Made by a program: the position numbers and the translations under genes. 64,000 bases of DNA, taken from an uncultured Candidatus Saccharibacteria bacterium (GTDB lineage: Bacteria > Patescibacteriota > Minisyncoccia > Phycocordibacterales > UBA9973). The stretch is taken from assembly GCA_964602465.1 (NCBI GenBank), contig CAZRQQ010000001.1, positions 253-64,252 of the forward strand, given 5' to 3'. Under the pieces are notes generated by a model. The model worked only from the letters and a program-made list of their open reading frames with translations, was not told the origin of the DNA and did no database searches. This document shows, in pieces, positions 1 to 64,000 of this stretch (within the stretch, counting starts at the first letter, position 1; every line of letters starts with the position of its first letter).

Positions 1-1
1 T

Positions 2-733
2 GGTCCCGCGATCGAAAAGGTGGGTGACCTTGCAGCGATCCTCACCAACCTTCAGCCGGGCGATATGCTTTTCATCGACGAGATCCACCGACTCAATAAG
101 GCGATCGAGGAAGTCCTCTACCCTGTCATGGAAACCGGCAAGATGGATATCATGATCGGCAAGGGTCCCTCTGCACGCACAGTGCAGCTCGACCTGCCAC
201 CATTTACACTTGTCGGCGCAACGACAAGATTTGGTATGCTTTCAGCTCCGCTTCGCACACGCTTCTCAGGTGGAACGTTTAGATTGGAATTTTATACACC
301 CGAAGAGATTGCGACGATCCTTGCACGCTCAGCTGGTATCCTGGGTGTCTCGCTTCCCGCACAAGAACTTCAATCGATCGCCGGACGAAGTCGACAAACT
401 CCTCGTATTGCGAACTACCTTCTAAGGCGCGTGCGTGACTATACACAAATGCACGAGCGAGATATCGATACTGATTCGGTAAAAGAGGCATTTGCACTTC
501 TCGGACTTGATGAAAGCGGTCTGTCTCAAAACGACATAGTAATACTCAAAACACTCAAAGAAAAATTTGGCGGTGGACCTACTGGTGTCAAAAACCTCGC
601 AGCAGCAACAGGTGAGGACGAAGGTACCATCGAAGACGTCGTCGAACCATACCTCATCCAACTTGGATTGATTGAACGAACGCCACGAGGAAGAGTGCTT
701 ACGGAGAAAGGTCGTGAGTATCTCGGTAGATAA
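2..733 (+). CDS. ruvB: Holliday junction branch migration helicase RuvB (5' end cut by window edge)
   Basis: Open in frame from base 2 (GPAIEKVGDLAAIL). Walker B MLFIDEIHRL, VGATTRFGMLSAPLRTRF, C-terminal EPYLIQLGLIERTPRGR. Confidence 0.95.
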   Translation, partial: GPAIEKVGDLAAILTNLQPGDMLFIDEIHRLNKAIEEVLYPVMETGKMDIMIGKGPSARTVQLDLPPFTLVGATTRFGMLSAPLRTRFSGGTFRLEFYTPEEIATILARSAGILGVSLPAQELQSIAGRSRQTPRIANYLLRRVRDYTQMHERDIDTDSVKEAFALLGLDESGLSQNDIVILKTLKEKFGGGPTGVKNLAAATGEDEGTIEDVVEPYLIQLGLIERTPRGRVLTEKGREYLGR

Positions 734-847
734 TTCTGAATATAGTATTCTCAAAATCCACGCGTAATTTTCTGCTGAAAATTCGCTATGCTCGGGTAAG
801 TTAGCCCTTGCGCAATGCATTTTTCGAACACCATATTCAGAATTATC
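729..847. repeat. 15-bp perfect inverted repeat closing an 89-nt spacer (candidate structured intergenic element)
   Basis: Arms gataattctgaatat (729..743) and atattcagaattatc (833..847). Inner bulged hairpin at 762..786. Left arm overlaps the ruvB stop codon. Confidence 0.8.
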
Positions 848-860
848 TTTACTTTTAATC

Positions 861-885
861 TTCTACTAACTACTATCTAAGTACT
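861..885 (+). repeat. Half copy of the TAGT-rich palindromic element, abutting the ruvC ATG
   Basis: ttctactaactactatctaagtact matches the promoter-proximal arm of the copy at 23078..23110 (TTCTACTAACgACTATCTAcTTACT) at about 22 of 25 positions. Confidence 0.6.
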
Positions 886-1386
886 ATGTTACTGATTTTA
901 GCCATTGACCCTGGGTACGATCGCTGTGGTGTCGCACTCGTGAAGCCAGGACGGCCATCGGAGCTCGTGTCTTCGCAGTGTATCGAGACAAACAAGAAAG
1001 ATACTCATGAGAAACGCCTATTTCAAATTTATGAAACACTGAGCGGGTTAATTGCGAAGTACAACCCAACACACATCGCCCTCGAGACACTCTTTTTCTC
1101 TGTAAATAAAAAAACAGCGATTAAGGTCGCTGAAGCGCGCGGCATTATCGTACTCCTCGCAGGACAGCACAACCTCGAGCTCGTAGAACTCTCGCCACAA
1201 GAAGTGAAACAATCGATGACCGGTGTCGGCAATGCTTCCAAAGAGCAAGTACAAAAGATGGTGGAGCTCACACTCAAGATCGATACCGCAGGCAAAATAG
1301 ACGATGAAGTAGACGCGATCGCGCTCGGATTTGCAGCTGCAGAAAAAATTCGGTTTGAGGGGCTTGCAAAGAAAAAAAGTATTTGA
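886..1386 (+). CDS. ruvC: Crossover junction endodeoxyribonuclease RuvC
   Basis: N-terminal ILAIDPGYDRCGVALV with catalytic Asp, ETLFF, DEVDAIALG. Lies directly downstream of ruvB. Confidence 0.9.
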   Translation: MLLILAIDPGYDRCGVALVKPGRPSELVSSQCIETNKKDTHEKRLFQIYETLSGLIAKYNPTHIALETLFFSVNKKTAIKVAEARGIIVLLAGQHNLELVELSPQEVKQSMTGVGNASKEQVQKMVELTLKIDTAGKIDDEVDAIALGFAAAEKIRFEGLAKKKSI

Positions 1387-1434
1387 TACAACTTAGAGCA
1401 TTACCGTTTTAATTAATTGTATTTTTGCGCACCT

Positions 1435-1644
1435 ATGCATGACGATAAATTCAAAGTATCAGAAGATGATCTCGGCGACCTCTCGATTCGACAGGGCGAT
1501 ATAGGACAAGAAATAGAAGAGGAAGACGACGATTCATTTGCTCCAGATCCAGACGTCGATAGCAATACTGGAGGAGGCGAAGAAGAAAGCCCCTACGCTG
1601 AGATCGAAGAGATCATGAATCCATACGAAGAAGAGAACTACTAA
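1435..1644 (+). CDS. Small Asp/Glu-rich hypothetical protein (69 aa)
   Basis: ATG at 1435 preferred over the upstream TTG of the ORF track. Followed by a strong hairpin terminator. Confidence 0.4.
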   Translation: MHDDKFKVSEDDLGDLSIRQGDIGQEIEEEDDDSFAPDPDVDSNTGGGEEESPYAEIEEIMNPYEEENY

Positions 1645-1646
1645 AT

Positions 1647-1680
1647 AAAATACTCCCAAACGGGAGTATTTTATTTTTTT
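1647..1680. terminator. Bidirectional intrinsic terminator at a convergent junction
   Basis: Hairpin aaaatactccc-aaac-gggagtatttt flanked by A and T runs. Confidence 0.7.
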
Positions 1681-2108
1681 GCGACAGCTTTTTCTTTACA
1701 CTTCACACATGCACATCCTTTAGGCTTGATGTATTCATTCCAGTACTCTTTACCATAGTCATAACAGAGTTCTTCACCCGGCTCGATCTTGCGCTTGGAG
1801 TAGATAAAGACGCGCCCACCAACAGTGTCAGGTTCACAGTTTGCGCGACACGAATGGTTGATGTAGCGCGCGGTGTTTTTGCGCGTCGTGCCGTCGATGT
1901 GGCGGTTGCTCGATGTTTCAAAGAGATATTTGCCGCCGCGACGATTTGCTTCTTTGGCAGTGATGACTTCGCCGAAGTATTCAATGATGCAGTCACCTTT
2001 TTTAATTGGAGATACTGCAAAAAGCCCAAGGCCATTTACGCCGCGCTTCACCACCAAATCACCGGGGTACTTATATTGAGGAGTGGTCTTGGGATTTACT
2101 TTTGCCAT
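1671..2108 (-). CDS. SET-domain protein (putative protein lysine methyltransferase)
   Basis: RYINHSCRANCEP, ELCYDYG and a C-terminal Cys cluster CACVKC (post-SET-like). TATCTA lies 6 nt before the ATG. Confidence 0.85.
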   Translation of the reverse strand: MAKVNPKTTPQYKYPGDLVVKRGVNGLGLFAVSPIKKGDCIIEYFGEVITAKEANRRGGKYLFETSSNRHIDGTTRKNTARYINHSCRANCEPDTVGGRVFIYSKRKIEPGEELCYDYGKEYWNEYIKPKGCACVKCKEKAVAKK

Positions 2109-2953
2109 GCTGCGTAGATACCTGTCGTGAGTATTCGATCAGAGTTTTTTTGATTGATAGCGATATCGCCGTACGTGATCGTACCATGTGATAGTACTTC
2201 ATTCAACAATTCTCCAAACGTTCGCGCACTATACCCCGCTGCGTAGCCGTTGAGGATTACGAGTTTCGCGTCTGGAGAAAGAAGTTGTGGCAACAGTGCA
2301 ACGAGTTCTGCGAGCGATTCTTCGATCTTCCATACTTCCCCTTTCGGACCGCGACCAAATGCAGGTGGATCCATGACGATCACCTCAAATTGTTCACCGC
2401 GCGCAACGAGGCGTTTTGTGTACTTGAGCGCGTCTTCACAAATCACCCGAATCGCATCACTTGGAAGTCCGGATGAAGTAGCATTTTCTTTCACAGTTTC
2501 GATCGTACTCTTGGATGCATCGACGTGAGTGACTTGCATACCCACCTTTGCCGCAGCCACGCTCGCTGCTCCGGTGTACCCAAAGAGATTGAGCATCTTG
2601 AGACCTTCATGTTTCTTTCCTAAATCTTGTAACAACTCCCACTGATGTGAATGTTCGGGAAATACGCCGACATGCTTAAAGCCCTTCATTGAGAGATTGA
2701 GTACTATGTCATTCCAATCTATTTGCCAGTTTTCTGGTACACCTTCTGCGAGGCTCCATCGCTCGCCCTTATCTGCCCATACAAACTGCGCCTGCGCATC
2801 ATTCCACTGTGCAGCATTTTGTTTGTGCCAGATGACTTGTGGATCGGGACGATCGAGCACGAGCTCGCCAAATCGTTCAAGCTTTCTACCTCCTCCACTA
2901 TCGAGGAGCTCGTACGCATCCCATCCTTCTACTTGTATATCGACTCGTTTCAT
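2096..2953 (-). CDS. Class I SAM-dependent methyltransferase (RlmI/RlmK-like rRNA methyltransferase family)
   Basis: FGYTGAASVAAAKVG (motif I-like) and VIVMDPPAFGRG (DPPxF motif). ATGA overlap with the upstream gene. Confidence 0.8.
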   Translation of the reverse strand: MKRVDIQVEGWDAYELLDSGGGRKLERFGELVLDRPDPQVIWHKQNAAQWNDAQAQFVWADKGERWSLAEGVPENWQIDWNDIVLNLSMKGFKHVGVFPEHSHQWELLQDLGKKHEGLKMLNLFGYTGAASVAAAKVGMQVTHVDASKSTIETVKENATSSGLPSDAIRVICEDALKYTKRLVARGEQFEVIVMDPPAFGRGPKGEVWKIEESLAELVALLPQLLSPDAKLVILNGYAAGYSARTFGELLNEVLSHGTITYGDIAINQKNSDRILTTGIYAAWQK

Positions 2954-3846
2954 TTTTTCAGTACGTCGGTAAGCGCTTCGGTGAGTGTCGGGTGAGCAAA
3001 GATAAATCCTTTATCTACTAAAAGCTGTGAGCTTACCTTTTGGCTTTTTGTAATTTCATCAAAGAGTCCGCCGTAGCGCTTGCGAATAAATCGCGGCACC
3101 ACTCCCCACACTTTTTTCTTTGCAACAGTACCAAGTGTCTGCATAAATGTACTGTGAAGTACTGCCTCCGGCGCTGCTGCATTGATCGGCCCCTGGAGTG
3201 TAGAGGTCTGCAATGCAAAAAGATAGGTGTTGATGATATCTTCTTCATGAATCCATGGCTGCCAAAAGTCGCGCTTGGAAAGCTTGAGTAAAAATCCAAA
3301 CAGTCCAGTGCGTACAAACTGCTTCACCATACCGCCATGTCCCACCACTGAGGCAGTGCGCACACAGACAACCCGAGTTCCAAAACGTTCTGCTTTGTGC
3401 GCTTCTGTTTCCCATGCATCTACTACATCGGCAAGAAATCCGGCGCCTTTCGGAGTTCGCTCAGTAAGGAGCTCATCCCCTGCTTCGCTATAATACCCAA
3501 CTGCGGATGCATTGATCAAAATGTGTGGTCGACTTGTTGCACCCTGCATGCTCTCCACAATATGTCGCGTACTCACAATGCGACTGTCATAGATCGCACG
3601 CATCGTTGTCTCATTCCATTTTTGAGAAATTGGTGCGCCGACGAGATTGATCACTGCATCGGTTTTCTCAAGGACATTGAATGGGAGTTCATCGACAGTG
3701 ATATCGTGCTGTATAAAAAAGAGCTGCGTGTGGGTAAAGGATGGTGGACGGACATCGACAACAACGACAGTGTCTCCGGCTGCGAGAAGTTTTTTGGCAA
3801 GCTGAGTCCCGATAAAGCCCGATCCCCCGGCAAGTACTATGGTCAT
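2950..3846 (-). CDS. NAD-dependent epimerase/dehydratase family protein (TIGR01777/YfcH-like)
   Basis: Start trimmed to the ATG at 3846 so that the Rossmann motif MTIVLAGGSGFIGTQL is N-terminal. The ORF-track extension to 4044 has no support. Confidence 0.8.
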   Translation of the reverse strand: MTIVLAGGSGFIGTQLAKKLLAAGDTVVVVDVRPPSFTHTQLFFIQHDITVDELPFNVLEKTDAVINLVGAPISQKWNETTMRAIYDSRIVSTRHIVESMQGATSRPHILINASAVGYYSEAGDELLTERTPKGAGFLADVVDAWETEAHKAERFGTRVVCVRTASVVGHGGMVKQFVRTGLFGFLLKLSKRDFWQPWIHEEDIINTYLFALQTSTLQGPINAAAPEAVLHSTFMQTLGTVAKKKVWGVVPRFIRKRYGGLFDEITKSQKVSSQLLVDKGFIFAHPTLTEALTDVLKK

Positions 3847-3934
3847 AGATCTATCTATGGTACCACGGGGCAATGTAGTACTGTTTGGAAGACAACAAAA
3901 CGTCACTTTTGCAAAATCCGGCCATTGAGGTAGG

Positions 3935-4102
3935 ATGGCGAGTATGGAAAAATTCCTCGACGTCGCCGAGACAGTCATTGTCGCGATCTTCAACTTCGCG
4001 CTCTTTGTTGTGATGTCAGCCCTCTTTCTCCCTGCCTTTCTCATCGTTACCTACCTCCAAAAGCCATGGGAGGCAAGTATGAAAGATATCTTTGGACTCT
4101 AA
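3935..4102 (+). CDS. Small membrane protein (55 aa, below the ORF-track cutoff)
   Basis: MASMEKFLDVAETVIVAIFNFALFVVMSALFLPAFLIVTYLQKPWEASMKDIFGL. GAGG lies 4 nt before the ATG. Fills the 250-nt gap left after trimming the epimerase start. Confidence 0.45.
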   Translation: MASMEKFLDVAETVIVAIFNFALFVVMSALFLPAFLIVTYLQKPWEASMKDIFGL

Positions 4103-5292
4103 ACGATCTTGATAAATCGATTCTTGCCGATTTTGTATGTACCAGGCACTGCGCGATGTTTAACCTGTATCAATGAAAGCACTTCTTTTGTGTCAAAGTT
4201 ACTGATTGCACCTGCATCAGCAAGTCTTCGTACCTCACTCTTTGATTCAATAACTCCTTCGTCGATAAAAATCATTTCAAGGGTGCGTTCGTTTACTTGT
4301 GTTTCCGGAACACTTTCTACTGATTCCTTTTTCTGAAACGTTGCGACAAACGCAGCTTCTGCTTGTTGTGCTTCCATATCTCCTGCAATGCTTTTTACAA
4401 TTTCAAATGCAAGTCGCATTTTCAAATCGCGAGGATTGATACCTTTTGTAAGCTCATCTGCAACAATCGCGACCTGATCCATCGTGTAGTCAGTGCAGAG
4501 CTCAAATCCAGAGACAATCATGCCATCAGTCCATGACATCACTTTGCCGTAAATATCTTTAGGATCATCGGCAAGCGCGATCATATTGCCTTCGCTCTTA
4601 CCCATCTTCTTGCCATTTGCATCTGCGAGAAGCTTCATCGTGATCACAAACTTTTCTTTGTTCTTGATGGATTTAAGGAGCGTGCGGCCAGCAAGCATAT
4701 TGAAGAGTTGGTCGTTGCCTCCCACTTCTCCATCAACATCCATCGCGACTGAATCATATCCTTGCATGAGCGGGTACATAAATTCATGGATGTAGATTGG
4801 TTTCTCTTCCTTCATGCGGTTTACAAACATATCGCGCTTGAGCATTTGATCCACCGTCATTTGGGATGCGAGTTCGAGCACATCTGCAAATTTCATCCGG
4901 CCGAGCCATTTATTATTAAATTTTACTTTCGCAGGATTTGGACCAGAGAACCGGATAAACTTACTCGCCTGCTTTTTGTATGCCTTCAGATTTTTCTTAA
5001 TCTCCTTTTCGGTAAGTTTGGTGCGGGCAGCACCTTTGTCAGTAGGATCACCGATACGTGCTGTGAAATCTCCTATGAGAAAGATCACATGGTGCCCGAG
5101 GTCTTGGAAATGCTTAAGCTTGCGAAGCGTGATCGCGTGCCCGATGTGGAGCGTTGGCGCAGTCGGATCAAATCCACAATAGATCGTCATGCGCTGCTTG
5201 CTCTTGAGCTGCTTCTCTAGATACTCCCGTCCTGGCAAAATTTCCGATACCCCCTTCTCCATCAAGAGCGCAATTTTTTCTTCTCGTTCCAT
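4099..5292 (-). CDS. tyrS: Tyrosine--tRNA ligase
   Basis: HIGH motif PTLHIGHAITL, KMSKS-type KKMGKS, C-terminal S4-like domain. Start trimmed to ATG 5292 (MEREEKIALL), with TACAAT 10 nt upstream. Confidence 0.95.
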   Translation of the reverse strand: MEREEKIALLMEKGVSEILPGREYLEKQLKSKQRMTIYCGFDPTAPTLHIGHAITLRKLKHFQDLGHHVIFLIGDFTARIGDPTDKGAARTKLTEKEIKKNLKAYKKQASKFIRFSGPNPAKVKFNNKWLGRMKFADVLELASQMTVDQMLKRDMFVNRMKEEKPIYIHEFMYPLMQGYDSVAMDVDGEVGGNDQLFNMLAGRTLLKSIKNKEKFVITMKLLADANGKKMGKSEGNMIALADDPKDIYGKVMSWTDGMIVSGFELCTDYTMDQVAIVADELTKGINPRDLKMRLAFEIVKSIAGDMEAQQAEAAFVATFQKKESVESVPETQVNERTLEMIFIDEGVIESKSEVRRLADAGAISNFDTKEVLSLIQVKHRAVPGTYKIGKNRFIKIV

Positions 5293-5452
5293 AGATACGG
5301 TGATTGTAGCATTTTCGTATGATTGAAGATATTGATATCCTGCATGCATTGACAAACGAACAGTGGTTGGTACACTAGGCATACTGAAAGGCGGAAAATC
5401 GGAGTGCCGCCGGCCCACGAGGCTATGGAGGGAAGTTCCGTCCTCCCAGCGT

Positions 5453-5476
5453 AAAACACCCATTCGTGGGTGTTTT
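5453..5476 (-). terminator. Intrinsic terminator of the 5475..5879 gene
   Basis: aaaacaccca-ttcg-tgggtgtttt, a 10-bp stem followed by a T run on the minus strand. Confidence 0.65.
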
Positions 5477-5879
5477 ACTTTTTGAGAAGTTTCAAAATCT
5501 TTTTGGTTGCTCTATAAAACCCCGTTCGCATGATGTATGTATTTTCTGAAGTTGGAATAATCTCGAGTACCAAGACTATACCCTTTCCTTTTGTAATCAT
5601 TTTTTCAATAAGGAAATAGTTGCCTTCCTTATTGTTTGAAATAAGCTCATACTCTACATTCTCGATTACAGAAACAGTTTTGTGAAAAAAGAACTTAAGA
5701 TCTTCTAATGAATATTTGTCTCGCTTTCTCTGTTCAATAATATGTTTCAGTACTCGATATTTCAGAGAAATCGTTATAAATAAATTACTAAAAAGAAATT
5801 CGTGATGAAAATCCTTGATATGCTCCCCATCTTGCATCCCGTAATATTTTTCAATTAGGCTAGCTAGGTCTGATTCCAT
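5475..5879 (-). CDS. Hypothetical protein (134 aa); possibly a PBECR-type nuclease fold
   Basis: Start trimmed to MESDLASL. The His/Lys-rich LKHIIEQRKRD segment and a C-terminal beta-rich part are only weakly reminiscent of Barnase-EndoU-ColicinE5/D-RelE-like nucleases. Confidence 0.45.
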   Translation of the reverse strand: MESDLASLIEKYYGMQDGEHIKDFHHEFLFSNLFITISLKYRVLKHIIEQRKRDKYSLEDLKFFFHKTVSVIENVEYELISNNKEGNYFLIEKMITKGKGIVLVLEIIPTSENTYIMRTGFYRATKKILKLLKK

Positions 5880-5958
5880 ACAAATCAACCTACCAGTATT
5901 GGGTTCAAAATATTCTAAAGTACGCAAAAGGAAAAGCCGCATTGCTGCGGCTTTGGAA

Positions 5959-6651
5959 TTACCTTTTTTGAGCAGTGATGATGAGGTAGGTCGGATAGAT
6001 ATCTCCCCCTATTTGTTCTGCGGCTGGGAATTCTGCACCTTCGTTGATACCAGTAAGCGTAAACAGTTTGAAAAATGTTTCGCTTAAGTATTCTTTGAGT
6101 GTGTGCGAAGGCTCGTGCACCGTGATTGCTCCATCAAAGATAATCGAATCGACGATTTCCTTTTTGAAGTAATCCTTCCCCTGCTTTTTCTTTTCGAGAA
6201 ATTGTCGGAATGGGTGCACCACAAGAAATACAAAGTGGCCATCAGATTTCAGTAATCGTGCAGCTTCCGTATAGATCGCATCAATATCTGCCGATGTCTG
6301 CATTGCCCATTTTGAAATAACCAAATCAAACGAATTGCTTTCAAAAGAAGTTTTTGCAAAATCTTCACAGCGAATATCTCCTCCAGTGTTTTGTTTTGCA
6401 AGAGTAACCATTTCAGAAGAACTGTCTACACCACAACATTGAATACCTCTTTCCTGGAAATACTTGATCATATCTCCATTCCCGCACGCAAAATCGATGA
6501 TCTTTTTAGCAGACAGAGTAAGGTTTGGCTCAAGAATTAGCGTAAGTAGTTTCTTAAATGCTTCATCCGAAATCTCATTGAATCCCCTTCTCAGTTCCTG
6601 GTATGTATCAGAAATACCATTGTACTGAGTATTAAGTTGCTTCTTTTTCAT
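5959..6651 (-). CDS. Class I SAM-dependent methyltransferase
   Basis: Motif I IIDFACGNGDM and post-I CCGVDSS, with FDLVISKWAMQ. Confidence 0.85.
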   Translation of the reverse strand: MKKKQLNTQYNGISDTYQELRRGFNEISDEAFKKLLTLILEPNLTLSAKKIIDFACGNGDMIKYFQERGIQCCGVDSSSEMVTLAKQNTGGDIRCEDFAKTSFESNSFDLVISKWAMQTSADIDAIYTEAARLLKSDGHFVFLVVHPFRQFLEKKKQGKDYFKKEIVDSIIFDGAITVHEPSHTLKEYLSETFFKLFTLTGINEGAEFPAAEQIGGDIYPTYLIITAQKR

Positions 6652-6791
6652 TTTTTACATTTTAGTTATTAATTTATGTGTCTGGCCAGATCACACAAAT
6701 CACTAAAACTATTTCAATGAACATTCTGTTTCGCTCTTTTGAGCTCATCAGTCGGACTTTCATTCCGAGACAGAAGAGTGTAAAAACACTC

Positions 6792-7112
6792 TTACCTTAT
6801 TACAAAAGCATTATGAATTGCTCTGTCTATTTCCCTAAATTCGGGATATTTTGACTCGCCAAATACTGGTATTGCTTTGTAATAATCTAAACTATTGCTT
6901 ATAGTTTTTTGTTTTAATTTTTCAGCCGTATCAATAATTTCTTTTTCGGGGTTTTTAATTTCAAAAGATTTAAAATGTTTGAGATTAATTTTTTCACCCT
7001 TTTTTGTATCGGTCCAAATTTTGTCACCCCTAAGAAATACTGTGCGCTCTTCTGGTAGGTGTAACAAAAAATACTGTTCTCCTAAAAACCTAAAATATCT
7101 ATGTTTTTGCAT
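6792..7112 (-). CDS. Hypothetical protein (106 aa)
   Basis: Intact ORF in a region that looks AT-rich. No recognisable motif. Confidence 0.45.
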   Translation of the reverse strand: MQKHRYFRFLGEQYFLLHLPEERTVFLRGDKIWTDTKKGEKINLKHFKSFEIKNPEKEIIDTAEKLKQKTISNSLDYYKAIPVFGESKYPEFREIDRAIHNAFVIR

Positions 7113-7244
7113 ATGTGTATATTTATAAATGAACTAATGTAATTTCTATCGACATCATACCGACTATTTGACAAAAAGTCTTAAATATTGGATAAAATAG
7201 TATTATAGTAAACTTTTTGTTTACTTTGAGCTATACTTCCCTCT

Positions 7245-8060
7245 ATGATCCTAGGCACCAAACCAGAAACCAAAGAAATCATCGTCGAGCTACTCTCTAA
7301 GGGGGCACTAGATTCAATCGAGCTTCAGAAACAGGTTGAGAATAAGAAAAAGGTTACAAAACAAGGATTTTATAAGGCGCTCCGCGAACTCCTCTCTGAA
7401 GAAATAGTGGTAAAAAACAAGCAACTTGTCGCGCTGAGCAACCTCTGGGTCAACAAGCTAGACTCTTTTGTTCGTCGGGTAGACGAAGAATACAAGCAGT
7501 CGAGCGACTTCATCGCGCTCCAAGAAGGCGAAACGATCACCTACCACTTCAAAACCCTCGAAAGTCTCGATTTGTTCTGGATGCACCAATTCTTCCTTAT
7601 TGCCAAGCAATTTACTCAAGAACCGATCATTTTCTACAATCCGCACGAGTTTTGGTCATTGTTCCGCTATACCGAGCAAGATCTCTTATATAAATGGATC
7701 GGTGAGCACAAACGTGAGACGTATTTCGTCATTGGCGACACTACCCCACTCGACAAAGAAACAACTGCCTATGTTGCACCCTACGGACTCCAGATGCACT
7801 ACACCCAAAACACCGGGTTGCGGAAAAATTATTTCTCTACAGTCATTGGAGACTATGTGATCGACACAATCGTTGACACCAATACCTCAGGCAATATTGA
7901 TGCACTCTATAAAAAATACCCAAAGTGGTCGGAAGAAGTTCGAAAAGAGCTTGCTGATATCCTCTCTCGCCTCAAGCGAAGCAAGGTTGTCATTGAACGC
8001 AATAAAAAGAAAGCTGAGCAGCTGCGCAAGAAACTGATGAAGTATTTTGTGTTTGTATAA
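7245..8060 (+). CDS. TrmB-like winged-helix protein, paralogue of 50239..51066
   Basis: N-terminal wHTH. Blocks shared with the paralogue: LSNLWVNKLDSF/LSNVWLGKMSDF, EPIIFYNPHEFW/EPIYIYNPHEWF, ALYKKY/ELYKKT. TATACT lies 7 nt before the ATG. Confidence 0.6.
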   Translation: MILGTKPETKEIIVELLSKGALDSIELQKQVENKKKVTKQGFYKALRELLSEEIVVKNKQLVALSNLWVNKLDSFVRRVDEEYKQSSDFIALQEGETITYHFKTLESLDLFWMHQFFLIAKQFTQEPIIFYNPHEFWSLFRYTEQDLLYKWIGEHKRETYFVIGDTTPLDKETTAYVAPYGLQMHYTQNTGLRKNYFSTVIGDYVIDTIVDTNTSGNIDALYKKYPKWSEEVRKELADILSRLKRSKVVIERNKKKAEQLRKKLMKYFVFV

Positions 8061-8079
8061 ATAAAAAAACTTCACGGTC

Positions 8080-8313
8080 TTAGTAGAACGTGAAGCGAAG
8101 TGTGCCAGGATAAGCCGCTAAATATCCGAGAATAAATACAATGATATAGCGCCAGTGTTTCTTGATAAAGCCGCCTATGTATTTTTTGGATCCATCGAGA
8201 TACTTCTTTTGTTCTTTGATGATAAAAGAAATACCTAATCCAACAATCCAAACAAATACGGCGAGTTGCACAATAACGCCAAGTGCTGTGTTGAGCATTC
8301 CGGGAGGAGTCAT
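8080..8313 (-). CDS. Small membrane protein (77 aa, two predicted TM helices)
   Basis: Hydrophobic segments ALGVIVQLAVFVWIVGLGISFII and YIIVFILGYLAAY. Preferred over the overlapping 8072..8356 frame. Confidence 0.5.
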   Translation of the reverse strand: MTPPGMLNTALGVIVQLAVFVWIVGLGISFIIKEQKKYLDGSKKYIGGFIKKHWRYIIVFILGYLAAYPGTLRFTFY

Positions 8314-8422
8314 AATTAGGTTTTAGGTGAACAATTATGTGTGTAGTATATACCAAAATAGTTGACTTGTCAATATAGATGTGGTATTGTGTTGGAAACT
8401 AAAACTCATTAAATAAAAACAT

Positions 8423-8782
8423 ATGGATCAGATACTCACTCTTATGTTTGAAAAGGTGTCCTATTTGGATAAACAAGGATATAGACTTACGATTTCGGAT
8501 TCATCTTTGAAAATCAAATATGAATCACTGCTGGATGCTGTAGACTTCAAAATTGTGCAACTATCTCTCTTTTTTGGTGGACACGATTACGCCGACGTTT
8601 CGATGATAAAAGTATTCCTTCCTCCCCCGATGGTGCCTTCAAGTAATATTAAACATCAATTGGAAGAAATATTTCCGAAAAAAAATATTGTTTTTTTCCA
8701 AAAAGGCCTTGTTGATGTATTTGATTACAAATTTGAAACACACACTTCATTGGAGTTCTTTTTAGAAGAGAATATAAACTGA
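8423..8782 (+). CDS. Hypothetical protein (119 aa)
   Basis: Intact ORF preceded by TTGACT-N17-TATTGT. Confidence 0.45.
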   Translation: MDQILTLMFEKVSYLDKQGYRLTISDSSLKIKYESLLDAVDFKIVQLSLFFGGHDYADVSMIKVFLPPPMVPSSNIKHQLEEIFPKKNIVFFQKGLVDVFDYKFETHTSLEFFLEENIN

Positions 8783-8886
8783 CGTAATAATCCCCTATCT
8801 TGGGGATTATTTTTATCTCCCTACCAATTGGTGGGGAGATTTATTTCACCTTTTATAAAAACTATGGTATTGGTATCATACTAAAC

Positions 8887-11373
8887 ATGGTAAAAAAATA
8901 CGCGACACACCTAAACAAATGGCAGAAGATCGGGATCGGTCTCACGGGATTTATTCTTTTTATGGGCGGCGTTGGCTTCCTTTGGGCAGCAACGATACGG
9001 CTTCCAGATATCTCCACGTTTGAGGCACGCAAAATTGCAAACTCATCCAAGATCACTGACCGCAATGGTGTTGTGCTGTATGACATCAACCAAGGCGTGC
9101 GTCGTACCGAGATCCCTTTTGAAGAGATGGGTGACAACATCAAGCACGCAGTAGTCGCAATCGAGGACGCGCATTTCTATACCCACAAAGGCATTCGCCC
9201 AACATCGATCATTCGTGCAGTGTTTGCAAATATCACGAGCGGATCGTTTTCTCAGGGAGGCTCAACACTCACCCAGCAGATCATCAAAAACACCCTTCTC
9301 AACCAAGACAAGACGGTGGTGCGCAAATTCAAAGAATGGGTGCTCGCACTCAAGCTTGAGCGACAATTCACCAAGGACCAGATCCTTGCGATTTACCTCA
9401 ACGACGCACCGCTCGGAGGGACCATGTATGGCGTCGAAGAAGCATCGAAGTCGTTTTACGGTATCCCTGCAAAGGAAATGTCAGTCGCACAAGCAGCGTA
9501 TCTTGCTGCGATCATGCCCGCGCCTTCGTACTACTCTCCGTTTGGCAAACATAAAGACAAGCTCGACGAACGCAAAAATCTCGTGCTCTCCAAAATGCGC
9601 CAGTACGGCTACATTACCGAAGAGGTATATCAAACTGCAAAAGCTGAAGTGGTGACATTTAACGTATCAGCATCCAACAGCATCAAAGCGCCCCATTTCG
9701 TCTTTTGGGTACTCGACTATCTCGAAGAAAAATATGGCAAGGATGTGATGGAATCCGGTGGCTTCACAGTCAAAACAACGATTGACTATGAACTTCAGCA
9801 AAAAGCTGAGGCTGCAATTACCAAGTACGCCGAGACAAATCTCAAAAACTACAACGCGTCCAACAGTGCACTCGTCGCTATCGATCCAACGACCGGGCAA
9901 ATCCTCGCAATGGTCGGTTCCAAAGATTATTTCAACAAAGACATTGATGGTGCATACAACATCGCAACGGCGCAGCGACAGCCGGGTTCATCATTCAAAC
10001 CATTCGCGTACCTCACTGCGTTTACCAAGGGTTACACACCGGACACTATACTCTTCGATGTGCCAACTGAGTTTTCGACCAACTGTCCAGCGATTACCGT
10101 CGCAACTCCCCCAAATGAAAACTGTTATCACCCACAAAACTTCGACGGTAAATTCAAAGGTCCACTCAGTATGCGAAGTTCTCTTGCAGAATCACGCAAC
10201 GTACCGTCAGTGAAAACCCTCTATCTTGCGGGACTTGATGATGTCGTCGATACCGCGCACAAACTTGGCATTACCACACTCCAAGACCCGAAACAGATTG
10301 GGCTTTCTCTTGTGCTTGGTGGAGGTGAAGTATCACTCTTGGACATGACGAGTGCGTATTCAGTATTTGCAAATTCCGGTGTTCGCAACCCAGCAACAGG
10401 CATACTTGAGATCACTGACAAAAACGGCAAAATAATGGAAGAATTTACACCTGATGCACACGAAGTAATGGAAAAAAACGCAATTCTTACACTCAACGAC
10501 GTGCTCTCTGACCCGGTTGCCCGTACACCGACCTTTGGAAGTTCTATCACGATCCCGGGCGTAGCCGCAAAGACTGGTACTACCAACGACGATCGCGACG
10601 CGTGGATCATCGGGTACACACCGACAATCACCATTGGTGTATGGAGTGGCAACAACAACAACAAGTCGATGCGCTCAGGTGGTGCGGCAGTGTCTGGTCC
10701 GATCTGGAAAACATTGATGCAAGAATACCTTGCCGAGCATCCAGCACCTGCGTTTGAAAAACCAATTCCTGATGCCGACTATGATAGTTTGAAACCAATC
10801 CTCCGTGGTAAATGGATGGGTAATAACGTGGTCGAGATTGATAGCGTCACCGGTCTTCGTGCAACAGAAAACACTCCACGTGCATCAATCATTGAACGTG
10901 TCATTACTGATGTCCAAGATATCCTCTATTGGGTAGATAAAGACAACCCTCGTGGTCCAGTACCTACCAACCCAAACAAGGATCCACAGTTTCGTCTTTG
11001 GAATCCTCCAGTACAAGCATGGTGGCTCGCACATCAAGCGTCCTACGGCATCACTACAAATAACGACATTCCACTTAGTTATGACACTCTCCATGGTAAT
11101 GACGGGGCTACACTTACCCTATCCGGGCTTTCATCGGTGCTCAGGCGTGCTGATAGCGAAACAATCAAGGTTTCAAGTACGGGCCAGTACCCGCTTACCT
11201 CAGTTGATCTCTTTGTCGACAACAGCTTTATCACCACTCTCTCCTCTCCATTTCAATTTCGCTTTACCCCCGAAGACTACGGGTATACATCGGGCACACA
11301 TACACTGAAAGCTGTTGGTACAAATACTGTGTACTCAAAAAGCTCTACTGAGCTATCCTTTAGTGTTATCTAA
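8887..11373 (+). CDS. Class A penicillin-binding protein (transglycosylase/transpeptidase, PBP1A type)
   Basis: GT51 motifs AIEDAHFYTHKGI, GGSTLTQQ, RKFKEW. Transpeptidase motifs SSFKP (SxxK), SRN, KTGTT. Start trimmed to MVKKYATH (TATCAT 7 nt upstream). About 200 aa of extra C-terminal domain. Confidence 0.9.
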   Translation: MVKKYATHLNKWQKIGIGLTGFILFMGGVGFLWAATIRLPDISTFEARKIANSSKITDRNGVVLYDINQGVRRTEIPFEEMGDNIKHAVVAIEDAHFYTHKGIRPTSIIRAVFANITSGSFSQGGSTLTQQIIKNTLLNQDKTVVRKFKEWVLALKLERQFTKDQILAIYLNDAPLGGTMYGVEEASKSFYGIPAKEMSVAQAAYLAAIMPAPSYYSPFGKHKDKLDERKNLVLSKMRQYGYITEEVYQTAKAEVVTFNVSASNSIKAPHFVFWVLDYLEEKYGKDVMESGGFTVKTTIDYELQQKAEAAITKYAETNLKNYNASNSALVAIDPTTGQILAMVGSKDYFNKDIDGAYNIATAQRQPGSSFKPFAYLTAFTKGYTPDTILFDVPTEFSTNCPAITVATPPNENCYHPQNFDGKFKGPLSMRSSLAESRNVPSVKTLYLAGLDDVVDTAHKLGITTLQDPKQIGLSLVLGGGEVSLLDMTSAYSVFANSGVRNPATGILEITDKNGKIMEEFTPDAHEVMEKNAILTLNDVLSDPVARTPTFGSSITIPGVAAKTGTTNDDRDAWIIGYTPTITIGVWSGNNNNKSMRSGGAAVSGPIWKTLMQEYLAEHPAPAFEKPIPDADYDSLKPILRGKWMGNNVVEIDSVTGLRATENTPRASIIERVITDVQDILYWVDKDNPRGPVPTNPNKDPQFRLWNPPVQAWWLAHQASYGITTNNDIPLSYDTLHGNDGATLTLSGLSSVLRRADSETIKVSSTGQYPLTSVDLFVDNSFITTLSSPFQFRFTPEDYGYTSGTHTLKAVGTNTVYSKSSTELSFSVI

Positions 11374-11620
11374 TACGAGAAACGGTATATCCACGTGTTT
11401 GTAGTGCTTTAAAAAATGCGTCTTGTTTGAGCAGAAGTGCTGATTTGAGTGTCGGGTGAAGAGAAAGGGTAAGCACACCATCTTTGAGTGTCCCTATACT
11501 ATCTTCGGTGATAGTTGTACTGAGGATTTCTTGGATACTTTCGATCACTGCCTTTTTGTACGCAGTGTGTGCATCTATTTTTTGCTTAAGGCCGTTTAAG
11601 ATTTGATCGAAGATCGACAT
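11366..11620 (-). CDS. DUF721/DciA-like small protein
   Basis: 84 aa directly downstream of dnaN. DGVLTLSLHPTLKSALLLKQDAFFKALQ resembles the DUF721 pattern. Confidence 0.5.
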   Translation of the reverse strand: MSIFDQILNGLKQKIDAHTAYKKAVIESIQEILSTTITEDSIGTLKDGVLTLSLHPTLKSALLLKQDAFFKALQTRGYTVSRIR

Positions 11621-11637
11621 GGAACGATGTGGTTGTA

Positions 11638-12735
11638 TTAGCGGTTAACTGGCATCAAAAGATAGAGGAAGTTTGGATCATGTACTTCTTTGACGACAAT
11701 CGGCTTTGTTGGAAGGGTGAATGAAAGTGAGATACTATCTCCTCCAATTGCCTGGAATACATCAAGAAAATATTTGAGGTTGCAGACAACTTCAATTTGT
11801 TCCCCTTGGATCACCGCATCAACAAGAGACACTGATGACCCTACATCACTGTTTTTAGAACTGATTGTAATCTGTTTTTTGGTTGGGTCTACTGAAAATA
11901 CGACTTGAAGGAATTTATCTGCAAAGACCGTCGAGAGACGGAGGGTGTTGATAAGGTCTTGTTTCATTACTACAACTTTCGTCACTTCTTCTTTAGGAAT
12001 AATGAGTTGGTATGGAGGAAAGCCGCCATCGATAAGTCGTGTGGTGAAGTAGATGCCGTTACTTGAAAGAGAGAGTTGGTTGCGTGTATACGCGATACGT
12101 ACCGTCTCACCACATACTTCGAGTGCACGCAAAACATCGTTGATATTTTTATACGGAATAAGAATTTTTGAAATATCCGGAAGACCTTTGATGGGGATCT
12201 TTTTTTCTGCAAGTCGAAATGAGTCAGTTGCCACAATATAGAGCACCCCACCTTCGGCATAGAGATAGATACTTGAGATCTCCGGTTTGATCTCACTTAC
12301 CGCTGCTGCAAAATACACTGATCGGATTCCATCTTGAAGTACCACACTTTTAAACTCCACAACTTCTCCTTCGACAACTGGAAGACTCGGAAATTCATCT
12401 GATGGTAAAGATTTGATGACTGTTGTCGTTTTTTGAGACTGTATTGTAAGGTTGTCATGTTCAAGTGAAAGAGTAACATCTGTAGTACCACTGATCGCAT
12501 TACAGACATTTGCAACTACATCACCTTTGACTACCACTACCCCCTCCACTTCAATGGTCGCAGGAATTTCAATTTCAATTCCAACTGCAAGGTTAGTGGA
12601 ACGAACTTTTAAACTCTTGCCGCTTGCAGTGATATGGATAGCATGAAGTACCGGCAAGGTGAGTTGTTTACCACTCATACGATCTGCGAGGATCACCGCT
12701 TGTTTTAGTTTTTCTACTGCGCAAATTGCTTTCAT
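11638..12735 (-). CDS. dnaN: DNA polymerase III beta sliding clamp
   Basis: Three-domain length and typical motifs (LPVLHAIHI, ATDSFRLA, LLMPV). Downstream of dnaA. Start trimmed to MKAICAVEKL. Confidence 0.95.
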   Translation of the reverse strand: MKAICAVEKLKQAVILADRMSGKQLTLPVLHAIHITASGKSLKVRSTNLAVGIEIEIPATIEVEGVVVVKGDVVANVCNAISGTTDVTLSLEHDNLTIQSQKTTTVIKSLPSDEFPSLPVVEGEVVEFKSVVLQDGIRSVYFAAAVSEIKPEISSIYLYAEGGVLYIVATDSFRLAEKKIPIKGLPDISKILIPYKNINDVLRALEVCGETVRIAYTRNQLSLSSNGIYFTTRLIDGGFPPYQLIIPKEEVTKVVVMKQDLINTLRLSTVFADKFLQVVFSVDPTKKQITISSKNSDVGSSVSLVDAVIQGEQIEVVCNLKYFLDVFQAIGGDSISLSFTLPTKPIVVKEVHDPNFLYLLMPVNR

Positions 12736-12776
12736 ATTTTTTCTTTCTCTAATTTCCACGACCCATTAGTATAGAG

Positions 12777-12940
12777 TGTGGATTGTGGATATTTGGTATA
12801 AAATCCTTATAATACAAACCTTTTTTGGAATTATGATGTGTGGGTAACTTTTATAAATCTATAGAGTATGTATGTCCGTACTCTATCATACTTTTATTTA
12901 TACGCACGTATTCCTCAAGATAGCTAACAGTTTATCCCCA
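12777..12940. promoter_or_regulatory. DnaA-box cluster and AT-rich tract between dnaA and dnaN (candidate oriC part)
   Basis: TGTGGATTG 12777..12785, TGTGGATAT 12784..12792, TGTGGGTAA 12839..12847, TTATCCCCA 12932..12940. An AT-rich tract lies between them. Confidence 0.6.
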
Positions 12941-14287
12941 TCATTTAAACAAGATGCGGATATCTTCAAGTTCTTTCATGAGGTGTGGGTCGTTTTTAAG
13001 CTCTTCTTTGATTTTTTCATATGAATGAATGACGGTGGTATGATCCTTTCCACCAAGTTTTGCACCGATCGATGGGTATGATTCATTGAAATCTTCTCGA
13101 AGCATAAACATAATCACCTGTCGTGCTTTCACTATCTCTTTTCGGCGGGTCTTTTCGTAAATCACTCGTTCATCGAGGTTGTAGTATTCAGAAATACGCT
13201 TCACCACAGTGTCGATCGAGACGACTTTTTTGGTCTTCACATTGTTTTTAATAAGGGATTTGACCTCAGTAAGGGTGATTGGCTTCTGTTTGAGTTCAGA
13301 ATGCATACTTATAATATTGAGCACCCCTTCGAGTTCGCGGATGCTACCAGTAATCGCTCCGGCGATATAGAGCAAGACATCTTCAGAAAGTGGGTGGATG
13401 AGATGTGCACTCTTTTCTTTTACAATAGCAAGGCGACTTTCAAGTTCGGGTTCCTGGATGTCGATCGTCATACCAGCGTTAAATCTAGTCTTGAGACGGT
13501 CTTCGAGGCCGATGATGTGGTTGGGGTGTTTATCGGAGGAAAAAATAATATTTTTCCCTTGTTCATAGAGGGTGTTGAAAAGGTGGAAGAGCTCTGTCTG
13601 GGTCCCCTCCTTACCTGAGACAAACTGGATATCGTCAATAATAAGCACATCGAATTTGCGGTACTTCTCTCGGAAATTATTAGAACGATTGGTTTGTACT
13701 GATGTCGTATAGTCATTCATAAATTTCTCGGCAGTTGTATAAAAGACCTTTTTGTCTGGAAATGCGCGCTTTATTTCATTTCCCACTGCTTGAATAAGGT
13801 GTGTCTTGCCAAGACCGCTTGCGCTATAGAAGAAAAGTGGGTTGTAGGCATGTTGTGGATTCTTTACCACTGCCTGCGCTGCAGCATACGCGAGCTCGTT
13901 GAATGGGCCGACAATAAAGGTATCAAAGGTGTACCGAGGATTGAGGTTGTCGTCGCGGTTGATATAGAGCTGCTGCATCGGAAGCTCTTGTTTGGTGGTA
14001 TCGATTTTAGGAATAGGAGCTGCCTGAGGAGTAGTGATACTTCCGATAGTGAATTCTACTCCTCGAATATGATCAAGACGGTCTACAATCGTCTTTAAGA
14101 TCATCTTTTGGTACTTTGAAATCATCCATTCTTTGACGAACTCATTGGGCACGGTGATAAAGATAATACTATCCTCTTCTTTGGAAATACCAGTGTTTTT
14201 GAACCACGTAGTGAAATTGGCAGGAGTAACCTGGTTTTTAACGTCTTCGAGGCATGCGTCCCAGAGTTGTAGGAGGTCGGTATCCAT
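12941..14287 (-). CDS. dnaA: Chromosomal replication initiator DnaA
   Basis: Walker A SASGLGKTHL, LIIDDIQF, C-terminal DNA-binding GGKDHTTVIHSYEKI. ATG at 14287 preferred over GTG at 14296. Confidence 0.95.
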   Translation of the reverse strand: MDTDLLQLWDACLEDVKNQVTPANFTTWFKNTGISKEEDSIIFITVPNEFVKEWMISKYQKMILKTIVDRLDHIRGVEFTIGSITTPQAAPIPKIDTTKQELPMQQLYINRDDNLNPRYTFDTFIVGPFNELAYAAAQAVVKNPQHAYNPLFFYSASGLGKTHLIQAVGNEIKRAFPDKKVFYTTAEKFMNDYTTSVQTNRSNNFREKYRKFDVLIIDDIQFVSGKEGTQTELFHLFNTLYEQGKNIIFSSDKHPNHIIGLEDRLKTRFNAGMTIDIQEPELESRLAIVKEKSAHLIHPLSEDVLLYIAGAITGSIRELEGVLNIISMHSELKQKPITLTEVKSLIKNNVKTKKVVSIDTVVKRISEYYNLDERVIYEKTRRKEIVKARQVIMFMLREDFNESYPSIGAKLGGKDHTTVIHSYEKIKEELKNDPHLMKELEDIRILFK

Positions 14288-14308
14288 AGGTATCACTCAT
14301 CATACCGT

Positions 14309-14359
14309 ATATCCACAATATCTGTGAAAATGTGGATAAGATGTGAATACTGTGGATTA
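14309..14359. promoter_or_regulatory. DnaA-box cluster upstream of dnaA (candidate oriC part / dnaA autoregulation)
   Basis: ATATCCACA 14309..14317, perfect TGTGGATAA 14331..14339, TGTGGATTA 14351..14359. Confidence 0.7.
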
Positions 14360-14381
14360 TACAGAAATGGTTCACGCTCTC

Positions 14382-14467
14382 GCAAATTTGAGCATGTGCG
14401 CTCGAGCACCTGCCGAAGGCCGCCGGTCGAAGACCAAGACGCGCAGAGCGCACATGCTCAAATTTGC
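14382..14467. repeat. 22-bp perfect inverted repeat enclosing a 42-nt GC-rich core
   Basis: gcaaatttgagcatgtgcgctc (14382..14403) and gagcgcacatgctcaaatttgc (14446..14467). The core holds two GAA-loop mini-hairpins, gcc-gaa-ggc and ggtc-gaa-gacc. Confidence 0.85.
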
Positions 14468-14534
14468 TTGATTAGTGCAACAATATAGGACTATATTGCT
14501 TGATCGGAAAATATGGTGTATAGTGCGCCTACTT

Positions 14535-14669
14535 ATGTCACAAACCTACCAGCCAAACAAGCGAAAACGCGCAAAATCACACGGATTTCTCGTTCGAAGC
14601 GCTTCCCCTTCAGGCCGAAAGGTCCTCAAAGCTCGCCGCCATAAAGGTCGCGCAAAGATCGCCGTATAA
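14535..14669 (+). CDS. rpmH: 50S ribosomal protein L34
   Basis: [44 protein letters not shown] (44 aa). TATAGT lies 10 nt upstream. Confidence 0.9.
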
Positions 14670-14682
14670 GGCGCCTCACATC

Positions 14683-15024
14683 ATGTTGCCGTCAAAAGAA
14701 CGGTTCTCTCGATCTCAATTCTCAGAATTCCTTGCAAATAAAGGGATTTTTGTCGTTTTCAACCGTCTCGGCACCCTCAAATACCTCCCCTCTAAAAGTA
14801 CCCAGCTCTCTGTGGTGACTAGTAGCAAGACCGAAAAGCGCGCAGTTGCCCGCAACAAACTCCGTCGCCGGATCTACGCAGTTGTTTTCTCAGAAAAGCC
14901 CCAGATTCAGGGTATAGTGTATGTATCCAAGCAAAGTTATGGACTCTCCTACCCCGAACTCAAAACCCTCACCCTCGACCTTTTGGCAAAGGCTGGTAAG
15001 AACAGTACACACACTCCCAAATAG
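14683..15024 (+). CDS. rnpA: Ribonuclease P protein component
   Basis: Follows rpmH. Basic KRAVARNKLRRRIY motif. Confidence 0.85.
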   Translation: MLPSKERFSRSQFSEFLANKGIFVVFNRLGTLKYLPSKSTQLSVVTSSKTEKRAVARNKLRRRIYAVVFSEKPQIQGIVYVSKQSYGLSYPELKTLTLDLLAKAGKNSTHTPK

Positions 15025-15253
15025 TCTCGCCATCGCGTTTATACGCATCTACAGAGCAATCTTTTCGCCAAGTGTAGGAATACTCCGCTATCTCCCCTTC
15101 TATCCGCGTCCATCCTGTATCTTTTATCCCACCTGTTCCGAATATGGGATCGAGGTCTTCAAAAAATACCCCTTTTTCACTGCCCTAAAGAAAACAACAA
15201 CCCGTATAGGCCGCTGTCATCCTGGAAATGAGCCAAAAGTGGATTTACCTTAG
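14921..15253 (+). CDS. yidD: Membrane protein insertion efficiency factor YidD (start uncertain)
   Basis: IRIYRAIFSP...CIFYPTCSEYGIEVFKKYP...RIGRCHP. The only in-frame ATG codons (14921, 14939) overlap rnpA by more than 80 nt. A CTG at 14993 is an alternative start. Confidence 0.75.
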   Translation: MYPSKVMDSPTPNSKPSPSTFWQRLVRTVHTLPNSLAIAFIRIYRAIFSPSVGILRYLPFYPRPSCIFYPTCSEYGIEVFKKYPFFTALKKTTTRIGRCHPGNEPKVDLP

Positions 15254-15756
15254 ATATAAATCTCTCCTTTTTCAATAATTCTGCCAGACCCATCTACTTT
15301 TGCAGGTTTGAACCGGAGCTCAGAAGGTGATTTTTGAAACACATCTGATGTATAGTTGAAACTTTTCATCAAAAAGTAGGTAGCGTTACTTTTTGCATAC
15401 TCCCAACCTCCATTTTTCGGTAATACTTCACCAGTTTTTGGGTTATATGAAAAGATGTAATCCGGATCATTTTGAACAGTACTGGTCTCTTTAATATTTT
15501 TGGTGTCAAAACTATCCCCTCCTTCAAAATACGAAAAAGATTTCTCGTATTCTTGATATGGAATACTTTCCAGACTTTTTTCTACAGAAATTTCTTGAGG
15601 AGCCGGTGCAGATGTGGTAATAGTTTGTTTTTCGGTAAGTTTTACTTGGAGTTTTTGAATAAGTGACTGAACTTCTTCAGCAGAAAACCCATTTGTTGAT
15701 TGTAGTATTGACTCGATTTGAGCCTCGTTGTTTGGTGTAAATTGTTCCATGTTCAT
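15250..15756 (-). CDS. Hypothetical protein (168 aa) on the opposite strand between yidD and yidC
   Basis: Start trimmed to MNMEQFTP, with TATACT 6 nt upstream. Confidence 0.5.
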   Translation of the reverse strand: MNMEQFTPNNEAQIESILQSTNGFSAEEVQSLIQKLQVKLTEKQTITTSAPAPQEISVEKSLESIPYQEYEKSFSYFEGGDSFDTKNIKETSTVQNDPDYIFSYNPKTGEVLPKNGGWEYAKSNATYFLMKSFNYTSDVFQKSPSELRFKPAKVDGSGRIIEKGEIYI

Positions 15757-15762
15757 AGGTGA

Positions 15763-15805
15763 AGTATAGCTCAAAAATAGACTTTTAAAACTCAAGCAGT
15801 ACAAT
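15763..15805. promoter_or_regulatory. Back-to-back -10 boxes for divergent, apparently leaderless genes
   Basis: Minus-strand TATACT (15763..15768) lies 6 nt before ATG 15756. Plus-strand TACAAT (15800..15805) lies 7 nt before ATG 15813. Confidence 0.45.
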
Positions 15806-15812
15806 ACACACC

Positions 15813-16514
15813 ATGCATACCATTTGGAATACCCTTATTTACAATCCTATCTACAACGCGCTCGTTTGGATCGCGCAGCATGTGACGATGCAGGACGTGG
15901 GACTTGCGGTGATCGTGCTTACGGTTGTCATCCGCTTCATCCTCATGCCGCTTTCCAAGAAAAGCATCCGAAGCCAGTACGCAATGCGCATGCTCGAGCC
16001 CAAGATCACCGCTATCAAGGCACGCAAGCTTTCAAAAGAAGAAGAAGCAAAGGAAACATTTGCGCTCTACAAATCCGAAGGAGTCAACCCATTTTCTGGC
16101 TGTCTCTATCTCCTCATCCAGCTCCCCATTCTCTTTGCACTCCTCTATGTCTTCCAAAACGGTGTGTATCAACCGACGCATCTCTATAGCTTCCTCAGTG
16201 CTGAGGGACTCAAAGAAACACTCCTCAATATCCTCGACATCACGAAGCCTTCGATTGTGCTCGCTGTGCTCGCCGGTGTGACGCAGGGTATCCAGGCATT
16301 CATCATGCCCAAACCTCCTACTTCCGGCGCTGAAGGATTCCAAGCGCAGTTTGCCAAGAGTATGTCAGTGCAGACGAGATATGTGCTCCCTCTCATTATT
16401 ATCTTTGCTGCAACTAAGTTCGCTGCCGCAGTTTCCCTCTACTGGACGATTACCAATATCTTTTCTATCGCACAAGAGCTCTACTTTAGAAAGCAGTTCA
16501 AGGTCAGTCAATAG
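15813..16514 (+). CDS. yidC: YidC/Oxa1-family membrane protein insertase (short form)
   Basis: LMPLSKKSIRSQYAMRMLEPKI...YKSEGVNPFSGCLYLLIQLPILFALLYVF...YWTITNIFSIAQ. Confidence 0.9.
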   Translation: MHTIWNTLIYNPIYNALVWIAQHVTMQDVGLAVIVLTVVIRFILMPLSKKSIRSQYAMRMLEPKITAIKARKLSKEEEAKETFALYKSEGVNPFSGCLYLLIQLPILFALLYVFQNGVYQPTHLYSFLSAEGLKETLLNILDITKPSIVLAVLAGVTQGIQAFIMPKPPTSGAEGFQAQFAKSMSVQTRYVLPLIIIFAATKFAAAVSLYWTITNIFSIAQELYFRKQFKVSQ

Positions 16515-16521
16515 TAATCAG

Positions 16522-16572
16522 GTAGTAGTTAGTAGGAACAAAAGATTAACGTTTATGTTTTCTACTAGCTAC
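16522..16572. repeat. TAGT-rich palindromic element, copy A (convergent yidC / secretion-block junction)
   Basis: Arms gtagtagttagtaggaac and gttttctactagctac are imperfectly complementary. Shares the TTCTACTA core. Confidence 0.6.
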
Positions 16573-16588
16573 GTATTGACCGCTCTAC

Positions 16589-17854
16589 CTAATATTGGAA
16601 TTGCCAAAGGAGACCGGTGGTTTTATCGACAAAGTAGAGCATACCGAGTGCCTCGTCGGTCTGGAGATTGGTCGCATCAAATGAAAGCCCACTGTTGTCA
16701 TAGAGTGTGTCGTAGCTGAGCGTGCTTGTATAAATGCGATAGAGTTGGTCTGAAAATGACACGATGCCCTGATACCATGCGTCAGGGTATTCTGCTGTCT
16801 GGGCGACACTTGAATTGCCCGCGCAGATCAAATCTTCGTTTTTGAGCCACGTGCATTTCTCGGGCAAGATCGCAAGACTCAGTGTTTGTGTCGTATTCGT
16901 CTTGGTATTGAAAAGTCGTGTACTAAATCCACCAGGCGCGTGTTGTGAATACAAGACGTATGTACCAGAAGGGCTCACAGAGGTTGTAAGGCCGTTGATA
17001 CCGGTGAGTACTTGGCGAAGCTTCTTTTCAGCTGTGTCTATTTTGTATAGATAGCCAGGTACTTGCGCGCTTGCCTTGGTTTGCAAATACAACGTCTTTG
17101 CAGATGGCCACGAGATCAACCATTCGCGAAACGGTGTTTGAATGAGTGTGGCCGCCTTGGTGTTGGTCGTAGAAGAAAGTGTGATCGTCGCAGTGTTTGT
17201 ACCAGATATCAGTCGTGCAACTTGCGTGCCGTCGGGTGAAACTGCAGCAGCAAGGATGTTGTCAGAGAAATACACACCAGGCTTTTGGGTGCGTGTGCCG
17301 TCAGTATTTGCGGGTGGGATTGGGACTGAGTAGGTTGCGATCGTGCGCTGGTCCGGACGAAGGAAGCGTAGAAGCACGGTTGCAAACTTGTCCCCAAAGA
17401 GTACTTCGTAAATGTTTGGAATATACACATTTGATATTTGAAGTGGGATACTGCCGTCTTCTATCTCATATACATACCCATTGCCACGCGATACATATCG
17501 GAGGACGTGCTGTATGAGAGTTTGTTTTGTAGATTTTGATTTCGGAATACTTGGATCTGGAGGGACTGTAACTGTCACTTGTCGTGTGAATGCGCCAAAG
17601 CCTGCAACTGCGTGCGGGCTGAGCTGGGTAAATGGAGATGGAGTTGTAGTACCAATAGTTTCGTCTGGAGACGTGGGTTGTGGAAGCACTCCATCAGGAA
17701 GTGTGGGCTCTACTGGATCCCCTACTGGAAAGAATGCGGAGAAGTTGGTGATAGACGGCACACCCGGCGCAGTTTGATGGCTTTTGGCATACCAATACCA
17801 TCCTCCACTCGCCACAACAATGATCACAATCGCAATCAAGAGAATTTTTCGCAT
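16589..17854 (-). CDS. Membrane-anchored hypothetical protein, possibly beta-propeller (TolB/PD40-like)
   Basis: N-terminal TM ILLIAIVIIVVASGGWYWY. Repetitive VSPDG../VSPSG.. segments. TACAAT lies 6 nt before the ATG. Confidence 0.55.
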   Translation of the reverse strand: MRKILLIAIVIIVVASGGWYWYAKSHQTAPGVPSITNFSAFFPVGDPVEPTLPDGVLPQPTSPDETIGTTTPSPFTQLSPHAVAGFGAFTRQVTVTVPPDPSIPKSKSTKQTLIQHVLRYVSRGNGYVYEIEDGSIPLQISNVYIPNIYEVLFGDKFATVLLRFLRPDQRTIATYSVPIPPANTDGTRTQKPGVYFSDNILAAAVSPDGTQVARLISGTNTATITLSSTTNTKAATLIQTPFREWLISWPSAKTLYLQTKASAQVPGYLYKIDTAEKKLRQVLTGINGLTTSVSPSGTYVLYSQHAPGGFSTRLFNTKTNTTQTLSLAILPEKCTWLKNEDLICAGNSSVAQTAEYPDAWYQGIVSFSDQLYRIYTSTLSYDTLYDNSGLSFDATNLQTDEALGMLYFVDKTTGLLWQFQY

Positions 17855-17874
17855 GAGTGTATTGTACTACATTA

Positions 17875-19350
17875 TTATTGTAGGAGACCTTTCGCTTTTT
17901 TATCAGCAATTTCTTTTTTGAACGTTGCCATTCTTCCTACAACTTGTCCGGCATAATCGACTCCACCAAATACACACTGACCAAAATACTTACATGCACC
18001 ATTATACGGACTTGCAATACCACCATGATTTTTCATAAATACTCCGATAAACATAAGGGCATCATCTATATTCCACGGATCTGCTGTAGTTTTTCCAAGA
18101 TTTTGCTTCACTTCTCCCTTGTGTGCATTCCATGTGGTAGGAAGTGATTGTGCATACCCTACTGCCCCACCGTGACCATTGTAAGTACCATCAGCTCGTT
18201 GGAATGAACACGATACAGGGAGATCATTCACGTTTCTTCCAAGCTCCGAAGCGATTTGTGCAAGCGCTGTTTTGTCTGCAGGGTATGCATTCGCCTTTGC
18301 TTCATTGATGCGACAACGACCAGTTCCGGCAATACCTGCACGCCCACTACCTGTTTCTTGGTCAAAAATTGCAAGAATAAGAGTAATATCGACACCTGTT
18401 TTTTCAGAAGCTTTTTTGGCCGCAGGATACGCTTCTTTATTGAAATTTATTTTTACCGGCTTTCCACTAAATGATGATGTCTGTGCCTCGGAGAGCTGAA
18501 ATTCTTCCACACTCAAATTAACATTATCGATATTTATTCTATTATTCACCAGCTTTGGATTGATAGTGTTCAAGATCAAGTATGCAGAAAGTGCGAGGAG
18601 GAGGCCAAAGAGTGAGCTGAAAAATGCATCTTTAGACGAAGCTTTTTTAAACGGAGTATCGGTCGTCATGTACTCATACCCGATGATCATGAGGCGTATG
18701 ACGAGAAAGACTGCAGTAAGTCCAATGAGTGTCTTGAATGCGAAGTTGAGAAATCCGTTCACATCACAGACTGCCCCTTCGGGAAGGACACCATCGGCTT
18801 TTTGCTGCGCACAGAGATCTGGGTCCATGAGTACGGAAAGTCCCGGCCATGGCGCGAGCAAGTGATAGCTTTTGGAATTGAAAATATCTTGCTCCTTTTT
18901 GCTTCCCGTCACAACAATGCCGTTAGTGCTACTAAATTCTCCAATTGTCGTATTGATCGACGTTGTGTCTTTAAATACTGTTTGTCTGAAATAATACGTC
19001 TTATCGGGGGTGAGAATATTATCTGGAAGTTTGAAATAATATGAGCCATCATCCGCAACTCCTTCTGGGCTACTTGTTTCAAGTGTTTTCTTTGATTTCA
19101 CCAATTGATAATTGCTCGGATCTTTATCTGGATCATTATTAAATTTTGTAGTTGACCATTTAAATTCAACAGACAAATCCTTTGCTGGATTTTTCGTGAT
19201 ATCGATCTTTCCTCCTCCGGTCGCAGTTCTCCCTTGCGCATTGATGACGATTGGAGTTGTGAAAAAGTCATCAGCGCGTACTGTATGTGTGCCAATCAAA
19301 AAGATTGTGATAGTAAGTATGATCGAGAAAAGGTGTTTGAGGCGATGCAT
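17875..19350 (-). CDS. Secreted/membrane protein with a C-terminal lytic transglycosylase-like (VirB1-like) domain
   Basis: Start trimmed to the signal peptide MHRLKHLFSIILTITIFLIGTHTVRA. Mid TM pair (pilin/TrbC-like). C-terminal GAVGYAQSLPTTW...DPWNIDDALMFIG resembles SLT_2/MltB. Confidence 0.6.
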   Translation of the reverse strand: MHRLKHLFSIILTITIFLIGTHTVRADDFFTTPIVINAQGRTATGGGKIDITKNPAKDLSVEFKWSTTKFNNDPDKDPSNYQLVKSKKTLETSSPEGVADDGSYYFKLPDNILTPDKTYYFRQTVFKDTTSINTTIGEFSSTNGIVVTGSKKEQDIFNSKSYHLLAPWPGLSVLMDPDLCAQQKADGVLPEGAVCDVNGFLNFAFKTLIGLTAVFLVIRLMIIGYEYMTTDTPFKKASSKDAFFSSLFGLLLALSAYLILNTINPKLVNNRINIDNVNLSVEEFQLSEAQTSSFSGKPVKINFNKEAYPAAKKASEKTGVDITLILAIFDQETGSGRAGIAGTGRCRINEAKANAYPADKTALAQIASELGRNVNDLPVSCSFQRADGTYNGHGGAVGYAQSLPTTWNAHKGEVKQNLGKTTADPWNIDDALMFIGVFMKNHGGIASPYNGACKYFGQCVFGGVDYAGQVVGRMATFKKEIADKKAKGLLQ

Positions 19351-19351
19351 A

Positions 19352-20287
19352 TTAGTTAAAGAGAAGCGTAAAGGTTTTTTCGAGATGCTGCAAGCTATAC
19401 GCGTCAGTGGTGATTGCAAGGTTGATCAGGCTCTGTCCATCAGATGCTGGACGCGAGAGGCCGAGTTCGTTTTGCTGCGATGGAGACACGATCTCGCCGT
19501 CGATCGTGGTAGTAAAAGTGAGATCGTTTATACCTTTGGGTGCGGAAAAGTAGTATGGTTCGAGATGGAGCACGATGCCGCCCGTTACGAGATTGATCTG
19601 ATTTGCAAAGCCACGCGCGTAGTCGATAAATCCTTCTTTGTTCTGGTATGCGATCGCAAGTGGTGCAAAGGGGGTGAGACGAAGGCTGTTGGTACCTGAG
19701 AATGTACCGCTCCGTGCCTCTACACCTAGTGTTTCAGCTGCATTGAGGGGATCGTGGCGAAGCGTAATGCTCGAGCGGTTGTACCCAGAGACCGTTTCGA
19801 GCGCCTGCCCATTTCGTGTCCAGTCAAAACTCAGATTTTTGGGCGCGGCTGCAGTTGGGATGGCAGTTGCACGAATAAGGCCACCGACTGGGACTAAGGC
19901 TTTGCCTTTATAAAATGGCGGTGTGTATGCATCTGCTGCTTCCCAAAGAAGATCGATACTTCCGGGGCGGATCGCAACACTTGCACTTGCAGTTTCGAGC
20001 CCTATCCCCCCTACTCGCACCGTTGCAACTGCAGTCGTGCCATTTGCGGGTGCAATGACGGAAATAGATGTTCGTCCAATCGCTTCGACCACAACCTTGC
20101 CGTTGTATGTCCAGCTCATCGTTGCCTGGCTGAGGTCGACGCCAAAGCTACGCGCAGTGAGCGTCACCGTGCTTCCAGCAGCTGGATTGCTCGGAATCAT
20201 ATCAATCGCGATGTCGGGACTGAGTGTTTGTGCAAATGTACTTGTAGTAATAAGGAAACTCGCAAGTACTAAAGTCAGAAAACGCAT
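19352..20287 (-). CDS. Secreted hypothetical protein (311 aa)
   Basis: Signal peptide MRFLTLVLASFLITTSTFAQT. TATACT lies 6 nt before the ATG. Confidence 0.55.
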   Translation of the reverse strand: MRFLTLVLASFLITTSTFAQTLSPDIAIDMIPSNPAAGSTVTLTARSFGVDLSQATMSWTYNGKVVVEAIGRTSISVIAPANGTTAVATVRVGGIGLETASASVAIRPGSIDLLWEAADAYTPPFYKGKALVPVGGLIRATAIPTAAAPKNLSFDWTRNGQALETVSGYNRSSITLRHDPLNAAETLGVEARSGTFSGTNSLRLTPFAPLAIAYQNKEGFIDYARGFANQINLVTGGIVLHLEPYYFSAPKGINDLTFTTTIDGEIVSPSQQNELGLSRPASDGQSLINLAITTDAYSLQHLEKTFTLLFN

Positions 20288-20329
20288 GAAGAAAGTATAT
20301 CACGCACCAAACTTGTTTTTTACGATAGA

Positions 20330-20497
20330 GCAGCAGCTGTACGTATTTGCCGTCTTTCGCAAGACGACTGGTCTGAGGTGGGGCAATAAAACACAAACTG
20401 CTTTGTGTTTTATCCGGTTCCGAAGGAAATTGCCGTTGCGAAGCAGGCAATAGGCCAGCAGAAAAATACGCGACGGCAAATTACGTACAGCTGCTGC
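20330..20497. repeat. 25/26-bp inverted repeat enclosing a multi-hairpin core (candidate structured RNA / complex terminator)
   Basis: gcagcagctgtacgtatttgccgtc (20330..20354) versus gacggcaaattacgtacagctgctgc (20472..20497). Inner helices: 20368..20374/20452..20458, a 12-bp hairpin at 20386..20413, ttcc-gaa-ggaa at 20418..20428, and a hairpin at 20429..20451. Confidence 0.8.
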
Positions 20498-20508
20498 GAA
20501 TGAAATAA

Positions 20509-22317
20509 CTACGAATTCTGTTCGCTAAACTCTTTCTTTGCGGCGCGGATGGAAATGATTTGCGAAGGATCTGATGTAATGATTTGGTCTTCGGTGTAGG
20601 ATGCGATGATTTTGATCGCGACGTGTTTGAGACCTGCGAAAAAGATGCCTTCCCCTACTCCGCTTTCAAGGAGTAAAAACTTTTCTTCGTCAGTGAGGTT
20701 GAAGGTTTTTTGCAAGACGTCCATGGTGGACGGTGACTGTTTGAGGAGGAGTTGGATTGATGAGTTGGTGACGATTGGGACGCCATAGGGACTTTTCATA
20801 AAGTCGCCCACGTCCTGGGTGATTGTACAAAGCCCGAGATAGTATTTGCGGCCGCGCTTTGCGATCGAGTACAGGAAGCTTGCAGTGTCGTCTGACTTCA
20901 TCATCCACCATGCCTCATCGACGACAAGGAGACGCTTCTTGAGTTCCTTGCGCACTGCGTTCCAGATGAAGTGCGTCACGATATACATCGCTGCTGGCTT
21001 GAGGTCGTCTTCCATGTCGCGCACTGAGAAGACCACAAACTTTTTGTTGATGTCGACATTGGTCGGTTGGTTGATGAAAGTCGCCCATGAGCCGTGGGTG
21101 TACTTGGTAAGACGCTGGAGGATTGATTCAGTCCCTTCCATGCCGCCGAGCACCATTTCAAAGTCAGAGAGAAGTGGCGGTTCGATTGTTGCAAAGTTGC
21201 TATCCGCAGTGATGTCTTTGAGACTGTACGTTTCAGTGATCGCGCGATCGATGAGTGAATCTTCTTCGGGGGTAAGGCCGCCGAGCATAATGCGAAAGAG
21301 TCCAACGAGGTTGATCACATTGGTACGAAGGACGTCTGCCGGAGATTCGTCAACGCGCGGGATTGGTAAATCAAAAGGGTTGATATGGTTGTCAGATGAA
21401 AGCGAAATGTTGAAGTAGCGTCCGCCGATCGCTTCTGCGAGATACTCATATTCACGTTCCGGGTCGATCACGATGACGTCAGTATCAAACATGAGTGTAC
21501 GAATGATCTCGAGCTTGGTCGCATAACTTTTACCTGCACCGGATTTGGCAAAGATGATGGAGTTGTAGTTTTCGAGTGAGAAGCGATCAAAGATCACAAG
21601 AGATGAGTTGTGGCGATTGACGCCATAGAGGATACCTTCATCTCCGGTGAGATCAAACGATACAAACGGAAACATACTCGAGATGGGTTCTGAATTGAGC
21701 TTCTGTGTGATACCAAGCTTGTCAGTGCCAAGCGGGATCACACTCTTGAAGCCGTCTTCTTCTTGAAAGAGTGCGGGCTTGATGTAGATCATCTTGCCTT
21801 CGAGCATGCTCTTGATCTCGCTTTCAGTGCGGAAGAGGTCGTTCTCATTTTCGGCATAGATCGAGATATAGAAACCGACGTTGAACATTTTCTCCTGTGC
21901 CTGGGTGAGGTTGTCACGGAGTTCCTCGAGGTCTTGGTATGCGGTGTCGAGCATTGGGTCGCGTACCACCCCTTTTTGCTGACGGACAATGATCTGACTT
22001 TCGACTTCGGCGATCTTCTTTTGAAAATGTTTCAAGAGCTCGGCAGTTTCGATTGGGTTGATATAAATAGAAACGTCAAAAATCTTGTCGAGGTTGATGA
22101 TGGGAGTAAACCAGTTGTCCGTAAGGTAGCGTGGGTATGAAATGACAAAAAAGGTGCGCACGATCTTATCCCCAATGCGCATGGACTTAGGTGTGATCTC
22201 GATCGCAGACGGCGCGATCTTGTCGGAGAGTTCCATCTGCGCCCATTCATATACTTCGGACGGAAGTACGGGAAGTGTCTTATCATCTTTTTTCTTACTG
22301 GAACCAAAGAGACTCAT
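20509..22317 (-). CDS. virB4: VirB4/TrbE/PrgJ-type type IV secretion ATPase (C-terminal about 600 aa)
   Basis: Walker A FAKSGAGKSYATK, Walker B RLLVVDEAWWMM, and IGDKIVRTFFVISYPRYL typical of Gram-positive VirB4 proteins. Confidence 0.9.
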   Translation of the reverse strand: MSLFGSSKKKDDKTLPVLPSEVYEWAQMELSDKIAPSAIEITPKSMRIGDKIVRTFFVISYPRYLTDNWFTPIINLDKIFDVSIYINPIETAELLKHFQKKIAEVESQIIVRQQKGVVRDPMLDTAYQDLEELRDNLTQAQEKMFNVGFYISIYAENENDLFRTESEIKSMLEGKMIYIKPALFQEEDGFKSVIPLGTDKLGITQKLNSEPISSMFPFVSFDLTGDEGILYGVNRHNSSLVIFDRFSLENYNSIIFAKSGAGKSYATKLEIIRTLMFDTDVIVIDPEREYEYLAEAIGGRYFNISLSSDNHINPFDLPIPRVDESPADVLRTNVINLVGLFRIMLGGLTPEEDSLIDRAITETYSLKDITADSNFATIEPPLLSDFEMVLGGMEGTESILQRLTKYTHGSWATFINQPTNVDINKKFVVFSVRDMEDDLKPAAMYIVTHFIWNAVRKELKKRLLVVDEAWWMMKSDDTASFLYSIAKRGRKYYLGLCTITQDVGDFMKSPYGVPIVTNSSIQLLLKQSPSTMDVLQKTFNLTDEEKFLLLESGVGEGIFFAGLKHVAIKIIASYTEDQIITSDPSQIISIRAAKKEFSEQNS

Positions 22318-22343
22318 TGCCTCAGTAGTATACCGTAGGAGTT

Positions 22344-22424
22344 AGTTAGTAGATAGTAGTTAGTTGTTAGTAGAAATACGCACGATATCCTTCTGTGTCT
22401 CCTACAGACTACTATCTACTTACT
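22344..22424. repeat. TAGT-rich palindromic element, copy B (between the two VirB4-like ORFs)
   Basis: Arms agttagtagatagtagt (22344..22360) and actactatctacttact (22408..22424). The right arm contains the stop codon of 22416..23057. TATACT (22327..22332, minus strand) lies 9 nt before ATG 22317. Confidence 0.75.
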
Positions 22425-23057
22425 ACTCACTGCCTGGGTAACGGTGTCGCCAGGGTTAAATGTTTTGTACAAAAGCTCAATCACCTCTTCAGTGCCGAGC
22501 TGTGCAACGCGAAGCCCGACGCGTGAAAGTCCTTGTTCGACGACACTCACCCGCTCTTCGAGCTGAGTACGCTGCTCTTCAAAGTCAGTGATGCTCTGCG
22601 TAGTCTCGGCAGATCGTTTATTGAGAAACGAAAGCATTTTGCCCAACCCCTTTTCTTGGCTCAAGATCGGCGGGATGTACGGAATGATCACAAAGAAACT
22701 CTTGCGCATGATGTTGACCTGATCAGTGAAACTCTGAATGAACTGAATGTATTCACGGGTCTGTACCTGAAGCAAAGGCTCGGTCTGTTCTTTGAGGCGA
22801 TTTTGAAGCGTCAGTATATATGGGCGAACGTCATAGCGGCGTGACTGGATGCTGATCTGTATCGGGAAGTCGAGTGTGTTGAGAAAGCTTTGAAACTGCG
22901 CAAGGGTCGCACGCTGCTCGTCATAGGATTTGAGTGAGAGGTTGATCGAAGAGACAAGCACGGCCATTGCAAGCGTGCCGTCTTTCATGACGATGATACC
23001 GTCGCGGACTTCTTTGACAGGGACAAATTGTTGTGCGGGTGTTCCGAGATTTGCCAT
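22416..23057 (-). CDS. Protein resembling the N-terminal domain of Gram-positive VirB4 ATPases (213 aa)
   Basis: QQFVPVKEVRDGIIVMKDGTLAMAVLVSSINLSLKSYDEQ...FLNTLDFPIQISIQSRR matches, from memory, the N-terminal segment of PrgJ/TcpF/Orf16-class proteins. Confidence 0.55.
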   Translation of the reverse strand: MANLGTPAQQFVPVKEVRDGIIVMKDGTLAMAVLVSSINLSLKSYDEQRATLAQFQSFLNTLDFPIQISIQSRRYDVRPYILTLQNRLKEQTEPLLQVQTREYIQFIQSFTDQVNIMRKSFFVIIPYIPPILSQEKGLGKMLSFLNKRSAETTQSITDFEEQRTQLEERVSVVEQGLSRVGLRVAQLGTEEVIELLYKTFNPGDTVTQAVSSK

Positions 23058-23077
23058 TGCGTACAGTATAGCAAGTT

Positions 23078-23147
23078 AGTAGTAAGTAGATAGTCGTTAG
23101 TAGAAACGTTTTTGTGATCTCCTACTAACTACTATCTATTTACTACT
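23078..23147. repeat. TAGT-rich palindromic element, copy C
   Basis: 26-nt arms agtagtaagtagatagtcgttagtag (23078..23103) and ctactaactactatctatttactact (23122..23147), 24 of 26 complementary. The right arm encodes ..SSK-stop of the PrgI-like gene. Confidence 0.8.
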
Positions 23148-23546
23148 TTCTGATTTAGGGTCGATAACGTCGAGGCTCCAGGAGAGTGTTTTGAGTTTGC
23201 TTTCGGTAAGGCCGCTTCTGCTTTGACTTGCAGTTGCTTCGGGAACTGTCTTTTGGGGAGCCTTTGGGTCTTGCTTGTGCCAAAGGTAGAGTCGTGAGCG
23301 CGTGTAAAACTTGATGAAGGATTCGACGACGTTGATAAACGGCTTGTCGTTGTATTTGAAAAATGTCAGCGCGAGCGCAAACCCGGCAAGCGCAAATGCA
23401 ATCGGAAGCGCGATGAGGATTGGAAGAAACTTAAACGTAAGGTACACAAGCCCTGCTCCTCCAGCGAGATAAATGAATTGCCGAAACGTAAACGGTCCAA
23501 AGACTTTGTCTTCGATATCAATGAATTGCGGAACCTTGAACTGCAT
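23136..23546 (-). CDS. PrgI-family (VirB3-like) type IV secretion membrane protein
   Basis: MQFKVPQFIDIEDKVFGPFTFRQFIYLAGGAGLVYL plus two TM helices. Sits upstream of the VirB4 genes. Confidence 0.7.
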   Translation of the reverse strand: MQFKVPQFIDIEDKVFGPFTFRQFIYLAGGAGLVYLTFKFLPILIALPIAFALAGFALALTFFKYNDKPFINVVESFIKFYTRSRLYLWHKQDPKAPQKTVPEATASQSRSGLTESKLKTLSWSLDVIDPKSESSK

Positions 23547-23567
23547 GAAGTCAGTATACAGTAGTCA

Positions 23568-23629
23568 GCTAGTAGTTAGTAGTAGAACGCAATGATTGGT
23601 TGCGCTCTACTATCCACACACTACTTACT
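23568..23629. repeat. TAGT-rich palindromic element, copy D (more diverged)
   Basis: Inner stem gtagaacgcaa/ttgcgctctac (23582..23592 / 23600..23610). Outer TAGT-rich arms. Right arm contains agtaagtag, which encodes ..SK-stop of 23621..24187. Confidence 0.6.
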
Positions 23630-24187
23630 GCCGTCTATCGGCTCTAGGTACGGGTCAACTTTCTTGGATGCATCGGATGCGGGGATTGCTTCAGCTAGAG
23701 GTTTTGCCTGCCCCGCGGAGCCTTGGCGAAGTGGGGGTTGTACCGCCGGCGTTTCGGTGTATACCCGCTTAGTTGGTGTAAGGGTTATGGGGGTCGTGAA
23801 GGTTTGTGACATGCGAGCAATACTGTCGGAAGATACAGATTTTGCAGGAACGATGCTTGGAGCTAGAGAATCCATCTCGCTGCTCACTTCTATAAGAAGC
23901 TGAAGTTCATCAATAACCTTTTCTTGGATAATAGTCTTGATTTTATTTTTTGTTTCTATGCTTATCGGTAGTCCATCAATATAACCAACGACTTCTTCAA
24001 GAGTACTTGTACCGAGCAGATAAAACGTTACATCGTTGTATATGTGTTCTGTTTGTTCTGAATTATTGAGAAGTGTACCAATTTCTGAAACAACCTTTTC
24101 TAAGCCTTCTTCAAATATAAAGTCACTCACTTCTTGTGGGAGTTCTTCAATATTGTTTTCTATTGTATTTCCAAGATCGTTATTCAT
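23621..24187 (-). CDS. Acidic hypothetical protein (188 aa)
   Basis: Intact ORF. Its start is 1 nt after the stop of the upstream gene. Contains the GC-rich 30-mer. Confidence 0.5.
   Translation of the reverse strand: MNNDLGNTIENNIEELPQEVSDFIFEEGLEKVVSEIGTLLNNSEQTEHIYNDVTFYLLGTSTLEEVVGYIDGLPISIETKNKIKTIIQEKVIDELQLLIEVSSEMDSLAPSIVPAKSVSSDSIARMSQTFTTPITLTPTKRVYTETPAVQPPLRQGSAGQAKPLAEAIPASDASKKVDPYLEPIDGSK
23707..23736. repeat. GC-rich 30-mer repeat, copy 1 (inside a CDS)
   Basis: cctgccccgcggagccttggcgaagtgggg is 26/30 identical to 32562..32591. Confidence 0.85.
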
Positions 24188-24188
24188 A

Positions 24189-27100
24189 CTATTTCTTTTC
24201 TTCCTCGCCCTTTAGTTTATCTCTTCGAGCTTTGATATATGCATTGAGATCTCTGAATTTATCTTGATGCTTCTCCGCTTTCTTTACTTCCTTGAGTGCA
24301 TCTCTATAGGCGGTTTTGTAAGCAGTATTTGTTGGATCAGAAACCCAATCATCTTTTGCGTCCTTAAGTATTCTTCTTAATTCTTTAAGGTCATACTTGT
24401 TTGACTCTCTTGCTTTTACAAGGTCTTCGAGCTCCTCATACTCTTCTTTTGCCTTCTTTTTCTGATCATCAGTCCCTGTACTCATTGCATCTTTCTTTTT
24501 CTTTACATCTGTATCAACAGCGGCCTTTTCTGCAGGAGTAAGAATGTCATACATCCCTTTGCCTTTGCGAGGACCGCTTTGGATGACGCCGTCTCTAATG
24601 ATATCTGCTTGTTCAGTTGCATTGAGTGCTCTAAAGGATGCGCTTCCTTGGTGCATATCAAGTGCAATGAGATCCTGAAATCCTTTCTTCAAGGTCGCTT
24701 CAATATCAGCGAGCTCCTTCTCAACCTTTGTAGTTTCTTCAATCTTCTTTGCGGCTTTTTTATCAGCTCTTGTTCGTACACCTGATCCGATCACTCCGCC
24801 GACGATAGGAACTTTTCCAAGAATACTATCGATGAAGCCTTCTTTTTTGAGGTTTTCAGCATACGCCTTTCTTCGAGCTGAGTTCAACTCTGCGACACTC
24901 TTCATCTCTTTGGGCTTTTCTATTGCATCAATCGCCGCTCTGACATTATTTGGGTTTGCTGCAAGAGCAGCTGCACGTTCCGCATCATACGCAGTTCGGT
25001 TGGTTTCTTTTAGAATTTTAATATCCTCTTTTGTTTTCCCAAACTGCTTTCGCATCGCCTCTTCTGCTAGACGATCAACATCTTCCTCATATTTTTTCTT
25101 TTGATTCTCGTTATACTTCTTGATCTGGTCATCACTCATTTTTTCTTCAAGAAGCTTCACCTCCTTCTCTTTGTATTCCTGTCGACGTTTTACATCAGCT
25201 TCATAGCCTCCCTTGCGCTGATCGGTTCCAAGACCCAATCCTGCAAATTTGAGTGCATTTAGAGCTTTTGGATCGGTATCTACACCCATTTGTTTGAACA
25301 AATTCTTGCCCAATGCTGTTTGTCTGACATCGTATGAACCAGCACTTGCTTTGTTGACTCCTTCAATCGCTCTGCGGGCAAGCCAGCTATCCTTTCCTTT
25401 ATCACGAAGCCAAGACCCCGCGCGGGATTCATTGAATTTTGTAGCAGCTGCGCCAAGCACTCGACCACCCAGAAGTGCACCTCCTCCAAGTGCTACCCCT
25501 CCGACAAGTCCGGCCGCCTTTGTTCCGTATTCTTGTATCTTGTTCCCTATTTTTCCTGCATAGCTTTTTGCAATCTCGACACCTTTGTCGATCAGGAAAT
25601 ATACGATCAACATCGGGACACAGATGTGAATCACTGTTGTAAAGAAATTGCCCGTGTCATCTTTTTGCAAAAATACTTTAAGAAAATCTGACTGAAGAAA
25701 TGAATAAATAACATACAAGAAAAAGACAAATATAGGTGCAAGGAGTGCATAGTTGGTCAGATCTTTGAGCCAACTACTCCACGAAAGTTCTTTACTGATA
25801 CCCCCCACAACTGGCATGTTGCCTTTGGTGAGAAAGGCAAACGGCGCAAAGATCATCGCCACATAGAGGCCAATCACGCGACCAAGAAACATAAATGCAG
25901 TTTTCCAGAACATCATGGCCATACCAAACATGATCGCTGCGGCAATGAGTGTGACCACGATAAAGTATCCAGCATATGCGTCCCCTGAAGTATCAACAGA
26001 ACTCGTTTCAACCGCAGTTGTTCCTGATGCGGGCACTGCATTTTTGTAATCAAGTGTTCGTTGATCAAATACTCGTTGAGGATTGAATGAAGCAACAATC
26101 GCAGTGGAAAGTGATTTGTATCCTTCGGCATCATTTTTGAGATTTGGGATATTACCCGTTACTTCATCGCGGGGCTGACAAGGACCATCACAGACGTGAA
26201 TGGAGTTATAAAACACTCGAGCAGTGATATTTGATATATCGATAATAACTCGTGTCGCAAAAAGGCTGAAGTTGATGAGAAGTGCGTTGAAGATGAGTTG
26301 GGCAATTACCTTCTTCATGTTGCCGCTTGTACCTGTATCAAATACTGCCTGGAGCCCGGTCCATACAAGAATGATGATAAAGAAGATATTGGAAATGTCG
26401 CGGACGAGCTGCCATCCACGGACTGCGAAATCAGCTCGATACGAAGCATCGTTGAGTGAATAACCGAGGAAGAAATCAAAGAGTGTGCCCATGAGACCAG
26501 CAAACCATGCAATAGGCCAATAGATGGCGTAGTACACACCACGAGCAATACAGCCGACAATGTGACTCTCCCCTACAATGCCGATGCCACATTCTGGGAG
26601 AGACGACTTTTCTATCTGTCGATCTGTAGCGCTTTCATTTTGTGTCGTCTGTTGCTGTTCTGCTGCAGCAACAACTGATGCTGGTTTACTCACTCGAACC
26701 TCATCAATCTTGAAATATGATCCGTCGTTAAATGAAAACTTTTGAATACTAGGGTCATTGGATTTCCATGCATCCTTTATAACGTCTTCAACTCGGGAAA
26801 CTTCCTCAGTATTACCGGTGCTTCGAGGTATTCCAGCGTAGTACCAAAGACTGACTTGTTGATCAGATTTCTTGAGCCAATCGATCATCACCTCGTCACC
26901 GTCTTTGTCATACCACGTAGTCGCGATGACATCTTGAGATGTTTTGCTTGTGTAGTGATCTGAACTAAGTGGGCCGGTATAGTCGCCGTATCTGAATATG
27001 ACTGCTGTGTTGATACTATTGAGTGCAACAGATACATTGGTTCCCACTTGACCTACAGCTCCGGAAGGTCCCCCGCTGAAAAAACTGAACAAATCCGTAG

Positions 27101-27599
27101 CACCTCTGAAAAAGGTACCAAACCACCCACTGCTGAGTGATCGAGGATTTTCTGCATACGGGATCTTTGCCCATATACAACTACTGAGATTAACAGTACC
27201 TGCTTGATCTAGATCACAGCTTCGCAGTACAAACTCTTCATTGTCATCAGAGGGTGGTGCAATATAATCCCATGACCACTCCGCACCATTCGCTTTCTTT
27301 TGGTTTGGAAATTCAAAACGAAATCGAAACCACATTCCCGGAATAGTTTGCTTTTCTTTGTTGACAACAAAGCTTTTGAATGAGAACTCATGTGTGTTGG
27401 GACCGGCTTTGAAATTTTCTTTTGTCGGATTTTGGTCGCTACTGAAAAGGTATTTGTAATTGTTGTACGTATCATCAGCAAACGCAGGTACTATATTACC
27501 CAGCAAGAAAAACAAAAAGACGAACGAGGTAAGGATCGTCTTTGTAGAGCGTTTCAAAGTTTTTCGAAAAAAGTTGCGTCGAAAAAGAGGTGTTGCCAC
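24189..27599 (-). CDS. Large polytopic membrane protein, VirB6/TrbL-like core with a Lys/Glu-rich C-terminal tail
   Basis: Signal/TM N-terminus, about 330-aa extracytoplasmic domain, multi-TM core (WQLVRDISNIFFIIILVWTGLQAV..., LINFSLFATRVIIDISN), about 450-aa charged coiled-coil-like tail. GTG start. Confidence 0.6.
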   Translation of the reverse strand: MATPLFRRNFFRKTLKRSTKTILTSFVFLFFLLGNIVPAFADDTYNNYKYLFSSDQNPTKENFKAGPNTHEFSFKSFVVNKEKQTIPGMWFRFRFEFPNQKKANGAEWSWDYIAPPSDDNEEFVLRSCDLDQAGTVNLSSCIWAKIPYAENPRSLSSGWFGTFFRGATDLFSFFSGGPSGAVGQVGTNVSVALNSINTAVIFRYGDYTGPLSSDHYTSKTSQDVIATTWYDKDGDEVMIDWLKKSDQQVSLWYYAGIPRSTGNTEEVSRVEDVIKDAWKSNDPSIQKFSFNDGSYFKIDEVRVSKPASVVAAAEQQQTTQNESATDRQIEKSSLPECGIGIVGESHIVGCIARGVYYAIYWPIAWFAGLMGTLFDFFLGYSLNDASYRADFAVRGWQLVRDISNIFFIIILVWTGLQAVFDTGTSGNMKKVIAQLIFNALLINFSLFATRVIIDISNITARVFYNSIHVCDGPCQPRDEVTGNIPNLKNDAEGYKSLSTAIVASFNPQRVFDQRTLDYKNAVPASGTTAVETSSVDTSGDAYAGYFIVVTLIAAAIMFGMAMMFWKTAFMFLGRVIGLYVAMIFAPFAFLTKGNMPVVGGISKELSWSSWLKDLTNYALLAPIFVFFLYVIYSFLQSDFLKVFLQKDDTGNFFTTVIHICVPMLIVYFLIDKGVEIAKSYAGKIGNKIQEYGTKAAGLVGGVALGGGALLGGRVLGAAATKFNESRAGSWLRDKGKDSWLARRAIEGVNKASAGSYDVRQTALGKNLFKQMGVDTDPKALNALKFAGLGLGTDQRKGGYEADVKRRQEYKEKEVKLLEEKMSDDQIKKYNENQKKKYEEDVDRLAEEAMRKQFGKTKEDIKILKETNRTAYDAERAAALAANPNNVRAAIDAIEKPKEMKSVAELNSARRKAYAENLKKEGFIDSILGKVPIVGGVIGSGVRTRADKKAAKKIEETTKVEKELADIEATLKKGFQDLIALDMHQGSASFRALNATEQADIIRDGVIQSGPRKGKGMYDILTPAEKAAVDTDVKKKKDAMSTGTDDQKKKAKEEYEELEDLVKARESNKYDLKELRRILKDAKDDWVSDPTNTAYKTAYRDALKEVKKAEKHQDKFRDLNAYIKARRDKLKGEEEKK

Positions 27600-27640
27600 G
27601 GATACAGTGTATCACGCGTGCGCTTTATATAGATACACAA

Positions 27641-28549
27641 TTACCAAAGATTGAGACGAAGCGCGCCTTCGAGAGATTTCTTGGTGTAATTCACACCATT
27701 TGGTCCAGGAGCGAGTGAGCCGTTGCCGTTGAATAGTGTCGGGATACTTACGATCGGCGTGTTGAGGTAACCTGTGAAGGTGTTGCCCGGTCCCCCGTTT
27801 GGGTTGAGTTTGTCATACCAAAACGGCGTGGGGGTGCGGTATTTGAAATCAGGATTTGCAGCGGCAACTTTCTGACTTCGGCTCATACCATCAGCGCCTG
27901 GCTGACTACAGAAACGGTAGAGTTCTTTGAGTTGACTTGCCTTTGCGGTGAAGCTTGACCAGTTTGCGATCTCTGTTGCGACGTTTGCATCAGTATAGAG
28001 TGTGTCTGCGATGGCGTAGAAGCGGTTTTGGAGCGCCTTGAGCTGCTTGATCTCTTCGTCAGTAAATTTGATGTTGAGCTCAGGCTCGCTGCAGCCACTC
28101 GCAACTGCAGCCGAAGCTCCAGGTGTTGCTGGCTGGTCAGTGCTTCCGGACCCAGTTGTAGTTGTGTCGGTACCGGTGTCCGTAGTAGGTGTCCCTGATC
28201 CTACTGGAGTGCCATTTGTACCACCCGTTGATCCTTGCTGCCCCCCAGTTTGCTCAGTCGGAGAAAGTGGAGTCGTCGTAAACTGGCTTGCGCGAGTGCC
28301 TGGAGATGAGAGAGATCCCGTGTTGGGTACTTCCGCAGGAGTAAGGTCGTCAGTAAAGGTACCTGAAGTGTCGGTGGGAGTAGTTGTTGGGGTGGCGCCT
28401 TCAGGAGTTTCCCCGGTAAGGAATTCACGGAACGTTGGCGCAGGAGTGTTGTTCTTGGTCGCAGTGCGGCGCGTAACGATCCATGCACCAACGAGAATGA
28501 TGCCGACGACGACAAGTATGATGATGAGGATGGTGACAAAGCGCTTCAT
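27641..28549 (-). CDS. Membrane-anchored hypothetical protein with a Thr/Pro/Gly-rich linker
   Basis: N-terminal TM FVTILIIILVVVGIILVGAWIV, a low-complexity linker, and a C-terminal globular domain with Cys residues. Confidence 0.55.
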   Translation of the reverse strand: MKRFVTILIIILVVVGIILVGAWIVTRRTATKNNTPAPTFREFLTGETPEGATPTTTPTDTSGTFTDDLTPAEVPNTGSLSSPGTRASQFTTTPLSPTEQTGGQQGSTGGTNGTPVGSGTPTTDTGTDTTTTGSGSTDQPATPGASAAVASGCSEPELNIKFTDEEIKQLKALQNRFYAIADTLYTDANVATEIANWSSFTAKASQLKELYRFCSQPGADGMSRSQKVAAANPDFKYRTPTPFWYDKLNPNGGPGNTFTGYLNTPIVSIPTLFNGNGSLAPGPNGVNYTKKSLEGALRLNLW

Positions 28550-28553
28550 AGAT

Positions 28554-30884
28554 TTATGGAGTATACGTTAGATGGCTATAAAAGTACTCACCTGCCTCGA
28601 TCGATGGCTCGACAAACTCTCTATCATCAGGGCTTGTGTTTGATTCGTTGTGACGGATCCAGTCGCCATTCTTGTCTACACCAACTGCTCCGATAATTGG
28701 GCTTGTGTTGATGCGGTATGCCTGATCAATACAACGATCTCCCGGTCTTCCTCTTGCATCCACAACACGAGTTACGTCGACTGGGGTGCCAGCAGCACGC
28801 ATTTCTCGGATATAGCGATTTTTTGCACCTTCTACATAGTTGGCGTCACCTCGCTTTCCTCTTCCGTTTACAATCACATTTACCTCTGCATAAATGTCTT
28901 TGAGTTCACGAAGTGCGTAATCAGTCTGACTGATCGCATCATTGTACTGTTGGTTGTATTCAACCGTTGCGCGGTTGTACGCGACGAGCTTGCTTGCTTC
29001 TTTGAGTGCATCGGTCGTGCGGTTGCGTGCGAAGTCTTGCTCGGCCTGGGTACCAGGAAGCGCAGCAAAGGCGTTGATGATAGTACTTGAGCTAAATTTA
29101 GTCGTGTAGTCAGCAACGAGCGCATTGTATCCGCGACTAATGTACTGCCTGATCACATCGATCACGTTGTCATCGTCAACATTGATCTTAAAAAGCGGAT
29201 CAGTCGTATCGAGCGTGTATTTGGTCTGGCGAAGTGTGTAGCCTTCGTATACCGGCCTGTTGTTGGTGTCGATACTGTTGTCAGTTACCTTGTCAAAAAG
29301 AATAGTGCCGGTCGATGCAAGGATTGGTGGTGGTTTGGGTGTGCCACCAAAGAGTCCACCGATGACAGGGATAGAGTTCACAAGATTTTGGAAGAAGCTT
29401 GGATTGTCAGGTGATGGCTGTACAAGTGAACCGATGTAGGTGTTGTAGTTGTTCCCAAGGCCTTCCTGCCAAGTAGGGTTTGGTCCGGGGAGACAATAGT
29501 CGAGTGCGCCCGTGATTGGTACGATGCGAGAAAGTGCAACCTGCGCGTCTTCGGCGGCGTTGAGATAGTTGGCCTGCGTTTGGATCACTGCGCGAAGCTG
29601 CTGAGGCCTGCTGATATCAAAGTCGCCATTAAATCCGCCTGTTGTAGGTTGGTACCCGAGCGCAGTTGCGTCGATGCTTGTATTGATCGGCTGACCATTT
29701 GCATCAAACACGCTGTTGCAGCCGATACCACTCCCCGCGACGCATTTTGTAGAGTTTGAGCCGTTGATACCACCAAGTCCTCCTGCAAAGAGACGGTTGA
29801 GGAGTTGGTCAAAGAATGAGCCGAGGACTTCGTTGATCTGATCTGCTTGTTCGAGCTGGCGCACTGGAGAGGTCGTTACTGCTGCAGTTTGTTCTGCAAC
29901 GATTTTGCCTGGAGTCACCGTCTGGTATTTGAGACACGTTCGTTTCGATGGGTCTGAGGCAAGTGGTGCATCAGGATTTTGCATATCAGTACCCGCATCT
30001 GACCACTGTACACAGGTTTTGACACTGAGAAATCCGTCACCTTGTGCGAGTTCTTCACGGGTGTTTTGTTGTGCAGTGCTGATACTGCTTGAAACACTGT
30101 CGACTGCGTTGAAGTACGCACCGATTGCATTGTTGCGAGGATTGAGAAATGCACTCCATCCGCCCTGAGTAAAATCATTTTGAAAGTCTTGGTATGCTCT
30201 CCCCTCAGGCGTGTTCATCACTGTATTGATCCGGCCATCACTCCAGCCAGTCACTTGCTGGGTGATCACGGAGCGGAGTGCATTGCCAAAGACAGGGTCG
30301 GTGCTCGATACGGTGTTGATGAAACTACCGAGCTTTTCGTTGCGGATCGACGCCATATATGACTCGAGATCGCGGACGTAGAGCGGGTTGCCGGCAAACC
30401 CCTTGTTGACGAAGTTGAGCGTGCGAGTCGTCACCTGCTGGAGCATGTTTTTGGCAATAGCGTACGCGACGCCATTGAGGCAGTTTTGTGTTTTGGTTTG
30501 CTTCTCCTCCTCTTTCTTTACGGCATCATCTGCTACAGGCACTTTTTGACCTGTTGTAAATGACTGGTATGACGGGATGCTGGTACCTGCCGAACGCAGA
30601 GAACTTGAGCTAATCGTCTGTGGATCATACCGATCAATCCGTGGTAATCCTCCATCCGCAGAACCTTGGCCGCCTCTATTAAATAGCCCTGAAAGGTTGC
30701 CCGAAATACTACTCCCGACATTTGTACACGAGAGGAGTGCGCCACCGACGCCACTAAAGTTTGCACCCTGGAAACTGTTGCCCGAACCAGAAAGTCCAAT
30801 CGAAGGATTGAAATAATTTTGCGCGGATACGCTCGATGCGGTAAGGAGGGTACATATAAATATGAGAGACAAACGACGAAGCAT
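28554..30884 (-). CDS. Large secreted hypothetical protein (776 aa)
   Basis: Signal peptide MLRRLSLIFICTLLTASSVSAQ. No recognisable domain. Confidence 0.6.
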   Translation of the reverse strand: MLRRLSLIFICTLLTASSVSAQNYFNPSIGLSGSGNSFQGANFSGVGGALLSCTNVGSSISGNLSGLFNRGGQGSADGGLPRIDRYDPQTISSSSLRSAGTSIPSYQSFTTGQKVPVADDAVKKEEEKQTKTQNCLNGVAYAIAKNMLQQVTTRTLNFVNKGFAGNPLYVRDLESYMASIRNEKLGSFINTVSSTDPVFGNALRSVITQQVTGWSDGRINTVMNTPEGRAYQDFQNDFTQGGWSAFLNPRNNAIGAYFNAVDSVSSSISTAQQNTREELAQGDGFLSVKTCVQWSDAGTDMQNPDAPLASDPSKRTCLKYQTVTPGKIVAEQTAAVTTSPVRQLEQADQINEVLGSFFDQLLNRLFAGGLGGINGSNSTKCVAGSGIGCNSVFDANGQPINTSIDATALGYQPTTGGFNGDFDISRPQQLRAVIQTQANYLNAAEDAQVALSRIVPITGALDYCLPGPNPTWQEGLGNNYNTYIGSLVQPSPDNPSFFQNLVNSIPVIGGLFGGTPKPPPILASTGTILFDKVTDNSIDTNNRPVYEGYTLRQTKYTLDTTDPLFKINVDDDNVIDVIRQYISRGYNALVADYTTKFSSSTIINAFAALPGTQAEQDFARNRTTDALKEASKLVAYNRATVEYNQQYNDAISQTDYALRELKDIYAEVNVIVNGRGKRGDANYVEGAKNRYIREMRAAGTPVDVTRVVDARGRPGDRCIDQAYRINTSPIIGAVGVDKNGDWIRHNESNTSPDDREFVEPSIEAGEYFYSHLTYTP

Positions 30885-30892
30885 GTGAATGC

Positions 30893-31774
30893 CTATAGTA
30901 TACCGTATCTCGTCAAATAATCGCGCATGTTGATGAGTGCAGTCGAGAGATCCTTGTTGTACTTTTGATAGATCGCGATGCCGACGAGTGCGTTGGTCGC
31001 ATTGTCATCGAGTTCTTGGAGATAGGTAAATGAATCAGCCACACCTGCAAAGCCGTTTACAATGCCGAGGTGGTATGAGGAAACTCCGACTGGTACTGGG
31101 ACGGCGACGAGGTCGCGTGCAATCTTGCGATACTCGGCTGCTGTGGTGAGGAGTTCGGGTACGCGGGTAGTGTCCCCTGTCTCAAGCGCGCTAATGACGA
31201 CGTCAATGTCGGCACTATTGGTCTGGTACGTTGCCGCTTTCTTGGACATAGTTGTATAGTAGGCCTCAAGTGAGGCGGTTGTGGTCTGCACCGTCTGGAT
31301 ATCCTTTGCAGAATATCGGTTGGATACCTGCCCGAGCTTCAGTGTTGCGCCGAGTTTGGCAGCAGCGGACTCAAGTGCTGCGTCATCTATGGTCTCATTT
31401 TGTCCGAGTGCACTCGTGATTATGAAGAGTTGTCGTGCAAGTGCGTCGGTCTCATTGCTTGGGGTTGCATCCGCATCGGTTGCGCCCAGAGACTTTTTCT
31501 TTTCCTCGATGATCTGCTTGTTCGACACACCATTGGTGTAGAGTACCGCCGGATCAAGTCCCCAGAGGCGCTCTTCCCAGTCTGCGATGCCATTGCCGTT
31601 GGTATCTTTGGTTACAATATCCCCTACGGTTGTCGTGTTATGTACAACAACTGATGGTGGATTTTTATGAAAGAGTTTGCGAAACCAAGCGCTCTGCACA
31701 ATGAGAATGACTGCGATGATGCCGATTGCGATGCTTCCTCTTTTGATAAATTGTCTACTGGGACCTCCTGTCAT
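30893..31774 (-). CDS. Membrane-anchored hypothetical protein (293 aa)
   Basis: N-terminal TM SIAIGIIAVILIVQSAWF. Confidence 0.55.
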   Translation of the reverse strand: MTGGPSRQFIKRGSIAIGIIAVILIVQSAWFRKLFHKNPPSVVVHNTTTVGDIVTKDTNGNGIADWEERLWGLDPAVLYTNGVSNKQIIEEKKKSLGATDADATPSNETDALARQLFIITSALGQNETIDDAALESAAAKLGATLKLGQVSNRYSAKDIQTVQTTTASLEAYYTTMSKKAATYQTNSADIDVVISALETGDTTRVPELLTTAAEYRKIARDLVAVPVPVGVSSYHLGIVNGFAGVADSFTYLQELDDNATNALVGIAIYQKYNKDLSTALINMRDYLTRYGIL

Positions 31775-31785
31775 ATCTCTGGGTA

Positions 31786-32157
31786 TTAGTATCGAGAGAC
31801 ACCGTAGGTTTTAAATTCATACGCAGGCACCGGTGCGCCTGTCTCTGGGTTGTAGCACACACCGCTCATATCAGGGATCGGATTGTACAGACCAAGAATG
31901 TACCCACCTATCCGAGGCATACCCGAATTTACCGTTCGAATAAAATACGGAGATGAAAATGCTTGAATAAATGGCTGAGCTGCAAGTGGTCCGGCCGGTG
32001 TCGAACATGCGACAAGAGGAGTAGGGAGTGTATTGAAAATTCTCCCACCGATCGGTCTATTGCCAAACGTCGTGCTCCCAAATCCTGCAAACGCAATGAG
32101 TGGGATCATAAGTACTACGAGTAAAAATGAAATCGTGATGAGTTTATGACGATGCAT
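31786..32157 (-). CDS. Small secreted/membrane hypothetical protein (123 aa)
   Basis: Start trimmed to MHRHKLITISFLLVVLMIPLIAFAG, with TACAAT 6 nt upstream inside the rsmA 3' end. Confidence 0.5.
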   Translation of the reverse strand: MHRHKLITISFLLVVLMIPLIAFAGFGSTTFGNRPIGGRIFNTLPTPLVACSTPAGPLAAQPFIQAFSSPYFIRTVNSGMPRIGGYILGLYNPIPDMSGVCYNPETGAPVPAYEFKTYGVSRY

Positions 32158-32161
32158 GTAT

Positions 32162-33055
32162 CTATTGTACACGATTTCGCTCGACTGCAACTGCAAGTGT
32201 CTTCCAGTCCGCAAGGGTAAGGTCTTCGGGGCGTGTTTTGGGATCGATAGTTGCTTCGTTCAATAGAGAAAGAGCAAGAGATTTGCCTGCCCGCCCTCCC
32301 GAGGAGGGAGCAGGCGGGTTATCCAAATATTCCGCCAAGCTCCCCCCGATCTGTTTGCGCTTCTTGCCGAATATTGACTTGAGTACTGAGAAAAATATCT
32401 TTTCATCGCAATCTTTGAAAAATGCGCGCGAGATACCGTTGATCGAAATAATAGCCGAATCCACCTTTGGTGCTGGAGTAAATGCACCCCTCGGTACTTT
32501 GTCTATGATCTTGGGCACACCGTACGCCTTCACGGCGATCGAAAGCACGCTTTCTTTTTTACCTGCCCTGCGTAGCCTTGGCGAAGAAGGGTCGCGACCG
32601 ATAATTCTCTCCGCAACTTCTTTTTGGATAAGCAGTACCATCTGCGTCGGTTGAAATGAAGCACTGAGAAACTGCTCGATGATTGCGCCAGTGATATAGT
32701 ACGGGATGTTGGCAATGAGTTTGTACTCTCTGCCGTACCACTGCAGCGTCATCGGATCAAAGGTGAGGATGTCTTTCTCGAGGATTGTAAGTCTTTTTTC
32801 CTCGATCTCATCCTTAAATGTTTCGGTGAGATGATGAATGAGCTCTCGATCTTTCTCGACTGCGACGACGTGCTTGGCTTTTTGTAAAAGTTGATTGGTC
32901 AAAATCCCTGTGCCGGGGCCAATCTCAAGTACAGTGTCACTCGCCGTGATACCCCCCGCTTCCACGATCTGCCGTAGTGCCTTCTCGCTCTTGAGGAAAT
33001 GTTGCCCGAGGGATTTCTTTGCTCTCGTCCCGTTAGAGATATGATGAGTTTTCAT
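32162..33055 (-). CDS. rsmA: 16S rRNA (adenine1518/1519-N6)-dimethyltransferase RsmA/KsgA
   Basis: SLGQHFL, VLEIGPGTGILT, ANIPYYIT, QKEVAERI, FTPAPKVDSA. Start trimmed to MKTHHISNG, with GGAG 4 nt upstream. Confidence 0.9.
   Translation of the reverse strand: MKTHHISNGTRAKKSLGQHFLKSEKALRQIVEAGGITASDTVLEIGPGTGILTNQLLQKAKHVVAVEKDRELIHHLTETFKDEIEEKRLTILEKDILTFDPMTLQWYGREYKLIANIPYYITGAIIEQFLSASFQPTQMVLLIQKEVAERIIGRDPSSPRLRRAGKKESVLSIAVKAYGVPKIIDKVPRGAFTPAPKVDSAIISINGISRAFFKDCDEKIFFSVLKSIFGKKRKQIGGSLAEYLDNPPAPSSGGRAGKSLALSLLNEATIDPKTRPEDLTLADWKTLAVAVERNRVQ
32282..32320. repeat. GC-rich palindromic segment inside rsmA, possibly a diverged copy of the GC-rich repeat
   Basis: tttgcctgcccgccctcccgaggagggagcaggcgggtt shares the 5' tttgcctgccc and 3' gggtt with the 23703..23739 copy. 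Encodes extra residues PPAPSSGGRAGKS. Confidence 0.5.
32562..32591. repeat. GC-rich 30-mer repeat, copy 2 (inside rsmA)
   Basis: cctgccctgcgtagccttggcgaagaaggg is 26/30 identical to 23707..23736. Read in a different frame (SPRLRRAG). Confidence 0.85.
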
Positions 33056-33204
33056 GCTTCTCCATTCAATCACATACTTCACGTCACCACAAATAGAAAG
33101 TATGCAAACCATTCTCTAATGGGATTCATCTCGATACTATACATGATTTTATTCTCTACAAAAGAAAAAGGTGTCGCATAGCAACACCTGTAGCTGAAAT
33201 CAGT

Positions 33205-33513
33205 TTAATTAAATTCAATACTACCAATTTGATTGGAATAGTTTGGAGAATGTCGGTATACATTTTTGCGCCACCAAAAAACTTTGTCTCCTTTTTCTGC
33301 ACATTGGTACCGGAATTTGCAATCGGTAATGTTCCCATCTTTATCTTTATTGATTACAAGGGTAAACGCCGAGCCAAGATACCAAATCTTGTTGTTTCTT
33401 ACAATCATTAGTTTTGGTCCCCAGTCCTGAAAGAAGCTCCATTCCCACCCAGTATGTTCTGTGCCACCTCGCATGTGTGTCATGGAAAACATTTGATGGT
33501 CTTTAAGACTCAA
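33205..33513 (-). CDS. Hypothetical protein (102 aa)
   Basis: Intact ORF with terminator hairpins on both sides. Confidence 0.45.
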   Translation of the reverse strand: MSLKDHQMFSMTHMRGGTEHTGWEWSFFQDWGPKLMIVRNNKIWYLGSAFTLVINKDKDGNITDCKFRYQCAEKGDKVFWWRKNVYRHSPNYSNQIGSIEFN

Positions 33514-33520
33514 AACAAAA

Positions 33521-33548
33521 AACCTGCAGTACTGCAGGTTTCTTTTTT
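33521..33548 (-). terminator. Intrinsic terminator
   Basis: Perfect 20-nt palindrome aacctgcagtactgcaggtt with flanking A and T runs. Confidence 0.7.
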
Positions 33549-33828
33549 AGCTTGCGATTTTTTTTGAATCGTATCGATTCATTGGAATAGCCGGAATTTC
33601 ATCCTTGTCTCCCCCATACAGCGCTAATATTGCATATGGGTATGAAAAGAAAATAAAGAGTATCAATCCGACAAACATTCCACCAACCCAATCGTTGAAT
33701 ACATCCCGCTGGTCTGCAAGATCAATATTGTATAGACAATATATTGGAAACCCTATAGTCCACAATGTAAACAAAACCATTGATATAAGGGTGCCAATCC
33801 CAAAACGCTCTTTTGTAGAAATACTCAT
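33547..33828 (-). CDS. Small membrane protein (93 aa)
   Basis: Two hydrophobic helices (GIGTLISMVLFTLWTIGFPIY, GGMFVGLILFIFFSYPYAILALYG). Confidence 0.5.
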   Translation of the reverse strand: MSISTKERFGIGTLISMVLFTLWTIGFPIYCLYNIDLADQRDVFNDWVGGMFVGLILFIFFSYPYAILALYGGDKDEIPAIPMNRYDSKKIAS

Positions 33829-33847
33829 ACGCTTTCAATTTATTTCT

Positions 33848-33875
33848 ACCCTACTATTTTTTTAACTAAAGTCAA
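33848..33875 (-). promoter_or_regulatory. Sigma70-like promoter TTGACT-N16-TAGGGT
   Basis: Read on the minus strand upstream of the 33828 start. Shares the TTGACTTT -35 region with the promoter family at 37752..42749. Confidence 0.45.
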
Positions 33876-33879
33876 GCGA

Positions 33880-35814
33880 CTAGAGAAAGACCGTCGTAAA
33901 GCCAGCTTCGCCGCTCCGGGTTTCTCGAGTAATGAGTTCTTCGGGGATGTCGAGGAGAAATTCACTCGGCATGCGGATGTCGCGCATACCATAGATCGTG
34001 CGCATGCTTGCGTAGGTGAGATATAGTTTGTGGCGCGCACGGGTGATGGCGACATACATGAGACGACGCTCTTCTTCGGCATCGGCTCCTGTTGCATTTC
34101 GGTCGCGTTCGCTTGGGAAGAGTCCTTGTTCAAGACCAACCACAAAGACGGTTGCAAATTCAAGGCCCTTTGCTGCGTGAACGGTCATGAGTTTGACGCC
34201 GTTTGCCGCTTCGATGTTGTCTTGGTCGCTCATGAGGGTTGCTTCTTCGATGAGTTTCTCAATCCCCGCTTCAGTCCCGAGATGATCGTACCGTGCACCG
34301 ATCGTCACGAGTTCGCCCAAGTTTTCAAGTCGTTCTGCACCTTCGAGTTTGTCTTCTTTGTATGCAGCATGCATGCCACTCTTGTCGATGATGAAGTTGA
34401 TCGTTTCTGAAACTGAGTGGTCGTTCATGTACTCGCGAATTGTTTCGAGGAGTGCAAAAAAAGTATCGACAGAAAGTTTTGCCTTGCCGCTGAGTTCTTC
34501 TTTGGCAAATACTTTGGCGATCGTCACTTTGCCAATGCCGCGCGCGGGTACATTGATGATGCGTTTGATGTCGACGAGTGAGTCGGGGTTGAGCGCTGCA
34601 CGAATGTAACAGAGCACGTCTTTGATTTCCTTTCGTTCAAAGAACCGCACGCCGAGCACTTGGTAGGGAATGGAGTATGAGAGAAATGCTTCTTCGAGCG
34701 CGCGCGATTGTGCGTTGGTTCTGAAAAGCACCGCAATCTCACTTGCCGGCATGCCGCCATCGATGTGTTCCACACAACGCTCGACGACAAAGTTTGCCTC
34801 ATCTGTTTCGTCGTACGCAGTGTACATGGAGATCAGCTCCCCATCACTATTGCTCGTGAAAAGATTTTTGGGCGTACGATAATTATTTTTGTTGATGACT
34901 TCGTTTGCGGCACCGAGCACAGTTTTGGTCGAGCGATAGTTTTCTTCGAGTACGACGACTGTTGCTTCTGGATAATCGCGCTCAAATTCCAAAATGTTTT
35001 TGATGTTTGCACCGCGCCACGAATAAATACTTTGATCGGAGTCGCCCACTACGCACAAATTTTTGGTGTGAGCCGCGAGTGCTTTGGCGATCCGATACTG
35101 TACTTCATTGGTGTCTTGGTATTCATCTATATGTATGTGACTCCATGTCGCTTGGCACCAGCTTCGCGCCCCATCGTTCTTTTCCAAAAGTTCAACCGTC
35201 TGGGTGAGGAGATCATCAAAGTCGAGCGACTTCTGTTCCTTTTTGAGCGCGCTGTATTTCTTCCAGATACGTCCGGCCATGCGATATGACGGATTGGCCT
35301 CGCTTTCGAGTTCTTCGGGGGTGAGGAGCGCATTGTTGCTTCGGCTGATGATGTTTTTGATGCTGCGCGGATCAGTCGTCTTGGGGTCGATACCAAAGGA
35401 GTTGAGCACTTCTTTGATGAGCGACATCGTATCTCCATCATCAAGGATCGTAAATCGCTTTGCAGTGCCGTTGTATGCACCAAACTTCCGGAGCAAAAAT
35501 ACTCCGAGGCTATGAAAGGTGCTCACAAACGGCCCTACTTCGCCCTTCGGGCTTCGCGGGGCAGGCCCCCGTATTTCTAATGGAATGTGTTTGATCATAC
35601 TCGCCACGCGTTCCCGCATTTCCTTTGCGGCTTTGTTTGTAAATGTAACCGCGAGGATCGACTCAGGCGCAATGCCGCTTGTGATCAAATGTCCGATGCG
35701 ATGGACGATCGTCTTGGTCTTGCCCGCGCCTGCACCTGCGACGATGAGCAGTGGTCCGTCAGTTGTACGCACTGCTTGTGCTTGGGCCACGTTGAGCCCT
35801 AGAGTAAAATCCAT
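33880..35814 (-). CDS. pcrA: ATP-dependent DNA helicase PcrA/UvrD family
   Basis: Walker A AGAGAGKTKT, DEYQDTN, VGDSDQSIYSWRGA, TVHAAKGLEF, YVAITRAR. ATG at 35814 (GTG at 35817 is also possible). Confidence 0.9.
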   Translation of the reverse strand: MDFTLGLNVAQAQAVRTTDGPLLIVAGAGAGKTKTIVHRIGHLITSGIAPESILAVTFTNKAAKEMRERVASMIKHIPLEIRGPAPRSPKGEVGPFVSTFHSLGVFLLRKFGAYNGTAKRFTILDDGDTMSLIKEVLNSFGIDPKTTDPRSIKNIISRSNNALLTPEELESEANPSYRMAGRIWKKYSALKKEQKSLDFDDLLTQTVELLEKNDGARSWCQATWSHIHIDEYQDTNEVQYRIAKALAAHTKNLCVVGDSDQSIYSWRGANIKNILEFERDYPEATVVVLEENYRSTKTVLGAANEVINKNNYRTPKNLFTSNSDGELISMYTAYDETDEANFVVERCVEHIDGGMPASEIAVLFRTNAQSRALEEAFLSYSIPYQVLGVRFFERKEIKDVLCYIRAALNPDSLVDIKRIINVPARGIGKVTIAKVFAKEELSGKAKLSVDTFFALLETIREYMNDHSVSETINFIIDKSGMHAAYKEDKLEGAERLENLGELVTIGARYDHLGTEAGIEKLIEEATLMSDQDNIEAANGVKLMTVHAAKGLEFATVFVVGLEQGLFPSERDRNATGADAEEERRLMYVAITRARHKLYLTYASMRTIYGMRDIRMPSEFLLDIPEELITRETRSGEAGFTTVFL

Positions 35815-35881
35815 CACGTACGAAACAGGCCTAACAGCCCATCTTAAAAGTTAGATATAAAGCCGACCTGTTTTGTACGTG
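35815..35881. repeat. 15-bp inverted repeat abutting the pcrA start codon
   Basis: cacgtacgaaacagg (35815..35829) and cctgttttgtacgtg (35867..35881). One G-T position. 37-nt loop. Confidence 0.7.
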
Positions 35882-36098
35882 AGACATGGACTAGAGTGTA
35901 GCTGATTTTTGATAATTTCGAAAATATCTTTATTTCACAAGGGTATTTCTCAAGACTTATATAATGAAATCAAACAAATATCTCGTCAATGTACGTAAAA
36001 CCAAGGCTTTTTTAGTGAAAATCAGTTGACAATACCTATACGCAGTTGCGCTATCACAAACACACTGGTCTGGGCTGATAAAATGGTTGTCTAACTTT

Positions 36099-37172
36099 AT
36101 GGTTCAACCACAAGACACCCCGGGTTCGTCGTCCGACGTTCCCAAACGCTCACTCTTCCGCAATCTTGGGAAGAAAAAACTCATATATATCGTCCTTCCA
36201 CTCTTTCTCCTCAATACTGGAGTGGCATCGCTCCTAGGCAGCCAGCTCGCACTTCGCGTGAGCGCTGAGGATCGGCAGGTCAAAAATGAAAGCACGACTA
36301 TTCCGGCAGCGGATGAGGTGACTACTGATGAGGTTGCTGAAGAAAAGATCGAAGATACGACTCCTCCGATCACGACCTATACGGTCAAATCAGGCGATAC
36401 CCTCTCTGGCATCGCAGATAAATTTAACATCTCGATCAACACGATCCGTTGGGCCAACGACCTCACCGAAAAGACCTCAAAGATCAAACCAGGTGATGAG
36501 CTCGTCATCCTCCCCGTCTCTGGTGTGGAATACACCGTGAAAAAGGGTGATACGCTCTCAGGTATTGCTGCGAAATTTGATGCAAGTCAGGATGATATTT
36601 TGAAATATAACGATATCGAAAAAAATGCGATCAAGGTCGGCATGTCGCTCATTATCCCTGGCGCAGAACCAATCAAACCAAAGCCCGCACCTGCAAAACC
36701 TGTTTCCAAACCAGCAACACCTTCTACCCCTACAAAAGAACCCACTCCTTCAGCCCCAAAGCCTTCCGAATCTGCGCCGGCACCTTCTCCGTCATCTGAG
36801 AAAGGCTACGCAGTACCGATTAGTTCCGGTATTCTCACGCAAGGCATTCATGACGGGAACGCAGTCGACTTTGGTGCATCGACTGGTACACCGGTGCACG
36901 CATTCAAGAGTGGTACGGTGATTGTTGCCAAAAGTTCTGGCTACAACGGCGGCTACGGCAGCTTCATCGTCGTTAACCACGAAGGTATTTGTCAGACGCA
37001 GTATTCTCACCTTTCCAAAGTATCTGTCTCGGTTGGTGACACGGTGACGATGGGACAGCAAATTGGTCTTTCGGGAAATACGGGTCGCTCCACAGGCCCA
37101 CACCTGCACTTCAATGTCCGCAACTGCGGCGGCAATCCCTTCGCCAAATTCAAAAAAGGAACGCAGTTTTAA
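36099..37172 (+). CDS. LysM-domain M23 family metallopeptidase
   Basis: Two LysM repeats (YTVKSGDTLSGIADKFNIS.., YTVKKGDTLSGIAAKFDAS..), a Pro-rich linker, and M23 motifs HEGICQTQYSHL and GNTGRSTGPHLHF. Confidence 0.85.
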   Translation: MVQPQDTPGSSSDVPKRSLFRNLGKKKLIYIVLPLFLLNTGVASLLGSQLALRVSAEDRQVKNESTTIPAADEVTTDEVAEEKIEDTTPPITTYTVKSGDTLSGIADKFNISINTIRWANDLTEKTSKIKPGDELVILPVSGVEYTVKKGDTLSGIAAKFDASQDDILKYNDIEKNAIKVGMSLIIPGAEPIKPKPAPAKPVSKPATPSTPTKEPTPSAPKPSESAPAPSPSSEKGYAVPISSGILTQGIHDGNAVDFGASTGTPVHAFKSGTVIVAKSSGYNGGYGSFIVVNHEGICQTQYSHLSKVSVSVGDTVTMGQQIGLSGNTGRSTGPHLHFNVRNCGGNPFAKFKKGTQF

Positions 37173-37185
37173 TATAAAAAATCCC

Positions 37186-37734
37186 TCACGATACCGTGGG
37201 GGATGTTTGTTTACATAAACGTTCTTCTTTCAATACCTCAACTACTTTTTGGTACAGCACCATAGCCTCAGACCATTCGGGGCGCAATGTTTCAAGAAGT
37301 GAAAATTCTTTTTCTTTTATCTTTTCGCCAAACAATATGCCATATGTTTCATACGCATCCTTTGTTTGTTGATACGATTGCTGTACAGCAGGAGGAAATA
37401 CGACGAGGGTAAACGTATACACTCGTGCATCTTCAGTGATATCGCGGATTGCGATTGAGCAGATAAGTGCGCCTCTGCCGCCCTCGCCAAGAGTGTTGCC
37501 CTTTTGGATATAGATCGCAATTACTTTTTGGCGTTGATCATAATCAGGGTTGCTGAGATAGCCGCGGACAAGTGCATCGACGCCTTCTTTTGCCGCATCC
37601 TCAGTTTCTTTTCTGGTGACTGGTTTGTGATCTTTGATCGGAACGCCAAGTACAGAAAATAATCCTAAATCTTTTACTGCATCATGTATTGCAGCACGTT
37701 GCATCTTGTTGTTGGGTGTAGTAATGAACTGCAT
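37186..37734 (-). CDS. Hypothetical protein (182 aa)
   Basis: Intact ORF with its own TTGACT-N17-TAGTAT promoter. Confidence 0.5.
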   Translation of the reverse strand: MQFITTPNNKMQRAAIHDAVKDLGLFSVLGVPIKDHKPVTRKETEDAAKEGVDALVRGYLSNPDYDQRQKVIAIYIQKGNTLGEGGRGALICSIAIRDITEDARVYTFTLVVFPPAVQQSYQQTKDAYETYGILFGEKIKEKEFSLLETLRPEWSEAMVLYQKVVEVLKEERLCKQTSPTVS

Positions 37735-37751
37735 AAAATAATTTTTGTTTG

Positions 37752-37780
37752 ATACTACGCTTCTCGGTATCCAAAGTCAA
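37752..37780 (-). promoter_or_regulatory. Sigma70-like promoter TTGACT-N17-TAGTAT
   Basis: Minus-strand reading: -35 at 37775..37780 and -10 at 37752..37757. Confidence 0.5.
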
Positions 37781-37791
37781 CAAAACAAAAA

Positions 37792-37807
37792 TACCCCCGA
37801 AGGGGTA
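37792..37807 (-). terminator. Intrinsic terminator of the DUF2283 gene
   Basis: tacccc-cgaa-ggggta followed by a T run on the minus strand. Confidence 0.6.
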
Positions 37808-37811
37808 CACA

Positions 37812-38021
37812 TTATGCGAGTGCGGGAATTTTGAGTTTGAGCTCGATCGGTTTTTTGTTGGCGATCTGAGTGCTTGCGTTTAGGATTTCAATCCCCACGA
37901 TATTTCCCTTTTTGTCCGTATCGACGAGGAGGCGATCATCGAGCTTAACAGTATGCGAAACAACACCTTTTTTGAAGGTTACGTAGAGTGCATCCGCGGC
38001 TTTGTCATGGGTGATTTTCAT
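37812..38021 (-). CDS. DUF2283-family small protein (antitoxin-like partner of DUF4258)
   Basis: MKITHDKAADALYVTFKKG...VDTDKKGNIVGIEILNAS is the typical DUF2283 pattern. Confidence 0.7.
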   Translation of the reverse strand: MKITHDKAADALYVTFKKGVVSHTVKLDDRLLVDTDKKGNIVGIEILNASTQIANKKPIELKLKIPALA

Positions 38022-38179
38022 AAATAATAGGCAGTTATAATGACGCAGGTAGTATGGCTTTTCTTACAAATAATTTCAAGTTTCCCATTTTCAAGCTCTT
38101 TTTGCACAAGTACCGATCCGTCTTTTTGAAATAGTTCAATATCCGGGTTTTGTGTCGCGATCTTAATATCTTTCCGCAA
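38018..38179 (-). pseudogene. Truncated DUF4258-like toxin remnant (53 codons, only a TTG start available)
   Basis: Hand translation gives (L)RKDIKIATQNPDIELFQKDGSVLVQKELENGKLEIICKKSHTTCVIITAYYL. Its TGA overlaps the ATG of the DUF2283 gene (ATGA). The N-terminal His-containing part expected for DUF4258 is absent, and an in-frame stop lies at 38186..38188. Confidence 0.4.
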
Positions 38180-38235
38180 GATACGTCACTGCTTCATTCG
38201 CTCTTTTGCGTGATTTGTGTAAATGATCCGCATGT

Positions 38236-39747
38236 TTAATCAAACTTTGGTCTGTACTGCAGCGCTTCGAGGATATGTGGAAGTTCGATGGTGGCTGATT
38301 TATCGAGATCGGCGATCGTACGGGCGACTTTGATCGTGCGCATGTAGGAGCGTGGCGAGAGCTTGAGTTTCTCGGCATAGACTTGGAGCTGTTTGCGCGC
38401 TTCTTCGGAGAGTCCTGCCTTTTGCTGGACATCGCTCGAAGAAAGGGATGAATTTAATTTATTGAAACGATCCAGTTGTCGTGCGCGCGCGTGTTCTACG
38501 TGGGTGCGGATAGTTTCGCTTTCGCGTGGTGCTGCATCGTCATGAAGTGTTGCGTATTCGACGTGCTGCACGGGTACCCACAGATCGATGCGGTCAATGA
38601 TGGGACCAGAGAGCTTTTTGTTGTACCGCGCAATCTCAGCTCCTGAGCAACTACAGTGCTTGATCCCGCTTCCCCGATAGCCGCACGGACACGGATTCAT
38701 TGCGGCAAGTAAAATAAATCGCGCAGGATACCGCACGCTCCCCTTTGCGCGTGCGACCGTGATTGAGCCGTCTTCGATCGGTTCGCGCAGTGCCTCGATC
38801 ACGCGCCTGTCAAACTCTGGAAACTCATCGAGATAGAGGATGCCGCGATGTGCGAGCGTGATATCTCCTGGACGTAAATTTGCGCCGCCGCCGATGATCG
38901 CAACATGAGAGGCAGAGTGGTGTGGCGAACGAAGCGGTGCGTGGCCGTGCAGTATATCCTCGATGAGCCCGATCGATGAATAGATCGTCGCAACTTCCAA
39001 AAATTCATCCGTCGAAAGTGCGGGCATGATGCCGTGAAATGCTTTCGCAAGCATCGTCTTGCCGGTGCCAGGCGGTCCGTAGAGCACGATGTTGTGTCCG
39101 CCAGATGCTGCAATCGTGAGCGCACGCTTTGCTTGGAGCTGTCCACGCACGTCCCCAAAGTCAGTGCTTCCTGAGAGAAGTATCGGTGTTGGTTCTTCAT
39201 ATGACACTAGATCGAGCGCACTCTCGCCTTTCAAATGTGACACAAGATCAGAAAGTGTGGGTATGAGATACCATTGTATGTCATCTACAAGTCGTGCCTC
39301 TGTCTCGTTGCCTTGCGGGATAAATATTGTATCGATACCGTTTGCCTTTGCCCACTGTGCGATTGAGAGGAGTCCGCGTACAGGTCGGACCTCGCCGTTG
39401 AGCGCGAGTTCTCCGACAAAGAGTGTACTCGGCGATACTGCAGATTCAGGAAGCTCGCCGGTCGCGATGAGGTACCCGATCGCAATGGCGATATCAAAAT
39501 ACGCACCTTCTTTGCGAAGTTCTGCTGGTGAAAGCGAGACGATGACTTTGTGGTTTTCTGCCTTTGGATTTTTGTTTAATGAATTGCGAAGCGCACTGAT
39601 CACACGTTCGCGAGATTCTTCGACTGCTTTGTCGGCAAGCCCCACAATCTGAAACATGTAGAGTCCGCGATTGATGTCCGTCTCCACCACAACTGATGTT
39701 GCTCCAAGTCCACTGAGTTGTGCGCTCTGCACACGCGAAAATGCCAT
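38236..39747 (-). CDS. comM: Mg-chelatase-like AAA+ protein YifB/ComM
   Basis: N-terminal Lon-protease-like domain, Walker A GPPGTGKTM, ILYLDEFPEF, zinc-like CPCGYRGS..CSC, C-terminal ChlI_C. Confidence 0.9.
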   Translation of the reverse strand: MAFSRVQSAQLSGLGATSVVVETDINRGLYMFQIVGLADKAVEESRERVISALRNSLNKNPKAENHKVIVSLSPAELRKEGAYFDIAIAIGYLIATGELPESAVSPSTLFVGELALNGEVRPVRGLLSIAQWAKANGIDTIFIPQGNETEARLVDDIQWYLIPTLSDLVSHLKGESALDLVSYEEPTPILLSGSTDFGDVRGQLQAKRALTIAASGGHNIVLYGPPGTGKTMLAKAFHGIMPALSTDEFLEVATIYSSIGLIEDILHGHAPLRSPHHSASHVAIIGGGANLRPGDITLAHRGILYLDEFPEFDRRVIEALREPIEDGSITVARAKGSVRYPARFILLAAMNPCPCGYRGSGIKHCSCSGAEIARYNKKLSGPIIDRIDLWVPVQHVEYATLHDDAAPRESETIRTHVEHARARQLDRFNKLNSSLSSSDVQQKAGLSEEARKQLQVYAEKLKLSPRSYMRTIKVARTIADLDKSATIELPHILEALQYRPKFD

Positions 39748-39835
39748 ATGAAACTATTCTAATAAAAAATACTTAACGAAAAATTAAAGTGTGAAACAAA
39801 AAAGCCCACTCTAATGAGGGGCCTGGAAAATGAAT

Positions 39836-40186
39836 TCAACAAGTTATGAGTATCTCCCGGACATGTAACTCATGGAAAAAGAGCAGCTTTCTTTCAAGTC
39901 GTTGTTTCTGGTACTTATCACGTTCTTTTTTCATACGTCTGTCATACCTCTTCACTATGCATCCCAAGATTTTTGGAACGAATAACCACATATGAAATAA
40001 ACACCAAATAAAAAGAAGTATGAAGTACACTCCGGCAAAAGTAGTCGGGTCCTTGAATGTATACAACTGCAGAAACATTAATTGAAGAAGCATCACTATA
40101 CCGCAAATAACGATGCCGACAATGAGCGAAAGCGCAAAAAGTCTTCCAAAAAATCTTTTTTCAACTTTCTTTAAATCTTTTGTCAT
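39836..40186 (-). CDS. Small membrane protein (116 aa)
   Basis: Two TM helices (LFALSLIVGIVICGIVMLLQLMFL, VYFILLFIWCLFHMWLFV). Confidence 0.5.
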   Translation of the reverse strand: MTKDLKKVEKRFFGRLFALSLIVGIVICGIVMLLQLMFLQLYTFKDPTTFAGVYFILLFIWCLFHMWLFVPKILGCIVKRYDRRMKKERDKYQKQRLERKLLFFHELHVREILITC

Positions 40187-40221
40187 ATTTTTTTGTTTTT
40201 AAGAATGATTGTTTTTTCCTC

Positions 40222-40249
40222 ACTTTACTCGTGGAGATAAAAAAGTCAA
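40222..40249 (-). promoter_or_regulatory. Promoter TTGACTTTT-N-GAGTAAAGT (family member P1)
   Basis: Minus strand: -35 TTGACT at 40244..40249, 16-nt spacer, -10 TAAAGT at 40222..40227. Confidence 0.5.
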
Positions 40250-40292
40250 TGAAACAAAAATGACCACCCTGTTGGATGGTCAAAAAGAAATA

Positions 40293-40703
40293 TTATTGCT
40301 GCTGAAAAATAAAGTCGCGTGCTTCGCAAAATATTGCACCGAGCTCTGGATGTTTGCCAGATGGTAGTATTGAGTCCGGTTCGAGTTTACAGCGGGGATT
40401 ATCAAGTTCCCAATACATATAACTCAACTGATCATCCACCACATCAATTTCGAAATAAAATTCAGGATCATGATCTTTGCTTGGCGGTGTTTTGAATACG
40501 GCAAAGGAGAGTGAGTTCACATGTTCTTTTATGGCAAATACATATGAGCTATCCGGCGCAGCTGCGAGGGCGATCCCGATACCATAGTACAACCCTCTTC
40601 TTGTGTATTTTTCAAAAGAGTATAGATTCTGAGGTACTTTTTGATATGTATTGGCAATGTACTCAAAAAATTTATCAACCGACCCATTTGTGTATTTTTT
40701 CAT
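40293..40703 (-). CDS. Hypothetical protein (136 aa)
   Basis: Intact ORF with its own promoter. Confidence 0.5.
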   Translation of the reverse strand: MKKYTNGSVDKFFEYIANTYQKVPQNLYSFEKYTRRGLYYGIGIALAAAPDSSYVFAIKEHVNSLSFAVFKTPPSKDHDPEFYFEIDVVDDQLSYMYWELDNPRCKLEPDSILPSGKHPELGAIFCEARDFIFQQQ

Positions 40704-40720
40704 GCGTAATGTTTTTCTGT

Positions 40721-40748
40721 ACTTTACTCATGAAACCACAAAAGTCAA
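40721..40748 (-). promoter_or_regulatory. Promoter TTGACTTTT-N-GAGTAAAGT (family member P2)
   Basis: -35 at 40743..40748, 16-nt spacer, -10 TAAAGT at 40721..40726. Confidence 0.5.
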
Positions 40749-40749
40749 T

Positions 40750-41139
40750 CTACTTGAATTCGTATAGAATATCCCAAAAGTTTTGGATGGTACCGTTTTT
40801 GTCGACCTCGATCCCTTCTTCTTTGTAGAGCTTGAGTCGCTTTGCGCGATATTCATCATTGATCCATACTTTCCCGCCGGCGTAGACGATGCGATGAAAT
40901 GGGATGTTTTTGATACCCATATGAAACGCCTTTCCGAGAATCGCAGTCACACTTCGGGAAGCTTGGTTGCCGCCGCCTGCAGCTCGTGCAATATGTCCAT
41001 ACGTCGTCACCTTCCCCTTTGGTATCATAAGTGCAAGCTCGACCACACGCTCGCTAAATGTTCTCGTCCCGTTTGAAGTCGAAGACTTTCTAATGGGATT
41101 TTGTCGTGTAACACTCTTAGATTTTTTGACCGCTTTCAT
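40750..41139 (-). CDS. MGMT-family DNA-binding protein lacking the acceptor cysteine (alkyltransferase-like, ATL)
   Basis: IPKGKVTTYGHIA...NIPFHRIVY: the PCHR active-site Cys position is Phe. Start trimmed to MKAVKKSK. Confidence 0.7.
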   Translation of the reverse strand: MKAVKKSKSVTRQNPIRKSSTSNGTRTFSERVVELALMIPKGKVTTYGHIARAAGGGNQASRSVTAILGKAFHMGIKNIPFHRIVYAGGKVWINDEYRAKRLKLYKEEGIEVDKNGTIQNFWDILYEFK

Positions 41140-41163
41140 ATGTGAAACTATGCTCTCATGCAA

Positions 41164-41188
41164 ACAAAAAAGCAACCGAGAGGGTTGC
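41164..41188 (-). terminator. Intrinsic terminator (GCAACC...GGTTGC type)
   Basis: aaaaaa-gcaacc-gagag-ggttgc. Nearly the same stem as 42175..42201. Confidence 0.6.
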
Positions 41189-41219
41189 TACGATCAATGT
41201 GTTTCCGATAGAATTGTAT

Positions 41220-41612
41220 CTAAAGAAAAAAATGGTTGTCCGGGAAACATACTCTTTTAAATCTAGCAAAATCCACCACAACAATTCTTTCATTTTTCGG
41301 CCGTATCCAAATTGATGGACGAACTTCTTTGAGTGCAATACGAAGCTCATCAATCATGGCCGCATCAATCTCATGCCAAATTTCATACAGCCGAATGAAG
41401 TACACACCGTTCTTTTTGTGATATCGAATATTGTTGTACGGTTCACCTTTTTTTGTGTACGTGTGATTTCTTTGCATACGCATCGCAATCCTATCGTGCA
41501 TAAATATATATGCTGAATAATACGTATATTCGATGTGTCCGTTGGATGTAAGTTGGTGTGTGACAATGAGCGCAATAAGCAGAAACAGTACAAGAGCAAA
41601 TAGTATATCCAT
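41220..41612 (-). CDS. Membrane-anchored hypothetical protein (130 aa)
   Basis: Start trimmed to MDILFALVLFLLIALIV, because the promoter family member P3 lies inside the ORF-track extension. Confidence 0.5.
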   Translation of the reverse strand: MDILFALVLFLLIALIVTHQLTSNGHIEYTYYSAYIFMHDRIAMRMQRNHTYTKKGEPYNNIRYHKKNGVYFIRLYEIWHEIDAAMIDELRIALKEVRPSIWIRPKNERIVVVDFARFKRVCFPDNHFFL

Positions 41613-41629
41613 ATGCGTATTTTTCCGAT

Positions 41630-41657
41630 ACTCTACTCTTTCTCTGTCAAAAGTCAA
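41630..41657 (-). promoter_or_regulatory. Promoter TTGACTTTT-N-GAGTAGAGT (family member P3)
   Basis: -35 at 41652..41657, 16-nt spacer, -10 TAGAGT at 41630..41635. Confidence 0.5.
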
Positions 41658-42148
41658 AATGTATCCTTTAGTTCAACTGCTCGTGTAACAATCCGATCTC
41701 CTATCGCTCCCCAGTCAAAGTATTGTTTGTGGTCTTTGGGGTCGATTAGCTTTATTTCAGTAATGCCGTTGTCTGGGTCTGTGACAAATGGACCGTACGG
41801 CTCGACGATACACACATACCGTAACTGATAGAAAAAAGAATTGTCTCGCGTGTCAGTAACTTTTTGATATCCGATCGGTCGGTACTTCAGTATTTCCATA
41901 TTTGCTTCTTCTTTGATTTCTCGGCGAAGTGTTTGCTCGAGTGTCTCTCCTTTTTCAATTGTTCCCCCGATCAGTCCCCATGCGTTTTTCTGTCCACCAA
42001 ATCCGATCACCATCTTGTCATCACAAAAACACACCGCATATGTTTGTCTGCAATCTGCAAGATCGAGATGGTCAAATGTATCCGCGTCTTCGTATTCAAA
42101 AAGATATTCGACACCCGCATGTCCTTTGTATGTATTGGTGAGCTGCAT
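41654..42148 (-). CDS. NUDIX hydrolase
   Basis: Nudix box GGTIEKGETLEQTLRREIKEEANM. Start trimmed to MQLTNTYKG, with TATAGT 6 nt upstream. Confidence 0.85.
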   Translation of the reverse strand: MQLTNTYKGHAGVEYLFEYEDADTFDHLDLADCRQTYAVCFCDDKMVIGFGGQKNAWGLIGGTIEKGETLEQTLRREIKEEANMEILKYRPIGYQKVTDTRDNSFFYQLRYVCIVEPYGPFVTDPDNGITEIKLIDPKDHKQYFDWGAIGDRIVTRAVELKDTF

Positions 42149-42174
42149 AGTTCTACTATACCCAAAACTGGGAA

Positions 42175-42201
42175 ATAAAAAAGCAACCGGGTTAGGGTTG
42201 C
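42175..42201 (-). terminator. Intrinsic terminator (GCAACC...GGTTGC type)
   Basis: ataaaaaa-gcaacc-gggttag-ggttgc, downstream of the 42218 gene. Confidence 0.6.
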
Positions 42202-42217
42202 TCATTCGCAAATAATG

Positions 42218-42697
42218 TCACACAACAGAAAGTTTTTTGTCAGGAATTTTGATCTGAGGATTGTCGTCGTACTGGTCTGAGTAAAATAGTTCAAGTGCTT
42301 TTTTCATGCAATCAATACGAAGCATATCAAGCTCTTTTCCGGTAGCTTTGTCGGGATGTAATACTTTTCCAATGGGTCCGACAACATCGTCAGGATACAT
42401 CCAGAGAATATTTGATCCATCAAACGATCCATTGATCTCAAGAATGCCGCCGTAGATTTCTTCGTTGTAACCTTCCTTAGGGGCAATCGCATACAGGGTA
42501 AATGTATGACCTCTTGTTGTATCGATACCTATTCCTGGTGTAGCCCATGACGGAGCGTTTAGAATTTGTATCGGTGCCACCGTGTGTGGATCATTGGAAT
42601 TTGTATACGCAATGTATGTTGGAGGATTGCCGTATTCCTTCAACATATTTCTAAATAAATCTTCAACAAGATGAAGCATTATCTTTTCTTTTTTCAT
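42218..42697 (-). CDS. Hypothetical protein (159 aa)
   Basis: Intact ORF with its own promoter and terminator. Confidence 0.5.
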   Translation of the reverse strand: MKKEKIMLHLVEDLFRNMLKEYGNPPTYIAYTNSNDPHTVAPIQILNAPSWATPGIGIDTTRGHTFTLYAIAPKEGYNEEIYGGILEINGSFDGSNILWMYPDDVVGPIGKVLHPDKATGKELDMLRIDCMKKALELFYSDQYDDNPQIKIPDKKLSVV

Positions 42698-42721
42698 GGT
42701 GCAAAGTTTTGTTTCATCTGC

Positions 42722-42749
42722 ACTCTACTCTTTTCGATCCAAAAGTCAA
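42722..42749 (-). promoter_or_regulatory. Promoter TTGACTTTT-N-GAGTAGAGT (family member P4)
   Basis: -35 at 42744..42749, 16-nt spacer, -10 TAGAGT at 42722..42727. Confidence 0.5.
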
Positions 42750-42768
42750 AATCCCCTTTCGGGGATTT
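42749..42768 (-). terminator. Intrinsic terminator of the DksA/TraR-like gene
   Basis: aaatcccc-tttc-ggggattt. Confidence 0.6.
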
Positions 42769-42780
42769 CAATTTCTCTAC

Positions 42781-43134
42781 TTACGCATTCATGTGTTCTT
42801 TGCAGGTACGGGCTGAAGGGTTGGCGTCGAGGCGGTTTTCTTCAATCTTTTTGCCGCAGATTTCGCATACCCCGTATTTGCCACCTTCGATTTTCGCAAG
42901 TGCGTTTTCGATATCGGTAAGTCGTGCCTGAAGGGTGGTCACCATACCTGAGCGACCTTCGAAATCTTCGAAACGGTCTGCTGCGTCGTTGTCGTCGATT
43001 TCGCCCATCATCTCTTGGTCAGGAGTTGCTTCCCAGATGTTGGTTTCGGTGTTGAAGATGGCGATACTCTTGAGCTCTTCCTCAAGGTTCGCTTTTTCTG
43101 CACTGAGCTTTTCTTTGTAGGTCGCTGTTTTCAT
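42781..43134 (-). CDS. DksA/TraR-family C4-type zinc-finger protein (117 aa)
   Basis: Coiled-coil N-terminus and CEICGKKIEENRLDANPSARTCKEH. Start trimmed to MKTATYKEK. The 261-aa ORF-track version overlaps the upstream gene. Confidence 0.75.
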   Translation of the reverse strand: MKTATYKEKLSAEKANLEEELKSIAIFNTETNIWEATPDQEMMGEIDDNDAADRFEDFEGRSGMVTTLQARLTDIENALAKIEGGKYGVCEICGKKIEENRLDANPSARTCKEHMNA

Positions 43135-43285
43135 TACCGGATATAGTAGCACGCCGGAGGGATTACACAAGTAAGGTTTTTGCACACGTTTGGCGCACCG
43201 CTTCCTACTCAACAGTGGTGTGAATTTCAACCGCAGGAACGAGGACTTTGAAATTACAAACTTCGTTGAGGGTCGAGTGTCTTTC

Positions 43286-44263
43286 TTACCTCTGTCGAAT
43301 GATCGTATCGTACACGGCTTTGAGTACGGTCGGATCAGTGGCAAGCACGATCGTGTTGTCAGTTGCGTAGCCGTAGTACAGGAGAATGGTCTGGACTTGG
43401 GTATCGATGTCGGTTGCAGTGAGGATGCGCACCGGTAAGTTGTACATGTATTTACTGACGAAACTCGTGCCGATGTCACTCGTGTTACTGGTGGTGGTGA
43501 TGTTGAGGGCAGGACGCACTTTCTCAAGGAGTGTCGGTTCGGCAATGAGAAATTCTTTGGTTGCAAGTTCAGGTGTCGGTGTCGAGAAGATAATAAACGG
43601 TGAGACTCGATCGCCAGTATTCATGACACCAAATCGCACGAGTGATATGGTCGCAAGAAACGGTTCTCCCAAATTCACTTTCATAAATGCGAGTGCTGAT
43701 TCTGGATCAAGAGCTGCTCGTGCAGCACTATCGCCAACGATCGGTACGACAAACGGTTTTCCTTCAGGGATGCTTTCGTTCGTAGTGAGGGACGCAACAC
43801 TTGTTTCGATAGTTGTGTCGCTTGCGACGATCGGTTCAAGACTTTGAAATACTCCTGCTGCTGGTCGAGGCGCAACCGATACCGTGAGATTGCGGTAGTA
43901 CCAGACGCCGTACGCTGCCGCACCAAGTGCAAGGAGAATGAGAATGATCCCGCCCGTCGTGTACCAACTGCGCTGATGATGCACGACCTCACGTTCTTTT
44001 TCGTACGCTTCCTTTTCGCGAGCCGTTTCGAGAAGTTCTTGGACAGCTTTTGCTTCTGTTGTGTCCATTGCACGTGCGAGATCAGACTGATACGTCTCCA
44101 CTGCCTTTGGGCGCTGTGGCTCATCTCTAGACTCTTGTACAGTTGGTATTTGCTGTCCAGGCTGCATCACCTGCGGTACAGGTTGCACTGGTTCAGGTTG
44201 TGGAGGTGTCTGTGGAACCTGTTCTGGATTTGACTGTGGAGTTGTAATGGGTGTATCAGGCAT
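43286..44263 (-). CDS. Hypothetical membrane protein with a Pro/Gln-rich N-terminus (325 aa)
   Basis: TM WYTTGGIILILLALGAAAYGVWYY. Starts 3 nt after the NYN gene stop. Confidence 0.55.
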   Translation of the reverse strand: MPDTPITTPQSNPEQVPQTPPQPEPVQPVPQVMQPGQQIPTVQESRDEPQRPKAVETYQSDLARAMDTTEAKAVQELLETAREKEAYEKEREVVHHQRSWYTTGGIILILLALGAAAYGVWYYRNLTVSVAPRPAAGVFQSLEPIVASDTTIETSVASLTTNESIPEGKPFVVPIVGDSAARAALDPESALAFMKVNLGEPFLATISLVRFGVMNTGDRVSPFIIFSTPTPELATKEFLIAEPTLLEKVRPALNITTTSNTSDIGTSFVSKYMYNLPVRILTATDIDTQVQTILLYYGYATDNTIVLATDPTVLKAVYDTIIRQR

Positions 44264-44266
44264 GGA

Positions 44267-44776
44267 TTAATAGCCGATCAAATACTTGCGTGAATGTTGG
44301 GACAGATCAAAGAAGTCGTCTGCTACAGCTTTGAGAGACGCGGATGCAGACTGGCCAAAGGTTGCGACTTCGACTTGGACGCCGTGGTGATATTTGAGGT
44401 AGTTGCACAGTGGCACAAAGTCGCCGTCGCCTGACACGATAATGATCGCATCGAGTTTGGGCGCCATCGATACACAGTCGATCGCAAGTCCAATGTCCCA
44501 GTCAGCCTTTTTGGAGCCGTCATAGAAAACTTGGAGGTCTTTGGATTTGGTTTCGATACCGTTTTTGATAAGCGCATCAAAGAACGCCCCTTCGTCATTG
44601 CTCTCAGTGGTGATCACGTACGCGATCGCACGAATTAGTTTGCGTCCCGCGAGCGCATCTTTGACGATGTTTGGGAAATTTACTTTTCTTTTATAAAGAT
44701 TTTTTGCGGTGTGATAGAGGTTTTGTGCATCGATAAATATGCCGACGCGCTGATCTTTTTGTTTGATAATTGCCAT
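44267..44776 (-). CDS. NYN-domain (LabA/DUF88-like) protein
   Basis: VGIFIDAQNLYH...IIIVSGDGDFVPLCNYL. Confidence 0.8.
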   Translation of the reverse strand: MAIIKQKDQRVGIFIDAQNLYHTAKNLYKRKVNFPNIVKDALAGRKLIRAIAYVITTESNDEGAFFDALIKNGIETKSKDLQVFYDGSKKADWDIGLAIDCVSMAPKLDAIIIVSGDGDFVPLCNYLKYHHGVQVEVATFGQSASASLKAVADDFFDLSQHSRKYLIGY

Positions 44777-44845
44777 ACAATATAAAAATAACTAATTACT
44801 AACGTATGAAAACGATGGTTCGGTGAACCACAAATGCAGTATAAC

Positions 44846-44874
44846 AAAACACCCCGACAATTCGGAGTGTTTTG
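44846..44874 (-). terminator. Intrinsic terminator of rpsO
   Basis: acaccccga-caat-tcggagtgt with a T run on the minus strand. Confidence 0.6.
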
Positions 44875-44877
44875 TGA

Positions 44878-45138
44878 TTATTCTTTGATCAACTTAAGCG
44901 CTGCTTTGTGCTGATCTGGGTTTGTCTTCTCGAGCACTTTGAGATGTCCTCGTCGATCGGCGACCATCTTGATGAGACCGCGTCGTGAGTGATTATCTTT
45001 CTTGTGCTTTTTGAGGTGGGTTGCGAGCAAATCAATCTTTTCGGTGAGCATCGCTACTTGCACTTTCTTAGAACCTGTGTCTTTGGCATGCGTCTGGTGC
45101 TTTTTGATGATTGTCTGCTTTTTCTTGGTCGTTAACAT
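44878..45138 (-). CDS. rpsO: 30S ribosomal protein S15
   Basis: [53 protein letters not shown]. Start trimmed (86 aa). Confidence 0.9.
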
Positions 45139-45383
45139 AGCTTTTAGATCATAACACATGGGCCTAAAAAAAGCAAGCCTTTGGATATAGAATGGATTGA
45201 CCAGAATATACGGCACATTATATACTTCTATCCAGATGAAAAACACATCCGGCATGGCTGCCTTAGAGGCCACTGACTAGAAAAATAACGGGTTTCACCT
45301 TTAAAACCTCCCTATTCATTGTAGGGAGGCATTTTTATTCTATAAGTATGTCGCACAATATTTCTACGCTATACTTCTTTGTA

Positions 45384-46304
45384 ATGGCGTCCCGACTCGA
45401 ACAACTCAAGACTGAATTTTTGGAGCACATCGAGATCGAAAAGGGTCGCGCGCTCAAGACGGTTGAAAACTATGACCACTATATTTCCCGATATCTCGAG
45501 TTTTCTAAGGCTAAAGAACCCAAAGATATCACGAGTACCTCGGTCCGAGAGTTTCGTCTCTGGCTCAATCGTCAGTCTATGGGCAACAACCGTGCAACTG
45601 GCAAGACTGTCTCGCGCAAAACCCAAAACTACTACATGATCGCACTCCGAGTCTTTCTCAAGTACCTCACTCGCCAAAAGATCGACTCGATGTCTGCTGA
45701 AGAGATCGACCTTGCCAAAGTCCCTGAGCGACACCTTGACCTCATTTCAGAAAGCGAGCTTTCTCGCCTCCTCAAATCTTCGCCTGGTGACGATATCCAG
45801 TCATTGCGCAACAGGGCGATCCTCGAGCTGCTCTTCTCTACCGGACTGCGAGTATCTGAGCTCTGCGCACTCACCAACGACATCGACTTTAGCCAGGGAG
45901 AATTCTCCATCCGCGGCAAGGGCGGCAAGATCCGCGTCGTCTTTGTCTCAGAAGAGGCGCGCGAAACGATCAAAAAGTACCTCAAGCTTCGCAAAGACAT
46001 GTCAGATGCTCTCTTTGTGCAAATCGGGAGCGAGCTTAGGGATACTGGGGATGTGAAGCCGCTTGCTCGTCGCTCCATTGAACGCATCGTGAAGCAATGT
46101 GCCGTCAAAGCAGGCATTTCTCGCAAAGTCACCCCACACGTCATTCGTCACTGCTTTGCGACCGACCTTCTCTCCAACGGCGCCGACATCCGCTCCGTCC
46201 AAATGATGCTTGGTCATGCAAACATCGCCACCACCCAAATCTATACCCACGTCACCGACGCCAAACTTCGTGAAGTCCACAAAAAATTTCACTCCAAACG
46301 ATAA
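45384..46304 (+). CDS. Tyrosine recombinase XerC/XerD family
   Basis: RNRAILELLFSTGLRVSEL, HVIRHCFATDLL, GHANIATTQIYTHV. Start trimmed to MASRLEQL, with TATACT 8 nt upstream. Confidence 0.85.
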   Translation: MASRLEQLKTEFLEHIEIEKGRALKTVENYDHYISRYLEFSKAKEPKDITSTSVREFRLWLNRQSMGNNRATGKTVSRKTQNYYMIALRVFLKYLTRQKIDSMSAEEIDLAKVPERHLDLISESELSRLLKSSPGDDIQSLRNRAILELLFSTGLRVSELCALTNDIDFSQGEFSIRGKGGKIRVVFVSEEARETIKKYLKLRKDMSDALFVQIGSELRDTGDVKPLARRSIERIVKQCAVKAGISRKVTPHVIRHCFATDLLSNGADIRSVQMMLGHANIATTQIYTHVTDAKLREVHKKFHSKR

Positions 46305-46533
46305 CGCAGAGTTATACACAGTTGTGTACTTGTTTGGATATTGATACAATAATTTCAGAAGTTTAGTTTTTTCCAACTCAATATCTGATCGCAACGACCA
46401 TCATGTCGTTCCAAAGCACTCGGTGCATCCATCGTATTTGATGAGTAGTACACAAACAAAACCAACCAGATGTTCTTTGACTTCTTAATCTCCAAATTTA
46501 TGCTCTAAAACACATAAATTCTCCAACATATTT

Positions 46534-46570
46534 AAACCCCTTCCTTATAATTTGAAGGGGTTTTTCTTTT
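46534..46570 (+). terminator. Orphan intrinsic terminator in the 410-nt gap after the recombinase gene
   Basis: aaaccccttc-N10-gaaggggttt followed by a T run. No annotated ORF ends here. Confidence 0.55.
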
Positions 46571-46647
46571 GCAAAAACCCTTAGAAATAAAGGTTTTTAT
46601 ATATTGACCCAGCAGTAGATCCGCTTGAAAACGGGCTTACTACTAGG

Positions 46648-46676
46648 TTGACAAAAATATATTTATATGCTATTAT
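46648..46676 (+). promoter_or_regulatory. Canonical promoter TTGACA-N17-TATTAT
   Basis: -35 at 46648..46653 and -10 at 46671..46676. About 40-nt leader to ATG 46716. Confidence 0.55.
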
Positions 46677-46715
46677 ATACACATAACCTAGTTTTTTAAC
46701 ACAAACAAATAATCA

Positions 46716-47798
46716 ATGAAAAAAGCAATCTTCGCACTCATGTGCACACTGTTTTGTTTTATGGCAATTACTGCTCAGAACCTTACCAACAACGAGGTAT
46801 CCTCGATTATCTCAATGAGTAAAGAGGCAAATACCAAAAACGGTATTGTAAACCCTGATGTAATCCAGCCAGGCCAGACACTCACATTCCTATTTCAGGA
46901 TGGAAGTGAGGCTGCTATTTTGGTAGAAGCAGGCGACAGTCAGTGGAAAATTTTGAAAGGCAGTTTATCTAGACTTCAAAAAATCCATGGCCCCGTTGTT
47001 TCTTATCCTGATGGTCAAGCGGAAGACAAAGTTGTTGAAAACACACCGCCAGTCGTATCAGGTTCTACTAAATCAGATTGGAATATACCTATCTGGGTTT
47101 GGTGTGTATTTGCCGCTATCGTTGTAACTGCTTTGATTGTTTCAAATATCAGAGAAGCAGCAGCGAAAAAGAAAAAGATTCACAGTGATCCGGTAACATC
47201 AGGCACACCTATGAAACCCGGTGGAGTGCGTTCCAGTGAAGCATTTACCTATGCAGGTCAGGTTGCAAATCGAACGTTCAACAATCAAACCTTTACTGTT
47301 ACTGGTATTGAAAAAGGAATGATTTCAGGAAAAAACCTTACCGTGTATTATGCCGGTGAACCAAACGGTCAACGCAAAACGTTCACCAATGTTCCTGGAT
47401 ACCGCGGCAGGGTCAATCTTAACGGTACAGAGCAATTCGTATACTTTCTGCAAGGTTGTGGAAACGATGTACGTTCTGGACAGTTTCACACAGGAGATGA
47501 AATTCAATTTGTTCCTGATGTGACACAGGCATCTGAAATAGTGGAAGCAAATACAAGTGCGCAACGGCAACAGGTTATCGCTCAAACAAAAGGCGAAACA
47601 CCGGACAATGGAATCGCAAATATTGCCCCAGTTGTGACTGCACTTGTTGCTCCGATGAATGGTAAAGATTGCGGCAAATTCACTATCAAAAATGAAGGAG
47701 ATGGTAAATTTACCATCGAAATGTCCTTTGGTATGAAAGATGTGACATCGAACAATGAGGTTAAAGAAGAATTAAAGAGCGAAGTGAAACACTCCTAA
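46716..47798 (+). CDS. Secreted/membrane hypothetical protein (360 aa)
   Basis: Signal peptide MKKAIFALMCTLFCFMAITAQ and an internal TM IWVWCVFAAIVVTALIV. Confidence 0.55.
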   Translation: MKKAIFALMCTLFCFMAITAQNLTNNEVSSIISMSKEANTKNGIVNPDVIQPGQTLTFLFQDGSEAAILVEAGDSQWKILKGSLSRLQKIHGPVVSYPDGQAEDKVVENTPPVVSGSTKSDWNIPIWVWCVFAAIVVTALIVSNIREAAAKKKKIHSDPVTSGTPMKPGGVRSSEAFTYAGQVANRTFNNQTFTVTGIEKGMISGKNLTVYYAGEPNGQRKTFTNVPGYRGRVNLNGTEQFVYFLQGCGNDVRSGQFHTGDEIQFVPDVTQASEIVEANTSAQRQQVIAQTKGETPDNGIANIAPVVTALVAPMNGKDCGKFTIKNEGDGKFTIEMSFGMKDVTSNNEVKEELKSEVKHS

Positions 47799-47817
47799 AT
47801 TTTTCCTCTGAACTCAC

Positions 47818-47849
47818 AATCCCCTTGCATTACTGCGGGGGATTTTTTA
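47818..47849 (+). terminator. Intrinsic terminator
   Basis: aatcccc-N13-ggggatt followed by tttttt. Confidence 0.6.
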
Positions 47850-47850
47850 T

Positions 47851-47879
47851 TTGACAATATAGTAAAAATAGTGTATTAT
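47851..47879 (+). promoter_or_regulatory. Canonical promoter TTGACA-N17-TATTAT
   Basis: -35 at 47851..47856 and -10 at 47874..47879. Same design as 46648..46676. Confidence 0.55.
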
Positions 47880-47903
47880 AAATACAAACAAAACTTTAAG
47901 AAA

Positions 47904-48269
47904 ATGAAAAGAATATGCGCAATGTTGCACATGGTGTTCTGCAGTATGATAGCTCAGGCACAGCAAATAAAGACCTACACTCCGGATCGTATAATCTATA
48001 GCCTCGATACGACTATGTCAGTAGATAGCCTAAGTCTGTATATTGATATGGATAAGGATCATCGCCAAACGGTATTTATCACCGGTCCCGGTGCCAAGAA
48101 AATACTTGAGGTGGTAAAAAAGGCGAAATGTGAAGATATTGAAGTTACCTGTTTGGATGACTTCATTATCAAAATTATACGGAAGCCCTTTTTAATAAGA
48201 AAAAAAATTATTGCAGGTTTCACTATATTTAAGGCAACGCCGCCTGGTAATGATTATCGAACGTATTAG
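47904..48269 (+). CDS. Secreted hypothetical protein (121 aa)
   Basis: Signal peptide MKRICAMLHMVFCSMIAQAQ. Start trimmed because the ORF-track GTG lies inside the -10 box. Confidence 0.5.
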   Translation: MKRICAMLHMVFCSMIAQAQQIKTYTPDRIIYSLDTTMSVDSLSLYIDMDKDHRQTVFITGPGAKKILEVVKKAKCEDIEVTCLDDFIIKIIRKPFLIRKKIIAGFTIFKATPPGNDYRTY

Positions 48270-48358
48270 GTCACACACATGATAGTCCTCTTCGAACGAA
48301 GGGGGCTTTTTACTTGTCTCGCCGAAGCAAGCGAAGGCGGATCTGGTATAGTACTCAG

Positions 48359-49129
48359 ATGAGAATCGTATCGTGGAACACCAACGGCATTCGTGCGACA
48401 TACAAACAAGGGCACTTTGATCCCCTCTTTCGTGACTATGATCCTGATATAGTGTGCTTGCAGGAAACCAAAGCGACGCGTGAGCAGCTTCCGGCAGAAG
48501 TTGCGGAAGTATTTGGCTATGACTTTTATATTGTTTCTCCGACGATCAAGAAGGGCTACTCAGGTGTGAGTGTCCATACGCGTGAGCAGCCGATCAAAGT
48601 GACCTATGGGATAGGTATGCCAGGACTTGATGATGAAGGCCGCACGATCACGTGTGAATATGAACATTTCTACCTCATCAACTGCTACTTCCCCAACGGC
48701 GGCGGTGCACCTGAGCGACTCGAGTACAAACTTGCCTTTTATGAACAATTTTTGAAATACGTCACAGCGCTTGAGAAAAAGAAACCAGTGATCTGGTGTG
48801 GTGATGTGAATGTCGCGCACACCGAGATCGATCTTGCGCGCCCTAAAGAAAATGTGACTCACGTCGGCTTCCTTCCCGTCGAACGTGCATGGATGGACAA
48901 AGTAGTACAGAAAGGCTGGATCGATGTATTTCGTCATTTCAATCCTGATGCGCGTGACGTGTATACGTACTGGGATCAATACTCCCACGCCCGTGAACGT
49001 AATGTCGGCTGGCGTATCGACTATTTCTTTGTGTCTCCAAAGCTTATCGACAAGGTCCAGAAGTTCGAAACTCTCTCCGACTACTACGGAAGCGACCACT
49101 GCCCCATTTTGCTTGAGATAGATCTATAA
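48359..49129 (+). CDS. xth: Exodeoxyribonuclease III
   Basis: MRIVSWNTNGIR, CLQETK, WCGDVNVAH, YWDQYSHARERNVGWRIDY, SDHCP. TATAGT lies 6 nt before the ATG. Confidence 0.9.
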   Translation: MRIVSWNTNGIRATYKQGHFDPLFRDYDPDIVCLQETKATREQLPAEVAEVFGYDFYIVSPTIKKGYSGVSVHTREQPIKVTYGIGMPGLDDEGRTITCEYEHFYLINCYFPNGGGAPERLEYKLAFYEQFLKYVTALEKKKPVIWCGDVNVAHTEIDLARPKENVTHVGFLPVERAWMDKVVQKGWIDVFRHFNPDARDVYTYWDQYSHARERNVGWRIDYFFVSPKLIDKVQKFETLSDYYGSDHCPILLEIDL

Positions 49130-49176
49130 CTTGCTTTTTGGTGTATATATGGTATTATGGCGCAAAACAACCCATT

Positions 49177-49383
49177 ATGAACCTTCAGATAACACGCCAA
49201 TTTGCAGATGGCGCAAAAGAAAACACTGCACACCGGCTTCCTCTGTCAGCGCATTTCCCATCATCACTTCTGTTTCCCCGAGTTGAAGAATTTGAAGAGG
49301 GTTTCTATTCACCTCCACCAGAACCAAAGAAAGAGGCAAAAGTGATCCCTTTGTGGGAAAAGTTATTCAAAAAAATTTTTTAA
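49177..49383 (+). CDS. Hypothetical protein (68 aa; weak)
   Basis: ATG at 49177 downstream of TATTAT. No motif. Confidence 0.3.
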   Translation: MNLQITRQFADGAKENTAHRLPLSAHFPSSLLFPRVEEFEEGFYSPPPEPKKEAKVIPLWEKLFKKIF

Positions 49384-49470
49384 CCAAAACAAACTGGCTC
49401 CTCTCAAACGGGAGCCTTCGTATTTGTGCTCTTTGGAAAAAGGAGTACACTGGCAAAAAACGGAGGTACT

Positions 49471-49593
49471 ATGAAAAATGAACAGCAAAACCTATTTGAT
49501 TTTGGAAAATGTTGGCGGCATATTTCTGATCAATCATATCCTGAAGAACAAACCGTCTTTTTCCGCATGGCAATAGCCGAAGCTTCTAAGTGA
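49471..49593 (+). CDS. Mini-ORF (40 aa) with a strong Shine-Dalgarno sequence
   Basis: GGAGG lies 4 nt before the ATG. MKNEQQNLFDFGKCWRHISDQSYPEEQTVFFRMAIAEASK. Below the ORF-track cutoff. Confidence 0.3.
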   Translation: MKNEQQNLFDFGKCWRHISDQSYPEEQTVFFRMAIAEASK

Positions 49594-49866
49594 AGATATG
49601 AATACAAAAATATTTTTCGTATTCATAAAATAGATTTTCCAGTAAAGGCAGGACTACTGGTTGCGCTTACATTAGAAATGTCTTCATGTTTACTGGCCAC
49701 ACTTAGTTCGATGTGGGATGCTTATCAGATATATAAATACCCAAAGCGCCAAAAGGAAAAACTCAGAGTGCTTATTGAAAAAGTTGAACAGGAATTTGTT
49801 TTCTATAGTTCAATTAACGATTTCCATGAACGTGCATTATTAAATTAAATTTTTTACCAAATAAAA

Positions 49867-49896
49867 CCCCCGCATGTTGTGCGGGGTGAATTTTTT
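49867..49896 (+). terminator. Intrinsic terminator
   Basis: ccccgca-tgttg-tgcgggg followed by tttttt. Confidence 0.6.
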
Positions 49897-50238
49897 AGAA
49901 TGATTCAGCAATTTTAATGGTTAGTTGTACTGCAAATACGGGATCACGATATTTAACATATAGAATTGCCTGACTAACGATTCTTTTGATCATGGATGTG
50001 CATTTGCATGCAGTATAGCATTTCCTGTTCGTTACGCGGTCCTTTTGACAGAAGCGAAAACGGCATTTCCTTTGTTTTTGAATACACTCTTTTTGCGTAA
50101 TTTCCGAAGTCTTTTTCGGATTTTTTTGTGTTTACTCATATAGAACAAATTTGATCCGATTGAGTAAAGCAAATTTCCTACTTCTTGGCTAGGTCTTGCT
50201 TAGACATCCGATGTCTATACAGAGGTTCAACCTCTGGG

Positions 50239-51066
50239 CTACTTAGCAGCAAAAAAGTATGGCGCAAAGAGTTTTTTCAGTTTCGCTGCCTTCCGCGCAT
50301 TTCTTGAGATCGTGAGCTTGGTCTTGCCGTTGGCGACGAGCGCTTGGAGTGCGGAAATGATACTTTCATCAAACGTTTGTGTCTTTTTATAGAGTTCATC
50401 TACGTTCTTTGCGGTTTCTGAGTCAATTGATGCCTCGATGATATATGTTCCAAAGATGTTGAGATAATAATTTCCTTTTTCAAAGAGTGGCTTCTCGAGT
50501 GTATGGTATTGGAGGTATGTTCCATCAAAAAACCGTTTCGCATACGCGTCGATAGGATCACTGTTTCCAATCAAGAGCCAGAGCTGCTGGCCTTGATCTT
50601 TGAGTGTATTGAAAAGATGTAGTTCGCTTTCCTGTCGGACAAGGATAAACCATTCGTGCGGGTTGTAGATATAGATCGGTTCATGTGTCGTACCTGCAAG
50701 CACATCAAATGCATGTCCCCAAAACCGATCTGCTTCATGCGGGCTTTTGAATGCATAACTGATCTTGTCACCATCTTGCAAATTGAGGAAATCCACCCCT
50801 TCGGTCCGCACTCCATACCGCTCCTGCGCTCGCGCAAAGAAATCCGACATCTTGCCCAGCCAGACGTTTGAAAGCGAAAACTGCGTCCCGTGCTTTACGA
50901 CGACTTCTTCGGCGATCAGGCGGCGCAGGACAACATAGAGCGCTTGTTTGGTGAGTGTTTTCTTAATGACCCGAGCTGATTCTAGTAACTGTGTCCCAGA
51001 AGCCGCCTTCCCTGCCAAAGTCGCGATAACTGCCTCCTCTACCGTGCTCGCCTTATCAAAATCCAT
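50239..51066 (-). CDS. TrmB-like winged-helix protein, paralogue of 7245..8060
   Basis: See the shared blocks listed at 7245..8060. Start trimmed to MDFDKAST. Confidence 0.6.
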   Translation of the reverse strand: MDFDKASTVEEAVIATLAGKAASGTQLLESARVIKKTLTKQALYVVLRRLIAEEVVVKHGTQFSLSNVWLGKMSDFFARAQERYGVRTEGVDFLNLQDGDKISYAFKSPHEADRFWGHAFDVLAGTTHEPIYIYNPHEWFILVRQESELHLFNTLKDQGQQLWLLIGNSDPIDAYAKRFFDGTYLQYHTLEKPLFEKGNYYLNIFGTYIIEASIDSETAKNVDELYKKTQTFDESIISALQALVANGKTKLTISRNARKAAKLKKLFAPYFFAAK

Positions 51067-51252
51067 ACACCATCCTAGCAAAACTACTTATAAAAGTAAA
51101 ATAATTTTTTACAAATATACCCAAAAACCCTTATATTTTGACATTTTATATAAAATAATGCATAATGTTGGCAAGATACAGTACCTTGAGATTGGTTCTT
51201 AGGTCTGTAGTGTGATTCGGCCGAACACATTACATAACTTAAAACCAAATAT

Positions 51253-52053
51253 ATGAAACTTATCATTATCGGAGGCGTTACTGGATCTATAGGTCAAGAA
51301 ATCCTTAGAAAATATCTGCTTGAGAAAGAAACCTTGATCTATGGTATCTCAAGAAAAGGTGTTTCTATGAACGACTTCCCTACACTCCCCAATCACAATC
51401 TGATTGTTGGAGTAGATCTTGGAAACGCAGCTTCTATAAGCGAATTTGTTTCCAAGATTCCTGTACAGCACTACGACAGTATCTCCTACTTCCACCTAGT
51501 TGGTGAATTCAAAACTGAAATAACCGAGGGGTTTGAGGTTTTGGTTCAGAACGATGTGGATGGAGATGGGATCGATGACACAGTGTATGGATTGGTAGCG
51601 AAAGCATATCAAGATATGGTCTCCGGACTTATCGAGATTGCTGTAGCTAGCAATGCCTCACTCAAAGTAGCATCATTCGGCTCTCTTGCTGATGTACATG
51701 ATATACCTTGCTTCCAGTCATTCAGGAAGTCTCGCGAAATTGTGAAAGCATTTTCAAGCGAGATCGTTCGGAAGTATCCGACGGCAAGTTTTTATCTGTT
51801 CAATACCAGCACGATCCTTTCTGCGGATGAAATGCTTGAGCGGCCATTTATATTTTCAACAAACGTCGATCCGACCTATTGGATCACCCCATCAGAACTT
51901 GTTGAAAAGGCGCTTAGCTTCATGGGCTCCAGCAATGGAATCTTTGAGCGAGATATCTATCTCGCAAATCCCCAGTTTGCCGATGACTACTTCGATCCAA
52001 CTGTCACTCTCAGGAGAAGAGTGCAGGAGCTGTACAACACAAAAATCTCCTAA
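51253..52053 (+). CDS. NAD(P)-binding Rossmann-fold protein (SDR-like)
   Basis: N-terminal MKLIIIGGVTGSIGQEI glycine-rich motif. Confidence 0.55.
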   Translation: MKLIIIGGVTGSIGQEILRKYLLEKETLIYGISRKGVSMNDFPTLPNHNLIVGVDLGNAASISEFVSKIPVQHYDSISYFHLVGEFKTEITEGFEVLVQNDVDGDGIDDTVYGLVAKAYQDMVSGLIEIAVASNASLKVASFGSLADVHDIPCFQSFRKSREIVKAFSSEIVRKYPTASFYLFNTSTILSADEMLERPFIFSTNVDPTYWITPSELVEKALSFMGSSNGIFERDIYLANPQFADDYFDPTVTLRRRVQELYNTKIS

Positions 52054-52156
52054 AGGAAAACGGGCCAGCCTACTAGTAAAATCGGCCCACATTATTCAGC
52101 CCATCAATGCCGGTGGTCTGATTGTGAAAAAAATTGTTCATTTAAAAATTAAATAT

Positions 52157-52528
52157 ATGGAAAAGAATATAAAATCTTTTAAAAAAGATATTGTAATAGA
52201 TGCACTTCCCTATTTTGCAGTACTGTGGTTAGTGATTAGTCTTGTTATTTCATTAGTCCAACAAGATTTGCGATGGATCGGTAGCGGTATGTTCTGCTTT
52301 GGTGTTTTTTATTTTGGGACGATGACAGTGCTGGCAATCAAAAAATTTGATTCCAAGATTTGGATTTTGGATAAGTACAGTAATGTAGTATTCATTGTCG
52401 TATTAGGTATTTTTTCATTACTTATTTCTTTGTATGGTACCGCCCTATTTCTCCATCACTATGATATTGATGGACTAATAGATCTCTATGTCAGATTTGG
52501 TCATTGGATTCAGAAGTACTTACCTTGA
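52157..52528 (+). CDS. Membrane protein (123 aa, about four TM helices)
   Basis: Start at MEKNIKSF. The ORF-track 51827 start overlaps the previous gene out of context. Confidence 0.5.
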   Translation: MEKNIKSFKKDIVIDALPYFAVLWLVISLVISLVQQDLRWIGSGMFCFGVFYFGTMTVLAIKKFDSKIWILDKYSNVVFIVVLGIFSLLISLYGTALFLHHYDIDGLIDLYVRFGHWIQKYLP

Positions 52529-52550
52529 TTGAATGTACAGCTAAAAAATC

Positions 52551-52580
52551 AAAAACCGACCATTACTGGCCGGTTTTTTT
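52551..52580. terminator. Bidirectional terminator, AAAACCGACC family
   Basis: aaaaaccgacc-attact-ggccggttttttt at a convergent junction. Confidence 0.7.
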
Positions 52581-52605
52581 ATTTAGACCTCCGGCGTTTC
52601 AGTGG

Positions 52606-53058
52606 TTACACAAACAATCGTGCAACGATAAGGACGAGTCCGATCGTGACTGCATATGAGAGTGCGTCGCTAAAGAATTTCTTCCATGCAATGTCGCGAG
52701 GAGTGTTGCCCCAGAGGATGCCTGAGCCGATGACGGGTACCATGAGCGCAATCCAGACAAAGAACGCTTCTCCTACAACCATGCCAAATGTTTGACCATT
52801 GCGCATGCCTACTACCGTAATGAAGCCGACAAAAAATGAAATCATTACTGACATGATGAACTGCATGAGGTAGCTCTTCCACATCTTGGGCTTCATTTCC
52901 TCAATCAGGCGTTTCTGTTCGTCAGGAGAGATCTTGTCAAAGCCGATAGCCTTCATGTGAAGTCTTCCCATCGGTGTACCTGGTGAGTACCAGATGCTCC
53001 CTACTACAAGCGCTACTATTGCTCCAATAACCGCGATCAAAATAATTGTTCCAATCAT
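52606..53058 (-). CDS. DUF1761-like membrane protein
   Basis: Start trimmed to MIGTIILIAVIGAIVALVVGSIWYSPG, with TATACT 8 nt upstream. Confidence 0.5.
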   Translation of the reverse strand: MIGTIILIAVIGAIVALVVGSIWYSPGTPMGRLHMKAIGFDKISPDEQKRLIEEMKPKMWKSYLMQFIMSVMISFFVGFITVVGMRNGQTFGMVVGEAFFVWIALMVPVIGSGILWGNTPRDIAWKKFFSDALSYAVTIGLVLIVARLFV

Positions 53059-53077
53059 AGATCTGTAGTATATCCTA

Positions 53078-53839
53078 TTAGTTTGCTCGTTCCCAGAGTC
53101 GTTTGAATACCGCACGAAGATTGCTCGCCATGACGGTATCGTGTATTTCGATAAGGTAATGCGGATGTTGTTGGGTCATTATCATAAGAATGTAATCGCC
53201 AATTACAACATGGGTTGCAGTGAATTCTTCATCTGTTATATATCGGACCTCTTGTCTATCAACATATTTTTTCTTTAAATTCTTTTCAACCTGCTTTTCA
53301 TTGGTCAAAATCTTTAATGTTGTTTTTCCTGAATATTGAGAAAAGAAATAGTGTGGCCATTCGGGGTACTCTTCAACGAGACTTGCATCCTGGAATCCCC
53401 ACCAGGTACCATCTTGCTGCTCGCCGCTCCGAAGCCACTTTGCCGATTCGTTGATAAGAAAGTCTTTGAGGCGCAATTCATCAATGAAACGAATTTTGGG
53501 CACTGAGTATTTGCCGGTTGAAGGGATACTGCGAAGCTCCTGCTCAATTGTCGTGTACAGCTGTTTCCGTTCTTTCAATTCTTGTTCTTGTTTTGCAATG
53601 ATGTGTGAAAATTCGTCGAAACTTGCGGGGGAATAATAGCGGACGATACCTCCCCCAAGATCTTCGATGACAAATTTCTTTTTTATAAGTTCACGGAGTA
53701 CGGTATAGACAGTTGCGCGATTAATGCCAGTTGCAGAGGCGATGCGTGCCCCCTGTATTTTTTTATTTTGATACACACAAAGGAATATAGCTGTCTCGTT
53801 TTCAGTCAATCCCGCCTTTTGTAAAAGCTCTTGAATCAT
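53078..53839 (-). CDS. TrmB-family transcriptional regulator
   Basis: MIQELLQKAGLTENETAIFLCVY...ARIASATGINRATVYTVLRELIKKKFV. TATACT lies 7 nt before the ATG. Confidence 0.75.
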   Translation of the reverse strand: MIQELLQKAGLTENETAIFLCVYQNKKIQGARIASATGINRATVYTVLRELIKKKFVIEDLGGGIVRYYSPASFDEFSHIIAKQEQELKERKQLYTTIEQELRSIPSTGKYSVPKIRFIDELRLKDFLINESAKWLRSGEQQDGTWWGFQDASLVEEYPEWPHYFFSQYSGKTTLKILTNEKQVEKNLKKKYVDRQEVRYITDEEFTATHVVIGDYILMIMTQQHPHYLIEIHDTVMASNLRAVFKRLWERAN

Positions 53840-53975
53840 GTGGCAAAGTATACCATTGTTGTTTGAGATATACAAACAATATTTTATCCTCATTTATCAA
53901 TACTTTTAAGGTAAATCAATCGGTTTTTGTTTGACATACCAAATAGTAAAAGTATGATAAAGAAAAAAGTTACCA

Positions 53976-54614
53976 ATGAAAAAAGTACTTGCAATTCAGC
54001 TTCCTGCACCCTGCGGGTTTGCTTGTCCGAACTGTCGATTCAAAAATCACAATGATGGGGATCCTGATAAGCTTTTTTTAACACTAGAACGAAAGATAGT
54101 GAGTGAGCACTATGATGAGGTATACATTACTAGTAATGGTGAAACAGGAAGATCGGTCATTTTCAATAAAACTATATCTTTATTGAAGAGCTATAAGATA
54201 CCGATTTCTGTACTATGCGCTTCACAAGTATCAATTGTTCCAGGACTAAAAAGAGTAGAAATCAGCATTCATCACAGTATTCTGACAGTAGAAGAAGCGA
54301 TAGTGAAGGCAAAAAGCTTCGATATTCCTATCATTCTTTCAGTTATAGATGATGAATTATCACCTATAGACTGCAAATCACTTGTAGATCGGTTTGGTGT
54401 AGAAGGAATACTTGTTAGGGCACTGCAAAATGAAGGGCGATCAATCAAATCAGCCGGGAAGAGCGAATACTACGTTGCAGAAACATGCAGCCGCGATATC
54501 GGTGTATTCCCTGTTGTTGCCTACAAGGAGCTTCTAGAGTTTGGAAGATCTGTGGAATGTCTTGATGAATATGGAAACAACGTCAAATTACTCGGGTCTC
54601 CTGCAGCTGCGTAA
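53976..54614 (+). CDS. Small radical-SAM-like protein (212 aa)
   Basis: CGFACPNC is a CX3CX2C motif at residues 13-20. ITSNGETG is a GGEP-like segment. Confidence 0.5.
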   Translation: MKKVLAIQLPAPCGFACPNCRFKNHNDGDPDKLFLTLERKIVSEHYDEVYITSNGETGRSVIFNKTISLLKSYKIPISVLCASQVSIVPGLKRVEISIHHSILTVEEAIVKAKSFDIPIILSVIDDELSPIDCKSLVDRFGVEGILVRALQNEGRSIKSAGKSEYYVAETCSRDIGVFPVVAYKELLEFGRSVECLDEYGNNVKLLGSPAAA

Positions 54615-54620
54615 AAATTC

Positions 54621-54649
54621 AAAACCGACCAATGATGGCCGGTTTTTTT
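54621..54649. terminator. Bidirectional terminator, AAAACCGACC family
   Basis: aaaaccgacc-aatgat-ggccggttttttt. Near-identical to 52551..52580. Confidence 0.7.
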
Positions 54650-54737
54650 ATTTCTTCTTTACTCCATGTTTCACGTGTAACCCCATTAGAAAGCAGCACC
54701 CGCTTCCGCATGTCTGCTTCTAACTGGGCAGGCTTCC

Positions 54738-56237
54738 CTACTTCACGTTATGTTTGCCTCGAAGTTTTGAGATTTCTTCTTGATCGAGCTCTTCTTTCTT
54801 TTCCTTCCCTTTCTCTCCCAACACCTTAAGGTCTTTGTCTTCGAGCTCATCGAGATCTTTGACTCGTTCAGAGAGTGTTTCGACGGTATTGAGTGTTGGA
54901 TCTTCAAGTACTTCTTCGAGGAGTGCATGCAAAATCCATCCCATGCGGGGACCTGGTTTCATGTGTAACACCTCCATGAGGTAAGAACCATCAATTTTGA
55001 GTTGCCCTACTGAGATTGGGTCACGAAGTGCCTCTTCGATCATGGCATGGTACTTACGGAGGCGGTATGGAGCTTCGGCCTTCTTCATCCCTACTCGGTC
55101 GCACTCACGGACCTCCATGAGCTCCCAGATATGCTCTGGTTTCACCTTTTGGATGATACGGCGCACGGCAGAGAGAGTGATCTGCTCGGTATCACTAAAG
55201 AACATGTGGTTTCGGACGAGTGAAACTACTAGATCAATAGTTTCACGTGAAAATCTGAGACGTTCAAGGATCTTTTTAGTCATTCGCGCCCCTACTACTT
55301 CGTGTCCAAAGAAGGTGTATTTATCCTTTGTACGGTCATAGCGACGGGTTGCAGGTTTGCCGATATCATGAAACAGGGCTGTAAGGCGGATTTCAGTACT
55401 AAACTTTTTGTCTGCGGCATGCTGAAGAGCATGAAGAAGGTGTTGGTAGACGTCGTAGATGTGAGCACCCTTTTGGTCGCAGCCGATTCCCTCTTCAAGC
55501 TCTGGGATGATGTACTCAAGCAAGCCAGTTTTTTGAAGAAGATCTATACCTGTTGCAGGGGTATCAGAATCGATAATTTTGATGAATTCGTCGCGGATAC
55601 GTTCACCTGAGATGTGCTTTAACAGTTCGGCGTTCTGTGAAATAGCCTCAAAAGTTTCATGTGTAACGGCAAACGAGAGGGTTGTGGAAAACCGGATAGC
55701 TCGGAGCATGCGCAAGGCATCCTCTTGGAACCGTACCTCTGGATAAAGGACACATCTGATATTTTTGTCCTTTATGTCCTTTATACCTCCAAATACATCG
55801 ATAATGCTGTCCTTTAGCGGATCCCAGGCAATGGCGTTCATCGTGAAGTCGCGACGCTCGAGGTCTTTGTGGATATCTGTTTCGTATGAAACATGCTCAG
55901 GATGGCGATTGTCGCTATACCCTCCTTCTGATCGATAGGTAGTCACTTGGACTTGATTATCAAGATCGGGTGTTTCCCGTGAAACTCCCCCATCTGCCTC
56001 TGGGGCCATATTGAGTACCGTGACGGTCCCAAAAGTGTTTTCATTCACCGTTTTAATATCTGGAAATGCTTCCATCACTTGCTCTGGTCGAGCATTTGTC
56101 GTGATATCCCAGTCTTTTGGGGTTTTATCCATTAGAAGGTCTCGTACACAGCCGCCGACCAGATACGCCTCAAAACCCGCTTCTTGCAGGGTTTGCGTTA
56201 CACGTGTAACAAATGGAGGGATTTTTGAGGCATCCAT
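54738..56237 (-). CDS. cca: CCA-adding tRNA nucleotidyltransferase with an HD domain
   Basis: GGCVRDLLMDKTPKDWDITT, RDFTMNA, and HD region LFHDIGK. TAGTAT lies 6 nt before the ATG. Confidence 0.85.
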   Translation of the reverse strand: MDASKIPPFVTRVTQTLQEAGFEAYLVGGCVRDLLMDKTPKDWDITTNARPEQVMEAFPDIKTVNENTFGTVTVLNMAPEADGGVSRETPDLDNQVQVTTYRSEGGYSDNRHPEHVSYETDIHKDLERRDFTMNAIAWDPLKDSIIDVFGGIKDIKDKNIRCVLYPEVRFQEDALRMLRAIRFSTTLSFAVTHETFEAISQNAELLKHISGERIRDEFIKIIDSDTPATGIDLLQKTGLLEYIIPELEEGIGCDQKGAHIYDVYQHLLHALQHAADKKFSTEIRLTALFHDIGKPATRRYDRTKDKYTFFGHEVVGARMTKKILERLRFSRETIDLVVSLVRNHMFFSDTEQITLSAVRRIIQKVKPEHIWELMEVRECDRVGMKKAEAPYRLRKYHAMIEEALRDPISVGQLKIDGSYLMEVLHMKPGPRMGWILHALLEEVLEDPTLNTVETLSERVKDLDELEDKDLKVLGEKGKEKKEELDQEEISKLRGKHNVK

Positions 56238-56287
56238 ACGCGAATACTAGCATTAATTTGAAAAACATCATACTATTGTTACATAAC

Positions 56288-56959
56288 ATGAATTCTAATG
56301 TTCAAAATAAAATTAAGGCAATAGCCCTTAGAATGCAAGGGTTTTCATATGCTGACATTATGAAAGAAATACCGGTTCCTAAGGGAACACTTTCAGGGTG
56401 GCTCAAACACATAACACTCACCAATGACCAACAGGAGAAGCTGTATAGCAATATACAGGCAAAACAGGGACTTGCTCGAGCAAGAGCAGCTGCCTCAAAT
56501 ACCAAAAGAAGGGAAATACGGGAAAGTGCTATACGAGAAAAAGCGGTAGGAAAATTTCAAGAATACAGCACAAATAGAGATTTCTTAATTGGACTTACAT
56601 TGTATTGGGCTGAAGGGACCAAAAAAGATGTTACTTGGAGTTTTATCAATTCTGATCCTAAAATGGTGCGGTTTATGCACATTTGGATGAGAAAGTACCT
56701 AGGGGTTAGTAAAGAGCAGATTCGGGTGCGACTTTTTATTCACGAACCTTACAAAGAGGAGAAACTCGAACTTTTTTGGGCAGATCTATTAGAGATACCA
56801 GTAGAAACCATGCAAAAGACGATATACAAGCCAACTTCTCATACGGTGAAGAAAAATCCAGAGTATAAAGGGTGTGTCCGTATGTATGTAACTGGTATTG
56901 AGCATCTAAAAACAACAGTGTATTGGAAAGATGCCCTAGTAAATAGCATCAATATGTAG
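56288..56959 (+). CDS. HTH protein with a possible LAGLIDADG-like homing-endonuclease domain
   Basis: N-terminal HTH (GFSYADIMKEIPVPKGTLSGWLK). FLIGLTLYWAEGTK resembles a single LAGLIDADG motif. Start trimmed to MNSNVQNK. Confidence 0.45.
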   Translation: MNSNVQNKIKAIALRMQGFSYADIMKEIPVPKGTLSGWLKHITLTNDQQEKLYSNIQAKQGLARARAAASNTKRREIRESAIREKAVGKFQEYSTNRDFLIGLTLYWAEGTKKDVTWSFINSDPKMVRFMHIWMRKYLGVSKEQIRVRLFIHEPYKEEKLELFWADLLEIPVETMQKTIYKPTSHTVKKNPEYKGCVRMYVTGIEHLKTTVYWKDALVNSINM

Positions 56960-56975
56960 TATAACTATCCGTACT

Positions 56976-57047
56976 GCACCTGTGGTGAAATGGATATCAT
57001 TATTGACTTCGGATCAATCGTTGTGGGTTCGAGTCCTGCCAGGTGCA
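56976..57047 (+). tRNA. tRNA-Arg (anticodon UCG)
   Basis: Hand-folded cloverleaf: acceptor GCACCTG/CAGGTGC, anticodon arm ATTGA-CTTCGGA-TCAAT, T loop TTCGAGT. No encoded CCA. Confidence 0.85.
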
Positions 57048-57089
57048 CACTGGAAAACATGTACAGTTTATGTATAATGCTTTCCACAT

Positions 57090-57160
57090 GCGGTTATGGT
57101 TTAGTGGTAGAATGCGTCCTTGCCAAGGACGAGACCAGGGTTCGATTCCCTGTAGCCGCA
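57090..57160 (+). tRNA. tRNA-Gly (anticodon GCC)
   Basis: Acceptor GCGGTTA/TAGCCGC, anticodon arm CGTCC-TTGCCAA-GGACG, T arm CAGGG-TTCGATT-CCCTG. TATAAT promoter at 57073..57078. No CCA. Confidence 0.9.
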
Positions 57161-57173
57161 CTAAAAAGGATTA

Positions 57174-57203
57174 GCAAAAAGACCCAGATAAGGGTCTTTT
57201 TGC
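57174..57203 (+). terminator. Intrinsic terminator after the tRNA-Arg/Gly pair
   Basis: 12-bp stem gcaaaaagaccc-agataa-gggtctttttgc. Confidence 0.75.
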
Positions 57204-57243
57204 TTGTCTGGTGTATAGACCATTAGACAAAACCTGTCGAATA

Positions 57244-57304
57244 TGGGGATAAAACTGTTATTTTCTAACGAAACTGTGGATAACTAGGGGTACAAGTGGG
57301 ATAA
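57244..57304 (+). promoter_or_regulatory. Three same-orientation GGATAA motifs, including one perfect DnaA box
   Basis: TGGGGATAA 57244..57252, TGTGGATAA 57275..57283 (perfect), GTGGGATAA 57296..57304. Confidence 0.35.
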
Positions 57305-57331
57305 CGGACGACTTTTATATACACTGTCTGT

Positions 57332-57694
57332 ATGATCAGGACTTTTACCTCGCCTACACAAGCCCTTGGAGAAAAAGGGGAAGAAGCAGCTGTTTCTTGG
57401 CTCAAAAAGGAAGGATTTCGGATCGTTGAGCGAAACGTGGCAGGGAAGTATGGTGAGATCGATATCGTGGCCAAAAAGGGGAAAGTTCACTATTTCTTTG
57501 AGGTAAAGGCAGGAAAGGCGGGAAGCTGGTTCAATCCGGCCGAGAACCTTACGCCAGCAAAGCTCAGCAAATTCCTCATATCAGTCGAACATTATGTACT
57601 CACGCATAAGATCGGGGAGTACCGAGCCCAGGGTATTATTGTGTATTTGAGCGATACCAAAGAGACAAAAGTGGAGCTCATCGAGCTTTCGTAG
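57332..57694 (+). CDS. yraN: YraN-family (UPF0102) endonuclease-like protein
   Basis: GEKGEEAAVSWLKKEGFRIVERNVAGKYGEIDIVAKKG..HYFFEVK. Confidence 0.85.
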   Translation: MIRTFTSPTQALGEKGEEAAVSWLKKEGFRIVERNVAGKYGEIDIVAKKGKVHYFFEVKAGKAGSWFNPAENLTPAKLSKFLISVEHYVLTHKIGEYRAQGIIVYLSDTKETKVELIELS

Positions 57695-57765
57695 TGCGGG
57701 ATAGGGGAATCGGACTCCTGCTCTCAGTTTGGAAAACTGATGTTCTACCATTAAACTAATCCCGC
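57695..57765 (-). tRNA. tRNA-Gly (anticodon UCC) with an atypical T arm
   Basis: Acceptor GCGGGAT/ATCCCGC, anticodon arm TCAGT-TTTCCAA-ACTGA. T arm AGGAG-TCCGATT-CCCCT has an A-C mismatch and C at the universally U (Psi55) position. Abuts the yraN stop. Confidence 0.7.
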
Positions 57766-57791
57766 AGTTATTTCATTGTACCAAATTTCTA

Positions 57792-57919
57792 CAGGGAATT
57801 GCCCGCGACTCAAAAACTCGCCAGTCGCTCGTTTTTGGTCTGGGCACCGCCTCGCGGTCTCGCCTGCTGGCTCGACATCGCTCCGGCGTTCAATTCCCTT
57901 TGCAAAGCCTTGCTTTGCA
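57792..57919. repeat. GC-rich structured element closed by inverted tRNA-T-arm-like arms, plus an adjacent 8-bp hairpin
   Basis: agggaattg (57793..57801) pairs with caattccct (57891..57899). cagggaattg is identical to 57931..57940 of tRNA-Pro. gttcaattccct (57888..57899) equals the tRNA-Pro T-loop read on the other strand. Hairpin tgcaaagc/gctttgca at 57901..57919. Confidence 0.7.
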
Positions 57920-57922
57920 TTG

Positions 57923-57993
57923 TCGGGGTGCAGGGAATTGAACCCTGCCCTCATGTTCCCAAAACATGTATACTACCGATATACTACACCCCG
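57923..57993 (-). tRNA. tRNA-Pro (anticodon UGG)
   Basis: Acceptor CGGGGTG/CACCCCG, anticodon arm CATGT-TTTGGGA-ACATG, T arm CAGGG-TTCAATT-CCCTG. No CCA. Confidence 0.9.
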
Positions 57994-58019
57994 CGGTGTT
58001 TCTCACTAAATTTGTAGAG

Positions 58020-58090
58020 TCGGGCTATTGGGAATCGAACCCAAGCCTTACCCACCCCATGGGCAAATACTACCACTGTACGATAGCCCG
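58020..58090 (-). tRNA. tRNA-Pro (anticodon GGG)
   Basis: Acceptor CGGGCTA/TAGCCCG, anticodon arm TGCCC-ATGGGGT-GGGTA, T arm TTGGG-TTCGATT-CCCAA. No CCA. Confidence 0.85.
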
Positions 58091-58226
58091 TGCGAGCTTT
58101 GCCATAGTAGCAGAAAAGTGCTTTTAAATAAAGCGGATTCATATGTACACTTTTTCAAAAATTTTCTCGCCGATCCACAGTAGTTGGATAGGTATTTCAT
58201 AGTGTAAGTGATAAAATATATGCATT

Positions 58227-60314
58227 ATGTTCCACATTCGTGCAGAGTTTTTGCGTACACACAAACGAACTGTTGCTGCGCTTGTGTTTGGTCTCGCATT
58301 CTCCGTCCTCACTGCATACGCCGTACCACCAGGTACTAAATACAACCCCGGGGATACGCTTGATCCAAACTGTGTACCAGGAACTTCAAACTGTACGGTG
58401 GATATAAGCGGGGGATCATCACCAATCACTGTTGAAAATACTGACTCACTGTTTTCAACAGGACTCACTGGTACAGGAGAAAACTCTATTGCAACCAAGG
58501 CAATCTTTTTAGGGCTCAATGCAGGAAATGGAGCAATCAATGCAGACTTCTCGACCTTCCTCGGATATCAGGCGGGATATGGTGCAACTGATGCAAATCA
58601 ATCGTTTTTTAGTGGGTATGAAGCAGGGTACAATGCAGAAACAGCTGAATCATCAAATTTCTTTGGTCTTCGTGCAGGATATGGTGCAACAAGTGCAAAC
58701 AATGCAAACTTTTTGGGTGCCAGTGCTGGGTACGGCGCAACAGGCGCTGAACTCTCAAACTTTTTTGGGTCAAGTGCAGGATATGGTGCAACAAATGCAA
58801 GCAATTCCTTCTTTGCAGGTGCAAATGCAGGAAATAGCGCAACGCACGCATACCACTCCATATTTATCGGTGCTGATAGTGGACTGGAAGCAACCTATGC
58901 TACTCGCTCAAACTTTTTTGGACAGGAAGCAGGATACCAGGTCGGGACTAATAGTGATTGGGATGGTGACAATACCGGAACATATTTTGGTGCAAACTTC
59001 TTTGGGTATCGTGCGGGGTATCAAGCAGCAAATGCTGTAAATGCTAACTTCATTGGTACAAATGCTGGTAATGGTGCGGTTGATTCAGTTGGCGCAAACT
59101 TTATTGGTGAGGATGCTGGTTTTAATGCAGACAACGCATCGTTTTCAAACTTTATTGGTTCTGGAGCTGGTAGCGGCGCAACTGATGCTTCACTTTCAAA
59201 CTTTATCGGAAATAGTGCAGGTTTTAATGCAATAAATGCAGAAACTTCGAATTTTATTGGGGATCTTGCTGGGTATGATGCAACCAACTCGCGTAATTCA
59301 AATTTCATCGGCTTAGAAGCAGGAAATGGCACGGTTAATGCTGCAAACTCCATTTTTATAGGTACACGCGCTGGTTCTGATGCGTACCTTAATGAGAGTG
59401 CTCTTGATAATACTGCCTCCTATGATGAAATCTCCACCTTCGCCAATACGTCTATCCTCATTGGGCACCGTGCCTCAACCGGTGGTTTCTCCAACTCCAT
59501 TGCCATTGGTGCATACGCAACAAATACTGCAACCAATCAATTCATGGTCGGCTCCTCTACTCGTCGTATCAACAACCTCGTCTTTAATGGCGGCACGGGC
59601 AACACCTGTAGCGTAAACGCAGGTACTGGTATTAGCTGTTCATCTGATGAACGTTTGAAAACAAACATCATCGATCTCTCTAGTGTGCTCACCAAACTCG
59701 ATACAATCCGCACGGTTACGTATAACTGGAATTCAGATCCAAATGGTAAGACCATGATCGGCTTCCTTGCGCAAAATTTGCAAGCGCAATTTCCAGAACT
59801 CGTGACGCAAAACATCGACGGCATGCTCTCGGTAAACTATGCGCAAATCACCCCAGTGCTTGTGGAAGCAATAAGAGAAATCAATCACAACATTGTCGGC
59901 ATTGCAGATCTCGCACAAGAAAATAATTGGAGAACGAGCTTACTTGCCTGGTTCGCAGATAGAGCAAACGGCATCACTAAATTGTTTGCAGGTGAAATCG
60001 AAACCAAACACCTTTGTGTATCAGATGAAAGCGGTGCAAAGACGTGTCTTACCAAGTCCCAACTCGATGCGCTTTTGAACAATCAAGTAGGGCAGACAAT
60101 TATCATCAATAATTCATCCGTACCACAAGAGCCAGTACCTACTGATACAACTTCTGAACCTACAAACGATGAGATCGTCGAGTCAGAATCATCTCCACAA
60201 GAAGTTGTCCCGACAGAGGAGCCTGTGCTTTCAGAAGAACCAGTTTCAACTACCGAATCCTCAGTGCAAGATTCAGTATCAGAATCTGAACAATCAACAC
60301 CTATTGAGCAGTAA
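58227..60314 (+). CDS. Tail-fibre-like repeat protein with a C-terminal peptidase-S74 intramolecular chaperone domain
   Basis: Signal/TM N-terminus. About 20 degenerate repeats of type SNFFG..AGYGAT.A. C-terminal SSDERLKTNIIDLSSVLTKLDTIRTVTYNWN...IGFLAQNLQAQFPELV...VNYAQITPVLVEAIREIN matches the S74 autoproteolytic chaperone pattern. Confidence 0.75.
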   Translation: MFHIRAEFLRTHKRTVAALVFGLAFSVLTAYAVPPGTKYNPGDTLDPNCVPGTSNCTVDISGGSSPITVENTDSLFSTGLTGTGENSIATKAIFLGLNAGNGAINADFSTFLGYQAGYGATDANQSFFSGYEAGYNAETAESSNFFGLRAGYGATSANNANFLGASAGYGATGAELSNFFGSSAGYGATNASNSFFAGANAGNSATHAYHSIFIGADSGLEATYATRSNFFGQEAGYQVGTNSDWDGDNTGTYFGANFFGYRAGYQAANAVNANFIGTNAGNGAVDSVGANFIGEDAGFNADNASFSNFIGSGAGSGATDASLSNFIGNSAGFNAINAETSNFIGDLAGYDATNSRNSNFIGLEAGNGTVNAANSIFIGTRAGSDAYLNESALDNTASYDEISTFANTSILIGHRASTGGFSNSIAIGAYATNTATNQFMVGSSTRRINNLVFNGGTGNTCSVNAGTGISCSSDERLKTNIIDLSSVLTKLDTIRTVTYNWNSDPNGKTMIGFLAQNLQAQFPELVTQNIDGMLSVNYAQITPVLVEAIREINHNIVGIADLAQENNWRTSLLAWFADRANGITKLFAGEIETKHLCVSDESGAKTCLTKSQLDALLNNQVGQTIIINNSSVPQEPVPTDTTSEPTNDEIVESESSPQEVVPTEEPVLSEEPVSTTESSVQDSVSESEQSTPIEQ

Positions 60315-60343
60315 TTATGAAAATATATCGTATACTTACTGTA

Positions 60344-62266
60344 ATGAAACGATTTCGAAAAGGTATTTTCGTGCTACTTTTGCTCGGTGTTGTCGCAGTC
60401 GCATATGCAGCAACAGGCACCATCGATCCGCGCAATGTCGGCAACTGGAAGGCACAAGTGCAAAACAGTGGGCTTGGTGCAAATACCACGATCAACTTTG
60501 GTAAATTCACGACACAGTCCGCGTACAACATTACGGTAAGTGATAGTGAGCTTCGCGGCTTTGCATGGGGCAATGGTGTCGGATGGATCGTTACCAATTG
60601 TGCAGATACGACGAGTGGCTGCAGTGTAAGCAATGACAATTTCAAAATAGCGAATGATGGAACAGGTAACCTTTCCGGATATGCATGGGGAGAAAACACT
60701 GGCTGGATTAACTTCGGACCATTTACCAACCCTGCGATTTCGACGGTCAAAATCACGAACGGCTTTTTTGGAGGCACGCTTGGCGACGCAGGGTACGCAT
60801 GGTCGCAAAACTACGGCTGGATCCTCTTTGATTGCACGCAGGTGGATAGTTGTGTCGAGACTGATTGGGGAGTCACCACAACTGCAAGCTGTAGTGACGG
60901 CATTCAGAATCAAAACGAAACCGGTGTAGATACAGGTGGAGTGTGTGGAGGAGGTGGAACTACAGGGGGGTACCCGCCATCATGTTCAGACGGCATCAAA
61001 AATCAGAATGAGACCGGAGTAGACAGTGGGGGTGTTTGTAGTGCTCCACCAGTCATCCCTTCGTGTAGTGACGGCATTCAGAATCAAAACGAAACCGGTG
61101 TAGATATCGGGGGTATTTGTGGTACGACAAACCCACCCGTAAACCCTCCAACCAATCCTCCTATAAACCCACCGGTTACACCGCCTGTAAATCCTCCAAG
61201 TAATCCACCCTCAATCAATCCGCCAAGTGGTCCGAGTGGTTGTCAGCTCAACTCGGGACTCTGCGTGCCGACTATTCCACCAAGCACCCCTTCGTCAGGA
61301 GGCAAAAATCCGCTCATCGATATCGTTACCGCAACGGGCGTGATCATGCCGATCGCAAGTGCCATTGTTTCATTTGTGGTAAGTAATCCAATCACGTTCA
61401 AAGATATCCCGCTTCTCTTTGGGCAGGGGTGGTCATCGTTCCTTACTGCTATCGGTATGAAGAAGCGCAGGAAGCCATGGGGTGTCGTCTATGACTCGAT
61501 CACCAAGCGTCCGATCGATCCGGCATACGTCATGCTCACTGATATGATGGGCAATGAAATCGCAACAGCGATCACAGATATCAATGGTCGCTACGGCTTT
61601 GCAGTGGATCCCGGGACGTACAAGATCGTAGTGAACAAATCCAACTACGTCTTCCCATCGACCAAACTTGCCGGCAAGACCTCTGATAGCCTCTACGATG
61701 ATCTGTATTTTGGGGGCGATGTTGTTGTGGCCAAGGAAGGAGAAATCATTACCAAAAACATTCCGATCGATCAAATCGCCTTTGACTGGAATGAGTACAC
61801 CAAGGCGCAGGGTGGTACGTACGGACAAAAACTCCATATGTATCGTTTGGGCGACGTCATACTCTACCATCTTGCGCGGTTTCTCTTTGTACTCGGATTT
61901 GCATTTGCGATTTATGCGCAGCTCTTTTATCCAAGTCTATACAACATGATCGTGCTTGGGTTGTATGCTGTCCTTACAATCTTGCAGCTCTTTACACCAG
62001 CGTTCAATCAAAAAGGTTCGGTCAAAGACAAATATGCCGAGACGCCACTGCCGTTCTCAGTTGTGCGCCTGGTATCGACAGTGACTGGTAGGGAAGTGGC
62101 GCGCAAAGTCGCCGATCGCGTCGGCAGCTACTATGGCCTTGTGCCCAACGGCAATTACAAGATTGTCATCGACAAGAAACGCGGCGCAGAAGAATACGAA
62201 AAACACGAACTCGACAAAGACCGAAAAGTGACGGAAGGCTACATCAAAGAAAAGTTCAAGATCTAG
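60344..62266 (+). CDS. Large surface/membrane protein with GWI-type repeats, three Cys-rich CSDGIxNQNETGVD modules, a Pro-rich linker and a CarboxypepD_reg-like domain
   Basis: Start trimmed to the signal peptide MKRFRKGIFVLLLLGVVAVAYA (TATACT 7 nt upstream). Motifs: GFAWGNGVGWIV / GYAWGENTGWINF / GYAWSQNYGWILF. ITDINGRYGFAVDPGTYKIVV. Several TM helices. Confidence 0.65.
   Translation: MKRFRKGIFVLLLLGVVAVAYAATGTIDPRNVGNWKAQVQNSGLGANTTINFGKFTTQSAYNITVSDSELRGFAWGNGVGWIVTNCADTTSGCSVSNDNFKIANDGTGNLSGYAWGENTGWINFGPFTNPAISTVKITNGFFGGTLGDAGYAWSQNYGWILFDCTQVDSCVETDWGVTTTASCSDGIQNQNETGVDTGGVCGGGGTTGGYPPSCSDGIKNQNETGVDSGGVCSAPPVIPSCSDGIQNQNETGVDIGGICGTTNPPVNPPTNPPINPPVTPPVNPPSNPPSINPPSGPSGCQLNSGLCVPTIPPSTPSSGGKNPLIDIVTATGVIMPIASAIVSFVVSNPITFKDIPLLFGQGWSSFLTAIGMKKRRKPWGVVYDSITKRPIDPAYVMLTDMMGNEIATAITDINGRYGFAVDPGTYKIVVNKSNYVFPSTKLAGKTSDSLYDDLYFGGDVVVAKEGEIITKNIPIDQIAFDWNEYTKAQGGTYGQKLHMYRLGDVILYHLARFLFVLGFAFAIYAQLFYPSLYNMIVLGLYAVLTILQLFTPAFNQKGSVKDKYAETPLPFSVVRLVSTVTGREVARKVADRVGSYYGLVPNGNYKIVIDKKRGAEEYEKHELDKDRKVTEGYIKEKFKI
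60890..61106 (+). repeat. 43-nt perfect direct repeat within the surface-protein gene
   Basis: tgtagtgacggcattcagaatcaaaacgaaaccggtgtagata occurs at 60890..60932 and 61064..61106. The middle module (about 60973..61015) encodes nearly the same peptide with many synonymous differences. Confidence 0.85.
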
Positions 62267-62268
62267 TG

Positions 62269-62297
62269 AAAAACCGACCCATGATAGGGTCGGTTTT
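62269..62297. terminator. Bidirectional terminator, AAAACCGACC family
   Basis: aaaaaccgaccc-atgata-gggtcggttttt at a convergent junction. Confidence 0.7.
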
Positions 62298-62314
62298 TGT
62301 TTTACAAAGTTTGA

Positions 62315-62689
62315 CTACGCAGTCTTTGGGACGAGGGAGTTGATCTTTTCGATGACGTCTGAGAGAGTGAAGTTTGACTTAACCATAAACTCTGCGGCAC
62401 CCGCATCCATGACGCGCTTCATCTCTATCTCATCAGAAAGGTTTGAGAAAACAATGACAGGGATAGCTTTGGTCGCTGCATCTTCTTTGAAACGCTTGAG
62501 GAGCGCAAAGCCGTCAACATCAGGGAGCATGAGGTCAAGGAGAATGATATCGGGGTTGTCGGCCTTCATCGCTTCATCTACTTCGGCGCCAGTAACTGCA
62601 GTTACCACCTCAAAGCCTTCATGGGTGAACTTGGAGCTTTCGAGGTTCTTTAGAAATGAGTCGTCTTCGATGATCAGGATTTTTTTCAT
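62315..62689 (-). CDS. Single-domain response regulator (CheY-like receiver)
   Basis: MKKILIIEDD...DIILLDLMLPDVDG...IPVIVFSN...K. Start trimmed, with TATACT 8 nt upstream. Confidence 0.85.
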   Translation of the reverse strand: MKKILIIEDDSFLKNLESSKFTHEGFEVVTAVTGAEVDEAMKADNPDIILLDLMLPDVDGFALLKRFKEDAATKAIPVIVFSNLSDEIEMKRVMDAGAAEFMVKSNFTLSDVIEKINSLVPKTA

Positions 62690-62717
62690 ATAGGGATAGT
62701 ATACCCCAAAACCCGCC

Positions 62718-63431
62718 TTAGCCAAGCGGAAGCGCGAGTGTAAAGACCGTGCCGTCTTGCTCGGAGCTGGTGAAACTAAGGGTGCCGCCGTGGCGCTCCA
62801 CGATACGTTTGGTGGCATAGAGTCCTAGGCCGATACCGATATGTTCTTTGGTAGTCGATGCGCGGAAGAATTTTTCGAATATCCGCGACTGCTCAGCTTC
62901 TGGAATGACAACGCCGTGGTCTTTGATGACGAGTGTCGCCTTGTTGTCATCGATCGAAAGCGTGAGGATAATGTCAGTGTCAGGGTTGCCGTACTTGATG
63001 GCGTTTTCGAGGAGGTTGTGAAGGACGATACGGAGCTTTTCGATATCACCGATCACAATGACGGGAGTAGCTGATGGTGTATACCGCACATGCATGCCGC
63101 GGTGTGCTGCTTCACTGGTGAAATCTTTGACGGATTCTTCGGTAAGATCCGAGAGCGACACAGGTGCCATGATGTACGGGATCGATGAGCCATCTGTTTT
63201 GACGATGGTCATGGTGTCATTCAAAAGCGTGATCATACGATCATTTGCGCTGGTCGCTTGAGTGATCATGGCCATTTGTGTGGCGTTGAGTGGGCCAAAA
63301 TCGCCGTCACTGAGCATTTTGAGCATCCACTTCATCGCAGAAAGTGACGTGCGAAGTTCGTGTGCAGACACAAGAAAGAAATCGATTTTCTCCTGTGCAC
63401 CATCGGGTGTCGTCGGTCGTGGAGTATCCAT
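62718..63431 (-). CDS. Histidine kinase consisting only of DHp and catalytic domains (no sensor or TM region)
   Basis: H box FLVSAHELRTSL, N box HNLLENAIKYG, G boxes KDHGVVIP and GIGLGLYATKRIVERHGG. Start trimmed to MDTPRPTT, with TATACT 9 nt upstream. Confidence 0.8.
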   Translation of the reverse strand: MDTPRPTTPDGAQEKIDFFLVSAHELRTSLSAMKWMLKMLSDGDFGPLNATQMAMITQATSANDRMITLLNDTMTIVKTDGSSIPYIMAPVSLSDLTEESVKDFTSEAAHRGMHVRYTPSATPVIVIGDIEKLRIVLHNLLENAIKYGNPDTDIILTLSIDDNKATLVIKDHGVVIPEAEQSRIFEKFFRASTTKEHIGIGLGLYATKRIVERHGGTLSFTSSEQDGTVFTLALPLG

Positions 63432-63587
63432 AGTATGAAAAGTATACCACTTGGTAAACCCGGAAGTGAGCCTTGGCATTACAGCTCCGCTGTGTGTTCG
63501 AAGAACTATACCAAGATCTACTTCGGGGAAATAAAAAATCCCCACCAAAAATGGTGAGGGATTTAAAATCACAAACTTCTTCAAAAA

Positions 63588-63953
63588 TCATGCAGCCTCT
63601 TCTTCTGCTAACGGTATCGATACCTTTGCAGGCTTTTTGCCAAAAATTTTGGCAGATGAAGCAAAATAGTTTCCCAGTGTTTCAAAATAGTGCACACTGG
63701 CATTTTTTTGCGGCAAGCAATCATGCATGTGGCTTGCAATTGAAATAAATTTCAATTCTTTGTGGGATGGATTTGACTTGTGGGCCATCATCGAGATGGT
63801 GCAATCCATAATTGCCTCTTCGGACATTCCGTAGAAAATTACGATTGAGGCATCAACATCTTTTCGTTTGTTGGTGGGGCGTATATGTCCCTTTTCTCCT
63901 TCCACGCAAAACAGGTGTTCGCTCCGTTTTGCATCAGATGGGAAAACATTCAT
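63588..63953 (-). CDS. Hypothetical protein (121 aa)
   Basis: Intact ORF upstream of the kinase gene. No motif recognised. Confidence 0.4.
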   Translation of the reverse strand: MNVFPSDAKRSEHLFCVEGEKGHIRPTNKRKDVDASIVIFYGMSEEAIMDCTISMMAHKSNPSHKELKFISIASHMHDCLPQKNASVHYFETLGNYFASSAKIFGKKPAKVSIPLAEEEAA

Positions 63954-64000
63954 TCCAACAAAATCTTTAAAAATTTCTTCGCATACAGCGGCGGTTGGAG

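Follow-up and report, generated by a model that had tools for sequence, protein, structure and literature searches.

Intervening sequences that interrupt rRNA genes can carry both a long stem and a protein-coding gene. In Coxiella burnetii, the 23S intervening sequence has a 28-bp stem with tandem heptamers ahead of the start of an S23p gene, and it is cut by RNase III (PMC4990558). In the ORF-bearing 23S intervening sequences of Coxiella burnetii and Leptospira, the gene is dispensable and decays, and mobility, whether present or past, has been proposed (PMC4990558). Heptamer repeats have also been described from intergenic DNA, namely TAACTGA in Beggiatoaceae, cyanobacteria and Bacteroidetes (PMC4679880), GGGNATC in Xanthomonas and Nostoc (PMC4692102) and four-unit heptanucleotide elements in Geobacter metallireducens (PMC2700814). 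Their scatter over phyla suggests horizontal spread without a known mechanism (PMC4679880, PMC4692102, PMC2700814). The papers that describe them name no associated gene family and show no filled and empty orthologous sites. MITEs with expression signals, such as the Correia elements of Neisseria, can supply promoters and, in co-transcripts, form stems that are sensitive to RNase III. REP/BIME elements are extragenic palindromes with GTAG/CTAC that lie in 3' untranslated regions and can stabilise the upstream mRNA.

The elements considered here were found in a window of 64,000 nt from the genome of an uncultured Candidatus Saccharibacteria bacterium, a 0.70-Mb genome of the Nomurabacteria type. 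They occupy three consecutive junctions of a conjugation-type secretion cluster read on the minus strand. The cluster comprises a 188-aa gene without a Pfam match (23621..24187), a PrgI-family (VirB3-like) gene of 136 aa (23136..23546; PF12666, E 7.7e-11), a 213-aa gene (22416..23057) and a VirB4/TraG-type P-loop ATPase gene of 602 aa (20509..22317; PF19044, E 4.4e-25). A first-pass annotation of this DNA had placed related palindromes in the three gaps, which lie exactly at 22318-22415, 23058-23135 and 23547-23620, and had named common cores, GTTAGTAGAAA and (T/C)CTACTAAC, both of which are present.

Element 1 (23547..23637, minus strand) forms a hairpin between the 188-aa and PrgI-family genes (dG -32.2, z -5.2). 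Read on the coding strand, its G-type arm (~23596-23630) extends into the final codons of the 188-aa gene, ..DGSK and the TAG stop, and its C-type arm lies at ~23560-23592; the inner stem joins 23580-23592 to 23600-23612, and TATACT (23553-23558) precedes the ATG by 6 nt. Element 2, the best copy (23058..23150, minus strand; dG -31.5, z -7.4), separates the PrgI-family gene, which thus has an element on either side, from the 213-aa gene. Its 26-nt arms (23122-23147 and 23078-23103) are 92% complementary, as the first-pass annotation had it, and enclose the loop gatcacaaaaacgtt; the stem contains the PrgI codons ..ESSK and the stop codon, and TATACT (23065-23070) is 7 nt from the ATG. Element 3 (22318..22438, minus strand; dG -35.3) lies between the 213-aa gene, likewise flanked on both sides, and the ATPase gene downstream. 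Its G-type arm (~22398-22433) includes ..VSSK and the TAG stop, its C-type arm is at ~22344-22376, and TATACT (22327-22332) is followed 9 nt further on by the ATG. The weaker copy noticed earlier at the yidC junction is indeed there (16512..16588, no strand assigned): yidC and the 421-aa gene converge on a hairpin of this kind with dG -22.9. A solo C-type arm (cttctactaactactatctaagtact; 843..885, plus strand) lies directly 5' of a 166-aa gene, which from its first residues, judged by eye, we take to be RuvC-like.

Each arm consists of about four heptads, with (T/A)TAGTAG on one side pairing with CTACTA(A/T) on the other (TTAGTAG, TAAGTAG, ATAGTAG and TTAGTAG versus CTACTAA, CGACTAT, CTACTTA and CTACTAA), so that TAG recurs every 7 nt. 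The loops of the window copies measure only 7-25 nt, and no PF05635 gene lies between their arms. A search of the whole window with Rfam returned five tRNAs only, with no match at the elements. The sequence is present in two activated-sludge DNA metagenomes only and in no RNA run, and the metagenome contigs confirm it and contain no variants; one odd joint within the 213-aa gene came from a diverged metagenome contig and was disregarded.

A scan of the genome, which had been proposed earlier, revealed a strong preference for gene junctions. An nhmmer profile of the arm found 23 arms at ~19 loci, where a stricter chain-based arm finder gave 6 hits. Every one of the 23 lies at a junction, and junctions account for 10% of the genome DNA; the junctions concerned are those of protein-coding genes, not rRNA helices. 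The motif TCTACTAAC, with at most one mismatch, occurs 22 times in the window as against 9.1 +/- 2.8 in shuffled sequence (0 of 100 shuffles reach 22), and there are 26 motif hits in this genome, compared with 0-2 per genome for a control pattern of the same letters written backwards. Each of the eight full copies in the genome folds as a long stem with a dG of -22 to -35 kcal/mol and a z of -2.3 to -9.9. The antisense fold is as stable as the sense fold and has a similar G-U count, and there is therefore no pointer to selection on RNA from one particular strand. GTCAG and CTGAC ends often close the arms, and the last unit of the C arm is often CTAC-TAACTGA-CTC. Orientation is reflected in the reading frames, as 15 of the 23 arms close all three frames in the G-type reading and 1 of 23 in the C-type reading. 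All five G-only arms begin no more than 4 nt past a stop, and all six C-only arms lie just ahead of a start. The same sequence is found at unrelated junctions such as secY-adk, and other copies precede genes that we presume, by eye from their first residues, to be ruvC and that of ribosomal protein L11.

Within the genus, the elements are distributed as inserts would be. Nine of 51 genomes have the 16-mer motif in quantity (3-26 hits), two of them weakly with 3 hits each that all carry 2 mismatches, and the remaining genomes have 0-2 hits, the level of the control. Most of the 20 same-genus genomes sampled are without elements at the orthologous junctions, in agreement with the MITE-like insertion suggested by the first-pass annotation. 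Other relatives carry larger forms at the same three sites. At site 2 (PrgI to the 213-aa gene), two relatives (G002 and G046) have the same GTAG arms around a 115-aa PF05635 gene (129-133 bits), PF05635 being the four-helix-bundle family of 23S rRNA intervening-sequence proteins, and a third (G041) has a gene-bearing element with AAGTT arms. Gene-bearing elements, with other kinds of heptad arm, are also found at site 1 (188-aa gene to PrgI) in G007, G054, G027, G021 and G068, and at site 3 (213-aa gene to VirB4) in G056; 16 gene-bearing elements are known besides those of G002 and G046. The gene-less and gene-bearing forms at one site have their outer arm sequence in common. The site 2 arm reads AGTAGTAAATAGATAGTAGTTAGTAGGA in G000 and GTAGTAATTAGATAGTAGTTAGTAGGA in G002, and both lengthen PrgI by SxSS(K/N)-stop.

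Differences of a whole element were observed between close genomes. G011 and G041 differ at site 2 by a clean filled/empty difference of ~470 bp, with the aligned junction region 82% identical and the coding flanks higher, and sites 1 and 3 differ between G007 and G017, which are close sisters. The borders in these two pairs, the cleanest filled/empty pairs available, showed no target-site duplication. In G041, the insert may lie precisely between the resident TAA and TT-ATG. Because that insert may leave the resident TAA intact, the supply of a stop codon is clear for TAGTAG-type copies only, and the insertion borders of the TAGTAG copies are fuzzy because the closest relatives share only ~80% protein identity.

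Comparison of empty and occupied junctions shows which signals come with the element. The upstream proteins do end in SK (..AVSSK, ..SESSK and ..DGSK, with agtaa(g/a)tag at the stop), and the earlier view that the element makes the upstream 3' end is borne out at PrgI, which terminates in ..DPKK-stop or ..DPKQL-stop at empty sites and in ..DPKSESSK-stop, ..SGSSN-stop or ..SESSN-stop where an element is present. Element 2 thus supplies the stop codon of PrgI and its last 3-4 codons. The placement of TATACT 6-9 nt ahead of the ATG holds at all three junctions (9, 7 and 6 nt) but is not peculiar to the elements, as TATACT-N6-9-ATG is the layout of leaderless promoters throughout this genome: 103 of 404 TATACT sites in the genome lie 6-9 nt ahead of the ATG of an ORF of at least 60 aa, and a TAyAnT box stands at this distance from 228 genes. 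The proposal that the element supplies a -10 box was upheld at one junction only. From PrgI to the 213-aa gene, the gap in empty relatives is 1-5 nt in nearly all cases (8 and 17 nt in two), TATACT is absent in nearly all of them, and the box appears only with the element. At the other two junctions and at secY-adk, the box predates the insert: the empty 188-aa to PrgI, 213-aa to VirB4 and secY-adk junctions are short and already have TATACT, the 213-aa to VirB4 gap in relatives being only 20-48 nt with its own box. The start codons, also attributed to the elements at first, are resident, since ATGGCA and ATGCAGTTC are conserved at empty sites. A terminator role was not borne out either. The stems are rich in A, T and G, have no U tract or T run after them and lack the features of an intrinsic terminator, a scan for consensus promoters and terminators identified none at the elements, and other copies have a canonical terminator behind the array.

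When arm type is placed on the PF05635 protein tree, the 7 types require 6 changes, which is the minimum possible, and arm type and protein lineage agree perfectly even in G021, a single genome with five arm types. Among 31 relatives, a PF05635 gene is present in 4 of 4 motif-rich genomes and in 2 of 27 others. PF05635 genes also occur in 10 of 13 distant genomes, all picked for holding the exact 16-mer, and in 6 of these 10 one of the genes has GTAG-type arms. The sole PF05635 gene of the present genome (contig C14:11245-11607) has CTAGC-type arms, and this assembly contains no gene-bearing copy with matching GTAG-type arms. In gene-bearing copies, an SD-like GGAG at the top of the first arm stands at inconsistent spacing from the PF05635 start. 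Outside the phylum, 101 of 132 exact-motif matches have the expected orientation and only 7 the reverse alone.

The elements resemble rRNA intervening sequences in the long stem formed by terminal inverted repeats and in the heptamers that, in the gene-bearing form, directly precede a PF05635 (S23p) gene in the loop. Unlike rRNA intervening sequences, they lie between protein-coding genes, overlap the upstream stop and at one site bring a promoter box; the three copies of the window are gene-less, ~19 loci of one arm type occur in a single genome, and cutting by RNase III would apply here by analogy. They share with the published heptamer repeats the 7-nt unit, arrays of about four units, a position between co-oriented genes with the sense strand just past stops or just ahead of starts, the overlap with upstream stop codons and a forward reading that stops all three frames, whereas the published repeats are mostly direct arrays rather than paired inverted arms. 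Like MITEs, they are short palindromic junction inserts with terminal inverted repeats, many copies and presence or absence at orthologous sites. Unlike MITEs, they showed no target-site duplication at the borders compared, and their gene-bearing form encodes a four-helix-bundle protein with no known recombinase or transposase parent; the heptad periodicity within the arms further separates them from Correia-type MITEs. With REP/BIME elements they have in common extragenic palindromes with GTAG/CTAC, but length, composition and heptad periodicity differ.

Taken together, these comparisons suggest that the TAGT-rich palindromes, a family not recognised in the first-pass annotation, belong, as copies without a gene, to a family of insertable hairpin elements whose heptamer-armed, gene-bearing form carries a PF05635 gene, a reading from sequence comparison to which we assign a probability of roughly 70%. 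Because filled, empty and gene-bearing junctions coexist and arm type follows the protein tree, the elements are read as inserts, probably related to rRNA intervening sequences. The copies in this genome would either have lost the gene or have spread without it; no transposase is associated with the element. The elements are placed where a stop codon meets the start of the next gene. In the direction of the upstream gene, the first arm presents stops in two or three frames, and the upstream protein therefore ends within a few codons wherever the element lands. Sequences like -10 boxes occur in the far arm and at its edge. At site 2, the element brings TATACT to a leaderless distance from a formerly translationally coupled start; the new stop and the new box would thus turn coupled genes into separate units rather than kill them. 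In read-through RNA, the arms could pair as a stem of ~24-29 bp. Probably, this stem is either cut by host RNase III, which is encoded in the genome at contig C21:5493-5888, or stabilises the 3' end of the upstream mRNA, with cutting suggested by the likeness to rRNA intervening sequences.

An alternative possibility, which we regard as unlikely, is that the heptamer hairpins are repeats of a separate kind. Slippage or recombination would have made and spread them, or a host protein that binds RNA or DNA would use them as arrays of binding sites. On this view, PF05635 genes later homed into loops with matching units, so that the window copies never held a gene. In other phyla, no PF05635 gene occurs within 700 nt of any of the 132 exact TAGTAG arrays; most arrays are therefore gene-less, and the gene could be a secondary settler in existing hairpins. 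The same direction is indicated by the ~19 TAGTAG loci of this genome with no GTAG-armed gene among them, by a loop-proximal GGA(A/G)ATCAC that several solo copies here have and gene-bearing copies lack, and by the gene-unlinked heptamer arrays described in Beggiatoaceae, cyanobacteria, Bacteroidetes, Xanthomonas and Geobacter. However, the match between arm type and protein lineage would need co-transfer as a unit or very specific homing, and at one junction the solo and gene-bearing forms have the same outer arms and give the upstream protein the same extension.

It is considerably less probable that the palindromes are resident regulatory hairpins that evolved in place as terminators, attenuators or processing sites and set the product ratio of the secretion operon. 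Three strong stems that follow one another in the same operon, each with a stop codon on one side and the next promoter on the other, would suit such a role, and the copy between convergent genes lies where a bidirectional terminator is expected. Yet most of the 20 same-genus genomes sampled lack them, with the genes there coupled or 20-50 nt apart; the stem is not conserved across the genus, the same sequence recurs at unrelated junctions such as secY-adk, the U tract is lacking, and four to five other copies have a canonical terminator behind the array. Mobilisation as REP-type palindromes by a RAYT (an IS200/IS605-like Y1 transposase) is more improbable still. A conserved GTAG is a hallmark of REPs, GTAG occurs within the repeat unit here, and the genome has one PF01797 Y1_Tnp gene (contig C15:186-869), but its flanks carry another palindrome, TAGACCTCCGACGTCTA, with a small family of its own, and not TAGTAG arms. 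Y1_Tnp is present in 14 of 31 relatives without tracking the TAGTAG motif (G011 lacks Y1_Tnp but has the motif), and the arms are heptad arrays of 28-30 nt rather than GC-rich REPs of 20-40 nt. Integron attC sites were considered separately and rejected, as their core sites would come in another order and the genes on either side here belong to the core of the secretion cluster. HutP- or TRAP-like binding of UAG repeats and DnaA-trios were further readings considered. That the units, simple and TAG-rich as they are, amount to insignificant low-complexity AT-rich sequence is refuted by the excess over shuffles, the location of all arms at junctions, the z values down to -9.9 and the gap between 26 hits and the 0-2 of the reversed-letter control.

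Returning to the reading of the palindromes as gene-less inserts, a bolder extension of it can be put forward only tentatively, and we think it rather less likely than otherwise. Heptamer-array hairpins and PF05635 genes may form one self-propagating system, in which a given lineage of the protein would recognise the 7-nt unit that belongs to it and help both gene-bearing and gene-less copies to spread into the stop-codon/promoter boundaries of transcribed genes. As 7 equals 1 modulo 3, an array whose unit holds a stop triplet ends any reading frame; with -10-like boxes from the far arm, the element of such a system would therefore be a portable gene separator. If this were true, genes coupled in an operon could be separated by the element into leaderless units. 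Such a system would also account for the orphan heptamer repeats that lie between genes in cyanobacteria, Bacteroidota, CPR bacteria and others, and the rRNA intervening-sequence protein would gain a function. The repeated occupation of three CPR secretion-cluster junctions by different arm types would then reflect targeting and not chance.

Intergenic arrays of 7-base units have been reported for decades from cyanobacteria, Bacteroidetes, Xanthomonas, Geobacter and sulfur bacteria without an origin, a partner or a function, and the PF05635 protein of rRNA intervening sequences has been equally orphan. The locus described here links these heptamer repeats with the PF05635 family in a small genome, through gene-less, gene-bearing and empty states at the same three junctions within one genus and through whole-element differences between closely related genomes. 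Gene ends are rewritten by the insert, which gives the upstream gene another stop and C-terminus and, at one of the sites, adds a leaderless promoter. For annotation, this means that C-termini and operon structure beside such arrays are element-derived.

The source genome (0.70 Mb in 48 contigs, 45% G+C, assembly completeness 96.85%) has been sequenced in public runs from activated-sludge metagenomes only. On the minus strand at 17.9-27.6 kb of the window lies a Gram-positive-type conjugation/secretion cluster encoding a 1136-aa membrane protein, a 188-aa protein, a 136-aa PrgI-family protein, a 213-aa protein, a 602-aa VirB4/TraG-type ATPase, and a 514-aa protein that combines lytic-transglycosylase and pilin-like parts. 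The three palindrome-bearing gaps of the first-pass annotation coincide exactly with the junctions between the 188-aa gene and PrgI (site 1), PrgI and the 213-aa gene (site 2), and the 213-aa gene and VirB4 (site 3). On the coding strand, each gap begins with the final codons of the upstream gene (..AGT AGT AA(A/G) TAG), after which a G-type arm and then a C-type arm enclose a 7-25-nt loop; TATACT comes next, with ATG 6-9 nt beyond it. The gaps, ending codons, the 26-nt arms of the best copy (92% complementary) and TATACT-N6-9-ATG order were all borne out as first described. The original observation is confirmed, and its interpretation is in part supported. A periodicity had gone unnoticed: TAG recurs every 7 nt, giving about four heptads per arm (TTAGTAG TAAGTAG ATAGTAG TTAGTAG, paired with CTACTAA CTACTAT CTACTTA CTACTAA). 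The core motif occurs 22 times in the window vs. 9.1 ± 2.8 times in shuffles. Long imperfect stems are predicted for all eight full copies in the genome (dG -22 to -35 kcal/mol, z -2.3 to -9.9), and the stability of these folds does not differ between sense and antisense. In the copies of this genome, GTCAG ... CTGAC often closes the arms, and several copies share GGA(A/G)ATCAC adjoining the loop.

Comparison with the orthologous secretion region, fetched from 20 same-genus genomes, shows that these elements are inserts at the stop/start boundary which create the end of the upstream gene. Site 2 measures 1-5 nt in nearly all of these genomes (e.g., TAA ct ATG; the exceptions are 8 and 17 nt), and at such short junctions PrgI and the 213-aa gene are coupled without TATACT. 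The gap is 1-50 nt at site 1 and, where the junction is readable, 20-48 nt at site 3, which has its own TATACT-type box in nearly all relatives. PrgI orthologues at empty sites were checked for the SK ends seen here and end otherwise (..IDPKK*, ..DPKQL* or ..DPNKK*), while the occupied sites give ..DPKSESSK* in this genome, ..DPKSGSSN* in the relative G002, and ..SESSN* in G046; the stop and the three or four codons before it thus come from the element. The secY-adk junction is similar: the gap is 12-54 nt in 17 of the 20 relatives, most with TATACT-N6-8-ATG (three junctions are unreadable in this way), and in this genome a hairpin of ~70 nt is wedged between the stop and the pre-existing TATACT box. 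At the same junction, G062 carries a different 141-nt insert rich in TCGATCGA (L069), and G002 a C-arm remnant only (L082). The 'empty' site 3 of G017 (L044) holds a mini-palindrome, gagtagtaaactttctactttc, that may be a TAGTAG-type relic, so that decay of an earlier copy may lie behind some of the empty sites.

The first-pass annotation suggested that the palindromes could be MITE-like inserts that make their own gene boundaries. Insertion and the making of the upstream gene's end hold, but the '-10 box plus start' is a layout of the host. Of 404 genomic TATACT sites, 103 stand 6-9 nt before an ATG opening an ORF of 60 aa or more (in the window, e.g., 22327-22332, 23065-23070, and 23553-23558), and a TAyAnT box, mostly TATACT, occupies this distance in 228 genes, with T-TG-n in front of it but lacking a -35 consensus. 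Given the established spacing between -10 box and transcription start, this layout would mark leaderless transcripts that start from extended -10 promoters. Its presence genome-wide makes it the host's way to start many genes rather than a feature of the repeat. At site 2, TATACT at the leaderless distance is found only together with an element, in four occupied genomes of two arm types.

The proposed role of the hairpins as terminators is unlikely, since a terminator scan at the elements found no U tract after them and canonical terminators follow several arrays. A stem of ~24-29 base pairs would form in read-through transcripts or at the 3' end of the upstream gene's mRNA. It might shield the upstream message as REP stems do, or RNase III, whose gene this genome encodes, might then cut it, by analogy with the Coxiella 23S intervening sequence, in which RNase III cleavage has been shown for a 28-bp stem and tandem GACAGAT heptamers precede the S23p start (PMC4990558). 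Processing by RNase III is a tentative reading of what the hairpins do at the RNA level, with odds somewhat below even.

Within the genome, a density scan combined with an nhmmer arm profile recovered 23 arms at ~19 loci. All 23 lie at gene junctions, which make up just 10% of the genome (two scored as coding solely through the extended starts of a crude ORF caller and were counted as junction), and the genome-wide scan suggested at first pass thus reveals a positional preference. Eight loci hold full hairpins. At five, a G-type arm stands alone, each beginning within 4 nt after a co-oriented stop codon and several leading into a GC-rich terminator of the ordinary kind, T run included; at six, a C-type arm alone lies just upstream of a start codon. 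Two genes behind such C-only arms are, as we assume from their first residues, putative RuvC-like and ribosomal protein L11-like genes. Stops in all three frames are present in 15 of 23 arms in the G-type reading vs. 1 of 23 in the C-type reading, because the 7-nt unit contains TAG and 7 equals 1 modulo 3; MacGregor (2015) noted this of TAACTGA repeats as well. Arms can become far longer, as seen in G021, where eight 14-nt units (AGATAGTAGTAAGT) in tandem, equal to 16 heptads of the same type, stand between the end of a gene and a canonical terminator (L025, G021:C2:157981-158094). With up to two mismatches, the 16-mer AGATAGTAGTTAGTAG has 26 matches in this genome and is frequent in just nine of the 51 genomes of the genus, this one included (G011, 12; G002, 11; G046, 9; G054, 6; G032, 4; G059, 3; and, weakly, G055 and G033 with three each, all with two mismatches); the remaining genomes have 0-2, the level of a reversed-pattern control.

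We consider these elements, with a probability of about 0.7, to be gene-less members of a family of hairpin cassettes linked to PF05635 (23S_rRNA_IVP, the four-helix-bundle or S23p/Avd family). At site 2 of G002 and G046, arms of this genome's type enclose a 115-aa gene whose product matches PF05635 with 129-133 bits; its last residues, ..LT(S/T)Y*, are encoded in the C-type arm, after which come TATACT-N6 and the ATG that starts the 213-aa gene. PF05635 genes flanked by different heptad arms are present at site 1 in G007, G054 (inverted) and, outside the genus, G027, G021, and the Paceibacterota genome G068, site 2 in G041, and site 3 in G056. G011 and G041 have a solo AAGTTAT-type hairpin at site 1, as does G007 at site 3, and these hairpins share with the gene-bearing site 1 of G007 the outer arm sequence AAGTTATCAAGTTTGTAAAG ... 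ACTTTATAACTTGC.ATAGTATACT; the solo and the gene-bearing form of a junction are thus homologous. Mapped on a tree of 16 PF05635 proteins, seven arm types require six changes, the minimum possible. AAGTT-type proteins form one clade (support 99), and GTAG-type proteins fall in another (support 90) alongside this genome's CTAGC-armed gene; the agreement also holds within G021, which has five arm types. Among 31 relatives, PF05635 scores over the Pfam cut-off in 4/4 motif-rich genomes vs. 2/27 others, and at genus level the gene is present in 5/9 motif-rich genomes vs. 3/42 others. The sole PF05635 gene of this genome (120 aa, C14:11209-11624, outside the window) lies between two co-directional genes and has arms of a different heptad, ACTAGCT TCTAGCA ACTAGCG ... 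GCTAGGT GCTAGCA GCTAATA GCTAGAA. No matching GTAG-armed PF05635 gene was found in this 96.85% complete assembly. The three junctions around PrgI are a hot spot, holding nine of ~45 PF05635 genes examined (site 1, L040, L053, L063, L059, and L219; site 2, L027, L034, and L050; site 3, L054), in genomes of at least four families, with five arm types and one gene inverted.

Gain and loss were followed on a tree of PrgI and the 213-aa protein. G007 is occupied at sites 1 and 3, and its sister G017 (branches 0.016 and 0.066) has neither gene nor AAGTTAT-type hairpin. G011 and G041 have almost identical PrgI and 213-aa proteins and a common site-1 hairpin; site 2 reads GATCCTAAAAAATAA tt ATGGCA in G011 and spans ~470 bp in G041 (arm, 114-aa gene, arm, and TATACT). 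Their junction regions align at 82% identity, with the coding flanks visibly closer. Three members of a well-supported nine-genome clade are occupied (this genome, G002, and G046), and the other six are empty. A tree grouping the three is not rejected (AU p = 0.37), and it is therefore possible that a single site-2 insertion occurred in their ancestor and that the gene was later lost here. The G011/G041 and G007/G017 borders show no target duplication, and no transposase associated with the elements was found in this 96.85% complete assembly. The genome's only Y1_Tnp gene (PF01797, RAYT-like; C15:186-869) is flanked by copies of a second small palindrome family, T(T/A)GAGACCTCCGACGTCTATAA, with one copy inside the gene (window 50201-50217 and 52584-52600; C15:165-920, C4:893, C6:10800).

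Contigs with the exact 16-mer number at least 119 and span Bacteroidota, cyanobacteria, several CPR groups, Chloroflexota, and others; the count means little in itself, as a few hundred matches are expected for a random 16-mer in such a collection, and it is the context that counts. Among the 132 exact matches listed, 120 are intergenic, against a 14% share of intergenic DNA in those loci, 63 belong to arrays of at least five units, and 41 are paired with an inverted copy, typically at a distance of 30-180 nt; in 101, a stop precedes the G reading or the G reading runs antisense just upstream of a start, and the reverse arrangement alone is seen in 7. None of the 132 has a PF05635 gene within 700 nt. 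PF05635 genes are present in 10 of 13 genomes with the exact 16-mer vs. 1 of 14 standard control genomes, a contrast that is supportive only because the controls are unmatched; GTAG-type arms flank one PF05635 gene in six of those ten. Bacteroidales TAGTAG hairpins (L155, L146, L096, L177) have a conserved loop motif, CCATACGG(C/T)A, whereas the loops of CPR copies differ.

Among the nearest described likenesses are MITEs carrying expression signals. ORF-bearing rRNA intervening sequences share the architecture and gene family of the cassettes but differ in host site. The intergenic heptamer repeats TAACTGA (PMC4679880) and GGGNATC (PMC4692102) and the four-unit elements of Geobacter (PMC2700814) have the same periodicity, unit number, and rules of position and orientation, yet no gene family has been linked to them. 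A full-text literature search found no paper tying PF05635 genes to heptamer arms outside rRNA, and one CPR study reports 23S_rRNA_IVP from rRNA insertions only. The present locus shows the same sites in filled, empty, and gene-less state within one genus, a within-genome family of ~19 gene-less loci of one arm type, an effect of the elements on gene ends and promoters, and a repeated preference for three junctions of a CPR secretion cluster.

Follow-up and report, generated by a model that had tools for sequence, protein, structure and literature searches.

A CCTG-tagged GC-rich hairpin, probably a very small mobile element of the REP/RPE type, in protein-coding genes of Patescibacteria

Small palindromic repeats that can lie in frame within genes are an element kind that is already known, in the form of REPs and of Rickettsia palindromic elements (RPEs). 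RPE-1 type elements are about 100-150 bp long and are not known outside Rickettsia. Yeast mitochondrial GC clusters and byp elements are also short GC-rich palindromic mobile inserts in protein-coding genes; the byp elements are organellar and skipped by the ribosome, and their length need not be a multiple of three. REPs are palindromes of 20-40 bp with an unpaired GTAG or CGTC tag, and their in-frame intragenic copies are single units read as 7-8 residues, some of them in genes for helicases and repair proteins (Di Nocera et al. 2013, PMC3733652). Rickettsia RPE-4/6 are themselves CGTC REPs (PMC3733652), and REPs are known targets of insertion by IS110 elements (PMC1525189, PMC11208160).

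The repeats described here were found in a stretch of DNA of 64 kb, analysed as a whole and referred to as the window, and resemble REPs in many respects. They are GC-rich imperfect palindromes of 20-40 nt with an unpaired 4-nt tag at the end and G-T pairs in the stem; they are multi-copy, sometimes clustered or in tandem, and targeted by IS110; and they occasionally lie in frame in genes, often of helicases and of repair or replication proteins, to which they add 7-11 residues. The link with IS110 was seen in a Phycisphaerales MAG, where, at each of four loci, a 1.7-kb repeat encoding an IS110-family DEDD transposase stops exactly at the hairpin. Dispersal within a genome, which is characteristic of REPs, was evident from the three copies in the 64-kb window and from the 3-5 loci of single MAGs among the matches listed. 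Unlike REPs, however, the units of both families found here carry the tag (G)CCTG and not GTAG or CGTC, their GNAG lies inside an internal loop and not at the terminus, nearly the same unit occurs over several phyla, no RAYT was found in the 1.7 Mb of DNA collected, and an intragenic location is seemingly the rule in Patescibacteria and not the exception. The encoded peptides also differ from those of all listed intragenic REPs of O. terrae and R. baltica (e.g., VGPALAAG; PMC3733652, supplement).

With RPEs the units share the palindromic form, the in-frame position in unrelated ORFs, the varied reading frames, the tolerance at the protein surface and the reduced host genome, whereas they differ in their length of 30-36 nt, their unrelated sequence, their presence in many phyla and their Patescibacteria host. 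In-frame insertion combined with absence from orthologues, the mark of an RPE, was found at rsmA (30 and 33 nt) and at a helicase gene (24 nt net). The likeness to GC clusters and byp elements consists of GC-rich palindromic inserts in the coding genes of an AT-richer, compact genome; unlike with byp elements, every insert measured here preserves the reading frame. No description of the family turned up in the literature, whether the sequence or the combination of CPR with REP/RAYT was searched for. The original prediction had named in-frame insertion as a behaviour described for RPEs, with no description known to it for this kind of genome; in-frame REP insertions had already been described outside Rickettsia (PMC3733652), while no Patescibacteria case was found in the literature searched. 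What is undescribed in that literature or in Rfam is the family itself, its CCTG tag, its near-identity over phyla and its habitual residence in CPR housekeeping genes. Taken together, the results presented below indicate that the repeated 30-mer is probably a copy of a very small, non-autonomous, mobile GC-rich hairpin of the REP/RPE type that is intragenic in Patescibacteria.

Hairpin units in three genes of the window

The starting point was a pair of 30-mers on the plus strand, at 23707-23736 and 32562-32591, both located within genes of the minus strand (the 188-aa ORF, 23621-24187, and rsmA, 32162-33112). Their coordinates, the reading quoted for them in the original prediction and their identity at 26 of 30 positions were all reproduced, and a repeat search of the window confirmed that the T-rich 5' flank adds similarity, the pair being identical at 30 of 35 positions when the flank is included. 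As had been claimed, the two are read in different frames, PLRQGSAGQA in the 188-aa ORF and SSPRLRRAG in rsmA; the repeat is therefore one of nucleotides, and a shared protein motif is excluded. Scanning the window for GC-rich islands and for GCCTGCCC located a third copy, in a helicase gene (35533-35565). The GCCTGCCC sites at 19803 and 54726 were considered as well and are no copies of the family-1 unit. The helicase copy had been overlooked in the original prediction, as had an insert of a second family in rsmA (32286-32318). The units and their host genes are as follows:

23707..23736, plus strand: copy A, family-1 hairpin unit, CCTGCCCCGCGGAGCCTTGGCGAAGTGGGG, 30 nt; within the 188-aa ORF, opposite-strand reading PPLRQGSAGQ
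32562..32591, plus strand: copy B, family-1 hairpin unit, CCTGCCCTGCGTAGCCTTGGCGAAGAAGGG, 30 nt; PSSPRLRRAG, RsmA residues 156-165
35533..35565, minus strand: copy D, family-1 hairpin unit, CCTGCCCCGCGAAGCCCGAAGGGCGAAGTAGGG, 33 nt; on the helicase coding strand, read GPAPRSPKGEVG
32286..32318, plus strand: copy C, family-2 hairpin unit, CCTGCCCGCCCTCCCGAGGAGGGAGCAGGCGGG, 33 nt; 11-codon insert PPAPSSGGRAG, RsmA residues 247-257
23621..24187, minus strand: host gene 1, the 188-aa ORF, in a PrgI/TraC-like (type IV secretion-like) block
32162..33112, minus strand: host gene 2, rsmA/ksgA (16S rRNA dimethyltransferase), with two different inserts; homologues carry PF00398
33880..35817, minus strand: host gene 3, a UvrD/PcrA-like helicase, which carries copy D; orthologues carry PF00580/PF13361

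The similarity of the two 30-mers was compared with that in 30 null windows, composed of 15 triplet shuffles in 2-kb blocks and 15 first-order Markov sequences. The best 30-nt pair anywhere in these windows, in either orientation, had 23-25 identities, and 26 were reached in none of the 30. A degenerate 30-mer pattern, derived from the two copies themselves, had no match in 100 shuffles, and the 13-nt exact core by itself was within chance and not significant. On its own, the 26/30 pair is just moderately beyond chance, and the decisive evidence is external to the window.

A covariance model (R1) built exclusively from foreign copies gave exactly three strong matches in the window. These correspond to copy B (32559-32594, 50.2 bits), copy A (23704-23739, 48.7 bits, E 5e-10) and copy D (35530-35568 on the minus strand, 42 bits, E 3e-8). 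The chance probability, on which the original prediction had made its own case depend, is thus addressed both by the null windows, where 26/30 was unreached, and by the recovery of both 30-mers with a foreign-copy model at E values of about 1e-10. On the syntenic 20 kb of four relatives, R1 detected no convincing copy, and its best match, in L010, was marginal (11 bits, E 1.8). The original prediction had also suggested that the inverted repeats at 14404-14445 and 57802-57890 might be related to the 30-mers; this was not borne out, as the covariance model had no match there even at E <= 10. The inverted repeats at 14382-14467 and 57802-57890, both intergenic, were accordingly rejected as relatives.

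Occurrence and structure of the units in other genomes

The three window copies were used to derive the scan pattern CCTGCCCYGCGNAGCCN{1,8}GGCGAAG, which was applied to one genome per bacterial species. The scan revealed at least 118 family-1 loci in other genomes, a lower bound that is biased, like the taxonomic spread, by the ascertainment of the family from the window's own copies; the random expectation, by our own estimate, was approximately one match. The further copies that the original prediction had called for therefore exist, as a third copy in the window and as these external loci. According to record titles, in which MAG labels may reflect binning errors, the hosts are mainly members of the PVC phyla (Verrucomicrobiota, Planctomycetota, Lentisphaerae, and Kiritimatiellae). 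Family 1 was also present in at least 22 Patescibacteria MAGs, assigned to Peregrini-/Peribacteria, Saccharibacteria, Woese-, Levyi-, Staskawicz-, Harrison-, and Berkelbacteria, and, among the matches listed, in some proteobacterial, Marinimicrobia, Cloacimonadota, and other MAGs. Near-identical units were found in loci of 32-73% GC from several phyla, single MAGs had 3-5 separate loci each among the matches listed, and nine viral contigs matched the family.

In the low-GC loci of the Patescibacteria type, the unit typically lies deep within long ORFs. Hosts identified by Pfam were an ATP-dependent DNA ligase, DNA polymerase I, a 2-oxoacid:ferredoxin oxidoreductase (POR), GatA, a ComM/Mg-chelatase-like ATPase, GatB, a GT1 glycosyltransferase, SecA, UvrC, and a methyltransferase; in these Patescibacteria hosts the units are located within or between Pfam domains. 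When the unit lies in a gene on the opposite strand, it is read as PLRQGSAGQA, PTSPRLRGAG, or PHFAKAPRGR, and when the gene is on the same strand, it is read as PAPRSPGEVG, GLPREARRAKWG, or ACPAKPEGRSGE. Since the same unit is read in three frames and on both strands, the similarity resides in the DNA and not in the protein. The peptide of copy A, PLRQGSAGQA, is also encoded by copies in other Patescibacteria (L081, L090, and L130). In the CCCCG subtype, the CCTG strand is opposite to the gene, i.e., is the template strand, in 14 of the 16 deep intragenic copies.

In PVC genomes, the units are located mostly outside long ORFs, often amid short tandem or low-complexity repeats, and they are often clustered and at times arranged as tandem copies, for example in L042. 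Unit lengths divisible by three predominate outside ORFs too (36/45, versus 21/22 within them). Because the 30- and 33-nt forms dominate everywhere, a filter for divisibility by three in ORFs is unproven, and unit length was rejected as a marker of selection in ORFs since it does not discriminate.

The family-1 unit has 30-36 nt and the arrangement (G)CCTG / CCCYGC / GNA / GCC(N) / loop / (N)GGC / GAA / GYRGGG. The (G)CCTG at the 5' end is an unpaired tag. Next to it, CCCYGC pairs with GYRGGG as the outer stem, GNA and GAA face each other in a 3x3 internal loop, and further inward lies an inner stem, GCC(N)/(N)GGC, closed by a variable loop. Together with the bases beside it, the internal loop makes up two GCGNAGC motifs, a sequence known as an extraordinarily stable, nuclease-resistant DNA mini-hairpin (PMC13037366). 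In a set of 92 distinct foreign copies, 95.5% of the cells at the proposed pairs were standard pairs. The outer-stem pair 11-36 was U-A in 46, C-G in 25, and U-G in 17 of the 92 copies, while the optional pair that extends the inner stem (20-27) was C-G in 31, G-C in five, and U-A in two. None of 500 shuffles matched the covariation score or the count of cells altered on both sides, and pairing was halved when the 3' partner was slid along. Most of the remaining columns are fixed by the search pattern and hence uninformative on pairing. Outside the pattern and conserved nonetheless are the 3' GGG (87-90 of 92 copies), the YRGGG after GAAG (approximately 80% of the matches), and the G before CCTG (approximately 85%).

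The co-variation of the ends, which the original prediction had read from the two 30-mers, holds across the family at pair 11-36 in the 92 sequences; in the window copies it amounts to one pair. Folding of copies A, B, and D as single DNA sequences was no better than that of composition-matched shuffles (z = +0.8 to -0.4). Of the proposed checks on folding and covariation, the latter was thus positive for the family, whereas the window copies taken singly are not detectably stable hairpins, and the case for a hairpin rests on covariation in the family. A search of Rfam 15 found no family at the window elements (gathering threshold) or in ten loci that bear copies (E <= 1).

For the second, sister family, copy C folded better than its shuffles (z = -2.8), and units identical to it were found in the metagenome contigs L181, L183, and L233. 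The pattern GCCCGCCCTCCCN{3,7}GGGAGN{1,3}GGCGGG, built from this second rsmA insert, matched at least 120 metagenome contigs. Where the GC content of the contig was 34-58%, the matches read cCTGCCCGCCCTCCC[loop]GGGAGCAGGCGGG, with the exceptions of L240, L246, and L169. Matches in contigs above 60% GC were mostly a different, terminator-like hairpin and were treated as noise. The CCT that precedes the family-2 matches is absent from the search pattern and conserved nonetheless, and thus an unpaired CCTG followed by a hairpin that starts with CCC and ends with GGG appears as a plan common to both families. Family 2 also occurs within long ORFs, where it is read as PARPPESGAGG or PPAPSSGGRAG. 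Apparent 5' fragments of tRNAs beside two family-2 copies (L208 and L239) were not called as tRNAs and were dropped.

Insertion sites in rsmA, the helicase gene and the 188-aa ORF

The clearest insertions are those in rsmA. The RsmA homologues belong to Patescibacteria/CPR, among them sequences labelled Nomurabacteria and Minisyncoccia, and the closest is 72% identical. The window protein was aligned with 30 homologues of 61-77% identity, and PSSPRLRRAG, located between the conserved GRD and KKESVLS, was present in the window protein alone. The claim of a lineage-specific, in-frame, RPE-like insertion into unrelated ORFs is supported by this 10-codon insert, which the 30 homologues lack. In the alignment of rsmA DNA, copy B corresponds to a 30-nt gap in relatives and copy C to a clean 33-nt gap, each equal to the length of the unit. 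PPAPSSGGRAG was likewise absent from all 30 homologues, one of which (P0016) has a different insert at that place. At the copy B site, rsmA of L010 reads GAT AAA AAA GAA, so that the simplest reconstruction is GA^TAAAAAA, with the reverse complement of CCTGCCCTGCGTAGCCTTGGCGAAGAAGGG inserted at the caret. The flanks of copy B (GA^TAAAAAA) and of copy C (GATAA^CAAATC) are without target duplication.

The AlphaFold model of RsmA had a mean pLDDT of 87.9, which fell to 67-68 and 73-76 over the two stretches of 20 residues that contain the inserts, and most of both inserts was modelled as coil. An identical RsmA is encoded by four independent short contigs from two samples and two assemblers, which indicates that the inserts are no assembly artefact. 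No case of recent movement was seen; all four assemblies of the population carry the inserts.

The syntenic loci of four relatives (L005, L007, L010, and L011) share the gene order helicase, rsmA, large membrane protein, orthologue of the 188-aa ORF, PrgI, and TraC-like gene, and were compared with the window at the two remaining sites. In the helicase, copy D accounts for eight extra residues relative to the four orthologues, all of which are without the insert. The net gain is 24 nt for a unit of 33 nt, which makes the boundaries of this insert ambiguous; the 3' part of the unit (GGCGAAGTAGGG) overlies a similar ancestral sequence (GGAGAACTACC). The 188-aa ORF, which had no Pfam match, carries copy A in a linker rich in Pro, Thr, and Ser and of variable length. 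As the net change is just 1-2 residues relative to the two closest of the four orthologues, an insertion at this site is not demonstrable. Of the in-frame insertions that the original prediction had envisaged at both hosts of the 30-mers, the one in rsmA therefore stands, while the one in the length-variable linker of the 188-aa ORF cannot be demonstrated.

Possible routes of spread and bearing on Patescibacteria proteins

For a mobile hairpin of this kind, each new site would receive a copy of one complete unit, and the target would not be duplicated. Units would most likely move as single-stranded DNA hairpins, with the tag and the stem recognised by an enzyme that acts in trans, a step modelled on the REP/RAYT and IS200/IS605 systems. 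Mobilisation of a single-stranded hairpin agrees with the orientation bias of 14:2 and with insertion sites that show no target duplication. Copies would settle mostly between genes in the large PVC genomes, whereas in the gene-dense Patescibacteria they would land in genes. There, a copy would survive only if its length were divisible by three, if it brought in no stop codon, and if a loop at the protein surface tolerated the 8-11 added residues; the outcome would be lineage-specific peptide insertions in housekeeping proteins. The inserts themselves are most likely selfish or neutral passengers and not functional protein modules.

The comparison with known transposons is consistent with this scheme in part. 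Unlike MITEs, with their terminal inverted repeats and target-site duplications, the units are single hairpins with an unpaired 5' tag, and no target duplication occurs at the two clean rsmA sites. With the ends of IS200/IS605 elements they have in common a subterminal hairpin with an adjacent short tag, the lack of a target-site duplication and a strong orientation bias; they differ in that a limited search found no Y1/HUH transposase and in that there is one hairpin and no pair of left and right ends. All-against-all clustering of 1855 ORFs from the at least 118 loci revealed no shared transposase near the copies and recovered just IS110, from a single MAG, and an HNH/AP2-like ORF, from five loci of Planctomycetes. 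A phmmer search of 9934 ORFs (1.7 Mb), weak because its two queries (IS200 TnpA and E. coli RAYT) were approximate, found no IS200/RAYT-like ORF.

It is worth asking whether the units could spread without a transposase, as short nuclease-resistant single-stranded fragments that are taken up, or remain after DNA turnover, and are captured at gaps or breaks, or by gene conversion or template switching from one copy to another. Such a process would account for the near-identical units in unrelated phyla as well as for the missing transposase: no such enzyme was found near the copies, the units are nearly identical across several phyla, over a range of locus GC of 32-73%, as well as in nine viral contigs, and each contains two GCGNAGC motifs of the type that forms stable mini-hairpins (PMC13037366). 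The overlap of GGCGAAGTAGGG on GGAGAACTACC at the helicase site is also what microhomology-based capture would leave. However, the conserved unpaired 5' tag, stem and internal loop resemble a recognition site for a protein, and exact units inserted at two sites would be expected more from an enzyme that cuts and pastes or copies, so that this route is considered unlikely, and a mobile hairpin handled by an enzyme is preferred.

A further alternative is that the element is kept as a structured RNA or DNA signal, such as an mRNA stabiliser, a terminator or a pause site, roles that have been proposed for REPs, with the protein inserts as a side effect. One strand is favoured for pairing by the G-U/U-G wobbles (17 and 26 of 92), a feature shared with transcribed REPs (PMC3733652), and the PVC copies are mostly intergenic and often clustered. 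However, in 14 of 16 deep intragenic Patescibacteria copies CCTG is on the template strand, and the wobbles become C-A mismatches in the mRNA; as most mRNAs would carry the complement of the strand with wobble pairing, a role as RNA structure is unlikely in Patescibacteria. Moreover, both orientations occur in the window, Rfam had no match, and single copies are not unusually stable. A retained signal is thus regarded as quite improbable, and the reading as a mobile hairpin is kept. Finally, a chance likeness of GC-rich coding segments, or a shared protein motif, might have been suspected from a 13-nt exact core within chance and from the two copies that alone were visible at first, but it is refuted, with next to no probability left to it, by null windows that never reached 26/30, by the E values of about 1e-10 of the foreign-copy covariance model, by the covariation, and by the at least 118 external copies.

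Unexplained lineage-specific insertions abound in the proteins of CPR/Patescibacteria, and for some of them the hairpin offers a concrete source at the nucleotide level: a probably selfish 30-nt hairpin that is translated in whatever frame it lands in. Marker genes that carry such inserts (rsmA, Pol I, GatA/B, SecA, and UvrC) give distorted alignments and phylogenies, and recurrent "motifs" such as SAGQA and RLRGAG arise from the inserts and not from protein homology. That so little-changed a unit occurs in phyla far apart, with a tag not seen before and without a known transposase, suggests either a mobilising activity yet to be recognised or an unusual horizontal route. The covariance model R1 can be used for a census of any genome, which makes this a simple and testable system. 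It may tentatively be proposed that CCTG hairpins constitute a third REP-like superfamily beside GTAG and CGTC, one that crosses phyla, possibly does without RAYTs and is a systematic source of inserts in essential CPR proteins. This grouping would take in a near-unchanged 30-nt unit met in PVC bacteria, Patescibacteria, Proteobacteria, and some phages.

Other GC-rich palindromic inserts were noticed in the relatives. In L007, rsmA carries CCTGCCTGCGCAGGCAGG as an in-frame insert, and the same 18-mer is found in an integrase gene of L005; rsmA of L010 has the in-frame palindromic insert TTGCCCGC...GCGGGCAA.

Inserts and an additional gene in the syntenic relatives

Analysis of the four relatives whose loci are syntenic with the helicase-rsmA-188-aa ORF-PrgI-TraC-like region (L005, L007, L010, and L011) revealed further GC-rich palindromic inserts, all in frame, at the following positions:

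L007 8418-8441, insert in rsmA
L005 950-993, insert in an integrase gene
L010 10431-10467, in-frame insert
L011 10429-10461, in-frame insert
L011 6163-6193, in-frame insert

The inserts TTGCCCGC...GCGGGCAA and ACCTGCC...GCAGG are located in the RsmA loop that also holds the insert of the window, and this loop, which follows 'AR(D)', is an insertion site hit repeatedly in several lineages. The host of the GCGCGGGGAAGCGTACGCTTCCCCGCGC insert is a Mg-chelatase-like gene, and an 18-nt perfect palindrome, CCTGCCTGCGCAGGCAGG, is common to two different genes in two genomes.

Two relatives carry, between the orthologue of the 188-aa ORF and PrgI, a gene with a 23S rRNA intervening-sequence protein domain (PF05635), which is missing in the window, L005, and L011:

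L007 17186-17530, PF05635 gene
L009/L010 19527-19871, PF05635 gene

Arrangement and neighbors of the hairpin units

The family-1 unit, a GC-rich hairpin of 30-36 nt tagged with CCTG, was found at the boundary of a mobile element at four loci of a Phycisphaerales MAG (L056, L064, L116, and L120), where a 1.7-kb element of the IS110 family (DEDD transposase) terminates precisely at this unit. The opposite end of the element bears a related hairpin, and this arrangement matches what is expected of a REP-targeting IS. In five Planctomycetes loci (L015, L029, L030, L065, and L128), an HNH/AP2-like ORF of approximately 276 aa is located at most 8 kb from the hairpin.

At three Gammaproteobacteria MAG loci (L025, L066, and L093), the hairpin unit lies within a larger palindromic sequence (GTCATTGCGAGCCC...GGGCGTGGCAATC), an arrangement suggestive of composite or nested repeats. 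Family-1 units also occur in tandem, head-to-tail with a 35-nt period (L042 1363-1426), and three units of family 2, the sister family sharing the CCTG-CCC start, are spaced 80 nt apart with identical spacers (L174 3471-3662); these are thus tandem duplications rather than CRISPR arrays.

Family-1 units directly adjoin the 5' end of tRNA genes at L024 (1590-1700, tRNA-Leu) and L096. At L208 and L239, family-2 units are preceded by sequences resembling tRNA 5' halves, but none of these sequences was called as a tRNA.

Other repeats of the window

Heptad repeats rich in stop codons (TAGTAGT TAGTAGA ..., complement CTACTAA...) form inverted-repeat hairpins within the PrgI/TraC-like block, where they occupy the spacers that flank every one of its small genes. 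A search for TAGTAGTTAGTAG, allowing up to two mismatches, gave 12 matches against 0.6 expected, and the hairpins may represent terminators or a further repeat family:

842-887, heptad-repeat hairpin
16503-16556, heptad-repeat hairpin
22341-22432, heptad-repeat hairpin
23071-23156, heptad-repeat hairpin
23548-23630, heptad-repeat hairpin

The remaining features were as follows:

14382-14467, intergenic, perfect 22-nt inverted repeat (GCAAATTTGAGCATGTGCGCTC) around a 42-nt GC-rich core
52544-52584 and 54613-54653, two terminator-like hairpins (AAAACCGACCA...TGGCCGGTTTTTTTATTT), 41 nt each, 88% identity
56976-58090, both strands, cluster of five tRNA genes
58520-59340, coding tandem repeat, 51-nt period, at least nine units
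60890-61122, three 59-nt repeats beyond the 51-nt-period tandem repeat

The inverted repeat at 14382-14467 was not matched by the hairpin model (a covariance model of family 1 built from foreign copies only), and the GC-rich stretch at 57802-57890 is flanked by two genes of the tRNA cluster. The 51-nt-period and 59-nt repeats probably belong to a repeat-rich surface protein.
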